A stretch of 64,000 bases of DNA from Mytilus californianus (lineage: Eukaryota). This document shows, piece after piece, positions 1-64,000 of the stretch; within the stretch, counting starts at the first letter, position 1; each line of letters starts with the position of its first letter. The notes under the pieces were generated by a model. The model made no database searches and was not told where the DNA came from. It worked only from the letters and a program-made list of their open reading frames with translations. Where the stretch lies: assembly GCF_021869535.1 (NCBI RefSeq), contig NW_026262690.1, positions 91,822,001-91,886,000 on the forward strand, in the 5' to 3' direction. The position numbers and the translations under genes were made by a program.

Positions 1-1317
1 TTCAAGCTGAATTAACTATCCGTTATAAAAGATTATCGACTCCATGGTCATTGTTGGTTTCAATAAGGCCTAACCTACATATTGTGTTTACTCAGAGTTC
101 AAGAGAGGAACATATAATAGATCCTTTTAGTAAATAATGTGTTGTTACTGTTTCAAAAAACGTTTACTTTTTAATGTATATTTTTTTAACAGAATTACTT
201 AGGAACAATGTTTCTTTTATAGAACAATATAGGAAATAATAAAAATAAATAAACATTTTTTTACCAAACGCCTTATTTTTTTTTCTGATGACCATATTTT
301 TGGATGACACAGTAGCAAATGCATAGTATTATAATAGATGAAATGAAAATATGCAGATACTTTTTACATGTACAAGTCTTAATATTGTCTTGTCAGTAGG
401 TTCCTCTTTTAAAAAAGCCTAGACATGCATCAGAATCACAAGGCTTAACGAATTTTATACCAGTTCATTTATTATTAACATTTGAAGATTCGTATAATTT
501 CGTGTTAACCATTTAGAAATTCATATTGATTTGGAATCAAGAAATGTCGAAGTCCTAATGAAATTGTCTGTTTTTTTATGACTTCATCATTCTTCAACAA
601 CAGCAAAAACAGACGCTCGGCTTGAAAAAAACCACCACCAGCCATTTTTTTTTTAATAAAACCAAAGCAAAAAAACATCTTTAAACTAGACGGGATACTT
701 ACCATGTTTACCTCACAAAACCTATTTACCATACAAACAAACCATTTCAAACTACGATGATATGAATTTTCTTCCTGGTTTTGAAAGAACGATTCTTTTT
801 TTAGACATGAACGCGGCTGTGAAAGAAAGCACCCATTTTTCATTGTAATCGTAAGTTTACGTTACGTTTACAATCACCTTTGTGAAACACTTGTAGGTAA
901 AATCTTACGCTTAACGTAAGTTTAATCGTAAACGTAAATCGTACGATTCTTTGTGAAACGATGGCCTGGTATCTATAATGAGTTTATTTCATAGAGCCCG
1001 TAAACTTTGGTACGAATAAACTTGTCGATCCTTGGAATACACTTATTCTAAAAGGTTACCACTTTAACACTGCAATTAGAATTTTGAATACTGTTGTTAT
1101 CGGTAAATATATTATGCTATACAGTTATTAACACTTTTTATAGTCGTGCATCCTGTCGATACTTACATTATGGCATTTCATAAGGCCATGGTTTTTCTCA
1201 GACTGTTTATGACGTCTTTAACTATACTAAATCCATTGGATTTGTACTGATTAATATTTTGACTTGGGTACATAATTTTTGGTTATTTGTTATTGGCATT
1301 GAACTAGCTTTCAGTAT

Positions 1318-1395
1318 CTGCAAGTACTCTCAGATCGGTGTTTTCTGCAAGTACTCTCAGATCGGTGTTTTCTGCAAGTACTCTCAGATTGGTAT
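1318..1395. repeat. 27-bp tandem repeat, ~3 copies, inside a fragment of an abundant dispersed repeat
   Basis: CTGCAAGTACTCTCAGATCGGTGTTTT starts at 1318, 1345 and 1372. Confidence 0.85.
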
Positions 1396-3849
1396 TTTAT
1401 GTCTAACGTTTTTATAAGTTGTATTTTGTGGTGCGTAGTATCGATCTGATGACTGAAGTCCCTTTCAACTTATATTTAGAGATTATTTAACAACATTGTA
1501 CCATATTAGTGGGAGGGTTATCAAACGTAGGTTAGAGGAGAGTTAACTCACTACAAACGCCACATTCTGTTTGTACCTGACAAAATGTGAAATAATTCAA
1601 AAGTAAAAACCAATAGCCTGATTTGAGGCAAAACAACAAACGAAAAACAAAGATAACAGACAGCAGCCTACGACAACCACTGAATTTCAGGTTCATGACT
1701 TGGAGCCGGCACACATAAAGTGTGGTGGGCTTTAACATTTTGGTGAGCGCTTAATCATCCTCATAACCTTGGATAATGATGTATTAACACAACATAGGAA
1801 CAAACAGTAAACATCAATCGGAAATGGCTTGACTCGTCAGATTGGCACGAAGCACAAACAACAACTAACATAAAGACGAAAGACACAAAGTACCGATTAT
1901 AGAGTACTCCCATTCACTGAAAATGTGTTTAAATATACAATATCAATTTATAAATAAATCTTGTTCCCTAAGACTTTAGTATCAATCAGTGCACACACCT
2001 GCTATTTTCGATTGGGAGATTTACGCCGTAGAAATTTGTTCAGTACGCTGCAAACAGTAAATAAGTGATAATTTTAGATTATCCAACGCAAGTGCTTTTC
2101 CAACTATATTTTTGTCCCGAGAAGTTCCAAAGGATGTTCCAAATAACATATAGGTTTACGATAGCTGATAGTGTACCTTCTTTTCTTGATCTGCTGATGA
2201 AATCTTGTGAACTATGGAACTAATCTGAGGTTTTCTTGCATTGTTACTTCACATTGCTAAATGTACGATAATATATCTGTTTACATGGTTTTCCAAAGCG
2301 ATGCCAAAAGGAATGAATTGATGGTTTATGGAAGGCGAGTCGTAATTTTTTTCTTCTTCTAGTAAACAAATATACTTAGCAAAACGTTAGTGATCTACAC
2401 AAGAAAAAAATACAGGTAAAAGTAATTACAAAATATATCCTTTATTGTTGATAATTGGACGTTTTTACTTCAAATTATTATTGGGTATATTTCACGATTA
2501 TGAAGTATGTAGCTAAAATAATTACGTGATAATAAGCGCCTTTAATTAATGTTGTGATTCATTTCAATTTGACCATATGATCAGGATAGCAGGTAAAACA
2601 CATAGACAACAATGCTTCACGATCAATACCTGAACAGATGTTGAAAAATGTTATTATTATACCGAGCCATAATTCATTCAGTATTTCTGCTTTCTTTACA
2701 AAATATATAGTACACGTGGAGTATATTAATTATGTTTGTTTGTGTATGATTTTTTACAGTAAAAGTAAAGAATGTGAATTATGTGGTATTGATACAAACA
2801 CAAAATGCTGCATCTTCATATGTGATGTTTAATTCTGGATGTATATAGCTTGTTGGAGATTCATATTACAGTGTTAAAATTGTTGATTTTTGGTTCGATA
2901 GAAAAATGCTTAATGTTGTTTAAAAGGTGAGTGCTTTTGAATTGTAAAATCGATAATCATTTTTGCTATAACAAATTGCTATTGTAGCCGTAACTGGATT
3001 TAAAATACAAAACAAATATAGGTGAGCTAATTGTCTTTTTTTCTTATTTATTTATGACTAATTTTGTTTACTTGTTCTCAGAAACGATTATATGTTTTCA
3101 TAATTATTTGAAATTGAGCAACGAACTTCCTTTTAATGACAATTCAAAATACGCGAAACTTTTGAATTAGTTATGCTGTTGAACTCTTATTTCATTTTGA
3201 CTTTTGACATTTTGTCTTTTCCTTTGCTCACTGATTCGTCAAACTATTGAACAAACATTGTTACAATACGCAGTATCAACTTTGTTACGTAACAGAGAAC
3301 TGTTTTATCTAATTACATTTGCTGACGGCCGTATGACAAACTTTTTCTTGACAAATAGCTTTACCTTGCGACCACGTGTTTTGTCTTACGAGCAACTTTA
3401 AATGTACTGAACGATTATTTTTAAAACCTTACACAGTGAGAAATAAATTTCCATTATACAATAAAATGATTTACACCACAAACAATAACATGTTTATGAC
3501 CTTACAACTAACACTATTGAATCACTTTACTTGCATTTCAACCAATTTCATTACCTTGCGACTAACTTCAAATTCACTAAACCATTGAATACAACATTAC
3601 CTAACGATCAAATATATCACCTTCCTATGTTTGCTTTACTGTTCAACCCAATTAATTAATTTTCTATCTAAAATCGCATTACTTGTGAATGTGGGTTTAA
3701 CTGTGTGTAAAAGGGGTGCATGCTCTTTAAAATAATAATTTGTATCAGATGTCATGTGAAAAATTAGTTCCCATCCATTAGAAATTAGGAAAAAAATAAA
3801 TACAACATTGACTTGATCTATATGTTATTGACACTTTTTTAACGACAAT

Positions 3850-5995
3850 TGCATGACCTCACGACCAACCAACCACATTACGACAAATCGTATGACGGTA
3901 CGACTAATTGTATTACTTACCTTACGACAAATTGTATGACCTTACGATGGAATACATGATCTTATGACCAACCACATTCGCGCCTTACGACGACTTGCAT
4001 GACCTTACGACCAACCAATACATACTAATCTCCCGACCAAACACATTACGTACCCTACGACAAAAACTGCGATCTTATGGCCAATCATATTACTAACTTA
4101 ACGACGGGATGCATGACCAAAAGATCAACCAAAATACACACCTTACGACGAATTACTTGACATAATGACCATATTTCTTACTTTACGACGGAATACATGA
4201 CCGTATTACCATCATCATTACATAACGTATGACGAAATGCATGAACTTACGACCAGCCACATTATGTCACTAATGAAACTAGAGGCTCTAAAGAGCCTGT
4301 GTCGCTCACCTTGGTTTATGTGCATATCAAACAAAGGACACTCTCCAACATTGTAGACGAGAATCGACTTCATGAAAACAATCTCTATTTTGTTGATCTT
4401 GTATTACTGATCTTCTAGTCTTTTAGTTTCTCTCTATCTTCTTTAGTTTTTGCTCAAAACAAAAAAGAGGGTAAAAAAAATCCTCATTTAAGGGTAATCA
4501 CTCCTATGAAGAGTGACAGTCTACTAACTATATCGGCAAAATTTGACTTTTTAATGGATCTTGCCTTGCTGATCAGTTTTGTGATTTAAAGTGTCTATTG
4601 ATCTATTATAATTTAAATCATATAAGGCATAACGGAAAAAAAATGTTTCTCTCTAAATATCATAGTTTTCATGATAATAGGCAAAAATGGAAAAAAATGG
4701 TAAAATTTGTCATTTATGGGCAATAACTCCTATACAATTTGTCTAACAGTTTTGACTTATATGGACAATTGGTAGAGCTCATTATTTTGAACATTTTTGC
4801 TCCTTTCAGATTTTCTCTATTTATGACGGTTCAAAAAATAATAGACAAAACTTGCATTTTACTCCTATGTTCTATTTTTAGCAATGTCTTCCATGTTGGT
4901 TCGTAGGCAGGGTCATCGGACACATTTTTAAAACTAGATACCCTAATGATGATTATGGCCAAGTTTGGTTAAATTTGTCTCAGTAGTTTCAGAGGAGAAG
5001 ATTTTTGTATAAGATAACAAAAATTTAAGAAAAATTGTTGAAAAGGGCAATTACTCCTTAAGGGGTCAATTGACAATTTATGTCATGTTAATTTATTTGT
5101 AGATCTTACTTTACTGAACATTATTGCTGCTTACAGTTTATCTCTATCTATAATAATATTCAAGATAATAACCAAAAACTGAAAAATTTCCTTAAAATTA
5201 CTATTTATGGGGAAGCAACCCAACAACGAGTTGTCCGAATCGTCTGAAAATTTCAGGGCAGGTAGATCTGAACCTGATAAACATTTTTACCCCCATGTCA
5301 GATTTACTCTAAATTCTTAAGTTTCAGAGATATAAGCCAAAAACTTCACCCCTATGTTCTATTTTTAGCCATGGCGGTCATGTTGGTTGGCAGGCGGGGT
5401 TGTCTGACATATTTTTAAACTAGATACCCCAATGATGATTGTGGCCAAATTTGGTTAAATTTGGCCCAGTAGTTTTAGAGGAGAAGATTTTTGTAAAAGT
5501 TAACGGACGACGGACGCTAAGTGATGAGAAAAGCTCACTTAGGTGAGCTAAAATGTATGACCTTAAGATCAATCGAATGACTTTCCTTACGACGGATTAC
5601 ATGACTAAAAGACCAACCACAATATATACCTATGACGAAATACATGACCTTACGACCAATCGTATCACTTTCCTTACGACGGAATGCATATCCTTATTAC
5701 CAACTGCTTTACCTAACTTATGACGCATGGCATGACCTAACGACCACCTTCAGTATGTACCTTAGGAAAAATTGTATGACTTAAAAGACCAATCAAATTA
5801 CTTTCCTTGCGGTAGAATACTTGATCTTATGACCAACCACAAAATATATCTTATGACGAATTGCATAACATTACATACATAACGGCTAATTGCATCATCT
5901 TGCTAACCAACCGCCATGCGCAACTTACAACAAAAATGCATGACAAAAAACCACCAACAGCATTACGCACTATACAAAGACATGCATGACATTAT
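3850..5995. repeat. Degenerate ACGACC/GACCTTACGAC-motif tandem repeat region split by an inserted element at 4277-5553
   Basis: Repeated gcatgaccttacgaccaaccacattac-like units on both sides of the insertion. Confidence 0.7.
4277..5553 (+). mobile_element. Non-autonomous Helentron-associated (HINE-like) element, copy 1
   Basis: 5' hairpin GGCTCTAAAGAGCC, subterminal inverted repeats GCTCACCT...AGGTGAGC, short GACG microsatellite near the 3' end, A/T-run flanks; homologous to 31186-32236 and 48910-50024. Confidence 0.7.
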
Positions 5996-6637
5996 GACGT
6001 TACCAGTGGCGAATTCAGGGGGCGACAAAGGACGTATGCCCCCCCCCCTCTTTTTGATAAGTAAAAACTTCATTTTTTTTTGCATAAAATCGTCCAAAAA
6101 ATGTTTGGACTCGCTTCGCTCGGCACTTTACATGGTATATATTCAGTTTTATGGAAGAACTCCCCTCTTTTCAAAATTCCTGTATCCGCCTTTAGTTACT
6201 ATGCTCGAACTATAAATTCACCACAGCATCAACTCCATTGCTTAAATGTATGCTTCTTATTGCTAATAACTGTTTTAATGTACGTTCAGCTACCAATTAT
6301 CGTTATGGCAAAACATTAATACTTGTATACACATGACGTCTACCTTGCTACCAAATTTTAAAAAAAAAATAACGACTAACTATAAAATTCAGGTAATTAT
6401 ATGAATATATCAAAAGAGTTAGAAATCTAAAAATATTCTTGGAGACACTCATTACAACATATGGAGATAAAAAAAGATGTAACAGAGACATAAAAAAAAA
6501 CATTTGTCTCTTGATGTAGCTAGCTTTTTTTCAGTAAAGATTTTCTATTCGCGTTTTTTAACAATCTTTTTTCAGTCATTTAAATCGTAAAGACGTTATA
6601 AAAGATGTTCACTACAGTCTGTTAGTCTGACTGAAAT

Positions 6638-6785
6638 CAGGGGCGGATCCAGCCATTTTTAAAAGGGATGTTCCAACCCAGGAGAAAAGGGGGTGTTCCA
6701 AATATATGGCCCCATTCAAATGCATTGATCGTCAAAAAAGGGGTGTTCCAACCCCGGACCCTCCCCCCTTTTGGATCCGCCACTG
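6638..6785. mobile_element. Short MITE with CAGGGGCGGATCC/GGATCCGCCACTG termini
   Basis: Terminal inverted repeats; GAAAT on both flanks; related degenerate copies at ~6003-6190 and ~19330-19452. Confidence 0.65.
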
Positions 6786-7399
6786 GAAATAGAATTAGTG
6801 GTACAACTACCATTGATAACTAGCCTTTCTGCAAACGCATCAAGTTAAGTTACTAGTAATGATTCTTGAATTTTTTTATTCTTTATACTTTTTGGCCATT
6901 ATTCTCTATTCTTTACATTTTAGAACCTCGTTATTCTCTATTCTTTATTTTTTTGTTCCATTTTTCTCTGCTTTATATTTTTTGCCCATTAGTCTCTATT
7001 CTGTAAATCCCCATCCTTACCCTCAGTAACAAGAAGCAAGTCTTGAAGCCTGTAACTGTCGATTCAATGTACGATTTTCAATTAATTATCTATTAACAAT
7101 GAACGTATGAGCTACTATCGTCTATTTTGTGTGATCCCAACCATATATCAATCGGTTTCTTTGAACCACCAGCATACATTGATACATGTACAATTAATGA
7201 TAATGATTGTATTTATAATCAAACAAAAGTATGATAAAAATGGAATCATTGATTTAAGAAATATGATTGATTCACAATGACGATGTGACAGGACTTTCCG
7301 ATTTGATTCTAAATGAATGATACTCTTTGTCAAATGATGCCTTTGAAAGGAGGGGGGAGGGGGTCCATTAACAGGTGAACAATTTTTAATTTTGCTCAA

Positions 7400-7742
7400 A
7401 ACAGGTAACAGGAAGTTAGTAAATAACAGTTAACAGCACATATATTTTCAAAATAACAGATAACAAAAGTTTAAAGATGCCTAAAACACTTTAACAGTTA
7501 ACAACAATGTCAATTTTATAAATCAGATAACAGCTATTTAGTCAATAACAGTTAACAGCACATAAATTTTCAAAATAACAGTTAACAAAAATTTAAAAAT
7601 GCATAAAACAACTTAACAGTCAAACACAGTGTCAATTTAAAGAAAACAGATACCAGCTAATTAGTCAATAATAGTTAACAGCACATATATTTTCAAAATG
7701 ACAGTTTACAAAAGTTATAAAATGCCTAATACACCTTAACAG
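7400..7742. repeat. ~119-bp tandem repeat rich in AACAG(T/A)TAAC, ~3 copies
   Basis: aataacagttaacagcaca recurs near 7422, 7545 and 7668. Confidence 0.7.
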
Positions 7743-8076
7743 AAAAGATCTTGCCCCCCCCCCTCCCTCTGTAAACACTTTCTGAAATAAAGTTAAAGAA
7801 AACACTTCGCTGTAACTTATCATTTTATCGATTTGATTTAAAGCATATGGAACTCTCTGTCAAATATCATGATGCATATACACTTCCTGGAGTGAGGGGT
7901 AAAGAAAACACTGCTGTATCTGATATTTTATTCCGATTTGATGATAAAAGCATGATTCACTCTGTTAAATAATATCTACACTTTCTGCAGAGAGAGGTTA
8001 AGAAAACACTATGTTGTAAATAATATTTTTTCCGATTCGATTCTAAATGCAGTATTCTCTCTGTCAATTGATTTCT

Positions 8077-9697
8077 GTAAACACTTTCTAGAGTGAGAGG
8101 TAAAGTAAACACTTTCTGAATTGAGAGGTAAAGTAAACACTTTCTAGAGTGAGAGCTTAAGAAAACACTTTCTAGAGTGAGAGGTAAAGAAAACACTTTC
8201 TGGGTGAGAGGTTAAGAAAACATTTTCTAGAGGGAGAGGTGAAGAATACACTTTCTAGAGTAAGAGGTAAAGACGACACTTTCTGGAGTGTGAGGTAAAG
8301 AAAACAAGTTTTGGAGTGAGAGGTAGAGACAACACTTTTCGAAAAGGGAGGTCAAGAAAACATTTTCTGGAGTGAGATGTAATTATAAAGTGAACACTTC
8401 TGGAGTTTGAGGTATAGACAACACTTCTGGACTGTGAGGTAAAGACAACACTTCTGGAGTGAGAAGTTAAGACAACACTTTCTGGAGTGAGAAGTAGAGA
8501 AAACACTTTCTTGAGTGAGAGGTAAAGACAACACTTTTTGGTGTTAGAGATAAAGAAAACACTTTCTGTATTGAGAGATAAAGAAAAGATTTCCTGGAGT
8601 GAGAGTAAAGTAAACACTTTTGGAGTGAGAGGTTAAAACAACCCTTTTCCGAAGTGAGAGTAATGAAGACACTTTCTAGAGTGAGAGGTAAAATAAACAC
8701 TTTCTAAATTGAGAGGTTACGTAAACACTTTCTGAATTGAGAGGTAAAGTAAACACTTTAGAATTGAGAGGTAAAGTAAATACTTTCTGAATTGAGAGGT
8801 AAAGAAAACACATTCTGAATTGAGAGGTTAAGACAACACTTTCTGAATTGAGAGGTTAAGACAACACTTTCTGAATTGAGAGGTTAAGACAACACTTTCT
8901 GGGGGTGAGAGGTAAAGTAAACACTCTCTGGAGTGAGAGTAAAGAAAATTCTTTCTAAAGTGAGAGGTAAAGTAAACACTTTCTAGAGTGAGATCTTAAG
9001 AAAACACTTTCTAGAGTGAAAGGTAAAGAAAACACTTTTCGAAAAGGGAGGTCAAGAAAACATTTTCTTGAGTGAGAGGTAATTATAAAGTGAACACTTC
9101 TGGAGTTTGAGGTATAGACAACACTTCTGGACTGTGAGGTATAGACAACACTTCTGGAGTGAGAAGTTAAGACAACACTTTCTGGACTCAGAAGTAAAGA
9201 AAACACTTTCTTGAGTGAGAGGTAAAGACAAAACGTTTTGGTTTGAGAAGTAGAGACAACACTTTTTGGTGTTAGAGGTAAAGAAAACACTTTCTTGAGT
9301 GAGAGATAAAGAAAAGATTTCCTAGAGTGAGAGTAAAGTAACTTCTGGAGTGAGAGGTTAAGACAACCCTTTTCCGAAGTGAGAGTAATGAAGACACTTT
9401 CTGGAGTGAGAGGTAAAGGTAACACTTTTTAGAGTGAAAAGTAAAGACAACACTTTCTGGTGTAAGGGGTAAAGAAAACACTTTCTGGTATGAGAGGTAA
9501 AGACAACACTTTCTGGAATGAGAGGTAAAGAAAACACTTACTGGTGTAAGAGGTAAAGAAAACACTATCTGGAGTGAGAGGTAAAGAAAACACTTTCTGG
9601 TGTAAGAGGTAAAGACAACACTTTCTGGAGTGAGAGGTAAAGACAACACTTTCTGGAATGAGAACTAAAGAAAACACTTTCTTGAGTGAGAGGTTAA
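8077..9697. repeat. 28-bp minisatellite (GAGGTAAAGA(C/A)AACACTTTCTGGAGTGA), ~55-58 units
   Basis: 28-bp periodicity read directly, e.g. line 9601; explains the spurious - strand ORFs at 7957-9710. Confidence 0.9.
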
Positions 9698-10772
9698 ATG
9701 AAGTTGGCAACTGTAGGTCACTGTACGGCCTTCAATAATGAGAAAAACACAGACGGCACAGCAAGCTACAAAAGACCCCGAAACGACAAATATAAAACAG
9801 TTCAAACGAGAAAGTTAATGGTCTCATTTATGTACAAAATAAACGAAAATACAGCAACAAACGACAACCAGTCTTCTGACAAAGGACAGGCCCATACAGG
9901 ATGTGGAAGGGTTAAACTTTTTTTTTGTTAGTAAACAAGTGAAAAATACACGTATAGAACGTTACTAATCTACCATTATACTTGATTTTTTACTTGACTT
10001 TTATATGTAAATATGTCCACTGATTTATTTTTGTAAATCAGAATAACGGTGTTAAACATAACAGTTTTATTGATTTCATATTGTGACTATACTGTGTAGA
10101 TCGATCCTGTTTTTTCTTTTGTACAATGCTTTTTTAAAGGCAATGACCGTCAACGAGCAACATTTAAATGACACCAGCTTGGTCTTGCACATGGCTCTGC
10201 TTCCACTGCACTTGTTTAAACATTTACAATATATAAACTGTATACAAAGTTTAAAGTATGATTGCATGAGAAATCCACGATGGTATAAAAATCAGCCATA
10301 TACGAAAACCTTGAAACAATTAATTTAAATTGGTTATATCCATGATCGATTGATGTGTGCTTAACTTCCAGTGGCAAATATTTCCTGTATGTTCAGGACG
10401 AGCCCAGTCCAACTGAAACTTAAAACTAAAACTATATGTTGAACTAGATCAAAGACAGTGACAATACTATTCACCTAGTAATCTCGAAGGTGTGGATCAT
10501 TCTCTCCATATTTCCATCTAATTTACTTTTAAATCTTAATAGATTTTATGTTTCGATTGAATAGATATCCCCCCATAGAGCAATTTTACTAGTCACTGTA
10601 ATCTTTTTTCTGTGTAAAAACTTCGTCATAACCCCCCCCTCCCCCCCCATTCCCTTAAAATCCAACCAATAAGGAACATCTCACCGCCTCTAGTACATAA
10701 TGTTTGTATACAAAAAAGTAATTAACAAAAAATCTAAGGTAAATTCAAAAAGGGGGAAGTCCAAAAAACTGA

Positions 10773-11168
10773 TTAAGGATGTTCGCTACTTTATTTCAAA
10801 ATAACAAGCTTTTTAAATGACTGATTTAAAATGATAGTATATAGATAAAGGGACTATAAAAGCAGAAAAAAAATGAAGGGTCCGTGTGCTTGTTTTCGAG
10901 ATATAAGTCATTGAAAATTTTGCGGGAAACGATTCTCTCTAGATTTTTCATACTGTTTACATTGGCCGCTTTTTTGTTTCAAAAACTATGAAAAAATAAC
11001 AAGGATTTTATAAGATTTTCAAATATGGCTTTTAAAACTATACGTAATAAAATTATAAAAAAAGTAGGGGTTAGCGGGCAAATTTGTTTAATGGCAATAC
11101 ATGGATAAAACCAGAGGATTCCGAAAGTCTGACAAAAATTCAAAAACAAGAGGAGCAAACATCCTTAA
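10773..11168. mobile_element. MITE flanked by TTAA (Kolobok-like)
   Basis: TTAA-GGATGTTCGCT ... AGCAAACATCC-TTAA; partial second copy at ~50270-50545. Confidence 0.65.
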
Positions 11169-12452
11169 ATCAAACGTTATAATATATCAACCAACGGAAT
11201 GAATAGAAACAAGCGTCATATTACTGACTTGGTTTAGGCATTTCCCGAAGAAAATGGTGGGTTAAACTTGGTTTATATATACGCTAGTCTTTAATAGATA
11301 TTACCAAAGACATTTGATACTGAGATTAAACGGTAAAAGGATTCGATTAAGCACAATGTAGTGATGTTTACTGGGGGCGAAATGGAATTATTTCACACTT
11401 ACAATTTCAAACGCATAATTGATAATGATAATAATGATATGAATGAAAGGCGCATTTTGACAAACCAATAAATTTATTAAAAGCGAGCAGATATGAAACA
11501 CAAGCATCAAAAATTTTCAATGATCTTACATAAAGATAAACATGAATAATTTGCTGTTTACATTTTACGCAAATTAAAATGTAAATAAGTAACCAAACTC
11601 TGTAAAATATTGTTTCCAAGCTACTTTCGAGGATTCACAGTCCGAAGGTATGATCCATCCAATTGTTAGTGATTAGGTACCAACGATATAGTTTGTCTGC
11701 AAATGGAACGAATACAAAATCTATTAAAATTGAGGTTAAAATTACTCATTCAATGGTAATGCACTAGATCCTAAAATATTTCTTATGGTAACCATTTTCT
11801 TCCTTTTCCTTATATGCTTCCGATGTTTTATATATGCTTGTCCATCCCGAGTACTTGGTAAACATCCCTGGATTTTTTTTTTATTTGTGCTCTTTTCTTT
11901 TCTTACTTTTCTACTTTTCCTTTTATGTTTCCGATATTTTATATATGCTTGTCCTTCCTGAGTACTTGGTAAACCTCCCTGATTTTTTTTTAATGTGTGC
12001 TTTACTTTTTAGCGTTGGTTGCTCATTTTTTGTGATTTTAAAATTCGTGGTTTCCTAATCTAAAGGATAATAAATAATTTTATTGTTTGTGCATCAAAAT
12101 GAAATGACGCCATTGGTCGAATTTCTTTTCTTGATAACCAATCACAACGTTTTTGCTGTACGCTTTTGAACATGTATTATAATATTTTAAATTATATGCT
12201 GTTTTTTTTGTGGTTTTTTCTTTGGCACTGCTTCACAAAATGTCTGGTTTATTTTTTTTTCAGATTTGTTTCTTCTTGGAACTGCTTTGAGAAAATTCTA
12301 GTCTATGTAAGCTATACTTTTATTTTTATTTTTGAACGTACCTTGAAAGATTATTAAGAAAAAAAGTGCGCACCCCAAAACGACCCTTTTTGATTTTATC
12401 AGCTTTTCAACGTTTGTATTAGGTTTTGGACTTTCAAATATTTTGGCCTCGA

Positions 12453-12496
12453 GCATCACCGAAGAGACATTGATTGTCGAAATGCGCATCTGGTGT
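12453..12496 (+). ncRNA. Solo minimal type I hammerhead ribozyme motif (U4C core variant)
   Basis: GCATCA-CCGAAGA-GACA TTGAT TGTC-GAAA-TGCGCA-TC|TGGTGT: stems I, II and III pair; core reads CCGAAGA rather than CUGANGA. Confidence 0.7.
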
Positions 12497-13612
12497 AGAA
12501 AAATTGGTACCGTTAATGTTATTAGTATGTTTATAGATCAGCATTGGGAATTGTTCTGACATCATATACAGTAACCTCAATGATCCAAAGACAAGTATTT
12601 CTGACAGTCGGGTTCCATTGGGAATAGTGTTTCTCACTAAAATAGCAGTTAATATCATAAATTCTGTAAAAACTTCAAAATTAAAAATTAAAAAGCCAAC
12701 AAACCAAAAATGAAAATATTTCAATCCCAAGAACGGGAAAGGACCTAAACAGAACAGTAAAATTAGTTTATTGGGATTTTCTAACAAAATATGCCAAATT
12801 AATTATGTTTGTACATAATACTGTATTCTCATAGAGAAAGAGTATTAACTCAGTTATACAGTTGTCTGTTAATACCGACAAAAAGCCATCATGATGATAA
12901 AATTATATGTTACGCATGACAGAAGCATTATTTTTATGAACTTTATACCTTAAAGTCAACATCAAACATCAGTTAGACGAGTTATGATCGTCCCTGAATT
13001 TCCCATTCTGGTCAAAATTTCCGAACAGAAAAAAGACGGGAAACATACGAAACAAATCCAAAATGACAGTTACAATATATTTTAGAAATATATGACAATT
13101 TCAAATAATGTCTATATTTCAAAATTTATTTGAATAATAAATCGAAAACTCTTAAGACGGCTTGGTTTGTTGAAGAATCAGTAAAAAAATTTCTACCTTC
13201 AAGAATTTATATTTTAATTCACTGCGAATTTGTATGTAGGACTTTTGTTTTCGCTTTTCATCAATCAGTATAATATTTACTGCTGATAAGTAACGTTAAA
13301 CGAATGGCGTTGTTGTTTTGCTTTAGATGAAGTGCTGTTCTTGGCATCGTTCATTAATAAGTAAACTATCTTATATAAACAATAACTCATACTTTCTATT
13401 AATCAGTTGATTCTAAAGTCAATATAATTTAATTATTTATCTTATTCAACAGATGCTCTTTGCTGATACTTATTTTTTCTGCTTAAGCTCTGACCGTTAA
13501 CTTTTATCTTGATAAGCAGACACATACCAAGAGAATAACACCACAAGAACGACCTTCAATAGCTCTCTTAGCTGATAATATAATCTGTATTAACTATCAC
13601 CCATTAGATGCA

Positions 13613-13620
13613 TATATAAA
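13613..13620 (+). promoter_or_regulatory. Candidate TATA box for the membrane-protein gene
   Basis: TATATAAA ~98 bp upstream of GCCATGG; in an AT-rich run, so weak. Confidence 0.3.
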
Positions 13621-13710
13621 TATATACTATAGATTTTTCTACGTCACGATTTTGACGTTGAATTTGCTATACAAAAACCTTGTTTGAGATGGCCAGTTTT
13701 GTATATAGCC

Positions 13711-13717
13711 ATGGCTG
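13711..13717 (+). CDS. Putative first coding exon (M-A-G) of single-pass membrane protein
   Basis: GCCATGGCTG|GTAAGT: strong Kozak context and a consensus phase-1 donor matching the phase-1 acceptor at 20690. Confidence 0.55.
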
Positions 13718-14677
13718 GTAAGTACGGATTAATTCGTGCATGTAGTTCGTGAATCAGTGACCAAAAACGCCTTTGTAGAAAATACATAAGCGACCAGTAA
13801 TCAAAGCTTTGATTATTGTGCTACTCATGATGATTTACCTACGTTGTTTTCGGAATGGTAAGCATGCGTAGAATTGTCGTTCAATATTCTTATTCTTTAT
13901 ACGATTTAATGTAAGATTTGGTATAGAAAAGGACAGATGATGCTTTAATAGTGATTACTGATGTCGGTATAATATCTTCCGTTCGTTTGATCACTAGTGC
14001 TAGATTTTTTAGGAGTTTCCAATCTTTGTTCATAGTTTAAGTTCTCTCGTTTTTTCCCTCATTTTTTCCTTCATGACTATTAAGAAGTTTGAAGGTTATT
14101 CAGTCCAGCAGGTAGGGGGCTATTTATTTAGTATATTTGCCAAAATTTTCACTACCAGAGCATGCTGCAAATGTTTTTTTTAACTAAATAATCAACAAAC
14201 TCTTCACAATGAAAATTATCTCAAGTGTTTCACTGCAATCTTCAATCGACTTTTTTAAAATTCAATTAATCTACTTCGTTTTATTTAACAACACTACATG
14301 AGCAAGCATGTTTTGAATCATTTTACATTTAACATGGATATTGTTCTTAGGTCTTTTAAAACCTTAATTCGTGTCACAATTATATTCGGTTGGTTAAATA
14401 TGTAGATACGTTTGAATTCTGTTCGGAACAAAGAAGGTAAATATAAATATGCATGTTTAAAAGTTTATCTGTATTTAAATGTACATTTTCTTTGCACACT
14501 TATTTTTAATGACAATTTTAAATTTGTCTATAAAGTTTTCATTCGTGAACGGATCTTTTTGTTATATTGCTTCTATTTGATGTATCCGGGTAATCAAGAT
14601 TCCCAAAATATTGACACCCGTACAAGGGGACATAATCGACCAATTTTACTGGTTAATCCCATTCACAATAATAAGTA

Positions 14678-15110
14678 GATTGATTGATTGAATGTTAGTT
14701 GCTTGACGTCCAGTTGCAAATATTTCATGCATATTCAGGACGAGAACAAATTTACAATAATACAATAGCCTGGTCATGTAATAGAGGCCGTCCGGAATAA
14801 AGGTTGGGGATATTTTGGACTGGCACTGTAAAATAAGGTTATATTTGACTGGGACGGAAATTTTGCCTTGCAACTAGCCACCTATGTACCCCTTCATTGA
14901 GTTGTTGCAAGAGTTCTTAACGTACAAAGAGCGTGGTTCTCTGACTAAACGAGGCATCCGATTTAACGTGCCCATTCTGACCGGATGTGGCTGCGTAATT
15001 GTACATTCCGCTCAGCCAAACGGACGCCCCACTTTGGCGAGGGTTTTTCTTCAAGTCGGGAGAAGACCAAGAGTGAATAATATTTCTATTTCCCAGTGAA
15101 CCTTGGGGGA
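14678..15110 (-). mobile_element. SINE-like element with (TCAA)n tail
   Basis: GATTGATTGATTG tail plus GC-richer body; homologous 3' part at 56747-57020; tail fragments near 10345, 21420 and 29290. Confidence 0.6.
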
Positions 15111-17373
15111 TAATTAGTACCAGTACCAGTACCAAGCCATGACTATGACAATCTATCACCACATTTTCTAATGATTATCTGTTGACGAGATTTTTTTTGT
15201 CATCTTGTGTAGGCAGAAAACTCGTCATTTTGAGACAAGTTAGTTTGAACGCATTACAGAATCCATTTTGAGACAAACTAGATTAACGACAATAAAGAAT
15301 CCATTTTGAGGCAACCCAGATTTACGACATCTTTGTGCATGTCTATTTCAAAACAAACTAAATTAACGAAATTCAAAAATCCATTTTGTTTTTATTTGAC
15401 TAAATAGAACAGTGTCATAAAAAGTATATATTCCAATAGACATAAAACACTCGTCTATTGTTGAATACCGAATGTTCACCTTTAAATGGCTTTATCTTTA
15501 TTTGTATCGATGGATTGCTGTCCCATGACGTATTCAATACATCAGATTATGTTCAGGCTGACAATTACACTTTTCATATTCTATAGTTATGATGAGAATG
15601 AACGAAATGGACATTCTTACTAAAAAACTATTGTTAAGGCATTTACCTATATAGATGGATTCAAATGTAGGAGCATATTACAATATGCTTCTTCTTTTAG
15701 GTTTGGTGCATTTCTTGTTTCCTGTTTTCGCCAAGAACGTTTACACCGAAGCCTTTTTTCTTTCTAAAATATACCTGTGTTATTTTCGCAAGTACAACGA
15801 AGGACGTTATAACGTGTTTACAATAACTTGGAGTTAAAAAGTAATTTACCGTTTATTAACAGCTCTTAGAATAGATTTTCTTTAAGAGATATAGTTATCT
15901 CTAATATTGTCTTATTTTACAATGATCAAAAGAGTTTCAATCGATAAAATTAACTTATTTCAATGATCTTTGACTGCATCTTTTCAATTATTTTAATTTG
16001 ATATACAAAAAAAATCCAAACGTCGCATTACAGACTATAAATACGTTGTTTATGCGCAATATCAAAATATTCAGACTTTACGAACAATAAAGTTCAATTG
16101 TTTGTTTACTTAATTGTATCATATAATGGTATTAATTTCATTTTGACAATCATTACATACATTTAAAACAGATTATACACATTGGTTTTATCTTACTCTA
16201 AAGTGACATGCAATGATGGACGGAAAATTAAAAAAATAAAGAAACTAAGTCATAAGTCACAGAAAAACTGACAACACCAAGAAACGAAAAACGACGAATT
16301 TTAAAAGACAAACAAGTCCACAATACACTGCATAGAAAACTAAAGACTCAGCAACACGAACCCAACCAAATAAAACAGGGGTCAACTCAGGTGCTCCGGA
16401 AGGGTAGTAAGGGTTTTCCCCCATTTCCCAATTTCTTTGTACATATCGTCTGGGACATAATATATAGTATAATAGTCCCAGATATCGTTAATAACTTAGA
16501 TACGTATAATGCACTGTTTCAACGCCGAGAAATTTTTACCATGTGGTTTGATTTTCGGGGTACTCTATTAGTTTAGATTATCCGCATGTTATCAAACTTC
16601 AAAAAGCCTTTTGTAATTCAAGTTTTTGGAGTGAAAAATCCCAGTTTCAGCTAATGAAATTCTCTGGAAACTTAGTTTTTGGTAAACATTTAATAACTTC
16701 ATAGATTTTACATCGTTATTCTTTGGTCCTCTGCACTTTAAAACAGCACAAATGGTCAAGTTCAGTTAATTCTTTAAAATCATCACATGCACATGTCGAA
16801 TATCTGGCAGAGAGGTTTTTTGAAAGAATATCCGTGTTCCTCATGTTTTAGGGCTTTTAGAGATATTGACCCAGTTATTTTGATCTTTAATCAAATACTA
16901 AACTACAAAAAGTATTTTTAAACGCAGTGCATGTACGAACAAGTGAAACTTTATCATAGATAACAATTCACAATTTGGACGGAACTGTTCTCCCGTATAC
17001 TTCAGTTAAACTCATTCCCTCTTCATGGGACGGTCAACAAATACCGCACTTACTAAATTTGTAAAACATCTTCAGAAAAGTAGTGCTACATATAACGGGG
17101 TTGTAATGTTGCTATTTGGGATTGGACATTAGTCTATGATAAGTATCTTGGAGATGACAAGAAGGCACCAAAGTTACTGGCATGACAAAAACTGCAACAT
17201 GAATGTTCAATATTTACTAAAAGAGTTAGAAAAGGTGATAAAAAAACGTTGGACAATAAATGCAACACAGTTTTCTCTGTTTGTGCAAATAAGATTTCTG
17301 TAGGACCCAGAGTTAAGTCAAAGTTGTGTTTCCCTTTGTTTTCCTTACACTTGCTGTGGATTTTTGGGGGTCT

Positions 17374-17797
17374 GGGCCCGTATGCATAAAGCTACTTAAG
17401 GGAGCTACCATTTGATTTGTATGGGGGGGGGGGGGGGGGGGGCTAGGATGAAATTTAAAAAAAAATAGGCAGGACAGGAGTTTTGAGTAAAAAAAAAGGC
17501 AGGATGAGACACTTGCAAAAAAAAAAGCCAGGATGACAATTTAGGTAAAAAAAAGTCAGGATAAACTTTAAAAAAAAGGCAGGACCGAATAGAGTGAAAA
17601 ATAAAAAGGCAGGACAGAGATTACAACTAAAAAAAAATGCAGGACAAAATTTTTCATCCTAGCCCCCCCATAAAAATCAAATGGTAGCTCCCTAAGTTAA
17701 GATATCCAATCATAATACTAATTTATCGTAGGACATGTAGAAAAACCCGTCAGTTCTGAACAAATCTTAACTTAAGTAGCTTTATGCATACGGGCCC
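17374..17797. mobile_element. Outer MITE (TIR GGGCCCGTATGCATAAAGCTACTTAAGTTAAGAT) interrupted by a second MITE
   Basis: The left TIR is restored to the reverse complement of the right TIR (~17764-17797) when 17400-17695 is removed. Confidence 0.8.
17400..17692. mobile_element. PIF/Harbinger-like MITE with internal GGCAGGA repeats
   Basis: TIR GGGAGCTACCATTTGATTT/AAATCAAATGGTAGCTCCC, 3-bp TAA duplication; truncated copy at 30177-30426. Confidence 0.85.
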
Positions 17798-18476
17798 TGA
17801 TGTATAGAAAACAAAATCAAAAACACACACACTGTAAAATTCTTTTAAAATTAATGAAAAAATATTTGTAAGGTGATATCTGAATTTAAGTCGTATGAAT
17901 TAGGGGGAGAGTTAGGCGCCCGCTGATATGTTTAACTCTGCCACATTATGTATGTGTCTGTCACCAAGTCAGTAGCCTGTAATTCGGTGGTTGTCGTTTG
18001 TTATTGTATATCATATTTGTTTTTTTTTTTCATTTCTTATTGTTTTGTACACAAATCAAGCTTGTTTTCTTGTTTGAATTGTTCCACATTTGTCATTTCG
18101 GGGCCTTTTATAGCTTGTTATGCGAGATGGGTTTTGTTGATTGTTGAAAGCCGTATGGTGACCTATAATAGCTTATTTCAACGTCATTTGGTCTTTGGTG
18201 GAGAGTTGTCTCATTTGCAATCATACCTCATCTTCTTATTTTTATTTTATATGAAAATCCTCCATCACTAACAGGTTCAATTTAAACTGATGTGTAGTTT
18301 GCACGATACTTTTTGAGCAAATAAAATATTGATGTTAAAAATTGGCGTCTAATTGTTTGCATGTTTAGTTTATTATTTGGGTGTGTTTTTATTTTTGTTT
18401 CTGGCTGGTAGGTTTTGTAAATTCGATTTGACGCAAAACAAAACAAAAACAGATATGACATAATAGCTCAAATAGA

Positions 18477-18678
18477 TGAGGGTCTGGACTGGGTTTACAG
18501 AATAACGAATTATAGGCAAAATTAAATAAAATAGAGAGAAAAAAGGGGAAAAAATTAAAAGAATAGAGAATAATGGGGTACTGAAATATAAAGAATAGAG
18601 AATAATGGGGAAAAATAGAAAAAATCTGTCAAAAAATTAAAAGAATAAATAAATGAAAGACCTCCATCCATACCCTCA
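18477..18678. mobile_element. MITE with AGAATAGAGAATAA internal repeats
   Basis: TGAGGGTCTGGA...TCCATACCCTCA flanked by TAGA on both sides; related fragments at ~6890-7025 and ~22250-22365. Confidence 0.65.
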
Positions 18679-18926
18679 TAGATGATCCGATTTACGAACT
18701 ATCAGTTTTCTATAACATTACACAAAATATAATTGTCATGCCATCACAACTGTAAGTATTGATAAAACTAGAGTTTGTAAGTGTCTCTTCTTTGATATTT
18801 CATTACAAAGCTATTAGTTTTAAAATCTGATCAAAACACCGTTTAATTCATAAAAAAAATAATGTATTTAATATTGGTTTTTGGTTTGAATTCCGTTTGG
18901 GTCGGTTTTCTTGCAATTCAGATGTA

Positions 18927-19085
18927 TAAGATAACATATATATATTTGTTTAGGGGCCAGCTGAAGGACGCCTCCGGGTGCGGGAATTTCTCGCTGCATT
19001 GAAGACCTGTTGGTGACCTTCTGCTGTTGTCTGTTCTATGGTCGGGTTGTTGTCTCTTTGACACATTCCCCATTTCCATTCTCAA
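18927..19085 (-). repeat. Abundant dispersed repeat (GAGAATGGAAATGGGGAATGTGTCAAAGAGAC family)
   Basis: Near-identical segments at 28850-29225 (+), 43583-43735 (+) and 53498-53752 (-); other parts of similar repeats at ~1170-1900, 17930-18250, 39880-40510 and 48130-48770. Confidence 0.75.
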
Positions 19086-20689
19086 TTTTATGATGCAGGA
19101 AATAAAAATACAAAAAAACATTTTCTTAGCACACAACATTGATTACTTTTTAGTCTTGTTTATGTCACAGAGACCGATCAAGATTCAAAGGGGATCGAGA
19201 TGGCGGTCTTTTTTCCCGATTTTTAATACATTTCAACATGGAAACCGGTTTTTTTTTTAGGATTGAATTTATTGTAGATCTGTGGTTTTAATTCCATTAT
19301 GAAGTTCCTATGCAATAAGTTATTACATGCAGGCACGGATCCAACCATTTGTAAAAGAGTGACCCAACACATGAAAGTCATATAAAAGGGGAGGGGGGGG
19401 GGGGGGTCCAACCAAACGTCGCCCGGAATACTCTCCCCCTGGATCCGCCACTAACAAGTAGGCCCAGTGTATACTTAGTATATAGGGTTATTGCATGAAT
19501 ATTTGTGAATACTTTATCACAAGTAGATTTATTTATGTAGCACGAGCTTGTGAGTTTAATACATTTTACGAGAGATAGTATTCGCAAATATTCATGCAAT
19601 GTCAATTTGTATAGAAAAGCTTAAAAAACTGACCAAACATGTTTTTCTTCTCACTGATGACGTCACAAAATTTGAAGCTTTATTTTCACTAGAGCAATAT
19701 GATATGCTATTGCACGCTAATTTATTTTGTGTTCTGTTTGAATTATGTTTCTTTCTATTAATTTGATTGATAGTATGCAACAACAACAGGAGTGAAACAG
19801 CGATATGCGATTGTTGTTGAACCAAATTAATATTGAAAATCAAATGTTTACCATCGTGTTAAATTTGACCAATTATGCCTGAGCTGCACACGTTTTACAC
19901 AATGCGAAAGTTGTGCGAAACTAGCACCACCTCGCCTCGAAGGTTGAATATCGTTCGTTCTAATGACGACAACTATTTTACTTTAGCTTACAAAGACCAA
20001 AGACTGTTGATTTAATTTAAATCCTTCTATATTCTAACTCCATAAATAAGTAGTTCACTTTCCCTTATACTTTACCCTTGGAAGGGGAATTAAACATTTA
20101 AAACACAGAGGTTTGATGAAATGCTGTGTGTTTATTTAGCAGGAAAATGATGTGTGTTTCAAAACAAACTGAACAGAACATGTATTTATCACTTTAGAAT
20201 GTTTGAAAATGGCAATCAAAAGGAAGGAAAAGAAAAAAACACCTGTTTTCCGAACTAGAAATTAACTAAGAATTTAACATTTAATTAAGATTATTTTGCA
20301 TACTTCTTTATATCACAAATAACATTTATGTTGCTATTTAAGTAAAAGTGCAAAATATTGAGTCAAAAGTTCATGTTAAATTTTCGTGAAGTAATTCACT
20401 TAAACCGCATTAAAGTCACATTTTAAACATAACATGGCCGTCCATTGGGAAATTACAACACGATATGGTCAAATACAAGACAATTAAAACAGCATACATC
20501 ACATTATTCCTAATTTCGATGATAAAGGATGAATGGTTTTATTCTGATCTAATTCACGTGATAGTATTGTGCCTTTCAGAAATTAATTAATTAGAGCAGT
20601 ATATGTGAAATTGAACATGTGAGAGTGACTTTCATTTACCCTAAGTTTAATTACATATCAGAAAGTCGTTTTCGTTTCTGTACTTTCAG

Positions 20690-20822
20690 GTGTTGAAATA
20701 AAGTGGCAGGAAATTGCAACAGACATGGCAAGCGATGTGAATGTAACGGGAATCGTATTTGGTGCCATTTTTGGAGCTCTTTTTGTTTTTACGTGTATTA
20801 TATCGGCCATTAAAGCCGTCAG
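20690..20822 (+). CDS. Transmembrane exon: (G)VEIKWQEIATDMASDVNVTGIVFGAIFGALFVFTCIISAIKAVR
   Basis: tttctgtactttcag acceptor, AG|GTAAGT donor, open frame with a ~23-aa hydrophobic helix, phase 1 to phase 2. Confidence 0.85.
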
Positions 20823-22469
20823 GTAAGTGGTGTTTTTTTTTTTTTTTAATTATTATTAGTATTAAAAATATCATGATTTGCTAGATACAAAAAAGTAAGG
20901 CAAGCATTTGAGCAAAAAAGGAAAATATTCACATGTTTATTGAAATCAGCATTTAATATCTCTAAATCAATGTACGGTTTATTTTTTACGAAAGTAGGTC
21001 AGAATTGTTGCTGTTAATTACACCAAGTTCTTAAGGGATCACACTCCCACACAAAATAGTACATTATTGAACTCCGATGTTTATAAATAATGCAACGAAC
21101 AAGGTATATGATAATATTTTTTCCATAACATGTGGGAAACAAACTATAAAAAATACTCAATTGCCTTGTACTCTTGTATATGCACGAAAAATATACTTGC
21201 TAGATTTCCCTTGTTTTCAAAGTTAAACAACTTTTGGAAAATAAGAAGGGTAGGGAAATACAATAAAAAAAAAACGTAATATTTCAAACGAGCAAGTACC
21301 GATCAGCATTTTTTTTTTAATTTTTGAAGAAAAAAATTGTTTTAATACCTATAACATCAAATGAAATTGAGATAGAATAGGTTTAAATATTTACTGTTTG
21401 CCTCTTTTGCTGGTATTTAATCTGTAATTTCCTGAACGTATGAAATATTTGCAACTGGAAGTAACATAAACAACCGTTATTTTCAAAGAAAAAAACAGCC
21501 GTTAATGGTTTGGGTAGATCTAATAGTTACTGTTGTCGACTAAATTGTAATGGCTTTTGACAAAATTGACCATACAACTGTCATGGTATTCTCTATTTTC
21601 AAGTATTAAATCTGACCAAAAAGTGAGGCGAAAGATACCAAAGGGACATTCAAACTCAAAAGTAGAAAATAAACTGACAACGCCATGGCTAAAAAAATTA
21701 AAAGACCAATAGACAAACAACAGCACACAAAACACAACATAGAAAACTAAAGACTAACTAAATTATATTATAAGTGTGTTGTTAAATGACACACGTGGTG
21801 TTGAATTTCAAATATATTATATTCTATTTTAGTAATACCCGGTGAAGACTGCATGTGTTTTATTTATAGAATCATAAATATTTTGAACTCATTTTCACTT
21901 TTTGATCTTCCCAAGGTCATATTTACATCAATATAGATACGAATCAATAAATAGATCTTCTCTAATACATATAGATATTTGAACATGTCAGCTTCTTAAC
22001 GATGAATAACATCAATGTTGTCATCCGACTTTATTCAAGAGGTCTGGACAGGGGTCCTTCATTTCTGTTTTTGAGGCCTGTTTCTATATCTTAAAAAATA
22101 ACGCTTTTTTCTGTAAAATTCTTATGATTTTTTTATTAATAATAGATTTGTGTGTATTGAAATGATTTTTTATTTTGTACATGGTTCATTTCTGTTATCA
22201 GCATTATGTTACCTAATTCTTTTATATTTCACAGTTATTCTTGATTCTTGTATACCCCACTATTCTCTATTCTTATTTGTTTTTTTTTTTTACTAATTTT
22301 TCTCTATTTATTAAATTTTTTTGCCATTATTCTCTATTCTGTAAACCCCATCCAGACCCTCATTCAAGACAACTTTAGTGAGGTTTACAGGGGCTTATCA
22401 GTCAATGGTTCTCTCCAGATAAAAAAAAAACATTTATTTAGTCATCGAGAATGGGCAAATGGTTTAAGA

Positions 22470-22591
22470 ATTGAATGCTTCTTTTTGTAAATTTATTTGG
22501 GTGTAAAAGCGTTGACCGAAGTACATTCTAAAAATGTGCGCACGGTCAACGCTTTTACAACCTTATAAAACTACTAAAAGAAGCATTCAAT
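22470..22591. repeat. ~120-bp palindromic (foldback) element
   Basis: ATTGAATGCTTCTTT/AAAGAAGCATTCAAT outer arms and TGTAAAAGCGTTGACCG/CGGTCAACGCTTTTACA inner arms. Confidence 0.8.
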
Positions 22592-22596
22592 ACTTA

Positions 22597-22832
22597 GGGA
22601 ACGACAATTTAACTTCAAAGGGGGGGGGGGGGGGGGGTCATGGTTTTTTCCTAAAAAAATATTCTGATTTTCCCCATACCTTATAATGTTAAATTTTGAA
22701 AAAAAATAATTTGATTGATAGCGTCGAAAATCTACCAAAAAAATGTTCGTGCTTAGCGCGAAAAAAAATTTCTGACTCAGACAAGAAACTATTACCCCCT
22801 CCCCCCACACTTGAAGTTAAATGATTGCTCCC
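22597..22832. mobile_element. Harbinger-like MITE
   Basis: GGGAACGACAATTTAACTTCAA ... TTGAAGTTAAATGATTGCTCCC; flanks TTA/TTG. Confidence 0.65.
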
Positions 22833-22892
22833 TTGTAATTACTTTTTTTTTTTGCTAGGATCATGAAAACACGATTTCTATCAAGTTTTTCC

Positions 22893-23162
22893 ATTATTTA
22901 CCTGTGCACTTTATTGTGGAAGCTCGTGTCATCATGAATGTTACATTTCATTTTGAAATGAATGTTTATTTCAGAATGACGCGAGATTGCTGTTAGCCAA
23001 TCAAAATAACGTATTATAATGAAACATACATGTAATATAATTATTTACCTGTGCACTTTATTGTGAAAGCTCGTGTCATCATGAATCTTACATTTCATTT
23101 TGAAATGAATGTTTATTTCAGAATGACGCGAGATTGCTGTTAGCCAATCAAAATAACGTATT
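22893..23162. repeat. Direct duplication with ~147-bp period
   Basis: ATTATTTACCTGTGCACTTTATTGTG starts at 22893 and 23040. Confidence 0.85.
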
Positions 23163-23658
23163 CAAGAACAATGTGGGTAAAAAGGCCATTATAATGCATA
23201 GTATTGAACTGAAATTGAAATTCGATCCGCTCGGGCATAGCTTTTTGGTTGTTATTAAACAACCTACTATATTTATAAGTCTTAATTATATAAAGGAACC
23301 CTCAAAAAGACTACACATAAGTTTCAGAACTTCGAACAAATAAACCCAGGTTATAATTCTTAAAAAAAGAAACAAAGGAAAAGAAAGGACATGGGGGAAG
23401 ATATAGATCATGAAATCCTAGGAAATAACTTTTATAGGTTTTTTTTTCATCTTGACAGTGCTGGAAGGCTTCAACGATGAGCTACAAAACCCACAACTTA
23501 GATTAAGGTCACGACTGGCGGCCCCTAGTGTCAACCATGCTTTGGATGCACACATGCACACTATTACACATTACTTGCATTTTATTTATCAACATGATAA
23601 ACAAGCGGTGTGACTCGTATTTTATTTGGCCTTCTTAACTTTTTCGATTCGAACGCTA

Positions 23659-23706
23659 GCGTCACTGATGATCGAGTCTTCTGTAGACGAAATGCCCATC
23701 TGGCAT
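23659..23706 (+). ncRNA. Degenerate hammerhead ribozyme motif, probably inactive
   Basis: GCGTCA-CTGATGA-[TCGA insertion]-GTCT TCTGT AGAC-GAAA-TGCCCA-TC|TGGCAT. Confidence 0.6.
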
Positions 23707-24292
23707 ACCAATTTTTAATCCTGATATCTATGTTGAGTTTATCGTACAGCTATTGTACAACATGTACTTTATTCTCAACTGAACATCTATAAAATGTTCT
23801 GTTAACATCTTAATGAACTTTCATACATACGATGTTCTCTCTTATTGTTACGTCTTATGACAGATCACAGCAAGATAATTACACAGACAACCAAAACGAT
23901 GTTTATGCAAACATTTGAAAGAGAAAAAAAACAATGAAATAGAACACTGTTAGTCTCTGTTTTACACAGTAATATGTGACCGATTCTTTTCTAATAAACA
24001 TTTTTTTTAAATCATATATTTAATTCTTATTTGACGAAAATGAGTAAAATGAAATTAAATGCAAAAAGGATCGTCTCGCTTTGCTTTCCGTAAGCATACA
24101 ACATTTAAACACATATTCAAACTTTTTTTAATTCTGCTAGAGGTTACGTACTGGTACAGATGACCTTCACGCAAAATGTAATACGGTCAAAGAGTTTACA
24201 AGAAGTGAAATTAAATTAGATGCACTAAATCGTACTAAGATAGCGTTTCAATTGAATTTCAGATCAAAGAAAATATTTTTTTTACTTTTCAG

Positions 24293-24764
24293 AGATAGAA
24301 AACTTATTAAAGAACGGATTGCCGAGAAAAGACGGACAAAATTAGAAGAAAGTGCATATGACAATTATACCGAGCTAGAGACTCGTGAAATTGAACATCC
24401 AGTGTCATTGCCAAATATATCCATTGAAGTTCCATTAGGCCAAAGTCCTTCATATAGCAAATCAAAACGAATGGACAAATCATGCACAAAGCGTTCAGAA
24501 AAGACACAAAAATCCCCCATTAGATTAAATGTTCCAATGGGTGATACTCGTGAAACTGCACCTCCGTGGAACTATATTCCTTCTCGGAAGGCTACGAAAA
24601 ACATTATCAGGAGAAATTCGTACGACATGGCCATAGGGCGATATACAGTATTATGCAGTAAATATGGTGGAACGCCTATAGTCAATGGAACTGCCACAAA
24701 CTGTAGTACGATAGCTTACGAAAATAGTGCATACTGTGAAAATTCATCAGATATTGTTTTATAA
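24293..24764 (+). CDS. Terminal exon encoding a Tyr-rich cytoplasmic tail ending ...YENSAYCENSSDIVL*
   Basis: Pyrimidine-rich ttttttacttttcag acceptor, phase 2 matching the previous donor (AG+A = Arg), 157-codon open frame; spliced CDS 7+133+472 = 612 nt. Confidence 0.85.
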
Positions 24765-25146
24765 CTTAAAAATCATTGTATAATCTTCACAACTATGAAA
24801 ATATCTTAAAAATTACTTCAATATCGAATACTATGTTATATAATATTATGTTGCACTCAGAAAAACGTGATCAGGTCCACAAAATTATTACATTGTGACT
24901 TCATTTTGTGCTCTAGAAACCGCCAAATTAATTGTACGGATGAACTCTTACAAAATTTTCAGATTTTAATGTAACGTGGGTAACGTCTTGTGACCAGTCG
25001 ATTCGCTCATGTAAAATAACTAACCAATATCCATTCATAAAGAATCTCATCAGTATACTGATACGGTTGCTTTTTAAAAAAATAGCTTTTCCAATTATTA
25101 ATATTTTTTTATGATAATATTTCTCTTCTAAAACAACTTTTATCAT

Positions 25147-26140
25147 GGTGTGAATAGTCTTAACCCCAGGATGACTGTGCTATAATAAACATGGGATCCT
25201 GGTTCACTGCTCAACAGAGGACTACTATACCCCCCCCCAAAAAAAAAAAATTATGACCCTCAAGTTATATCATCTTTCGTAATCACCGAATGACATAATA
25301 TGACATAAAGTGATATAATATGGGGGTCATAAATAGAAGATGGGGGTCATAAATAACTTATGTGATTATGACCCCCATATTATATCACTTTATGTCATAT
25401 TATGTCCTTTGGTGATTACGAAAGATGATATAACTTGGGGGTCATAATTTTTTGGGGGGGTCCAAGAACCCCCTATAGTAGTCAGAAGAGGTTTGGTCAG
25501 AATGACTGTGCTATAGTTAGCATGGTATCCTGACTCACTGCTCGACAGAGGAGGTTTGGTCAGAATGACTGTGCTATTATTAGTTAGCATGGGATCCCGA
25601 CTCACTTCTCGACAGAAGCGGTTTGGCCAGGATAACTGTGCTATAGTTAGCATGGGATCCTGGTTCACTGCTCGACAGAGGAGGTTTGGCCAGGATGCCA
25701 GGCTAGGTATTATAATATGGTTACCTGGATATCAACTGTCAGCAAGATCAATACTGAGTCTGGGTTCATTTTGGCTGTGTGGGATGTATATATACGCAGC
25801 CACGTCCGATAGGTTTTAATGGTTTCTGTGTAAAATTTGATATATCATTACGTGTTGCTGCATTGTACTCTTTTGCGTGCGCGTTTGAAAAAAACATAAA
25901 AGAACATTCGAAAAAGATTACAGTTTAAACACGACATTCTGCAATCACAGAGTATCAAAATATCAAGTAAAGACTTATATTTTATCTTCACAAAATCATT
26001 TTGGTGTGAATAGTCTTAACCCCAGGATGACTGTGCTATAGTTAGCATAGAATCCTGACTCACTGCTCGACAGAAGAGGTTTGGACAGGATGACTGTGCT
26101 ATAGTTAGCACGGGATCCTAACTCACAGTCATCCTGGCCA
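25147..26140. repeat. 63-bp tandem repeat family (GGTTTGGCCAGGATGACTGTGCTATAGTTAGCATGGGATCCTGACTCACTGCTCGACAGA) in two blocks
   Basis: Units at 25484 and 25547 (63-bp period); start sequence GGTGTGAATAGTCTTAACCCCAGG repeated at ~25147 and ~26003. Confidence 0.75.
25220..25483. mobile_element. Foldback MITE with long inverted arms
   Basis: GACTACTATA...TATAGTAGTC termini; arms 25251-25332 and ~25366-25447 are near-perfect reverse complements. Confidence 0.8.
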
Positions 26141-27620
26141 ACCTTCCACATGTACCATGTACATCATACCGTGGTTTGCAGATCTTTGATCAAATAAAAA
26201 AAATCCACATAAGACTATTTGGTAACAAAGTTACTTATAACAAAGTCACACAGATAAGGCATATGCAGTATTTTGTACGGAAATTTGTCTTTGAAGAATG
26301 TATAATGCTAAAACATACGAAAGTTGGGATCCTCTTACAAAAGAGGTTATATAACAAAAAATAATGAAGTTTCATAGTACTGTCAAATTCGTTAAGGGGG
26401 TATAATACGGGCAAATCTTAGTTTTTTGAAGAAGTGGAAGGAGAAGTTATTCGAGTTTTTTTTCATTTGTGTTTCATCAAGGCAAATTTTCAAAACACCT
26501 ACAAGCCAGCGAGGAAGTAAAACACATTCATTAACTAATGAAGCTAAACAGGTTGATGCTATTTTTAAACATCAAACGTATTTCCGTTTATTGTTACCTA
26601 TCGAACTATCCATATGTATTGAATGCATACATTGTTTTTATTTTGAACAACAACAAAAAACGACTATAAAGGACTACATTTCAAATGTCTCCTAATATTA
26701 ATCGATTTTTTTTATTTATGTGAAATCAATTGTTTTATTTTTTTAACACGCAACTGAAGAATTGATAAATCATTTCAATTTAAATGTCAGATTAAGAAGG
26801 ATGAAGGATTTTTGTCTTAGTTTTAAAACAACACCATTTTCTTTTTATCATTATACATATAAAGATCGAAGCTTTTGACGTTATATAAAGCTTTTTTCTC
26901 AGATGCGGCGTTAGAAGTCGCCAATCAATCCATCATTTATTTTCAAAAGATTTTCTGAAATTTATTTTGTGCGTCTTTTGATCTCAAACCCTAATCAGCG
27001 GACGCAACAAACATAATGATTGATTGATTGATGTTGTTTAACGTTTTACGCCACTTTAAGCACGCTTTGCTACATCGTAGCGACCAGTTTTTATTGATGG
27101 AGGAAACCAGATTGCCTGGGGAAGACCAGAAACCTTCAGTAATCATTGTCAATTAAGATCAGAGTCGAACGCACAAGGGGTTGCGTTTCCTATCACGATT
27201 TCTTTGATAGAGGTAAGCTGTTTACAAGGAAGCTACTTAAACATGCTCGCTTCATGATTAAGTTGCCCTATGCATAATTCTAATTGATTTGGTTGACTGC
27301 TATGGAATATATGACACAGATGACCATGGTTATGTTCCACTTGTAGTACCCAAAATTTTCTCGATTTTGGCATCACCGAGCTCGACCTACCACCACATGA
27401 TTCTTGCAACGAGTAACATGACGGTAGCCGCTATTGGAGAAAGAACTGCCAAATCTTTCGTACACCCGAGTTTTTCTCTACCTTTTAAGGGGTTCATGTT
27501 TCTTTATCTTGGTTGTTTTTGTTTGACTTTTGCTAAATCTGTGATGTTTCTATTGGTAACAGTCTTGTTAATCCTTTGTCAACAGCATTGTGTTTTCATG
27601 ATTGGTCATTTATTTAGTTA

Positions 27621-27883
27621 GATTGGTTGATTGATTGATTGGTGTTTAACGCCACTTTCAACACTATTGTGCTAATTCGTGGCGGTCAGTTTTTATTGGC
27701 GGAGGAAGCCGGAGTGCCCGGAGAGAACCAACGACCTTCGGTAGGAAAACTGACAATCCTAGTCAATTAAGATTGGAGTCGAGTGCACCTGCCCCATGCG
27801 GGATTCGAACTCACAACCTCAGTGTTGACTGGTTAGTGATACAGTAAGTCGACTACTTAGACCACTCGGCCACCGAGGCCCCC
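27621..27883 (-). mobile_element. Full-length tRNA-derived SINE
   Basis: - strand begins GGGGCCTCGGTGGCCGAGTGGTCTAAG (A box), has GTTCGAATCCC (B box), ends in (TCAA)n; 5'-truncated decayed copy at ~27015-27180. Confidence 0.85.
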
Positions 27884-28116
27884 TATTTAGTTAGAGAATA
27901 TATATGTATCGATTACCTATAAAGGAGAAGGTACTATGACAAAAGTTAAATTTTTGGGCCATGGAATTCAAAAATCAAAGAATGAAATATATCTATTGAT
28001 TAACATACTTAATATGTTCACATGACATAAGTCTGTCAAATATCAGAATATGTATGTAATTTAATTGGGTCTTAGGATTTGATTTTCAGGGGACAGGAAG
28101 ATTGTGGAAATTAATA

Positions 28117-28302
28117 ATTTAGCCAAGTGACAAGTTGAATAAAATAATCTACCCTAATGACAAGTTGAATAAAATAATCTAGCCTAGTGACAAGTTGAAA
28201 AAAATAATCTAGCCTAGTGACAAGTGAATAAAATAATCTAGCCTAGTGACAAAGTTGAATAAAATAATCTAGCCTAATGACAAGTTAAATAAAATAATCT
28301 TG
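28117..28302. repeat. 30-bp minisatellite (GTGACAAGTTGAATAAAATAATCTAGCCTA), ~6 copies
   Basis: Direct 30-bp periodicity. Confidence 0.9.
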
Positions 28303-28539
28303 CAGAAGACAGTATTTGTTTTCTAAAATTTTATGAACATATCACAAACTATAAGGTACATATAGACACTTTTATAAAGGTATGTAATAGATTCCGCACC
28401 TTCTTAAAACACGTTATCATTTAAAAATTACTAGATATAAATATGAATAAAACAAGATGTGTGGTATATTCAATTCTAATAACTACTTGATATGCTACAA
28501 TCATGAAATTGCGAATTGATACATATTTTTTTTTGTTTT

Positions 28540-28733
28540 CCTATGCATTGGACAGTGACCAACTAGTTCTTCTCCCAAAACTGTAGCCAACAGCAAGATT
28601 ACACCATCGTCGCAAAGCGTTGTATCCAGGGGGAGTTTGGTCTCGTCCTCGCTGAATGTTTGTAGCAGGCAAATTTAAGCTTTTCCCTTGTTCATTAGAA
28701 AATAATGTATCCCTCACTCCTGTTTCAAAGTAT
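28540..28733 (-). pseudogene. Isolated decayed exon of an animal heme peroxidase
   Basis: RYFETGVRDTLFSNEQGKSLNLPATNIQRGRDQTPPGYNALRRWCNL matches the DLxAxNIQRGRDHGxPxYNxxRxxC motif; acceptor tttctattctag present; HG replaced by QT; no GT donor found; no other peroxidase exon recognised. Confidence 0.75.
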
Positions 28734-31185
28734 CTAGAATAGAAACAGTCTTCAACTATAGACATGCGTTTTTACCATCGATGCATTTCTATGGAAGACT
28801 AATTCTACACTTGCTTATTCTATTTTAGTTCACTAATTCTATATAAAATTGAGAATTGAAACGGGGAAATTGTCAAAGAGACAACAACCCGACTAAAGAG
28901 CAGAAAACAGCCCAAGGCCACCAATGGGTCTTCAACACAGCGAGAAAATGCCGCACCCGGAGGCTGTCTTCACCTGGCCCCTAAACAAAAATGTATACTA
29001 GTTCTATGAAAATGAATGTCACACTAAACTCCGAAACATATAATTGAACCAGAATAAAAAAAACAAAACATACAAGCCCAACAAAGGCCAGAGGTTCCTA
29101 ACTTGGGACAGACGAGGTTAAACATGTTTTGTGAGATCTCCCCCTCCCCCTTTACCTCTAGCCAATGTAAAATAAACAAACACACAGTAAAATTCAGTTT
29201 AAAAGAAATCCGAGTCTGATGTAAGCATAGGTAACAGAATATATACATGTATGACAATCATTCTTCCAATTTGAAATATGCTTTCTTCTTCCTGAATTTG
29301 CCACTGACCGTTTAGCAACCAACAATCAATCAATCTTCTTCCTGACATCTCAGATTCTCTATATCTTTCACCGTATTAATGAAATCCAAACCCGGGTTGA
29401 AAAACCATTCCTTGTTCGCATATGTTAGAAATTAACCCCACTTATAATAGCTAGAGTGTATAACAACTAAATGGAAGGCACTATTTTGTATGTTGTCTTT
29501 GGTCAGGAATACCGCCGTTAGGTTCAAAATTCAAGAGAAGGAACAGGTTTCCGTCCTACAATAGCCATTTGATCGTTTATCTCCTTTCAAAACCACTTAC
29601 AGTAAGACGAATTTAAGTAAATCCTGATACCGGAACTGGTGGCACTATGTCGTAGTGGATAGAAATATTCGAATGCGTCATGCAACTTTCATTTTTGTAT
29701 GACAATTTCCGCAAATTTTTTCATTTTGCAAAACATTGTGCGTGGATTTGAAAATCGGACGTGCATTATTTTAGCTACAAATTCGGTCTACAAAATTATA
29801 GGATACTGTATTTGTATTCTCTGGTGATGTTAGCTGTATATATTATGAAGTTTGATCGATAAGATATATAAGGTATAAGGCGACAGTAGTTTAAATTCCA
29901 CTTGGAATATACACGCCAAATGAAACACATGAGGCAGTCAGAGGTACAGAGAATAGTAGAATGAGCCCAACACTTTAATGTAGAAGACTAATATATGACA
30001 TTATCTCTGTATACAAGTAAATAATTTCATACCTCTTCTTATGAGAAATACTTCTATATTACTGCATTTACAGTTACTTTAACATCATGTTTTTAGAAAT
30101 TGGTTAGAGAAAACGATTATCAGAGGATATCTTTATAGGTACCTACAAAAGCCTTTTTGTTATAGACAACCTGTTAGGGAGCTACTGATTTTTATGGGGG
30201 GGGCTAGGATGAAATTTGAAAAAAATAGGCAGGACAGGAGTTTTGAGTAAAAAAAAAGGCAGGATGAGACACTTTGCAAAAAAAAAAGGCAGGATGACAA
30301 TTTATGTAAAAAAAAAAAAGTCAGGATAAACTAAAAAAAAAAGGCAGGACCGAATAGAGTGAAAAATAAAAAGGCAGGACAGAGATTACAAATAAAAAAA
30401 AATGCAGGACAAAATTTTTCATCCTACAAATGTTATGAAACTTACACACAATGCTTATTACCACAAAACACACATCAATTTCAAATTTTGGTTGAGTCAT
30501 TTTTACCATTTTAGAGTAGTGTCCCTTTTTAATGTTTTATGCAAGCAGTGGCATCATCAGTGTCTCATGGACACATTCTCCATTTATTTTATAACATTAC
30601 AACCATAATCATTTGCATTACATATATTTTTTTGTTTTTCTAGATTTGGTATCAGGGTTACTGAAGATAATATAAAACATTTATTTTAGAAATAAAACAT
30701 AGCATGATTCTTTAAGGTCTTCTTAGATATAGATAAATTTTTATAGGTATATTCTTTTATTAATTTTTAATTTAAGGTTATGACGATGTTTTTATGGTGT
30801 TGGGAGTAAGACTTCGGATATCTGATACTGTTAACATGTTGGTAGGTTTTTAAGCTTTTTTTTTTGGAATATTTTTTATAATACTTGACATCAATTTTAT
30901 AAAGGTTTCAAGTAAAAAAAAATAATTATACAACATAATGTTGGAAACATTGGAAACAGATTTGAATGTTCTTTCTGTGCATTTTACATTGTATTTTGCA
31001 AGATTTTTTATGTTGACCGTCAATATTATTTTGCTAAATTTATGATATTGACTGTCAATATATATTTTACATTGTATTTTGCAAGTTTTTTAATATTGAC
31101 CGTCAATATATATATATATATAAATAGAAATATGATCAATGAATATAAGCAGTAAAAAAAGAGTTTTCACATTCATTGATATATG

Positions 31186-32236
31186 TTTTATCTCACCTGG
31201 CCCAAAGGGCCAAATGAGCTTTTCTCATCACTTGGCGTCCGTCGTCGTCTGTTAACTTTTACAAAAATCTTCTCTGAAACTACTAGGCCAAATTTAACCA
31301 AACTTGGCTTCAATCATCACTGGAGTATCTAGTTTTAAAAATGTGTCCAATAACCCCACCTGCCGACCAAGATGGCCGACATGGCTAAAAATAGAACTTA
31401 GGGGTAAAATGCAAGTTTTGTCTATTATTTGAAAACTGTTATAAATAGAGAAAATCTGATAGGATCATAAATGTTCAAAATGTTGAGCTCTACCAATTGT
31501 TCATATACGTCAAAACTGTCAGACGACTTAAAGGAGTTATTGCCCTTAAATGACAAATTTTACCTTTTTTTTATTTTTGCCTATTATCTTGAAAACTATA
31601 ATAAATTGAGAGAAACTTTAAATTGCAAAAAATGATCAGCAAGACAAAATCTACAAATAAGACAATATGTTCGAAATCGTCAGTAATTGCCCTTTGATGA
31701 CGATTTTTACCAATTTTTTGCGTTTTTGCCTTACATCTTAAGAATTGCAATAGATAGATAGAAACTTAGATAAGCTAAAATGATCAGGAAGACAAAATCT
31801 ACAATTAAGACCAAATTGTCAGACGACTCCTTATTGGAGTTGTTGTCCTTTAATGGCGATTTTTACCATTTTTGTGGGGTTTTGCCTTAAATGATAAAAA
31901 TTATTATAGATAAATTAGACACTTTAAATCACCAAAATGATCATCAAGGCAAGATCTACTAACAAGTCAAATTTTGCCGATATAGTTAGACTGTCACTCT
32001 TTATAGGAGTGATTGCCCTTAAATGAGATTTTTTTTAACCCTCTTTTATGTTTTGAGCAACAAAAAAAAAGAAGTTAGAGAGAAACTAAACAAATTAAAT
32101 GATTAGCAGTACAAGATGAAAAAACAGAGATTTTTTCATGAATTCTATTCTCGTCTACAATGTTGGAGAGTGTCCTTTGTTGAATATGCACATAGACAAA
32201 GGTGAGCGACACAGGCTCTTTAGAGTCTCTAGTTTT
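31186..32236 (-). mobile_element. HINE-like element, copy 2
   Basis: Reverse-complement homolog of 4277-5553 with an intact 3' hairpin (CCTGGCCCAAAGGGCCA). Confidence 0.7.
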
Positions 32237-34387
32237 TTTAATTAAAAAATTTTCATTCAAATTTCATGATTTATGCTTAAAGACTATTTTGATATTAAGC
32301 ATTAAAAATTGAATTTATCTTTATTTCTTTTACAGTTGCAAGTGTTACTGTTGCTGCCTTCTATTGTAAAATCCTCAGACGATAATCCTGGAGATCATGG
32401 ATGAACTGTTGCTATTTTTTAGTAGAACCCGTAGACGGTAGTCTTGTATGCAGAAGAATGAATTGTTATAAAACTGTGAATTTATTGTTATTTGAGGGGT
32501 TGCAAAGGTATGCCATATGGATTCGCAAAGTACCCATAAGACTTGCATCAGTTTACATATAGTTTTTAAGTTATGTACAGGTAAGTCTTACAAGTGCTTT
32601 GTGAAATGAAATTTGTATGTTCAAAATCAATAAAGTAGGACTTTGATGGCCAAAGGGAATATGAAAAAAAACAATGTTAAACAATTTAAGACTAAGTACT
32701 GAGCTTTTGATGCAATATAAACTTGGTGACTGGAAATAAAAATGTTTGGTTAGTTGGTCTGGTTTGACTCCACTTTCTGTACATTTATACAAAATAAATA
32801 AATGGCTGTCAGTTTTATTTATTGGTTTTATTTATGTTATAAATGCATCTGAGGCAACTCAAGTGAAAAAAATTACAGTTTTTGCAATTTGTTTTATTTT
32901 TTCATTTTTATGTGATTGATTTTTATGGTTTTTTCTCATTCATCCTTTATATTTTAGGACGTATTTTAAGGTTTGTATTTTGAGGATTGTACTTAATTCC
33001 TTCAGAACTTTTTACCCACCCAAGATTAATTAGTAACCTGTATATTAATAAGTTTTCTTTGATTTTCATGGAAAAAATGTCAAGTGGCCAATTAAATGCA
33101 TTTTAAATTGAGAACATGATAATGCGATATGAATAAAGACCCTGCTATGTACTATACCAGCACGCTGAGGTAGATATTTTAATGTGTTAGTTCACAAGGT
33201 AATAGTCTGCAGGGAGACTTGTAATCCTACTGGAAACATTATTCTGACTTGGAACCAACCAGTCTCTGCTCTTACTCCTAAATGCTGCGTGCTTAGCAGA
33301 GAAGCATCAAATACCAAATCTTAATTCTCCAGTTTGACTCAGCCGGGGATCATATCCCATGACCAACTGCGGTTGAGGTGAGAATGAATTGGGCTGTTAG
33401 AGAAGATTTGTCTGTTTGTCCATCATCACCTCTCATCCACAGCTTATATACTATTGAAAGGTTTCATTGAAACTTTCAGATTATCTTCTGTAACTAATGG
33501 CAGTGTGTAGTATATTATAAAATATGGTACACAATGTCGACAGATACTGCAGATAATTTGAAAGTTAAGGAAAAGTTTATTCAATCCTTTAATTGTGGGT
33601 TGGTTATTTAGTTGTGGATGGATGAGGAAACAGGCGATACACTAAGTCTTGCTCACCACAGCAAATATCCTTAGATAAATCAGACTATGAAATTATAACT
33701 TAATAACTCCCTCCTGGGGAAAAGTACTTGTTCCCTAAAATGAAACAATATAGACTACTTTAATTAAAATAATTGGTTTGCTTAGGAATTGGGTGGAGTA
33801 AAGAAACTTTATAAATGTTGAATGAAAAGAGTTAACTATTTCCTTGGTGATCCACCAGTAATAATTTTTACATACATCAAGATAAGTATCTATATTTTTA
33901 TTAGCCAGTAAATAAATAGAGTACACCTCAATTTTTTTAATCATTTCATAAATTGTTTTTACTATAGTTTTCCTTTGTATAAGAATTTTTATGTTTTTCA
34001 ATTTCCTTTTTAAAATTTAAGACAAACTGGGGATTCTTTTTTTTTACTGAATTTTATAAAAAAATATTAAGTTTGGCATTAAGTAATTGAAAGCCTCAAG
34101 TTAATATTAAGTAAAACAAAGTATCTTTGAATTGAACGAATTATTACAAAACTTACTACATATATCTCAAAACATACACGATTTTCTATAACAACCAGTC
34201 TAAGAACTGGTATCTAGGTAATAAAAAAGAATCCTCAGCACTGTCATTTATTCTGTATAATTGTAATATTTTCCGAACTCCTGATGCAGATCCTTTTCCT
34301 CCTTTTATTTGTAAAGTTGATAACCATGGCCAAAAGCATATTACTAGTTATTTCTATTTTTCTTTGATGTTTATACATGTGTATATA

Positions 34388-35501
34388 TGTTGTGTACAAG
34401 TTATCATTTTGTACAAATTATAATTTTTACAAAAAAATTGTACAAATTATAATTTGTATTTTGACTTTGTACAAAAAATGCTTGTACAAATTGCAATTTG
34501 TACAAAATTGACTAAAATTCACTTATAAATTGTACAATAATTTATAGTATGGATTTTGTTATAAAAAAGGCACTGATACACACTATGGAATTCTTATTCA
34601 ATGACCATACAATTAATCTTATTTATAAAATACAAAAATAGTACTGTATAATTTGTTTGAGCATGTGAGTGAATTATGGCATCGGGAATTGCACAACATC
34701 TTTTGCTTTTTACATTTACATTTAGAAATACTGCACCCCCCTTTGCATTTATATGAAAGAAACACAAGTTTTTGGAAGCTTTTTAACTGCTTAACGAAGC
34801 GAAAGGTGAAGCTCAGGAATCGTTGCTGCGAATAAAGATGTGTCTTTAACAGCTTCAATTACATTTCTCGACAAATATCATGTTAAAATTCCTACAGCTG
34901 TTCCAATGCGGTATCCAAATTCTCCAGATTCAATAATTACACTTAAGATATTTCGAGGATCAGTTGGATCATGATCATACTGAGGAATTGGTATAATGAC
35001 ATTATCCCCCACAGCAAGTTCTGATAATTTCCGTTTCGCTTTCATTGTTAGATATTCAGCTTGGATCTGTTGGCAAGATAGCACACGCTTCCTGGCACGT
35101 ATGATTTGTATTTCAACGTCAGTGTCATCCTGATTGTCACTCGGGCCAATTTCTGTTATACTATCAGAATTGTCACTGGGGCAAAATTCTATTATACTAT
35201 CAGAATTAACTGGCATGCATGTATCAATTACATTTCCTGTCTCCATCTGGGTATTTTTGTATTTTGTAAATAAGGTTTACTGTGTGGTCAAAAATTCTAT
35301 AGTGTGTATCAATGCTTTTTTGATGACAAAATCCATACTATATATTATTGTACAAGTTATAAGTGAATTTTAGTCAAATTTTGTACAAATTGTAATTTGT
35401 ACAAGCACTTTTTGTACAAATTACAATTTGTACAAAGTCAAAGTACAAATTATAATTTGTACAAATTACAATTTGTACAAAATGATAACTTGTACACAAC
35501 A
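34388..35501 (-). mobile_element. Internally deleted Ginger-type DNA transposon (KRBA2/SCAND3-like integrase C-terminus)
   Basis: TGT...ACA termini, ~250-bp TIRs built of TTGTACAAATT subrepeats, TATA(TA) flanking duplication; - strand LAVGDNVIIPIPQYDHDPTDPRNILSVI..GYRIGTAVGIL, then LSLR*AV and CKGGCSISKCKCKKQKMLCNSRCHNSLTCSNK. Confidence 0.8.
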
Positions 35502-36084
35502 TATATATTTAATGAAAAAGATTAAATGTGTCTTGTACATTTTGGTATTTTGTATCATGATGCATGATAATAATGAAATTAATTGGTGAATAACATTTAT
35601 TTGAGAAAACGCATTGTATATTTTATTTGAGTCTGGATGACAAATGAAGGGGGAGAGGTTTCTGTGGTCGAGGGTAGCTAGGACACAGATGATGTATATT
35701 TCCATCGGGTCCCTTGGTGTCTATCATATCATTCTTCAAATTTTTAGAAATGTTCTTGGCTAGTTTTAAACAAGACACTTGATGTTTTAGTCATTACCGT
35801 ACAGAACTGCTCATTGAACTTACTGATGACCTGCTAAGCAGCCAATGATTTAAATCAAGAATTCTTAAATGATCTTATTTGTTGTCTTGTCTGTCGCATG
35901 CAAAACGTAGGGATACTAAATCTGGCGACGAAGATTTCTGTATAAAACTTCAGTATTCAGACGGTAAAAGAGCTGAATAACCCATATCTGGTATATAGAT
36001 TCCTTATGTTCTGAGGTTTTCATCTGGCATTTAAACATGTTTTTACCCTATTTTTAAGGTCCAATGACCACCTAAAAAGTGTAT

Positions 36085-37720
36085 TTTTTTGTCTCGCCTG
36101 CGACTTAAGTAAAACAAGAGGTCAACTATATTTGGTATATGGACTGATTGTAAGGTGAACATGTCAGATTGACGGGTTTCATCTGATCCTGACCTCAATT
36201 TCATGGTTCATTGGAAATGTTGAGTTTTTGAAGTTTGGTCTTTTTCTCAGATATTATAAACAATAGGTCAATTATATTTAGTGTATGGAAAATTAAGGTA
36301 TAATAAGAATAAGAAAAAATAATTTTGATTCGGCAGAAGTCAAATATATACAACACAAGCTCTAAGGAGCATTTTATTGAATATAAAAACATACACACAA
36401 CATAAAAACATGGTCAATGATAATTTTTCGTATTTTTTTCAGTTTATCATATACTATATGCAATAGGTCAACTATATTTGGTGTATTGAATGCTTGTAAG
36501 GTGAGCATGTCTATGGGGCAGGGTTCATATGACCTTGACCTCATTTTTATGGTTCATTGGTCAATGTTTAGATTTTGTGGTTTGATCTGTTTCTCAGGTT
36601 CCATTAGCGATAGGACCACTATTTTTGGTGTATGGAATTATTGGAAGGTGTACATGTCTGTCTGTCATGGTTCAACAGACCGTGACCTATGTCTCGTAGA
36701 ACATTGATAATGTTAAGTTTATGTGATACTTGTAGTTAAACCTTTATATTACAGACTTTCAACATGAATTCAATGATAAGTAAAACAGGCGAGAAATTTC
36801 AGCGTGTGTTCTCTGCTTTATTACATGAGTTTGACAGTTTCTATGTGTTACTGTAATAAGGACAACTATATTTTGTATATAGATTCATTGCGAGGTATAC
36901 ATGTACTTCCGACAGGGATCACCTGCCAGTGGCATAATGTCATGGTTCAGTGATTTTTATATTTAATTTTTGGGATTAGGGACGTTTCTCCCAAGGTATA
37001 AGTAATTCAACTATATTTAATGGATAGAATGATTGTAAGGTGTAAAACATCGGCTTAATTTTTATGGTTTTTAGGTTTACATTTTGTTTTTGTCTCGCCT
37101 GCAACGAAAGTAGCGGAAGGCGAGACAGGTATTGCATTTCCGACGCCGACATCGTTAGCATCAACAATTGTTAAGTTTTCTGTTTAAGTTAGTTTGATAA
37201 GAACTACTAGTGATAGATCAATGATATTGAGTATGAAGTTGCAATACTATCAGTATATATCAGTTTGACGACTATTTGAGGCCCTGTCCCCTAGATCATG
37301 GTCTTTGAATTAATTAGCAATTTTCAATGTTACGTTTTCTGCTTAAGTTAGTTTGATAGAAACTGCTTGTGATCATAGATCGATGATATTTTCTATAAAG
37401 TTTCATTACTATCAGTACACATCAGTTTGTCAACTATTTCGACTCCCTGTCCCCATAGGTCATGGTCCAGTGACTTTTAATTAATTACCAATTTTCAAAA
37501 AGTTTTCTGTTGAAGACAGTTTGGTAGGAACTTCTTACAATAAACAACAATATTTTCTACAAAGCCTGTACATCTCAGTGTGTTGACCATTTCCAGGACT
37601 TGCCCACTAGTTCATGGTCCAGGGACTTTAAATTGATTAGCAATGTTGCTGTCCATCAGACTGTCTTTTTTCTGAATTGTATGCCGACAGGCGAGACATA
37701 TCTCTGTGTCAACAGTTTAT
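36085..37720 (-). mobile_element. Two adjacent HINE-like elements with GTCTCGCCTG/CAGGCGAGA subterminal repeats
   Basis: TTTTTGTCTCGCCTG at ~36087 and ~37088, paired with CAGGCGAGA at ~36786 and ~37687. Confidence 0.5.
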
Positions 37721-37918
37721 TGTGATTATGTCTGTTTCTGTGATACTAAAAATAATCGGTGAATTATAGTTATTTCGATATTATTAAGTCTTTTTAGTAG
37801 ATAAAACAAAGCTATAGTTAATATATATTATTGGTGTTCTAACTGGTTGATTTCATTAATAATAATACTAATCTTTATTGTCATATAAACAAATTAAACA
37901 TTTTTGTGACAAAAACTT

Positions 37919-37962
<44 letters not shown>

Positions 37963-38131
37963 AATAGTCTAAATAAGATGCGAAAAAATTTCTCCAGCAT
38001 TTGTACAAATATTCATGCAGTCGATTTTTGTTCAGCCATGCACTTTGCGTCTTGATATAACTTCGAATCCAAAGATATCTAGAACCGAATCAAATTAAGT
38101 TGTGTTTGAAAGACATATCCAAATGCACCAA

Positions 38132-38340
38132 AGCTACTCAGACTTTATAAACGTCACCAGTGTTTGAGCAGAAAGTTGATGGAACCAGGGTTATGTCAAA
38201 GAACGTCTCGTCCTTTTTCTAAAAAGGTTCATCGGAAGATACCAAGACCTTGTTGATAAATATTCCGTATCAACTTCACAAATAATACACGATGGTCTTG
38301 AAGTATTGATTCTAGGTACTGACGTTGTTTATCATCTTAA
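38132..38340 (+). mobile_element. Remnant of a Penelope-like reverse transcriptase C-terminal region
   Basis: With frameshifts reads SYSDF-KRHQCLSRKLM-QGYVKERLVLFLKRFIGRYQDLVDKYSVSTSQIIHDG, resembling the KLLxQGY...KKFYGRY thumb region as I recall it for PLE RTs. Confidence 0.5.
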
Positions 38341-41300
38341 TTACGTGTTATAGTCAACCGGTTCTTTTATTTGTCTTTGTACATTATTTACTTTACTGTT
38401 TAGTCCATTTTGGTAATATCCTTTTGGCGTGGCTCGGTACTTATACATCCCGCCATTGTGTAATTGTGCTATCGTCATTTATTGTATTCTTGTTTTTCCT
38501 TTTTGCTTATGTGCTTTGCCTACATGTATATGCCCTTTCGTTTTTCTTTGTAGACACATTTGTTTGTTTTCATAAAGATTGTGATTATAATAATTTTGCC
38601 AGTTGATAAGGGACTTTCCGTTTTGAATTTTCCTTGGAGTTCGGTATTTTTGTTATTTTACTTATTTTTAAATTTTGGCCTACCCACTCATTTGTTGATG
38701 AATATACACTTGATTTGGCAAAATTACTCTAAAGGAAAATATATATGATACATGTATACATGTAGCACTGTAAAATAAATTGTTAAAAAATAACATTTTT
38801 TTTTTTTGTGATCACAGAATAATAGTTTGTCATTTCATAATTTTACACATTTGCTTTAGACTTCAAACTTCCTGTTATTAAAGAAAAAATGCAAAAATAT
38901 CAAATAATTACCTTTTGCGGTCTGGTTATTTACATTTGGATGAAAAAAAGCATTTATATCCAAAAAGTTTATTTTGTTACAATATATCTTATACTAGTAT
39001 CTTAGTGTATGTAAAATATTATTTATGTAAAGTTTTTGATCGTATCTAATTTTATTCCCAAACAAAAACATATGTGTGAAATGACCAATTTAGGACAAAT
39101 ATGCCAAGTATATCAAGGAAGTTATTGAATCAATCATCCCCTGGAAAGTTTCACGGAAATCCCCATGGTTTTGTTAATTATTACATTATATATTTGTCAC
39201 AAATTACCACGGATATGTTCCACTTGCCGTAGCCACAGTCTCGTCTTTTTTCCTCTATTGTGGCATTACGGAATAAGACTCATCACTGAAATTTCAATTT
39301 TCAATGAGTAACATGACAGGTGCCACTAGTCGAATAAAAACTGCTTACTCTTCTGGGTCACTGGAGTTCACCCCAGAATTTTAGGTGTTCTCGTATTGCT
39401 CAATCTTTAATTTGACGCGTAGTGTTTTGTGGACTGTTGTTTGAATTTCGTCTTTTTTATTTTGGCCATGTTTTGTCTGTTTTATAAGACTTGTTGGTTT
39501 TTCAGCATTTTTATGGCGTCAAAGCGATATCCCAATTATTTTTTACTGCACTAAAGTGCTTGATAATCATATTCATTTTTCATTAAAATTAATATTATTC
39601 TATAAAACGCGATTCAGAAAAAGCAACGAATGTCTTTTAAAAAAATTTTTTTTTACCTACGACTACGTGTTCCTTGGTCAAAATACAGATAATGCTTAAA
39701 TCATGAAATAGAAATAAGAATATTTTAACGGCGTTTGGTTTATAAAGCATGCATACTGTCGTGAGAGTTCATGCAGTCCCAAATGTTTCCTTCATATGTC
39801 AACCTTGCCTTCTATTAAATAAATAAAGTAAAAAGGGCAAATAAAGTACACTACAATGCATTTATGAAAATCTATGGTTCTACATTCTTTTGATATTACG
39901 TACTGATATTTTGGCAGTGCACAAAGTCATGCTTTTCTCAGACTGTTTTTATGACGTATTTACACTCAATCTGTTGGATATGTACTGCATGGTTAATATT
40001 TTAGTTTGGGAGAACATGATTGATATTGGCTTTGAACTAACTTTCAGTAACTGCGAGTACTCATAGATCGGAACTTTTTGTCTGATGAGTCAAGATATTT
40101 CCAACTGATTTTTACAGTTTGTTCTTATAAAGTGCTGTTGCATCATTGTCCCAGGTAAGGGGGAGGGTCGAGGGCTCACAACCATGTTAAACCCCGCTAT
40201 ACTCTATATGTGCATGTCCTATTTCAGGAGCCTGTAATTCATTGGTTTAAAGTTGGATTCTGTCTGTTATATTTCTTTTTCGTTAATTGTTTATTTTTTC
40301 AGAAATCAGTCCGTTGGTTAAATCGTTTGAATTATCTCACAATTTTTCACGGCGTGGCCTTTTATAGCCTTTTATAGCTGACTATACGGTATGGGTTTTG
40401 CTCATTCTTGAAGTCTGCACGGCTACCTATAGTTGCTTAAATTCGATTCATTTGGACTCTGTTAAATAGTCGTCTTATTGGCAATCATACCACATCTCCA
40501 TATTTTATATACTATATGTAGGTAGAAAATATTTCAGAAATAACTCTTTGAGATATGAATGTTCAAGTGTTAAGGGTGTTCAATAGCACATAAAAAGGAC
40601 AACAGGAATCACCAAAATACTGATCAGCACAACAGCCACCAATACCCTACTTCTCCGAAAAAATAAAAATATATACAACAACGAACAAAATGCGCTATAG
40701 ATAGCTTGACTTGGTACAAGCACAATGATGTGGGGTTAAACAAGTTGTATGTGCACACAAACCTCCCTCTTAATATCTAAACCGTATGTCGTAAAACTAA
40801 AACAGACAAAAAAACTTGCACAACTAACAAAAGGGAGACCGCTAATATGAACAAGGGAAAACACCGACATTTAAATTGCATTAAAAGCAGAGTCAAAATG
40901 TACTCGCTACTAGGAAGTTTTGTGGGGTCGCTAGTCTAATAGCTGTTGGTTGGTTCTGGACGAAACAACACTCCTAATAGGTATTAAACATCACGTAATC
41001 AAACACCAAGTCTGAATTAATTTAACCTCGCCACATATCTGCTTTGTCGATTCAATAAGGCCGCGTAACATGCTCTGCATATTTATCTAATTACCTACTT
41101 GTATGTCTTCAAAGGTAATTTGTTTTACATGTACGTCGAGTTAGGTGTACTTTTTAGAAGATAAGTCTTGAAATTACGGTGAATTGGTGAATTATTTTCC
41201 ATTCCTTTGACAAACCAACTAAACTCTTCTCGTCGACTAGTTTCTTTATTCGTAGAGACAAACTTCATACCGGAAGATTCAAGAAGAATGAAAAGAGACT

Positions 41301-42010
41301 TGCGTTATCCCTAAACTTCATGTCCCGCTAAGAAAGTGCTGGCCTTTCAATGAGTTATTCAAAATTGTTTCGTGACTTTATTGATCCCATTTATCCTATT
41401 GAAATGAGGGGATAACAAAGATACAGTAAGTTTGTTTTTCCTTTCAGGACTTCCTTGATGGAAGGTTTTTGCTGATACGGAAACTACTGAACTAAGAATT
41501 ATTGATAGTTAAGTTATTCATATCATATATTTTACGGATGTCTTCATGACTTGGTTGACCTTCACAATAAATCTTTGTCACAGAGACAACCAAGGAACTA
41601 GGTTTTTTGTTTATTGTTTTGTTCATAAATCTGGCCCATGGATTTATCCTTTGAATTGTTTTACATTTTGTCATGTCGGGACCTTTTATAGCTTGTGATG
41701 CGGTGTGGGTTTTGCTCATTGTTGAGGGCCGTACGGTGACCTGTAGTTGCTAACATCTATCATTTTGGATTCTGGCGGATAGTTGTCTCCACATCTTATT
41801 GTTTTATGTATATGTATATATATATATTGCGAAAGCAAATTTTACAGATCTAACATTGTTGGGCTGATGTTTAGACGAGTTGTATATATATATATATATA
41901 TATTCGGGTTTATATGATCCGTTCATCCTATTTCGACTCTTTCAAAATTCAAGAGTCTATCCTAAATTGAGGTAAATTATATGGCCTTCCAAATACCGTT
42001 TCGATTCCTA

Positions 42011-42054
42011 ACATCACTGAAGAGACATTAATTGTCGAAATCCGGATATGGTGT
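42011..42054 (+). ncRNA. Type I hammerhead ribozyme, intact core
   Basis: ACATCA-CTGAAGA-GACA TTAAT TGTC-GAAA-TCCGGA-TA|TGGTGT; predicted cleavage after 42048. Confidence 0.85.
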
Positions 42055-42523
42055 ACAAATTTTTGCACCTCATGTTTGCGGTATACCATCTTTTCCGCAA
42101 GTTTATTGTTTTCTGTTTGGTAATAAATTATTATAAGATCCATTTCGTTACATCTGGTGATCCGTTTATTTGGCAATCGCCATGGCAGTCAGCAGGGTTT
42201 AAGAACATCCGTTGTTCGACCTGTTAGTCAAATGCGTTTTGTTAAAATATACTTTTTCACTTTTTTGGTCTTTTGGAAAATGTTGTTTGTGCTGTATTTA
42301 GACCCCTCTACCAAGACATTTGTTTCGCATGCACACGTATAAAAATTGTGGTTTTTATCCAACGCAATCATAGGTTTGAACGTTGTTTTCAATTTAGACT
42401 TGTTTATATTTTTTCGTTTGGGCTTGTATTATATTTGCCTTCGGGTTTATATCTTCAAAATTCAAGAGTCAATCCCAAATTGAGGTAAATTATATGGCCT
42501 TCCAAATACCGTTTCGATTCCTA

Positions 42524-42567
42524 ACATCACTGAAGAGACATTAATTGTCGAAATCCGGATATGGTGT
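42524..42567 (+). ncRNA. Type I hammerhead ribozyme, intact core
   Basis: Same motif 513 nt downstream; predicted cleavage after 42561. Confidence 0.85.
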
Positions 42568-43288
42568 ACAAATTTTTGCACCTCATGTTTGCGGTATACC
42601 ATCTATTCCGCAAGTTTTTTGTTTTCTATTTGGTATTAGATTAAAATTTAGATCCATTTTGTTACATCTGTGATCCGTTTATTTGGCAATCGCCATGGCA
42701 GTCAGCAGGGTTTAAGAACATCCGTTGTTCGACCTGCAAGTCAAATGCGTTTTGTTAAAATATACTTTTTCACTTTTTGGTCTTTTGGAAAATGTTGTTA
42801 GTGCTGTATTTAGACCTACCAAGAAATTTGTTTGCATGCACACGTATAAAAATTGCGGTTTTTATCCAACGCAATCATAGGTTTGAACGTTGTTTTCAAT
42901 TTAGACTTGTATATATATATATATTTGGTATTAGATTAAAATTTAGATCCATTTTGTTACATCGATATATTTACAAATTTAGATCGTCCAGTGCTGTTTA
43001 TTTGGAATTCTTATTGACGCAATCGTTCTTGTAACATCATAACTGTCGTCACCGTTAAAGCTTTAGAATTGTGCTAGTTCATATCGCACATTATTATTTT
43101 TATTTAAAGCATATATTTGAACTCTCTGCTGTAATTAGTCATATAACCTATGTCGTGTTTAACACATATTTAGAATTGTGCAAGCGTCTTACCTGATGTT
43201 CGGTTTGACTTTTTTATTGTATAAATTTCAAGATTGTTATAGTTTAATTTAAGTAGACTGATATATGATTCATTCAACATCACAATCA

Positions 43289-43333
43289 TATTTACTGATG
43301 AAGGATATCTGTTATCCGAAATATTTATAAATA
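43289..43333 (+). ncRNA. Candidate variant hammerhead motif
   Basis: TATTTA-CTGATGA-A-GGATA TCTGT TATCC-GAAA-TATT-TA|TAAATA; stems I and II pair, one extra A after the core, stem III poor. Confidence 0.4.
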
Positions 43334-44579
43334 ATTACATTTATAGTTCCTTTTTTTGTTATTGGTGTTGTTGTGTACACTTTTTAGGCGTTTATATAAT
43401 TTATTTATTGTGTACATGTATCGTTACTCGTAACGATCCAGCGCCCTCGTGGGAAAAATCGTTGACTATTATTCAGACGTTTTATATATATATATATATA
43501 TATGTTCCGTTTGTCGTTGAGACAATCTGTCACCATTTCATTGTTCAACTTTGACTAATAAAAAAATGCGACATATCAACAGCTAGAATTGAGAACGGAA
43601 ACGGGGAATGTGTCAAAGAGACTAAAGAGCAGAAAACAGCCCAAGGCCACCAATGGATCTTCAACGCAGCGAGAAAATCCCGCACCCGATGCGGGCTCCA
43701 GCTAGCCCCTAAACAATAATGTATACTAGTTCAGCGAAATATTTACTTTGATGAGTTTGGTGTCACTGTTTGAGAATGCGCAGCTTACCCTTTTGGAACA
43801 CCTAAGTTTACCTTAATTTTTCATATAGGTATTTTTTTTTTTTTTTTAAGTTTTCTGTGCATCTTTTTAACTGTTGTTTGAATATTTGTATTTAATATTT
43901 TTTAATCATTGTATTGCCTGCTTTGATTTCACTGCCACCTTAGTATCTTTCTCGATTTGTTTTCAAATTATTAGAAATGTTTGAACTATTTTTTTTTTAT
44001 CCATGTTTAATCTTTGATTTATTCAAAAACTCTAGATTAATTCAAAAATGGGTAGTAAAAATTCCTCATGATATATCAATTCCATAGAGTTCAGAACAGT
44101 TTGGTCGATGATATTTTTGAATAGCGTGTAGAAATGTTTTGTTTGCTATCGACAACAATATTCTAACACCCGAGAAGGTCATTATGGGACCGGCAAAAGG
44201 GTTTGAGGAGCCAAATACAATCATAGAAGTTGGTTTCCATTCATAAAACACAAGTTTCAGCATGCATTCTGATAGAATTATACAGCTTACGTCTTTTGTG
44301 TAGTTACACTAGAAATATTCCATTAAACCATTAAGAATACTTAGTCTCGTATTTTATGAGTAAGATCAATATCTTTAAGTTACGGTATATAATAAAAGGA
44401 GTGAAATATAAGACCTCTTCACAGACCATAGAAATGAAACAACGAAATGTCATTGTTTCCCGTAATTTGAAACTTACGTTTATTTGTGCTTCTATTTGCA
44501 TATTTTTAAAAGATTTTCACCACTCAAACTCGTGACCCAAGTTGAGCCAAACTTAATATGAATGTATGGCAAGCCGTTT

Positions 44580-44830
44580 TACTATTTATTCTATATATAA
44601 AGTATATACGATATCTAAAAAAACTACATTATATAAGATATCTTATATATTATATAAGATATCTTATAAAATATATGAGATATCTTATAAAGTATATAAG
44701 ATATTTTATATAAAAATATTTATAAGATATCTTATTTACTTTATGAGATATCTCATTTAGTTTATAAGATATCTCATATAATATATAAGTAGTTTTTATT
44801 AGATATCTTATATACTTTATAAGATATCTA
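44580..44830. repeat. Low-complexity TATAAGATATCTTATA palindromic repeat tract
   Basis: Repeated self-complementary 16-mer variants. Confidence 0.8.
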
Positions 44831-47280
44831 GACATGACTGAAAACCGTGTATAGAGGTAAATTGCAAATTTTTGCTTATTACTTGAAAAATATAATAGAC
44901 AGGGGAACTTTGAGAGAATAAAAATATCCTTGAGATCCACTGTAATTTCATCTAGATTTTCAGACCATTCCTTATTTGAGGTATTGTCCTTTTATATTGA
45001 TATTGATTAAAATTAGCTGAATATTTAGAAAAATAATTGTTTGGCCTATTTTATCCAGTAGTAATAATACTGTTAGTAGTAATATTTGCATTGGTGGTTT
45101 GGTCCGCAAGGAAATCCAATATTATTTCAAAAACTACTCGCTACCGTGAATGATAATATATACTTTGTCGTCATAAATAAACACTATAAATATATTTCGC
45201 ACTTTTCTACATTTCGACTTCCCGAACTATTATACACAGGTAAAATTCAATTATCAAAAGGAATGAAAAAATGCACTCTTTAGACATAAAAGAAAATGGT
45301 ACACAAGATAGAAAGCCCTAAAAAGACTAATGCAGTTATCGCTAAAATAAGAATAAAAACAACGAGTAATGAATAGAAGTAAGGAGGGGGGGGGGGATAG
45401 AAGTAAGGAGGAGGGGGGGGGGGGAGAGTACACAGTCTTTCCTTTTAATGTTACCATGTACATGTCCAATTCAGTACTTCTGATGATAGGACACTGGATG
45501 ATTTGGAGGCATTATTTGATCCTTGCATACGTATTATTTACATGAGAACATGTTTGCATTTTAAAATATACAAATAAATATTAAAAACAAACACCTCGTG
45601 CAATCATTTAAACCTCTAAACCGTTGTTTAATATGTTTAAAAGCCAACGAAATAGCTCTTATAATTAATATTCAAATTTCAGATAGAAAGCACGTTTTAT
45701 AATCAAAATTGGATCCCGTATTTGTGGATGCAGTAGGTTATCTAGTGATTCTCTGCACGGCAACATGAATCTGAGAATCTAATGAGAAAGAAACGCAGAA
45801 TTTCCACGTTTTAGGATTGTGCAACGCCCACGTGTACTTATTTGGTACAATCTATTATTTGACGGATCACCGTATGGGTGTGGTAAGTAAAATTCTGCCC
45901 GTGTTATTTTTTACTTTTATACACATATACACGGAGTTACTAAGCTCCATAGAGGTCGAACTACAAAACACTGATAAATTAAATCATGTAACTGTTAGAG
46001 AATTTTCCCAGGAATATGAATTACCCCTTGAAAACATGCACCTAAATCAAAGAGTACGATTTGCAACTCGTATCTGAACAGAAAGTTCAAAGATAAAGAC
46101 GTTCCTAAAGGTTGATATCAATATGTATGTTTACATATTACAAAGTCTAAATTTAACTTAACTCGTGTCCGTGTAAGCTATGGTATGAGTTCATCATCTG
46201 CACTAGTTAACCTGTAAAAACCATAGTTCATAACATCTTTAGGAGTCCTAAATTGCTTCAAAGTATTCTGATGGATTATTGTGTGAATGTTAAATTTAGC
46301 CTTGAGATACTGGAGTTTGCAAATTTTCAATATATAAAAATAATATTTAGTTTGATTTTAATTTACTGATAACAAAATCAATATTAAAACCAATAAAAAC
46401 AATATTCAAAGATATCATTATAGTGTTGAAATGGTAACCTTTTAGAATAAATTTGTTTCAAGGATCGATAAGTTTACCAGGATCGTATATACATGTCCGG
46501 GCTCGGCTCTCCGTAAAACTTAGGATGTGCTATCCCGTAAGTCTTTTTACAAAAAAAAAGACACCATATTTATAAATTATCAATCTGATTAAAATACAGA
46601 TCCTGAGTCCAAGCTATGCTTACAAGCATCTGAAAACGCTTCGTTCTACGTTCTGTTTTAAAGACCTTCGGGAACTTTTGGTTTTGTCGGATAAAAACAC
46701 TCCTTCAAAAATTAGAAGGCTGAAATTTCATTGGTTGATGAAATAAATACCAGAACAGAAAGTAAAACGGACTGTTGTCAGATCCTTGTAAGCAAAGCTT
46801 GAACACAGAATATGTACTTTAATCAGTTTGGTATATCAAATTAATTCTCGAACAAAACCACATTTAAAGCTCAACTAATGTATAGCTTAACGATTTCGTC
46901 AATCAGTCACACAAAGAAGACGTCCATGAGGGGGATGGGATTCTCTTTAAGCTAGACAAAAATTGCAAAGTAAAAACGAAAATATTTAGTAAGCCAATTT
47001 TATTTGTGTGCATTTATCATTCAATTAGCCAGTATAAACTAAATGAAATTGACCATACCGAACAATTTATAATTTAATAAGGTGACTCCATTTCAGCGAC
47101 CGATTTGAGAAGCGATCATTCTAGATTAAAAAACTACGGTAAATGAATAGCCTTGTATCAATGCTTGCAACAATGTAAAATATTTAATTTCAACATAACA
47201 TCTTGATAGCAATATATAAGTTAACAGATTATAAAGTCATTATACTCAATTATCCCAACAAAAAGTTAACTTTCTAACCA

Positions 47281-47314
47281 AGACGCATTATTCATAAATG
47301 CGTCTGGGTATAAA
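47281..47314 (+). promoter_or_regulatory. Candidate FReP core promoter: 9-bp inverted repeat followed by TATAAA
   Basis: AGACGCATT-N7-AATGCGTCT (47281-47305), TATAAA at 47309-47314, ATG at 47357. Confidence 0.45.
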
Positions 47315-47356
47315 TTGAACCAAAGTTATAATTCATGCATTTTGTGCAAAGTATCC

Positions 47357-47465
47357 ATGATGAATATACATGTCTTTTTATTGTTAATCTATGCCTTTGC
47401 AACAAAAATAATTTTGTGTGACAATGAAGTAAGGATGCGAATCCAAGGAAGCATAACTGCCACAG
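47357..47465 (+). CDS. FReP exon 1, signal peptide (MMNIHVFLLLIYAFATKIILCDNEVRMRIQGSITAT-G)
   Basis: Hydrophobic N-terminus, G|GTACGT phase-1 donor. Confidence 0.75.
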
Positions 47466-48909
47466 GTACGTGTATTTTCAGATATATACAACTTTCTTTT
47501 ATTTGGGCATATCTTTCATTTCTAGTTGCCAAATTTATTATATGTTCTGACTCACTTTTTAAAAAGTTCGAAACTCAAAAATCTATTGATATTATATTTT
47601 TAATGAGATATCAAGAATACGAATATTCATAATAATGAAATTGTTTTTATGTGGGAATCAAGTCATGCAAGGCGAAATAAAGTTGTAGACCATGGCCAGG
47701 AAATTTAAAATGCCTGGCATGAACTAGGTTTTTTTTTGTTATGATATATTAAACAAGGATTTTATTTAAGAGAATATAATTTCAAAAATGTTTTGAAAAT
47801 TAATTGTAAAGGAACCCGGACCTTGGAAAACTTTGAATAATTTAGCAAATAGAGAGAAAAAAACAGCGTTTTATCTTGGAGGGCCGAATCAGACACACTA
47901 GAGAAGTATACGAATATTTCTTTTAAATAATCCGGAACCGGAATATATATCTACCAATTGCAATTATACCGTTCAACAAATTTTAATAGAAGATGTAAAA
48001 TGTAAAGATTTTATTGATTTTTTAAGAAATTCCAATAATATTCATGAATCGTTTATGGATACTTTAATTAAAAGTGAGAATTTATTTTTTAATATTTGAA
48101 TCGATTGAAGAATAAAAGCTATTTAATATCATAAAAATACACTAAATCCATTGAAAGCTGGATGTGTACTGATTGTTAGTTAAGTCTTAGATACATGATT
48201 CTTTTTATTAGTTATGCTTTGAACTAGCTGTCAGTAACTGCAAGTACTCTCAGATCTGTACTTAGTGTCTTTTTTGTTGTAAGAAATGAGGGTGGATAAA
48301 TACCCTGCCACGTATGGTCTGTGATTTTGTTTGATGTTTTTTTTTTCTGCTTGGTACTGAATTGATGAGTTAAGCCTTTTTCAACTGATTTTTATGATTT
48401 GTTCTTATGTTGTGCTGTTACACCACTGTCCCAAGTTAGGGTGAGGATTGAACGCTCACAAACATGTTTACCCCGCCACATGCTTAATGTGCCTCTCCCA
48501 AGTCAGGAGCCTGTAGTTCAGTGGTTGTAGTTGGTTCATGTCGGTCATGTTTGTTTTTCGTAAATTGTTTTGTTATTAATTATGCCGTTAGTTTTCTCAA
48601 TTGTATTGTTTCATATTTTTCATGAAGGGGCCTTTTATAGCCGACTATACGGTATGGGTTTTTTCATTGTTGAAGGCCGTATGGTTGCCTATAATTGCTA
48701 ACATCCACTTCATTTGAACTTTGGTGGATAGTTGTTTAATTGGCAATCATTCCACATCACCTTATTTTTATATTGGGACAGTGTTTATATAAAGCACGAT
48801 TTTAATTATTATTGATGTTTGGTCTTATAATAACAGTTTTTCATTATAGACGTAGATGGACGACCTTTGCCCGAATTACTAAAAACAATGCTTTTTAAAA
48901 TGTTAAGTA

Positions 48910-50024
48910 TTTTTAGCTCACCAAGCTTAAAGAGCCAAGTGAGATATTCTTATCAGTTTGTGTTCGTCGTCGTCCGTCGTCCGTTGCCTTTAAAATAATC
49001 TTCTCCTCTGAAACTGCTGGTCCAAATATAACAAAATTGGGCCACAATCATCATTGGGGTTTCTAGTTTAAAAGATATAACCGATGATCCAGCCTGCCAA
49101 ACAACTTAGCGGAGGTGGCAACAAATAGAACAAATGATTAAAATGCCAGTTTTGTGATTTATCTTGAAAACCGCTGGAGAAAAAAAAATTGACAGTGCAG
49201 AAATGTTCAGAATGTTGAAATCTACCTACTGTCTTAGATACGAAAACTGTCAGATGATTACTGGGTGTCCGCACATTGTGCGAGAGAAAAAAAGTTTTCT
49301 CCCTCTGCTTTTGCGGGATGAAAATAGGCGGCCGCTGGTGTCTGCAGATTGTGCGAGAGAGGAATAAAAAGAGTTGTTGTCCTTTAAGGACGATTTTTAC
49401 CTTTTTTGTATTTTTTCCTTTTATCTTGAAAACTATAATAAATAGATAACTTTTTTTTTATAACAAAATTGATGAGCAAGACAAGATAAATCTACATAAA
49501 AGTCAAATTCCCGAAATCGTAGATCCACTCCTTCTATGGGTTATTGCTTATGAATGACGATTCATACCAAATATTTGCGTTTTTGCTTATTATCTTGAGA
49601 ACTTTAATAGGTGATTACAATGTAGCAAGACAACTTGAAGATCTAGTGTACATGGCGGAAATTGTTGGTAGACTGCTTAAATGAATAATTGCCCCTAAAT
49701 GACATATTTTGCGTGTTTGCTTATTATCTTGAAAACCATAATAGAGACACTAAAAAAGCGAAAAGAGATCAAAAGGACAAGATCTTAAAATTTGTCTATA
49801 TGTCTGAAATCGTCAGTCGAATCCTTATAGAGGCTATTGTCACTAAATGATGATTTTTATAATTTGTTTGCATTTTTGACTAGAGCTATAGTAAATAAAG
49901 AAAAACTGTAAATAGTAAAAATAATCGCCAAGACAAGATCAACAAAAAGGGACCTTAGTCATGAATTAAAGCTAAGTCACATAAATCAAGGTGAGCGATA
50001 CAGACTATTTAGAGCCTTTAATTT
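48910..50024 (-). mobile_element. HINE-like element, copy 3 (FReP intron 1)
   Basis: Diverged homolog of 31186-32236 with GCTCACC/GGTGAGC subterminal repeats. Confidence 0.6.
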
Positions 50025-50764
50025 TAAACTCTAAAATAAAATTATAATATCAGAGCTCACTACAGAAAAACATAAAATTGTAGCAGTACTTTATTTTGGG
50101 TTTAGCTTTTTTTTTATTATATTCTCAAATACGATATATTTGTGTCTTATTACACATTTTATTTTTTTAGAGTTAAGTGGTTTACTGGTTTTTATTTGTG
50201 ATGTTCGATTGTCGCTTCGTCTATCTGCTGATCCAGATTATAAATGGAAGGATTAAAATAGTTTACCCACGTTAGTTTTCGAGATATAAGCCTTTGAAAA
50301 ATTGGCGAAAATTATTTTCTCTTGATTTTTCATACATTTAACATTGGCACCTTTTTTCTTTCAAAAACTACCAAAAATAACCTGGATTTTATCAGATTTT
50401 CAAATATTGCTTTTAAAACTATATGTAATAAAATTATAAAAAAGAAAAGCAGCGGTTAGCGGGAAAAATATTTATTGGCATTACATTGATAAAATCACAG
50501 GATTTCCGTATATCTGACAAAAGTTCAAAAACAATAGTAGCGACCATCCATAAGTCAGGAACCTCAGCAGTAGTTGACGTATCTTAATATTTCCGTTATT
50601 TGGATATTTTTGTTTCAATGGCAGATCATCTTTGATTGTCTCTGTTGAATAAGAAGTTATTATATACCGACCAAACATCTTTCAGATGTTTATAAGACGT
50701 TATTTTGTCAGACATCGATATTTATATTTTGCAATTTGGTCTTACATATTTCCATCATCGACAG

Positions 50765-50839
50765 GTACAATGGAAAACATAACTGAAGACTCCAGAAAAA
50801 CAGTCAAGCTTGCCACCGAAATTAAGAATATGCTGAACG
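50765..50839 (+). CDS. FReP exon 2 (TMENITEDSRKTVKLATEIKNMLN)
   Basis: CAG acceptor, GTTTGT donor, 75 bp phase 1-1; 64/75 identical to exon 3. Confidence 0.75.
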
Positions 50840-51107
50840 GTTTGTATATATCTTATTGATTACATTTCGCATTAAACATTATAAGTTTATGCAAAACGTA
50901 TGTTTTCTTGTTTAATTCAAAAGTTTTAAATCTAAACTACATTTGCGTATTACTAAATTGTCTTACCACTACCCCGCCACAATTTTATACCGAATGTAGC
51001 AGTTATACTACAGTTTTTTTTTCAAAGAAAAACAGGGGTCTTGGCGAGTATACAACAATATTTTATAAAACACATAAATAACTGTGCTGGTATATGAATC
51101 ATATACA

Positions 51108-51422
51108 AAAAGAATGTGTCCATAGTACACGGATGCCCTACTCGCACTATCATTTTCTATGTTCAGTGGACCGTGAATTGGGGTCAAAATTCTAATTGGG
51201 CAATAACATTAGAAATATCATATCATAGGGAACATGTGTACTAGGTTTCAACTTCATCAAAAACTACCTTGACCAAAAACTTTAACCTGAAGCAGGACAG
51301 ACGGATGGACGGATGGACGGACGGACGAACGAACGGACGAACGGACGAACGGACGAACGAACGGACGGACGAACGAACAGACAAACAGACCGAAAAACAG
51401 AATGCCCCTAGTTTGGGCATAA
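51108..51422 (+). mobile_element. Short HINE/DINE-1-like element with (GGAC/GAAC)n microsatellite
   Basis: Conserved block ACACGGATGCCC..CTCGCACTATCATTTTCTATGTTCAGTGGACCGTGAA, tetranucleotide tract, 3' hairpin; inverted copy at 55575-55878. Confidence 0.7.
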
Positions 51423-52826
51423 CAATTGTGCTGATTTGTAACATAGAAGTAACAGTAACTTTAATCAAGGTGACAGTAGTTTACCGATGTTCAAATCTAG
51501 CAAAATTGATCAGGAAGAGACAATCAAGGTAACAAACAGAAACTGAGGGAATCGCTTGAACTCCAACAGAGTCAGCGTCTCCCTCTATGCATGCATCATC
51601 CGCAATGCGAATTTACACTCAGTAAAATATTACATTCGGAAATACACAACAATCGGTAAAAGACTAGGTTCACGAAGGGCCCATATTGGCCCTAAAATTC
51701 TGTAAAATTCAATCTTAGTAATACAAATAATAATTTGATGACAAGATATCGAAAAATATCTGACAAATACAAAACAATCAGCTATGAAGCATTAGAATAA
51801 TTGTGATGTCATTATGATAGCACAAGTGTGCACCTTAATGAAGAAAATCGTAATTTTGACAGATTTTTGCCTAAATTTTAATACTTTTTGTATGAAACAA
51901 ATTTTGCTACATGCAAGGACCACCATGATTTTTTTTTTAGGGTGTGTATATGACCTATATACATATTTTTATAATGATTTTTTATTGTGATCAAAGGGTG
52001 CTACCAATGTTTTTTTTGCTGATGGAAATATACCTTACAAATGCGTATAAATATGTAAATTGGCCAAAAAATAGTAAAATATCATACTTTTGAAGCTGTC
52101 AACATTGTTAAAACAAGCAGCAATCAACAAAAGTGTCCAGTTTATTCATATTTGCATATTAAGGATCCCAAATATAGGTTTTCACATGTAGTATTACAAA
52201 GATTGATTTTTAGGGCCAATCTCAGGCCTTCGTGGCCATGTTCATTTTCACATGAATGCTATAAAAACATGATAACACTGGCTTTTCTGGCACTATAGAT
52301 TTAATGAGATATCTTATGTTATTTACATTACATATATCTCTTAACCATTATCTTCAATTGTAAAATTTCGAAGAAGAGGTTGGTTTCAACTGCTGCAGCA
52401 CTGTACTAAAAAGAAGGCGTTTTACAAATATGCTTTAAAATTTTAAATGTATTTTTTAACCTTTAGTCCCTTTTCAAAACTTTGAAAACTGCAATACCAG
52501 AGTACAAGAAATAGATAACAAAATCGCTAGCATAAGATTTTCAAGAGAAATGAGAAATGTTTTAAAAACATTGTTTAATAATAAGATATTGTTTGTAACT
52601 TTTATTGTTCATTTTTGTTAACTATAACTCCGTTATTTAAGAGATAAGTAATTTTCCTTTTTTGTATGTGTTTTTTTTTATTATTAACGTTTTGTTAAAC
52701 AATTGGTCGAGATTAAAATTTGGATGGTCTTTTATCTAGTTATCTTAGAGCATCAAACTAGGATTAAAAATAAAATACAACATAGTCAACTACAAATGTT
52801 ATAATCGCAACTTCTTTTCCCCACAG

Positions 52827-52901
52827 GTACGATGGAAAACCTTACTGAAGACTCCATCAAAGCAGTCAAGCTTGCCACTGGAATTAAGGACATGCTAAAC
52901 G
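52827..52901 (+). CDS. FReP exon 3 (TMENLTEDSIKAVKLATGIKDMLN)
   Basis: cttcttttccccacag acceptor, GTTTGT donor, 75 bp phase 1-1. Confidence 0.8.
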
Positions 52902-54643
52902 GTTTGTGTAATTCCTTTCCATTTAATCATATAACTAATTACTACTTGATGTTTTTTAGGTTTGGCAAAACGTCTGTTCTCCTGTACACTTAATTTTTAT
53001 TTAAATCTAATCATTTATTTCTTTGTAAATTATGCGTGTTGTCTGCTTTGTTATAATTATTCATCTCCTTATTTTGAAAGTGTCTTATTCCCCCTCAAAT
53101 CCCCATTAAAACTGATTGCTACAGCCTAAATTATCATTTTTTCTGATGGGGATCTTGATGGGTACACTACTTCATACGAAATGCAAACCAGTTTTTAGCA
53201 ATATTTACTTAGCAGATTCACACATATGACAGTACATGGCATAGGGGTTGAACATAGGTAAAAGAACATAACGCACAGATTAAGGCGAAAGTAGTTTACC
53301 AATGTTCAAATCTTGTAAATCGATGAGAAAAATCAATGCAACAAACTTAAAATAAATTAATCTCATGAACTTCAAAAAGAGTAATCACCCCGGGTATGCA
53401 TGCATCATCTGCCATGCAAACCCACACAAATTCAGAATATCACAAAATGGTCAGTTTTACTGTGCGTTTTGATTTGTGTTTGTTTAATCTACATTGGCTA
53501 GATGTATAGGGGGAGGGTTGAGATCTTACAAAACATGTTTAACCCCGTCGCATTTTTGCGCCTGTCCCAAGTCAGGAACCTTTGGCCTTTGTTAGTTTTG
53601 TATATTTTTTTAACTTTTGGTTCATTTATACATATGTTCCGGGTGCGAGATTTTCTCGTTGTGTTGAAGATCCATTGGTGGCCTTGAGCTGTTTTCTGTT
53701 CTGTGGTCGGGTTGTTGTCTCTTTGACACATTCCCCGTTTCCATTCTCAATTTTAAGGTTACAGATCAGACTACTACACTGGTATCAGAAGATCTATGAG
53801 CAACATACTTCAATTTTGTGTCCTACAAATGCTTAAAAAGAATCAATACATATTTATATCCAGCTCAATATTGATTAACAAAGCATATGACTACCTCCGT
53901 AAAATTAGGAACAAGCGGTCAGTTTCGTGATTGGAAAACTATACTAGAAAGGTCTAATTTGCTTTAAAAATTTAAATGTGGAAAGGAACACCTTAGAATA
54001 TTCTAAACGGTTCCTTTATTTCTTTTTTTATTAAAACAATGTTATTAATAAAATATTAGTTTATGTAAAAAGTCTGTTTTCCTGTATATTACGTAAGTTT
54101 TAAATCTTAATCTTTTGGGTTTTTTGTTGATAATAGGTATGTGTTTGTATAGCGATGGCCAAAATAGCTGTGAGAAGATGGAAAAAGAGACGCAGAAGGT
54201 CACTTCAGGTATTAAATACATAAACTTATCAACACTGAGAGTAGTGCACACAGTAAAAGATATATTCATATGAAATATGTATATTTACATTAAAATGTTT
54301 AAATGAAATCCGAATTCCTTAAAGTATATTTAGTTTTATTAGTTCTTTTGGTGTATTATTTTATACTAAAAAAACTACAACAAATCTATTTTTCTGTTCC
54401 TTTTTTTTTTCTTGTTTTGTTAGTATTGATTCGAAGGTAAACATTGTCACCTAGAAATTAAATGCTCGCAGACTAAAAAAAATACAGTTATTAATTATCT
54501 CTTACTTAACGGATAACAAATCTTCATTCTAATTTATGCATTTTAAAATATTGAACATATGGGTAAATAGCAATTTATATTTCGATTCAGTCAGTTTATT
54601 TTTTTGTTTTACTCTTATAGTACATGTTTATTTAATTATTTAG

Positions 54644-54703
54644 AAATGGATTCGATCAAAGAAAAACTTGACAAAATACTGGGTATTGTTAGTGATATAA
54701 AAT
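54644..54703 (+). CDS. FReP exon 4, coiled-coil-like (EMDSIKEKLDKILGIVSDIK)
   Basis: TTTAG acceptor, GTAAGT donor, 60 bp phase 1-1. Confidence 0.8.
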
Positions 54704-55058
54704 GTAAGTAGAAAATTTGGCATTTTGTAAAAAGGAGAACTTTTCATCATAAAAAGGACGCGTACGATCCAAAAAGTAGCTTCAGCTATTCATAAAATGA
54801 TATGTTGTTGAAATAAAGACTGTAATCACCAAATTCAAATTAATCTATCACTGTGGAAATACCAATGAATTATTGTAAATCCTGAATCAAAAAAATAAAA
54901 TATCGCCTGTTTTGAAAAATGTGTGAATTTCTTCAAGTAAATCCATTTCCACGAAAAAGGTAATCGAAATTCTGACAAAAATGTTGCACATAAAGAATTC
55001 TGTTAGAAAGAGTTCAAAGGTATAAAATTAATTCTAAATGTCTATATGTTTTATCAAG

Positions 55059-55184
55059 ACAATAGCCATGGAATTTTGCAAAAAGAATGTAAAGATATCA
55101 CAAACAGAGTCCCTGTATTAGAAACAGTTTACCCTTGATGGTTACAGAAATGTGTCTGTGCAATGTGAGGAAGGAGGATGGACT
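55059..55184 (+). CDS. FReP exon 5, start of fibrinogen-related domain, carrying an apparent +1 frameshift
   Basis: NSHGILQKECKDITNRVPVLETV in one frame and TLDGYRNVSVQCEEGGWT|GTAAGT in another; the first frame stops at TGA 55136, the second has TAG at 55119. Confidence 0.75.
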
Positions 55185-55574
55185 GTAAGTATATTAGAAT
55201 GGCTTGTAGGTGTAAAAGAAAAATCGTTTGAAACCATGTTGCTACTTTTTCCTTTTTCTATTCATTGTTGTCATTATTGCTTTATTTCATTATTGATATT
55301 AGTAGTTTAAGTAGTAGTAATGGTGGTAATAGAGATTCACAATAACTGTATGACACCGACCGGACTCCGAATACAAACAAGAATAAAACTGGAAAAATAC
55401 GGGGCTATCTCAAAATTCTAAAGCATTATAGGCTTCTATACATAAATGCCTCCTAGGTGTTCCCATGACTTTTTTTTTGTAGTATTTAAGATCACTAAAT
55501 ACATGTTCAACGGAAACTAGATATTTTGTTATAAGTCTTTGAGTTTTATGTTTTACTAACTGAAGTATAACTTT

Positions 55575-55878
55575 ATGCTCCTCCGACGATAGTAGAGGGG
55601 CATTAGGTTTTTCGGTCTGTGTGTCCGTTCGTTCGTTCGTCCGTCCGTTCATCCGTCCGTCCGTCCGTCTGTCCCGCTTCAGGTTAAAGTTTTTGGTCAA
55701 GGAAGTTTTTGATGAAGTTGAAGTCCAATCAACTTGAAACTTAGTACACATGTTTCCTATGATATGATCTTTGTAATTTTAATGCCAAATTAAAGTTTTT
55801 ACCCCAATTTCACGGTCCACTGAACATAGAAAATGATAGTTCGAGTGGGACATCCGTGTACTATGGACACATTCTTGG
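55575..55878 (-). mobile_element. Short HINE/DINE-1-like element, inverted relative to 51108-51422
   Basis: (CGTT/CGTC)n tract and reverse complement of the conserved block. Confidence 0.7.
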
Positions 55879-58611
55879 GTTGTTTTTTTTTATCTCAAGC
55901 GTATTTCGACCACTACCCCCTATCACAAACACACTCATGTGGCCTGTTAATTGTCAATCTCATTAACTTGTTGGATTATCGTTATTTTATTTTTTTTATT
56001 CCACTTGCAGTTCTAAAATCCAACCTGTCTTCCCTGGAGGACCAAGTTTGTCACATAGCTTTGTTAGGTTTATTAAGAATAGTATTTTTAAATCTATATT
56101 CAACTAGTTGAAAGTTAGCTTTATAGCATGATTATTTGAACTGCCTCTATGTAGTTAATGATTTAAATGCACGATTTTTTGGATATTCCTATTTCCTAAT
56201 TTAGGAGAACAACTGATGTCGACAATAAACTATAAGCCTGTAGAAATATCAGTAAGGGCAGATGATTTGTTCATTGGATGTCTCCATAGTGTCCCGAATA
56301 CTTTTTAGCGCTTCAATTCGCAAATTCGTTTGTATGGAGTCATTATATTATATAGGATATCGATTTGAATAAATTTTGTCTGCTAACAAAAAAAATGTCA
56401 TCGGAAAATCCTATTCCTTACCTATTATAGTTGCATTAGCAAAACATGTTAGGTCTGGTTCTGGTGTCCTAGGAAACCATATTGATTATAGCATGTATCA
56501 CATAAAGGGATGACAACAATTAAAATAAAGACGAGAAACGAGACGAAGTCGTCTCTAATCTTTCCAATGACGAGAGTGAAGATGACGACGCAGCAGCAGA
56601 CGACGACTCTGTCAATCCACATTCGCCACCGGAGGTTAACTATACTCTCTCCTAAACCAACGCTAGCACCAAAAGAGGCTGCAAACATGGATGCAGTGAC
56701 ATAAGTGTTGCCATCACATAGAAAACAAAAGTTGATTCGACAATAAGATTGATTGCTTGATTGATTGATGTTTGCTCAACGTCCAGTGGGAAATATTTCA
56801 TGCATGTTCAGACAATAACAAATAAATACAATAAATACAATAAGTAGGTCCTGTAATAGAGACTGTCCCGGATGAATGGAGGGGGAATTTTGACTGGCAC
56901 TGGAAAATGAGGTTATATGGATAGGAAAAGGAATTTTGCCTTCCAACAGGCCACCTACGGACACCTCAAAGAGTTGTTGTAATGTTTCTTAACATGTAGA
57001 GAGCGCGGCACTCTCCCTGTCACCCTTAGGTAATCAACAAGTAGAACAAAAAATAGATAGAATTCACAAATTCACCAATAAAAAAAATCAAAACCAATGA
57101 GAGCACTTGGTGTTTCTAGCTCAGATTACAAATAAAAAATTATATAAAACCAATTACAGAATTTATATGTTTTACCTCCTCATGACATTCTGCTACGGTC
57201 TCTCTATTTGTTTAGTCAGTGTATGTATCGTTGTAGGTATAAGTTTTCGTGTAGACAACTTTTCGAAATTATTTTATAGTAGTGGTAGTAGTAGTATTTA
57301 TTTGTTTCATTATTTCTTTTCTTGTTGTGAAGGTGAAAATTATTTACGCTATTATACAGTATGTATTAAATATTTTGTTATCATCATTAGTATTGTTTTT
57401 CACAAGTAGATTCGGCGAACTTAAACCATGAACTTTGAATCCATTTAGATGGCCAACATTAAGACACCTCGTGTGAAACTAATGTATCACTTTTATTACT
57501 TTTGTTACCGTGTAGACCCCAAATACTCATAAAACTGTAAAGGTTATTATCTAACTGATATATAATTTTTCAACTCAAGCTAACATTAAGGTTCAGATTA
57601 TTATAAAAAAAAGAGTTCAGGAAGACATTGATGCCCATATATACAGACCAATTACAGCAAAAATCTGGCCAAACTATTATCATGGGTCGCAATTGAAAAA
57701 ATGTATGACTCGATTGCCAAATTAAGGAATTATTATTAGCTATCGAAATAAATGAGTGGTTAAACAAATTTGTATTGGTTGCCGACCGCCATCTCGATTG
57801 TTAATGTAATAAGTTCTGCGCTGACAAATCGATGTCATAAGTAGGAGTTATACGATCGGAAAGCATAGTGTATTTAAACACATGTGGTCATTTTTATTCT
57901 TCTAGTCTTATACTGAATATTTGTCTCTTTGGTAATCATATCACAGCCTTTTTTCATACTATATTAAACTGCACATTAAGACCGAACGTGACAGCGTAAT
58001 TATATTTCCAGCACTAAAACTGAGCCTCTTTGTGAGTACAAAACTGCATGCAAAAATGCAAACTTGTATTCACCAATATTTAATAAAACACACCAATATC
58101 ATGCTGAATACAGCATAGTGATTAATAAGTGACTTAAGCAGGTAGACAAAGTTAACGGAGCAAAATTCTTAAAAATTACTGGTATAATTGTATCAGTCAT
58201 ATATATTCTATATTCTAAGATTCTAAGTAGCATATACTTTGGTTAATTCTGTGTGTTATGAATCCTTGAAAAGTATAGATTAAATTGACTATAACTTACT
58301 CATTATAGATTTAAAGTGTGGGTTCCTGAGCCTAAGTCTACCTCCTTAACATTACAATCACGTGGTCTGTTTCATTTTTTTGTTATACTAGAATGTTAAC
58401 ATTTTATACTTGGTATATGAAGTATACTGAAATTCATAAGCTAATTTTCAAAAATTATTTTTAAATTCATTAGTTCTATTTCAGAAACTGTATTCAAATT
58501 CATTAGCTACATTTCAGAAATAATATTCAAAATCATTAGCTACATTGACAACAGAAACACAATCGAATTGGTTCATATGGGCAATACGGTATTTCTATTT
58601 TTATGTGTTAG

Positions 58612-58708
58612 GTTATTCAAAAACGGTATGATGGTAGTGTTGAATTCCACAGAAATTGGAATGATTATGAAAACGGATTTGGAAACATACATGAGGAGTT
58701 TTGGTTAG
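58612..58708 (+). CDS. FReP exon 6 (VIQKRYDGSVEFHRNWNDYENGFGNIHEEFWLG)
   Basis: Canonical fibrinogen C-domain motif GGWT|VIQxRxDGSxxFxRxWxxYxxGFGxxxxEFWLG; AG/GTAAG splice sites; remaining exons lie beyond the window. Confidence 0.95.
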
Positions 58709-59189
58709 GTAAGACAAATATGATCTTAATATATCAATTTCATTTTTTTTCTGATTTAGATTAAAATGTTCGTAATACAGCGTTTTACCAGTAAATGCAC
58801 ATCCTTGTTTTAAAGAACTTGTAAGCCAGTCATAACATTTTAATGCAGGCTGTAAAACATAATACACAGAGTTCATCATATTCTGAAAAAATTCTGTGTA
58901 TCAAACATATTGTGTTCTTTCATTCCTTTAGTTTGTGGATAATACTGACCTTTAGTTAAAATATTCGTGATAACATTTCGGTCATCAGCTTCATGGAACA
59001 CACATATTTTTAATATTTATAAAAAAAGAATGCTGTCGTTTATATGTGCTTCGACAAGTTAAACATTCATTAAATAAAGGCAACAGTAGTATATCGCTGT
59101 TCAATAGTCATAAATCGATTAAGCGAAAACAAACCGGGTTACAAACTAAAACGGAGAAAAAACAGAAATTCACTTATACGTATTTACTA

Positions 59190-59995
59190 TGCTTTTATTG
59201 GAGTATGGTGATGTTGTTTGGGGCAATTGCTCTCAGCACGAGTCCTAGCTTCTTGAAAAATATTCAAAGAGAAGCTGCTAGAATTATTACCGGACTACGT
59301 CGTAATTCCTCAAGACAAAAACTGTATATTGAATTAGGATTAGAAACTCTGGAGAATAGACGAAATAAACATTAGCTTCAACTGTTTTATAAAATATTAA
59401 ATGGGATGACCCCTGCATACTTATATGAGTTAGTCCAGCCATATTTTCCCAGACAAGCCCCTTATACTTTGAGGAATGAAAATAATACATTTCATCCCCC
59501 ACTTTCTAGAACTAGCTTTTACTTATATAGTTTCATATTTTCCATCATAACACTTTGGAATGGTTTTTCTCTAAGTATACAAAAAACCCCAAGTTTATGT
59601 ATATTTAGGGTGGACTAGACAAATTTTATAGGACTGATGAAATATTTGAACCTTTCAACTATGGGATAAGGAAACATAATATTAGTTAGTCATTGCTGAC
59701 TTAGAAACAATGCTTGCAACTTAAAAATCTCATTTGTTTGATTAATTCTTATCAGAGAACACTATTTGTTCAAACTGTAATAATCCTGTTGAGGATAACC
59801 AGCTTTTTTTTATTTGCCCTAAGAACAATGATATAAGACAGATCTTACTTGATTCCATTTATTCAATTATTGATAATGTTGACATAAATTTTGATATATT
59901 ACTTTTTGTAAACAGATTATTTTCGTACGATATTAATATTAATATATTTAAATCTGTTCAGAAGTATATCAGTGACACTAACCGTATTGTTTGAA
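59190..59995 (+). mobile_element. 5'-truncated, decayed LINE (CR1/L2-like RT C-terminus) in FReP intron
   Basis: LLEYGDVVWGNCS, IQREAARIITG, LENRRNKH*LQLFYKILNGMTPAYL, Cys-knuckle remnant CSNCNNPVED..FFICP, terminal FKSVQKYISDTNR; contains stops and frameshifts. Confidence 0.85.
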
Positions 59996-60480
59996 ATTTA
60001 TTTTTGAAATTTTGTTTTATTTAGTGTTTATGTTTCTTTTCGTTTCTTTTTGGTTTTTTTTTCAACATTGATTCATTTGATAAGCTTAGTGTCTCTTCCA
60101 AACCTTATATATATATATATATATATATACAAGTCTAAATTGAAAACAACGTTCAAATCTATGATTGCGTTGGATAAAAACCGCAATTTTTATACGTGTG
60201 CATGCAAAACAAATTTCTTGTTAGAGGGGTCTAAATACAGCACAAACAACATTTTCCAAAAGACCAAAAGAGTGAAAAAGTATATTTTAACAAAACGCAT
60301 TTGACTAACAGGTCGAACAACAAATGTTCTTAAACCCTGCTGACTGCCATTGGCGATTGCCAAATAAACGGATCACCGATGTAATAAATGGATCTTAAAT
60401 ATAAATTTAATACTAAACAGAAAACAATAAACTTGCGGAAAAGATGTTATACCGCAAACAAAAGGTGCAAAGGTTTTTGT

Positions 60481-60524
60481 ACACCATATCCGGATTTCGA
60501 CAATTAATGTCTCTTCAGTGATGT
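60481..60524 (-). ncRNA. Type I hammerhead ribozyme, array unit 1 (also intact at 61020-61063, 61559-61602, 62637-62680, 63176-63219)
   Basis: - strand ACATCA-CTGAAGA-GACA TTAAT TGTC-GAAA-TCCGGA-TA|TGGTGT; predicted cleavage between 60487 and 60486. Confidence 0.85.
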
Positions 60525-62097
60525 TAGGAATCGAAACGGTATTTGGAAAGCCATACAATTTACCTCAATTTAGGATAGACTCTTGAATTTTAAGGAGTCA
60601 AAATAGGATGAACGGATCATATAAACCCGAAGGCAAATATAATACAAGCCCAAACGAAAAAATATAAACAAGTCTAAATTGAAAACAACGTTCAAACCTA
60701 TGATTGCGTTGGATAAAAACCGCAATTTTTATACGTGTGCATGCAAAACAAATATCTTGTTAGAGGGGTCTAAATACAGCACAAACAACATTTTCCCAAA
60801 GACCAAAAGAGTGGAAAAGTATATTTTAACAAAACGCATTTGACTAACAGGTCGAACAACAAATGTTCTTAAACCCTGCTGACTGCCATTGGCGATTGCC
60901 AAATAAACGGATCACCGATGTAATAAATGGATCTTAAATATAAATTTAATACTAAACAGAAAACAATAAACTTGCGGAAAAGATTTTATACCGCAAACAA
61001 AAGGTGCAAAGGTTTTTGTACACCATATCCGGATTTCGACAATTAATGTCTCTTCAGTGATGTTAGGAATCGAAACGGTATTTGGAAAGCCATACAATTT
61101 ACCTCAATTTAGGATAGACTCTTGAATTTTAAGGAGTCAAAATAGGATGAACGGATCATATAAACCCGAAGGCAAATATAATACAAGCCCAAACGAAAAA
61201 ATATAAACAAGTCTAAATTGAAAACAACGTTCAAACCTTTGATTGCGTTGGATAAAAACCGCAATTTTTATACGTGTGCATGCAAAACAAATTTCTTGTT
61301 AGAGGGGTCTAAATACAGCACAAACAACATTTTCAAAAAGACCAAAAGAGTGGAAAAGTATATTTTAACAAAACGCATTTGACTAACAGGTCGAACAACA
61401 AATGTTCTTAAACCCTGCTGACTGCCATTGGCGATTCCCAAATAAACGGATCACCGATGTAATAAATGGATCTTAAATATAAATTTAATACTAAACAGAA
61501 AACAATAAACTTGCGGAAAAGATGTTATACCGCAAACAAAAGGTGCAAAGGTTTTTGTACACCATATCCGGATTTCGACAATTAATGTCTCTTCAGTGAT
61601 GTTAGGAATCGAAACGGTATTTGGAAAGCCATACTATTTACCTCAATTGAGAATAGACTCTTGAATTTTAAGGAGTCAAAATAGAATGAACGGATCATAT
61701 AAACCCGAAGGCAAATATAATACAAGCCCAAACGCAAAAATATAAACAAGTCTAAATTGAAAACAACGTTCAAACCTATGATTGCGTTGGATAAAAACTG
61801 CAATTTTTATACGTGTGCATGCAAAACAAATTTCTTGTTAGAGGGGTCTAAATACAGCACAAACAACATTTTCCAAAAGACCAAAAGAGTGAAAAAGTAT
61901 ATTTTAACAAAACGCATTTGACTAACAGGTCGAACAACAAATGTTCTTAAACCCTGCTGACTGCCATTGGCGATTGCCAAATAAACGGATCACCGATGTA
62001 ATAAATGGATCTTAAATATAAATTTAATACTGAACAGAAAACAATAAACTTGCGGAAAAGATGTAATATCGCAAACAAAAGGTGCAAAGGTTTTTGT

Positions 62098-62141
62098 AAA
62101 CCATATCCGGATTTTGACAATTAATGTCTCTTCAGTGATGT
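62098..62141 (-). ncRNA. Hammerhead with G12A core mutation, unit 4 (same in unit 7, 63715-63758)
   Basis: + strand ATTTTGAC instead of ATTTCGAC, so the - strand reads AAAA instead of GAAA. Confidence 0.8.
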
Positions 62142-64000
62142 TAGGAATCGAAACGGTATTTGGAAAGCCATACAATTTACCCCAATTTAGGATAGACTCT
62201 TGAATTTTAAGGAGTCAAAATAGGATGAACGGATCATATAAACCCGAAGGCAAATATAATACAAGCCCAAACGAAAAAATATAAACAAGTCTAAATTGAA
62301 AACAACGTTCAAACCTATGATTGCGTTGGATAAAAACCGCAATTTTTATACGTGTGCATGCAAAACAAATTTCTTGTTAGAGGGGTCTAAATACAGCACA
62401 AACAACATTTTCCAAAAGACCAAAAGAGTGAAAAAGTATATTTTAACAAAACGCATTTGACTAACAGGTCGAACAACAAATGTTCTTAAACCCTGCTGAC
62501 TGCCATTGGCGATTGCCAAATAAACGGATCACCGATGTAATAAATGGATCTTAAATATAAATTTAATACTAAACAGAAAACAATAAACTTGCGGAAAAGA
62601 TGTTATACCGCAAACAAAAGGTGCAAAGGTTTTTGTACACCATATCCGGATTTCGACAATTAATGTCTCTTCAGTGATGTTAGGAATCGAAACGGTATTT
62701 GGAAAGCCATACAATTTACCTCAATTTAGGATAGACTCTTGAATTTTAAGGAGTCAAAATAGGATGAACGGATCATATAAACCCGAAGGCAAATATAATA
62801 CAAGCCCAAACGAAAAAATATAAACAAGTCTAAATTGAAAACAACGTTCAAACCTATGATTGCGTTGGATAAAAACTGCAATTTTTATACGTGTGCATGC
62901 AAAACAAATTTCTTGTTAGAGGGGTCTAAATACAGCACAAACAACATTTTCCAAAAGACCAAAAGAGTGAAAAAGTATATTTTAACAAAACGCATTTGAC
63001 TAACAGGTCGAACAACAAATGTTCTTAAACCCTGCTGACTGCCATTGGCGATTGCCAAATAAACGGATCACCGATGTAATAAATGGATCTTAAATATAAA
63101 TTTAATACTAAACAGAAAACAATAAACTTGCGGAAAAGATGTTATACCGCAAACAAAAGGTGCAAAGGTTTTTGTACACCATATCCGGATTTCGACAATT
63201 AATGTCTCTTCAGTGATGTTAGGAATCGAAACGGTATTTGGAAAGCCATACAATTTACCTCAATTTAGGATAGACTCTTGAATTTTAAGGAGTCAAAATA
63301 GGATGAACGGATCATATAAACCCGAAGGCAAATATAATACAAGCCCAAACGAAAAAATATATACAAGTCTAAATTGAAAACAACGTTCAAACCTATGATT
63401 GCGTTGATTAAAAACCGCAATTTTTATACGTGTGCATGCAAAACAAATTTCTTGTTAGAGGGGTCTAAATACAGCACAAACAACATTTTCAAAAAGACCA
63501 AAAGAGTGAAAAAGTATATTTTAACAAAACGCATTTGACTAACAGGTCGAACAACAAATGTTCTTAAACCCTGCTGACTGCCATTGGCGATTGCCAAATA
63601 AACGGATCACCGATGTAATAAATGGATCTTAAATATAAATTTAATACTAAACAGAAAACAATAAACTTGCGGAAAAGATGTAATATCGCAAACAAAAGGT
63701 GCAAAGGTTTTTGTAAACCATATCCGGATTTTGACAATTAATGTCTCTTCAGTGATGTTAGGAATCGAAACGGTATTTGGAAAGCCATACAATTTACCTC
63801 AATTTAGGATAGACTCTTGAATTTTAAGGAGTCAAAATAGGATGAACGGATCATATAAACCCGAAGGCAAATATAATACAAGCCCAAACGAAAAAATATA
63901 TACAAGTCTAAATTGAAAACAACGTTCAAACCTATGATTGAGTTGGATAAAAACCGCAATTTTTATACGTGTGCATGCAAAACAAATTTCTTGTTAGAGG

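What the first reader, a model, noticed from the sequence alone, without database searches (positions are those of the whole stretch)
60130..64000. Apparent 539-bp satellite is an array of self-cleaving hammerhead ribozymes (retrozyme-like)
Seen: exact 539-bp period. Each unit's - strand has stem I ACAUCA/UGGUGU, core CUGAAGA, stem II GACA/UGUC, GAAA, stem III, and an AUA cleavage triplet. A possible distal extension of stem I (AUACCG/CGGUAU) is also present. Established: tandem genomic repeats with one type I hammerhead per unit define non-LTR retrozymes, which yield monomeric linear and circular RNAs and encode no protein. Inference: a - strand transcript would be cut into 539-nt monomers. 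This is longer than the roughly 170-400 nt I recall for described animal retrozymes, so it may be an undescribed family.
Basis: partly seen in the sequence, partly recalled or inferred. Interest (0 to 1): 0.9.

Follow-up and report, generated by a model that had tools for sequence, protein, structure and literature searches.

The report
Mussel 539-nt hammerhead retrozyme array
This is one 14-unit copy of a very abundant non-coding jumping element of a Mytilus-type mussel genome; each 539-base repeat carries a hammerhead self-cutting RNA motif, so it is a new family of a known class (animal retrozymes), and its insertion scars show how it is probably copied.

Summary
From 60130 to the window end the period is exactly 539 bp, and the array runs on outside the window to 14.3 units. 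Each unit has a complete type I hammerhead (HHR) on the minus strand. Five of the seven in the window are intact; two carry G12-to-A plus a stem I mismatch.

The HHR is a relative of the Mytilus retrozyme HHR that was shown to cut (Cervera and de la Pena 2020). Six of 14 base pairs differ by compensatory changes and the core is invariant.

The genome holds about 10,000 exact copies of the HHR core and at least 2,226 insertions. All of these end at the same nucleotide next to (TA)n. Their 5' ends vary, and many are longer than one unit. Some lie tail-to-tail with Penelope-like elements (RT plus GIY-YIG).

This is the signature of target-primed reverse transcription of a multimeric or circular RNA. 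Local duplication followed in this array.

Not shown: cleavage or 539-nt circles in vivo. RNA-seq reads are sparse and run into flanks, and none pile up at the cut site. At 539 nt the unit is within the published range of 51-972 bp.

Verdict: a new family of a known kind. Earlier notes of this scan reached the same reading on other windows of this genome.

The parts
60130..64000 (-). Tandem array of 539-bp retrozyme units. There are 7.2 units in the window. The array continues to G000:C110:91889858, which would be window coordinate 67858, for 14.3 units in all.
60106..60129 (.). (TA)12 microsatellite that abuts the element's fixed 3' end (RNA sense ...AGACUUG). The far end of the array, outside the window, abuts (AT)8.
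60130..60147 (-). 3'-terminal 18-mer of the element (RNA sense GTTTTCAATTTAGACTTG). Inside the array the same motif is followed by TTTATAT, the likely priming site.
60481..60526 (-). Type I hammerhead with an intact core. The predicted cut is 3' of A17, which is window position 60487 on the minus strand.
61020..61065 (-). Type I hammerhead, intact (cut after 61026).
61559..61604 (-). Type I hammerhead, intact (cut after 61565).
62098..62143 (-). Hammerhead with G12 changed to A and stem I G1.5 changed to U. It is probably inactive. The variant is private to this array.
62637..62682 (-). Type I hammerhead, intact (cut after 62643).
63176..63221 (-). Type I hammerhead, intact (cut after 63182).
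63715..63760 (-). Hammerhead with G12 changed to A and stem I G1.5 changed to U. It is probably inactive.
41903..42909 (+). A second, older insertion of the same family: about two units of a 513-bp variant, 90% identical, with a 23-bp deletion. Intact HHRs lie at 42009-42054 and 42522-42567. It is flanked by (TA)10 at 41883-41902 and (TA)7 at 42910-42923, and it has the same 3' end.
58612..58761 (+). Exon-like open frame of a fibrinogen-related (Fibrinogen_C) gene. The next piece of the domain lies beyond the array, so the array sits in an intron, antisense to the gene.

Best explanation
The region is one insertion of a non-autonomous, non-coding retroelement of the non-LTR retrozyme class, in a Mytilus-type mussel genome.

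Shown here:
- A 14.3-unit head-to-tail array of 539-bp units lies inside a (TA)n microsatellite, in an intron of a fibrinogen-related gene.
- The hammerhead sense is antisense to that gene.
- Genome-wide, insertions of this family share one exact 3' end, have variable 5' ends, are often longer than one unit, and sit in (TA)n.
- This array later grew or was homogenised in place, because a double-mutant hammerhead found nowhere else occupies 4 of its 14 units.

Inferred:
- Minus-strand transcripts fold a type I hammerhead that cuts after the A of AUA.
- Stem III is 2 bp plus a self-complementary CCGG loop, so two hammerheads of a multimeric transcript can pair into a double hammerhead.
- By analogy with the proven mussel family, unit-length RNAs with 5'-OH and 2',3'-cyclic phosphate ends would be closed into circles by a tRNA ligase.
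- A Penelope-like element's RT and GIY-YIG endonuclease nicks (TA)n. The nicked DNA anneals to the UUUAUAU that follows AGACUUG in the RNA. Reverse transcription then runs along a multimer or round a circle, giving tandem copies that stop at variable 5' points.
For: Repeat and motif:
- The period is exactly 539 bp with 14 HHRs.
- The 35-nt HHR core occurs 9 times in the window against 0 expected.
- The full 45-position Rfam Hammerhead_1 model aligns at 22.4 bits, E 0.0014. The proven Mg353-type HHR of this genome also falls below the cut-off, at 32.5 against 34 bits.

Selection on the fold:
- I aligned the HHR with a sister family and with Mg353-type HHRs. 96.8% of cells pair, against 12-48% when partners are slid.
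- 6 of 14 pairs show changes on both sides, including stem III and the palindromic loop (GCGC against CCGG). All core bases are invariant.
- Mg353 cuts in vitro and forms circles in mussel tissues (PMC7229834).

Class features: 33% GC, no ORF above 84 codons, no LTR.

Mobility:
- 9,999 exact HHR cores and 16,725 exact 3' 18-mers.
- 2,226 exact junctions of that 18-mer with (TA)5 or more; the control pattern gave 0.
- In 30 such loci every copy ends at the same base. 5' ends fall at unit positions 66-512, lengths run from 55 nt to over 1.5 kb, and about 16 of 28 have (TA)n on the 5' side too. Inverted and tandem neighbours are common.
- Copies on many chromosomes are 97-100% identical.

Partner:
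- ORFs with RVT_1, a Cys-rich linker and GIY-YIG lie beside retrozyme copies.
- 5 of 30 random retrozyme 3' junctions face a PLE 3' tail across the same (TA)n.
- 38 of 734 copies of one PLE tail do so genome-wide.
- PLEs are reported to prefer (TA)n (PMC8557442).

Dimer: cofold energy is -26.7 against 2 x -9.1 kcal/mol, with an 8-bp intermolecular stem III.

Local growth: the G12A plus G1.5U variant has 3 exact hits in the genome, all in this array.
Against: - No direct evidence of cleavage or circles. In three raw RNA-seq runs only 75-110 reads per million lie on the unit. Depth follows genomic copy number. 27-68% of reads run on into unlike flanks or (TA)n. Both orientations occur. No ends pile up at 62643. 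These are oligo-dT or cDNA libraries, which are poor at catching circles.
- The 539-nt RNA folds no better than shuffles (z -0.05 and -0.16). The Mg353-type unit gives z -2.36.
- The active monomer fold (-3.1 kcal/mol) loses to an alternative fold that sequesters GAAA and stem III. The context MFE is -24.0, against -14.7 when the HHR is enforced.
- 5' ends of insertions are not enriched at the cleavage site: 33 against 26 at a control site. Cleaved linear monomers are therefore not the usual template.
- The unit shares no blastn similarity with the neighbouring PLE UTRs.
- No proper null was computed for the co-location with PLE tails.
Confidence: 0.85

Rival explanations
1. The element is a retroposed, SINE-like repeat whose hammerhead plays no part in mobility. 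Linear read-through or multimeric transcripts, not circles, are copied by a PLE or LINE enzyme. The ribozyme is a hitch-hiker or has another role.
For: - The fixed 3' end lies 164 nt upstream of the next cleavage site and 375 nt downstream of the previous one, not at a cleavage site.
- 5' ends are not enriched at the cleavage site.
- RNA reads mostly look like passive co-transcription.
- The RNA is not rod-like.
- A 441-bp tandem family with a similar tail (TTTAGACGAGTTG followed by (TA)n; 1,386 copies) uses the same targets.
Against: - The HHR fold has been kept by compensatory changes across three families. The 46-nt HHR has no difference between subfamilies that are 90% alike.
- Multi-unit insertions need a template longer than one unit, or a circle.
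- The related Mg353 family does form circles.
Confidence: 0.25
2. It is an ordinary satellite DNA, possibly derived from a Penelope-like element's terminal repeat. It spread and grew by DNA-level processes (unequal crossing-over, extrachromosomal circles), and its hammerhead is a fossil.
For: - The array shows satellite-like dynamics. Variants are shared by non-adjacent units, and a private dead-HHR variant occupies 4 units.
- A preprint derives vertebrate retrozymes from PLE terminal repeats and invokes unequal crossover for array growth.
Against: - At least 2,226 dispersed insertions share one exact 3' end, have variable 5' truncation and target (TA)n. This is not what DNA-level spread gives.
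- About 10,000 HHR cores are exact.
- There is no sequence similarity to the PLE UTRs found beside the copies.
Confidence: 0.08
3. The hammerhead-like motif is a chance match in an AT-rich repeat.
For: The Rfam score of 22.4 bits is below the gathering score of 34. The motif was not reported in the whole-window or 5-kb searches.
Against: - All 11 core positions, the three stems and the cleavage triplet are present.
- The proven mussel HHR also scores below the cut-off.
- There is covariation with that HHR.
- No match is expected in shuffles.
Confidence: 0.01

Closest known systems
Mytilus galloprovincialis non-LTR retrozyme (Mg353; HHR A/B; Cervera and de la Pena 2020, PMC7229834)
   Same: - Same host lineage: about 4,800 copies of the Mg353 HHR are in this genome.
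- Tandem, AT-rich, non-coding units with one type I HHR each.
- The same HHR layout: 6-bp stem I, 4-bp stem II, and a 2-bp stem III with a palindromic tetraloop.
- The HHRs can be aligned, with compensatory changes.
- Mg353 copies also show a fixed 3' end and 5' truncation.
   Different: - Unit length is 539 bp, against 350-390 bp.
- The unit body is unrelated in sequence. The HHR differs at 15 of 46 positions.
- The cleavage triplet is AUA, against GUC.
- Exact HHR cores are about twice as many.
- The target is (TA)n, whereas the two Mg353 copies I looked at have no (TA)n flanks.
- The RNA is not more structured than shuffles (z about 0, against -2.4).
- Cleavage and circles have not been tested.
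Amphibian satellite 2 and axolotl retrozymes (type I HHR acting as dimers)
   Same: Tandem units of a few hundred bp. A weak stem III is closed by a palindromic tetraloop that allows a double hammerhead. The dimer is predicted to be favoured here too.
   Different: There is no sequence relation and the phylum differs. Stem III has 2 bp here, the invertebrate type, which the 2020 paper found to cut as a single motif.
Penelope-like elements with terminal hammerheads (Neptune, Penelope, Poseidon; Arkhipova 2006, Craig et al. 2021, PMC8557442)
   Same: - (TA)n insertion bias, tandem and inverted insertion complexes, and 5' truncation.
- PLE copies with RT, a Cys-rich linker and GIY-YIG lie tail-to-tail with this retrozyme.
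   Different: The retrozyme encodes nothing. Its HHR is a full type I motif, unlike the minimal HHR in the PLE 3' UTRs seen here. It shares no blastn similarity with those UTRs.
LINE-SINE pairs that share a 3' tail (stringent-type partners)
   Same: It is a non-autonomous element with a precise 3' end that the partner's RT would recognise or prime on. Tails of the retrozyme (TTTAGACTTG), of a 441-bp family (TTTAGACGAGTTG) and of one PLE (CTCTAGACT) look alike and all abut (TA)n.
   Different: The tail likeness is short and was not tested statistically. The template appears to be multimeric or circular. There is no poly(A), and no Pol III promoter has been shown.
Plant LTR retrozymes (type III HHR, Gypsy-mobilised)
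   Same: Non-coding, ribozyme-delimited RNA that is thought to circularise and be reverse-transcribed.
   Different: Plant retrozymes have LTRs, PBS and PPT, type III HHRs and high GC, and they occur as single units. None of these is present here.

Membership tests
Non-LTR (metazoan) retrozyme, as defined by Cervera and de la Pena 2020 | [quoted passage not shown] | tested here: met
   There are 14.3 units of exactly 539 bp. Other loci range from fragments to more than 17 units.
Non-LTR (metazoan) retrozyme, as defined by Cervera and de la Pena 2020 | One type I hammerhead per unit with the conserved core (CUGANGA, GAAA, UH) and three stems | tested here: met
   Five of 7 in the window are intact (10 of 14 in the array). 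Covariation with the proven mussel HHR is shown.
Non-LTR (metazoan) retrozyme, as defined by Cervera and de la Pena 2020 | Low GC (below 45-50%), no LTR, PBS or PPT, and no coding capacity | tested here: met
   GC is 33%. The longest open frame is 84 codons. The array ends directly in (TA)n.
Non-LTR (metazoan) retrozyme, as defined by Cervera and de la Pena 2020 | Expressed as unit-length linear and circular RNA | tested here: inconclusive
   Reads are present in 3 raw RNA runs and in contigs of 2 RNA libraries. They are sparse, occur in both orientations, run into flanks, and show no ends at the cut site. The libraries are poly(A)-selected or cDNA.
Non-LTR (metazoan) retrozyme, as defined by Cervera and de la Pena 2020 | Self-cleavage of the HHR in vitro | not testable with these tools
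   The evidence is indirect only: an intact core, covariation, and a favourable dimer fold.
Non-LTR (metazoan) retrozyme, as defined by Cervera and de la Pena 2020 | Highly self-paired monomer RNA | tested here: not met
   z is -0.05 for the 539-nt unit and -0.16 for the 513-nt variant. The Mg353-type unit gives -2.36.
Rfam RF00163 Hammerhead_1 | Score at or above the gathering cut-off of 34 bits | tested here: not met
   The score is 22.4 bits over the full model, positions 1-45. For calibration, the experimentally active Mg353-type HHR scores 32.5, also below the cut-off.
Element mobilised by target-primed reverse transcription (non-LTR or PLE type) | Constant 3' end, variable 5' truncation, and dispersed copies with unrelated flanks | tested here: met
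   There are 2,226 exact 3' junctions. In all 30 loci examined the 5' ends are variable and the flanks unrelated.
Derivative of a Penelope-like element's terminal repeat (Li, Clavereau and Pollet 2026 preprint) | Sequence similarity between the retrozyme unit and a PLE terminal or UTR region | tested here: not met
   blastn of the unit against two PLE loci of this genome finds only the adjacent retrozyme pieces. Only two PLE families were examined.
Classical satellite DNA | Spread and homogenisation by DNA-level recombination only | tested here: not met
   Local duplication is seen. The dispersal pattern, however, is that of retroposition.

The most novel reading that the evidence does not exclude
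This family would give the first sequence-level picture of how animal retrozymes integrate. A Neptune-like Penelope element nicks (TA)n. The nicked microsatellite primes on one internal UA-rich site of a circular or multimeric ribozyme RNA. Rolling reverse transcription lays down tandem units. The second strand of the same target can prime on the PLE's own RNA, which would give the tail-to-tail PLE-retrozyme chimeras. A shared short tail motif (TAGAC...) would then be the recognition signal common to the PLE, the retrozyme and a 441-bp tandem family.
Probability: 0.35. Interest if true: 0.7.

Novelty: new member of a known kind. Interest (0 to 1): 0.45.

Why it matters
Animal retrozymes are known to make abundant ribozyme-bearing circular RNAs. 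Who copies them back into DNA, and how, is still a hypothesis; the 2020 paper says only that PLEs are a 'strong candidate'.

This family is large and young enough to read the mechanism from its scars:
- one exact 3' end in thousands of insertions;
- a single target, (TA)n;
- multi-unit products;
- physical chimeras with RT plus GIY-YIG elements.

That makes the partner and the priming site directly testable. It also shows that repeats annotated as mussel 'satellites' can be retroposed ribozyme arrays, and that the Rfam cut-off misses both this hammerhead and the proven mussel one.

Tried and rejected
- **Rfam at gathering threshold.** The whole window, and five related loci, gave nothing. The HHR appears only when about 120 nt are searched. 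A blank at the threshold therefore says little.
- **RNA evidence.** I used one run search and one lay of reads. The sequence is in RNA libraries of three organism labels. There is no sign of cleavage ends, unit-length RNA or strand preference, so this neither supports nor refutes self-cleavage.
- **HHR-cleaved linear monomers as the template.** (TA)n directly joined to the cleavage-site 5' end occurs 33 times, against 26 at a control site. There is no enrichment, so I dropped the idea.
- **An abundant autonomous element with the same terminal hexamer.** GACTTG followed by (TA)n, excluding this family, occurs 43 times against 14 for the control. No such element exists.
- **A mis-typed variant junction** gave no match. 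The corrected pattern led to a sister HHR family, not to a PLE.
- **Similarity between the unit and PLE UTRs:** none.
- **Phage collection:** no match.
- **Literature:** no paper holds the 20-nt HHR string. Dfam and Repbase were not available.
- **Distal stem I extension:** present, but without covariation and energetically minor.
- **Co-location with PLE tails.** I did not compute a proper null for the 38 of 734, so it counts as suggestive only.
Full report
**1. What is in the sequence**

From 60130 to the end of the window the DNA is a head-to-tail array with a period of exactly 539 bp. TRF missed it because its longest period is 500.

The window lies at G000:C110:91822001-91886000 in a 1.65-Gb assembly. 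With loci fetched from that assembly I followed the array beyond the window. It has 14 predicted cleavage sites, 13 intervals of exactly 539 bp, and 7,729 bp in all. One end abuts (TA)12 at 60106-60129. The other end, outside the window, abuts (AT)8.

GC is 33% and the plus strand is A-rich. No open frame exceeds 84 codons.

The array lies between two pieces of a Fibrinogen_C domain encoded on the plus strand. These are window 58612-58761 (profile positions 45-86, E 9e-14) and L003 2454-2912 (positions 74-148, E 2e-17). The array therefore sits in an intron, with the hammerhead sense antisense to the host gene.

**2. The hammerhead**

Each unit carries the following on the minus strand:
- stem I, ACAUCA;
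- core, CUGAAGA;
- stem II, GACA-UUAAU-UGUC;
- GAAA;
- stem III, A-U and U-A closed by CCGG;
- the triplet AUA;
- the stem I partner, UGGUGU.

The 35-nt core occurs seven times in the array and twice more at 42017 and 42530, against none expected.

Rfam's Hammerhead_1 aligns over its whole length at 22.4 bits (cut-off 34), and only when about 120 nt are searched. This shortfall is not informative. The HHR type that Cervera and de la Pena showed to cut in vitro is present in this genome and scores 32.5 bits, also under the cut-off. It too is missed at the gathering threshold.

Two of the seven in-window motifs (62098-62143 and 63715-63760) have G12 changed to A and a broken stem I pair. In the whole array four of 14 do. 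G12 is a catalytic base of the hammerhead (established knowledge), so these units would probably not cut.

**3. Is the fold under selection?**

The genome holds about 4,800 copies of the published Mytilus Mg353 hammerhead. This identifies the host as a Mytilus-type mussel.

The genome also holds a sister family, with 350-bp spacing, stem III loop GCGC and triplet AUC. I aligned 11 hammerheads of the three families, which fit without gaps. On the hammerhead structure:
- 96.8% of cells pair, against 12-48% when partners are slid;
- six of 14 pairs change on both sides;
- the changed pairs include two in stem I, two in stem II, one in stem III, and the pair that keeps the stem III loop self-complementary;
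- all core bases are invariant.

These changes lie on few branches, so they are few events. Even so, they touch every stem.

The 513-bp variant in the window is 90% identical to the array consensus and has no difference in the 46-nt hammerhead. An even longer clean stretch covers the element's 3' end region. With two sequences this is only suggestive.

**4. Energetics**

- An alternative fold pairs the GAAA and stem III strand with an upstream UUUCG-containing segment. The context MFE is -24.0, against -14.7 with the hammerhead enforced.
- Two hammerhead strands cofold into a double hammerhead with an 8-bp stem III, at -26.7 against 2 x -9.1 kcal/mol.
- The whole 539-nt RNA is no more stable than shuffles (z -0.05; the 513-nt variant gives -0.16). 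The Mg353-type unit gives z -2.36.

In this respect the family does not fit the 'highly self-paired' description of retrozyme RNAs.

**5. How the family spread**

Exact-match counts in the genome are:

| Sequence | Count |
|---|---|
| 35-nt hammerhead core | 9,999 |
| Element's 3'-terminal 18-mer | 16,725 |
| 18-mer followed directly by (TA)5 or more | 2,226 (control 0) |

I examined 30 of these junction loci.
- Every copy ends at the same base (...AGACTTG).
- What follows the (TA)n is unrelated DNA, an inverted copy, or a fresh truncated copy. It is never the in-register unit.
- The 5' ends fall at unit positions 66 to 512.
- Lengths run from 55 nt to more than 1.5 kb.
- About 16 of 28 have (TA)n on the 5' side as well.

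Arrays on many chromosomes are 97-100% identical to the query, while the sampled junction loci are 84-98% identical. Activity has therefore been long and recent.

A constant 3' end with variable 5' truncation is the classical mark of target-primed reverse transcription. The 3' end is not the hammerhead cleavage site. Inside arrays the terminal motif is followed by TTTATAT, so annealing of nicked (TA)n DNA to that site is the simplest priming model (inference).

Insertions longer than one unit need a multimeric or circular template. (TA)n joined directly to the cleavage-site 5' end is no commoner than at a control site (33 against 26). Cleaved linear monomers are therefore not the usual template.

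**6. The likely partner**

Open frames with RVT_1 and GIY-YIG lie next to retrozyme copies in 5 of 42 sampled loci. One is a 641-codon frame with RT, a Cys-rich linker before the endonuclease, and GIY-YIG. It is present as a 99.9% inverted duplicate. Arkhipova describes a linker of this kind for Neptune and Nematis; this classification is my reading, not a test.

The 3' UTRs of these elements run into (TA)n and meet retrozyme 3' ends tail-to-tail.
- Five of the 30 random retrozyme junctions face such a tail. They belong to three PLE families.
- Genome-wide, 38 of 734 exact copies of one PLE tail are tail-to-tail with the retrozyme tail within 8-38 nt.

PLEs are reported to prefer (TA)n and to form tandem and inverted complexes (PMC8557442). 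I computed no null for the co-location, and the unit has no blastn similarity to these UTRs. The partner is therefore indicated, not shown.

**7. Local history**

Non-adjacent units share variants. The G12A plus G1.5U hammerhead occurs in four units of this array, and its exact 40-mer occurs nowhere else in the genome. The array has therefore also grown or been homogenised in place, like a satellite.

**8. RNA**

Runs of three organism labels hold the sequence. I laid a 539-nt unit (62374-62912) against three raw RNA runs.
- 75-110 reads per million lie on it, in both orientations.
- Depth is highest over the part present in most genomic copies.
- 27-68% of reads continue into unlike sequence or (TA)n.
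- No ends pile up at 62643.

The libraries are oligo-dT or cDNA. Contigs of a random-primed library also hold the sequence but cannot show level or ends. Transcription of copies is therefore seen. Self-cleavage and circles are neither supported nor refuted.

**9. Comparison and novelty**

The element meets the structural definition of a non-LTR retrozyme, and its hammerhead is homologous to the proven mussel one. Its unit, cleavage triplet, target and abundance differ from the published Mytilus family.

I found no paper holding its hammerhead string. Size is not a novelty, since 51-972 bp is reported in a 2026 preprint. It is a new family of a known kind.

Earlier notes of this scan on other windows of the same genome describe the same family and the same Penelope-type reading. 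They are not independent evidence. I re-derived the points used here.

Noticed in passing
window 41826-41882 (+); L101, L102: This is a 5'-truncated piece of another repeat whose tail, TTTAGACGAGTTG, abuts (TA)n. Genome-wide there are 1,386 copies of that tail, often in tandem at about 441-bp spacing. The tail resembles the retrozyme's TTTAGACTTG. L101, searched whole, gave no Rfam match at gathering threshold.
   Followed up: partly
L046, L055, L056 (G000 loci); loose ends at window 62650/62651: A sister hammerhead family with about 350-bp spacing. It has the same core and stem II, stem III loop GCGC, triplet AUC and stem I GCAUCA/UGGUGC. At least 139 copies lie within 2 mismatches of a poor consensus. 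It is transcribed in the RNA runs.
   Followed up: partly
L043 1171-1945; L044 1486-1581: Copies of the published Mg353-type retrozyme also share a fixed 3' end (...CTATGATGAGTTTATTT) and have 5' truncation. They have no (TA)n flanks, which suggests a different target or partner.
   Followed up: no
L096 4364-4400 (-); L017 about 1395-1440 (+): A minimal hammerhead-like motif (CUGACGA, a 5-bp stem II, GAAAU) lies in or near PLE 3' UTRs. In L096 it runs straight into the (UA)n, so its stem III and cut site would lie in the microsatellite. In L017 the core is mutated to CUGCAGA.
   Followed up: no
L096 1-4129: Two copies of a Penelope-like element (RT, Cys-rich linker, GIY-YIG), inverted and 99.9% identical. 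One has an uninterrupted 641-codon frame. Each 3' end lies in (TA)n and faces a retrozyme piece.
   Followed up: partly
window 55122-55307, 58612-58761 (+); L003 2454-2912 (+): A fibrinogen-related (FReD) gene on the plus strand hosts the array in an intron. A 2026 preprint reports that retrozymes are excluded from introns in Xenopus.
   Followed up: partly
window 42925-42965: After the (TA)7 that ends the 513-bp locus, about 40 nt repeat an internal piece of that element (42631-42668). This is a further tiny truncated copy in the same microsatellite.
   Followed up: no
window 8079-9694: A 28-bp minisatellite with about 58 copies, 78% matches.
   Followed up: no
window 59376-59991 (+): Open frames resembling the C-terminal part of a non-LTR retrotransposon protein (FYKILNG...YL motif) lie just upstream of the array. 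There is no Pfam match.
   Followed up: partly
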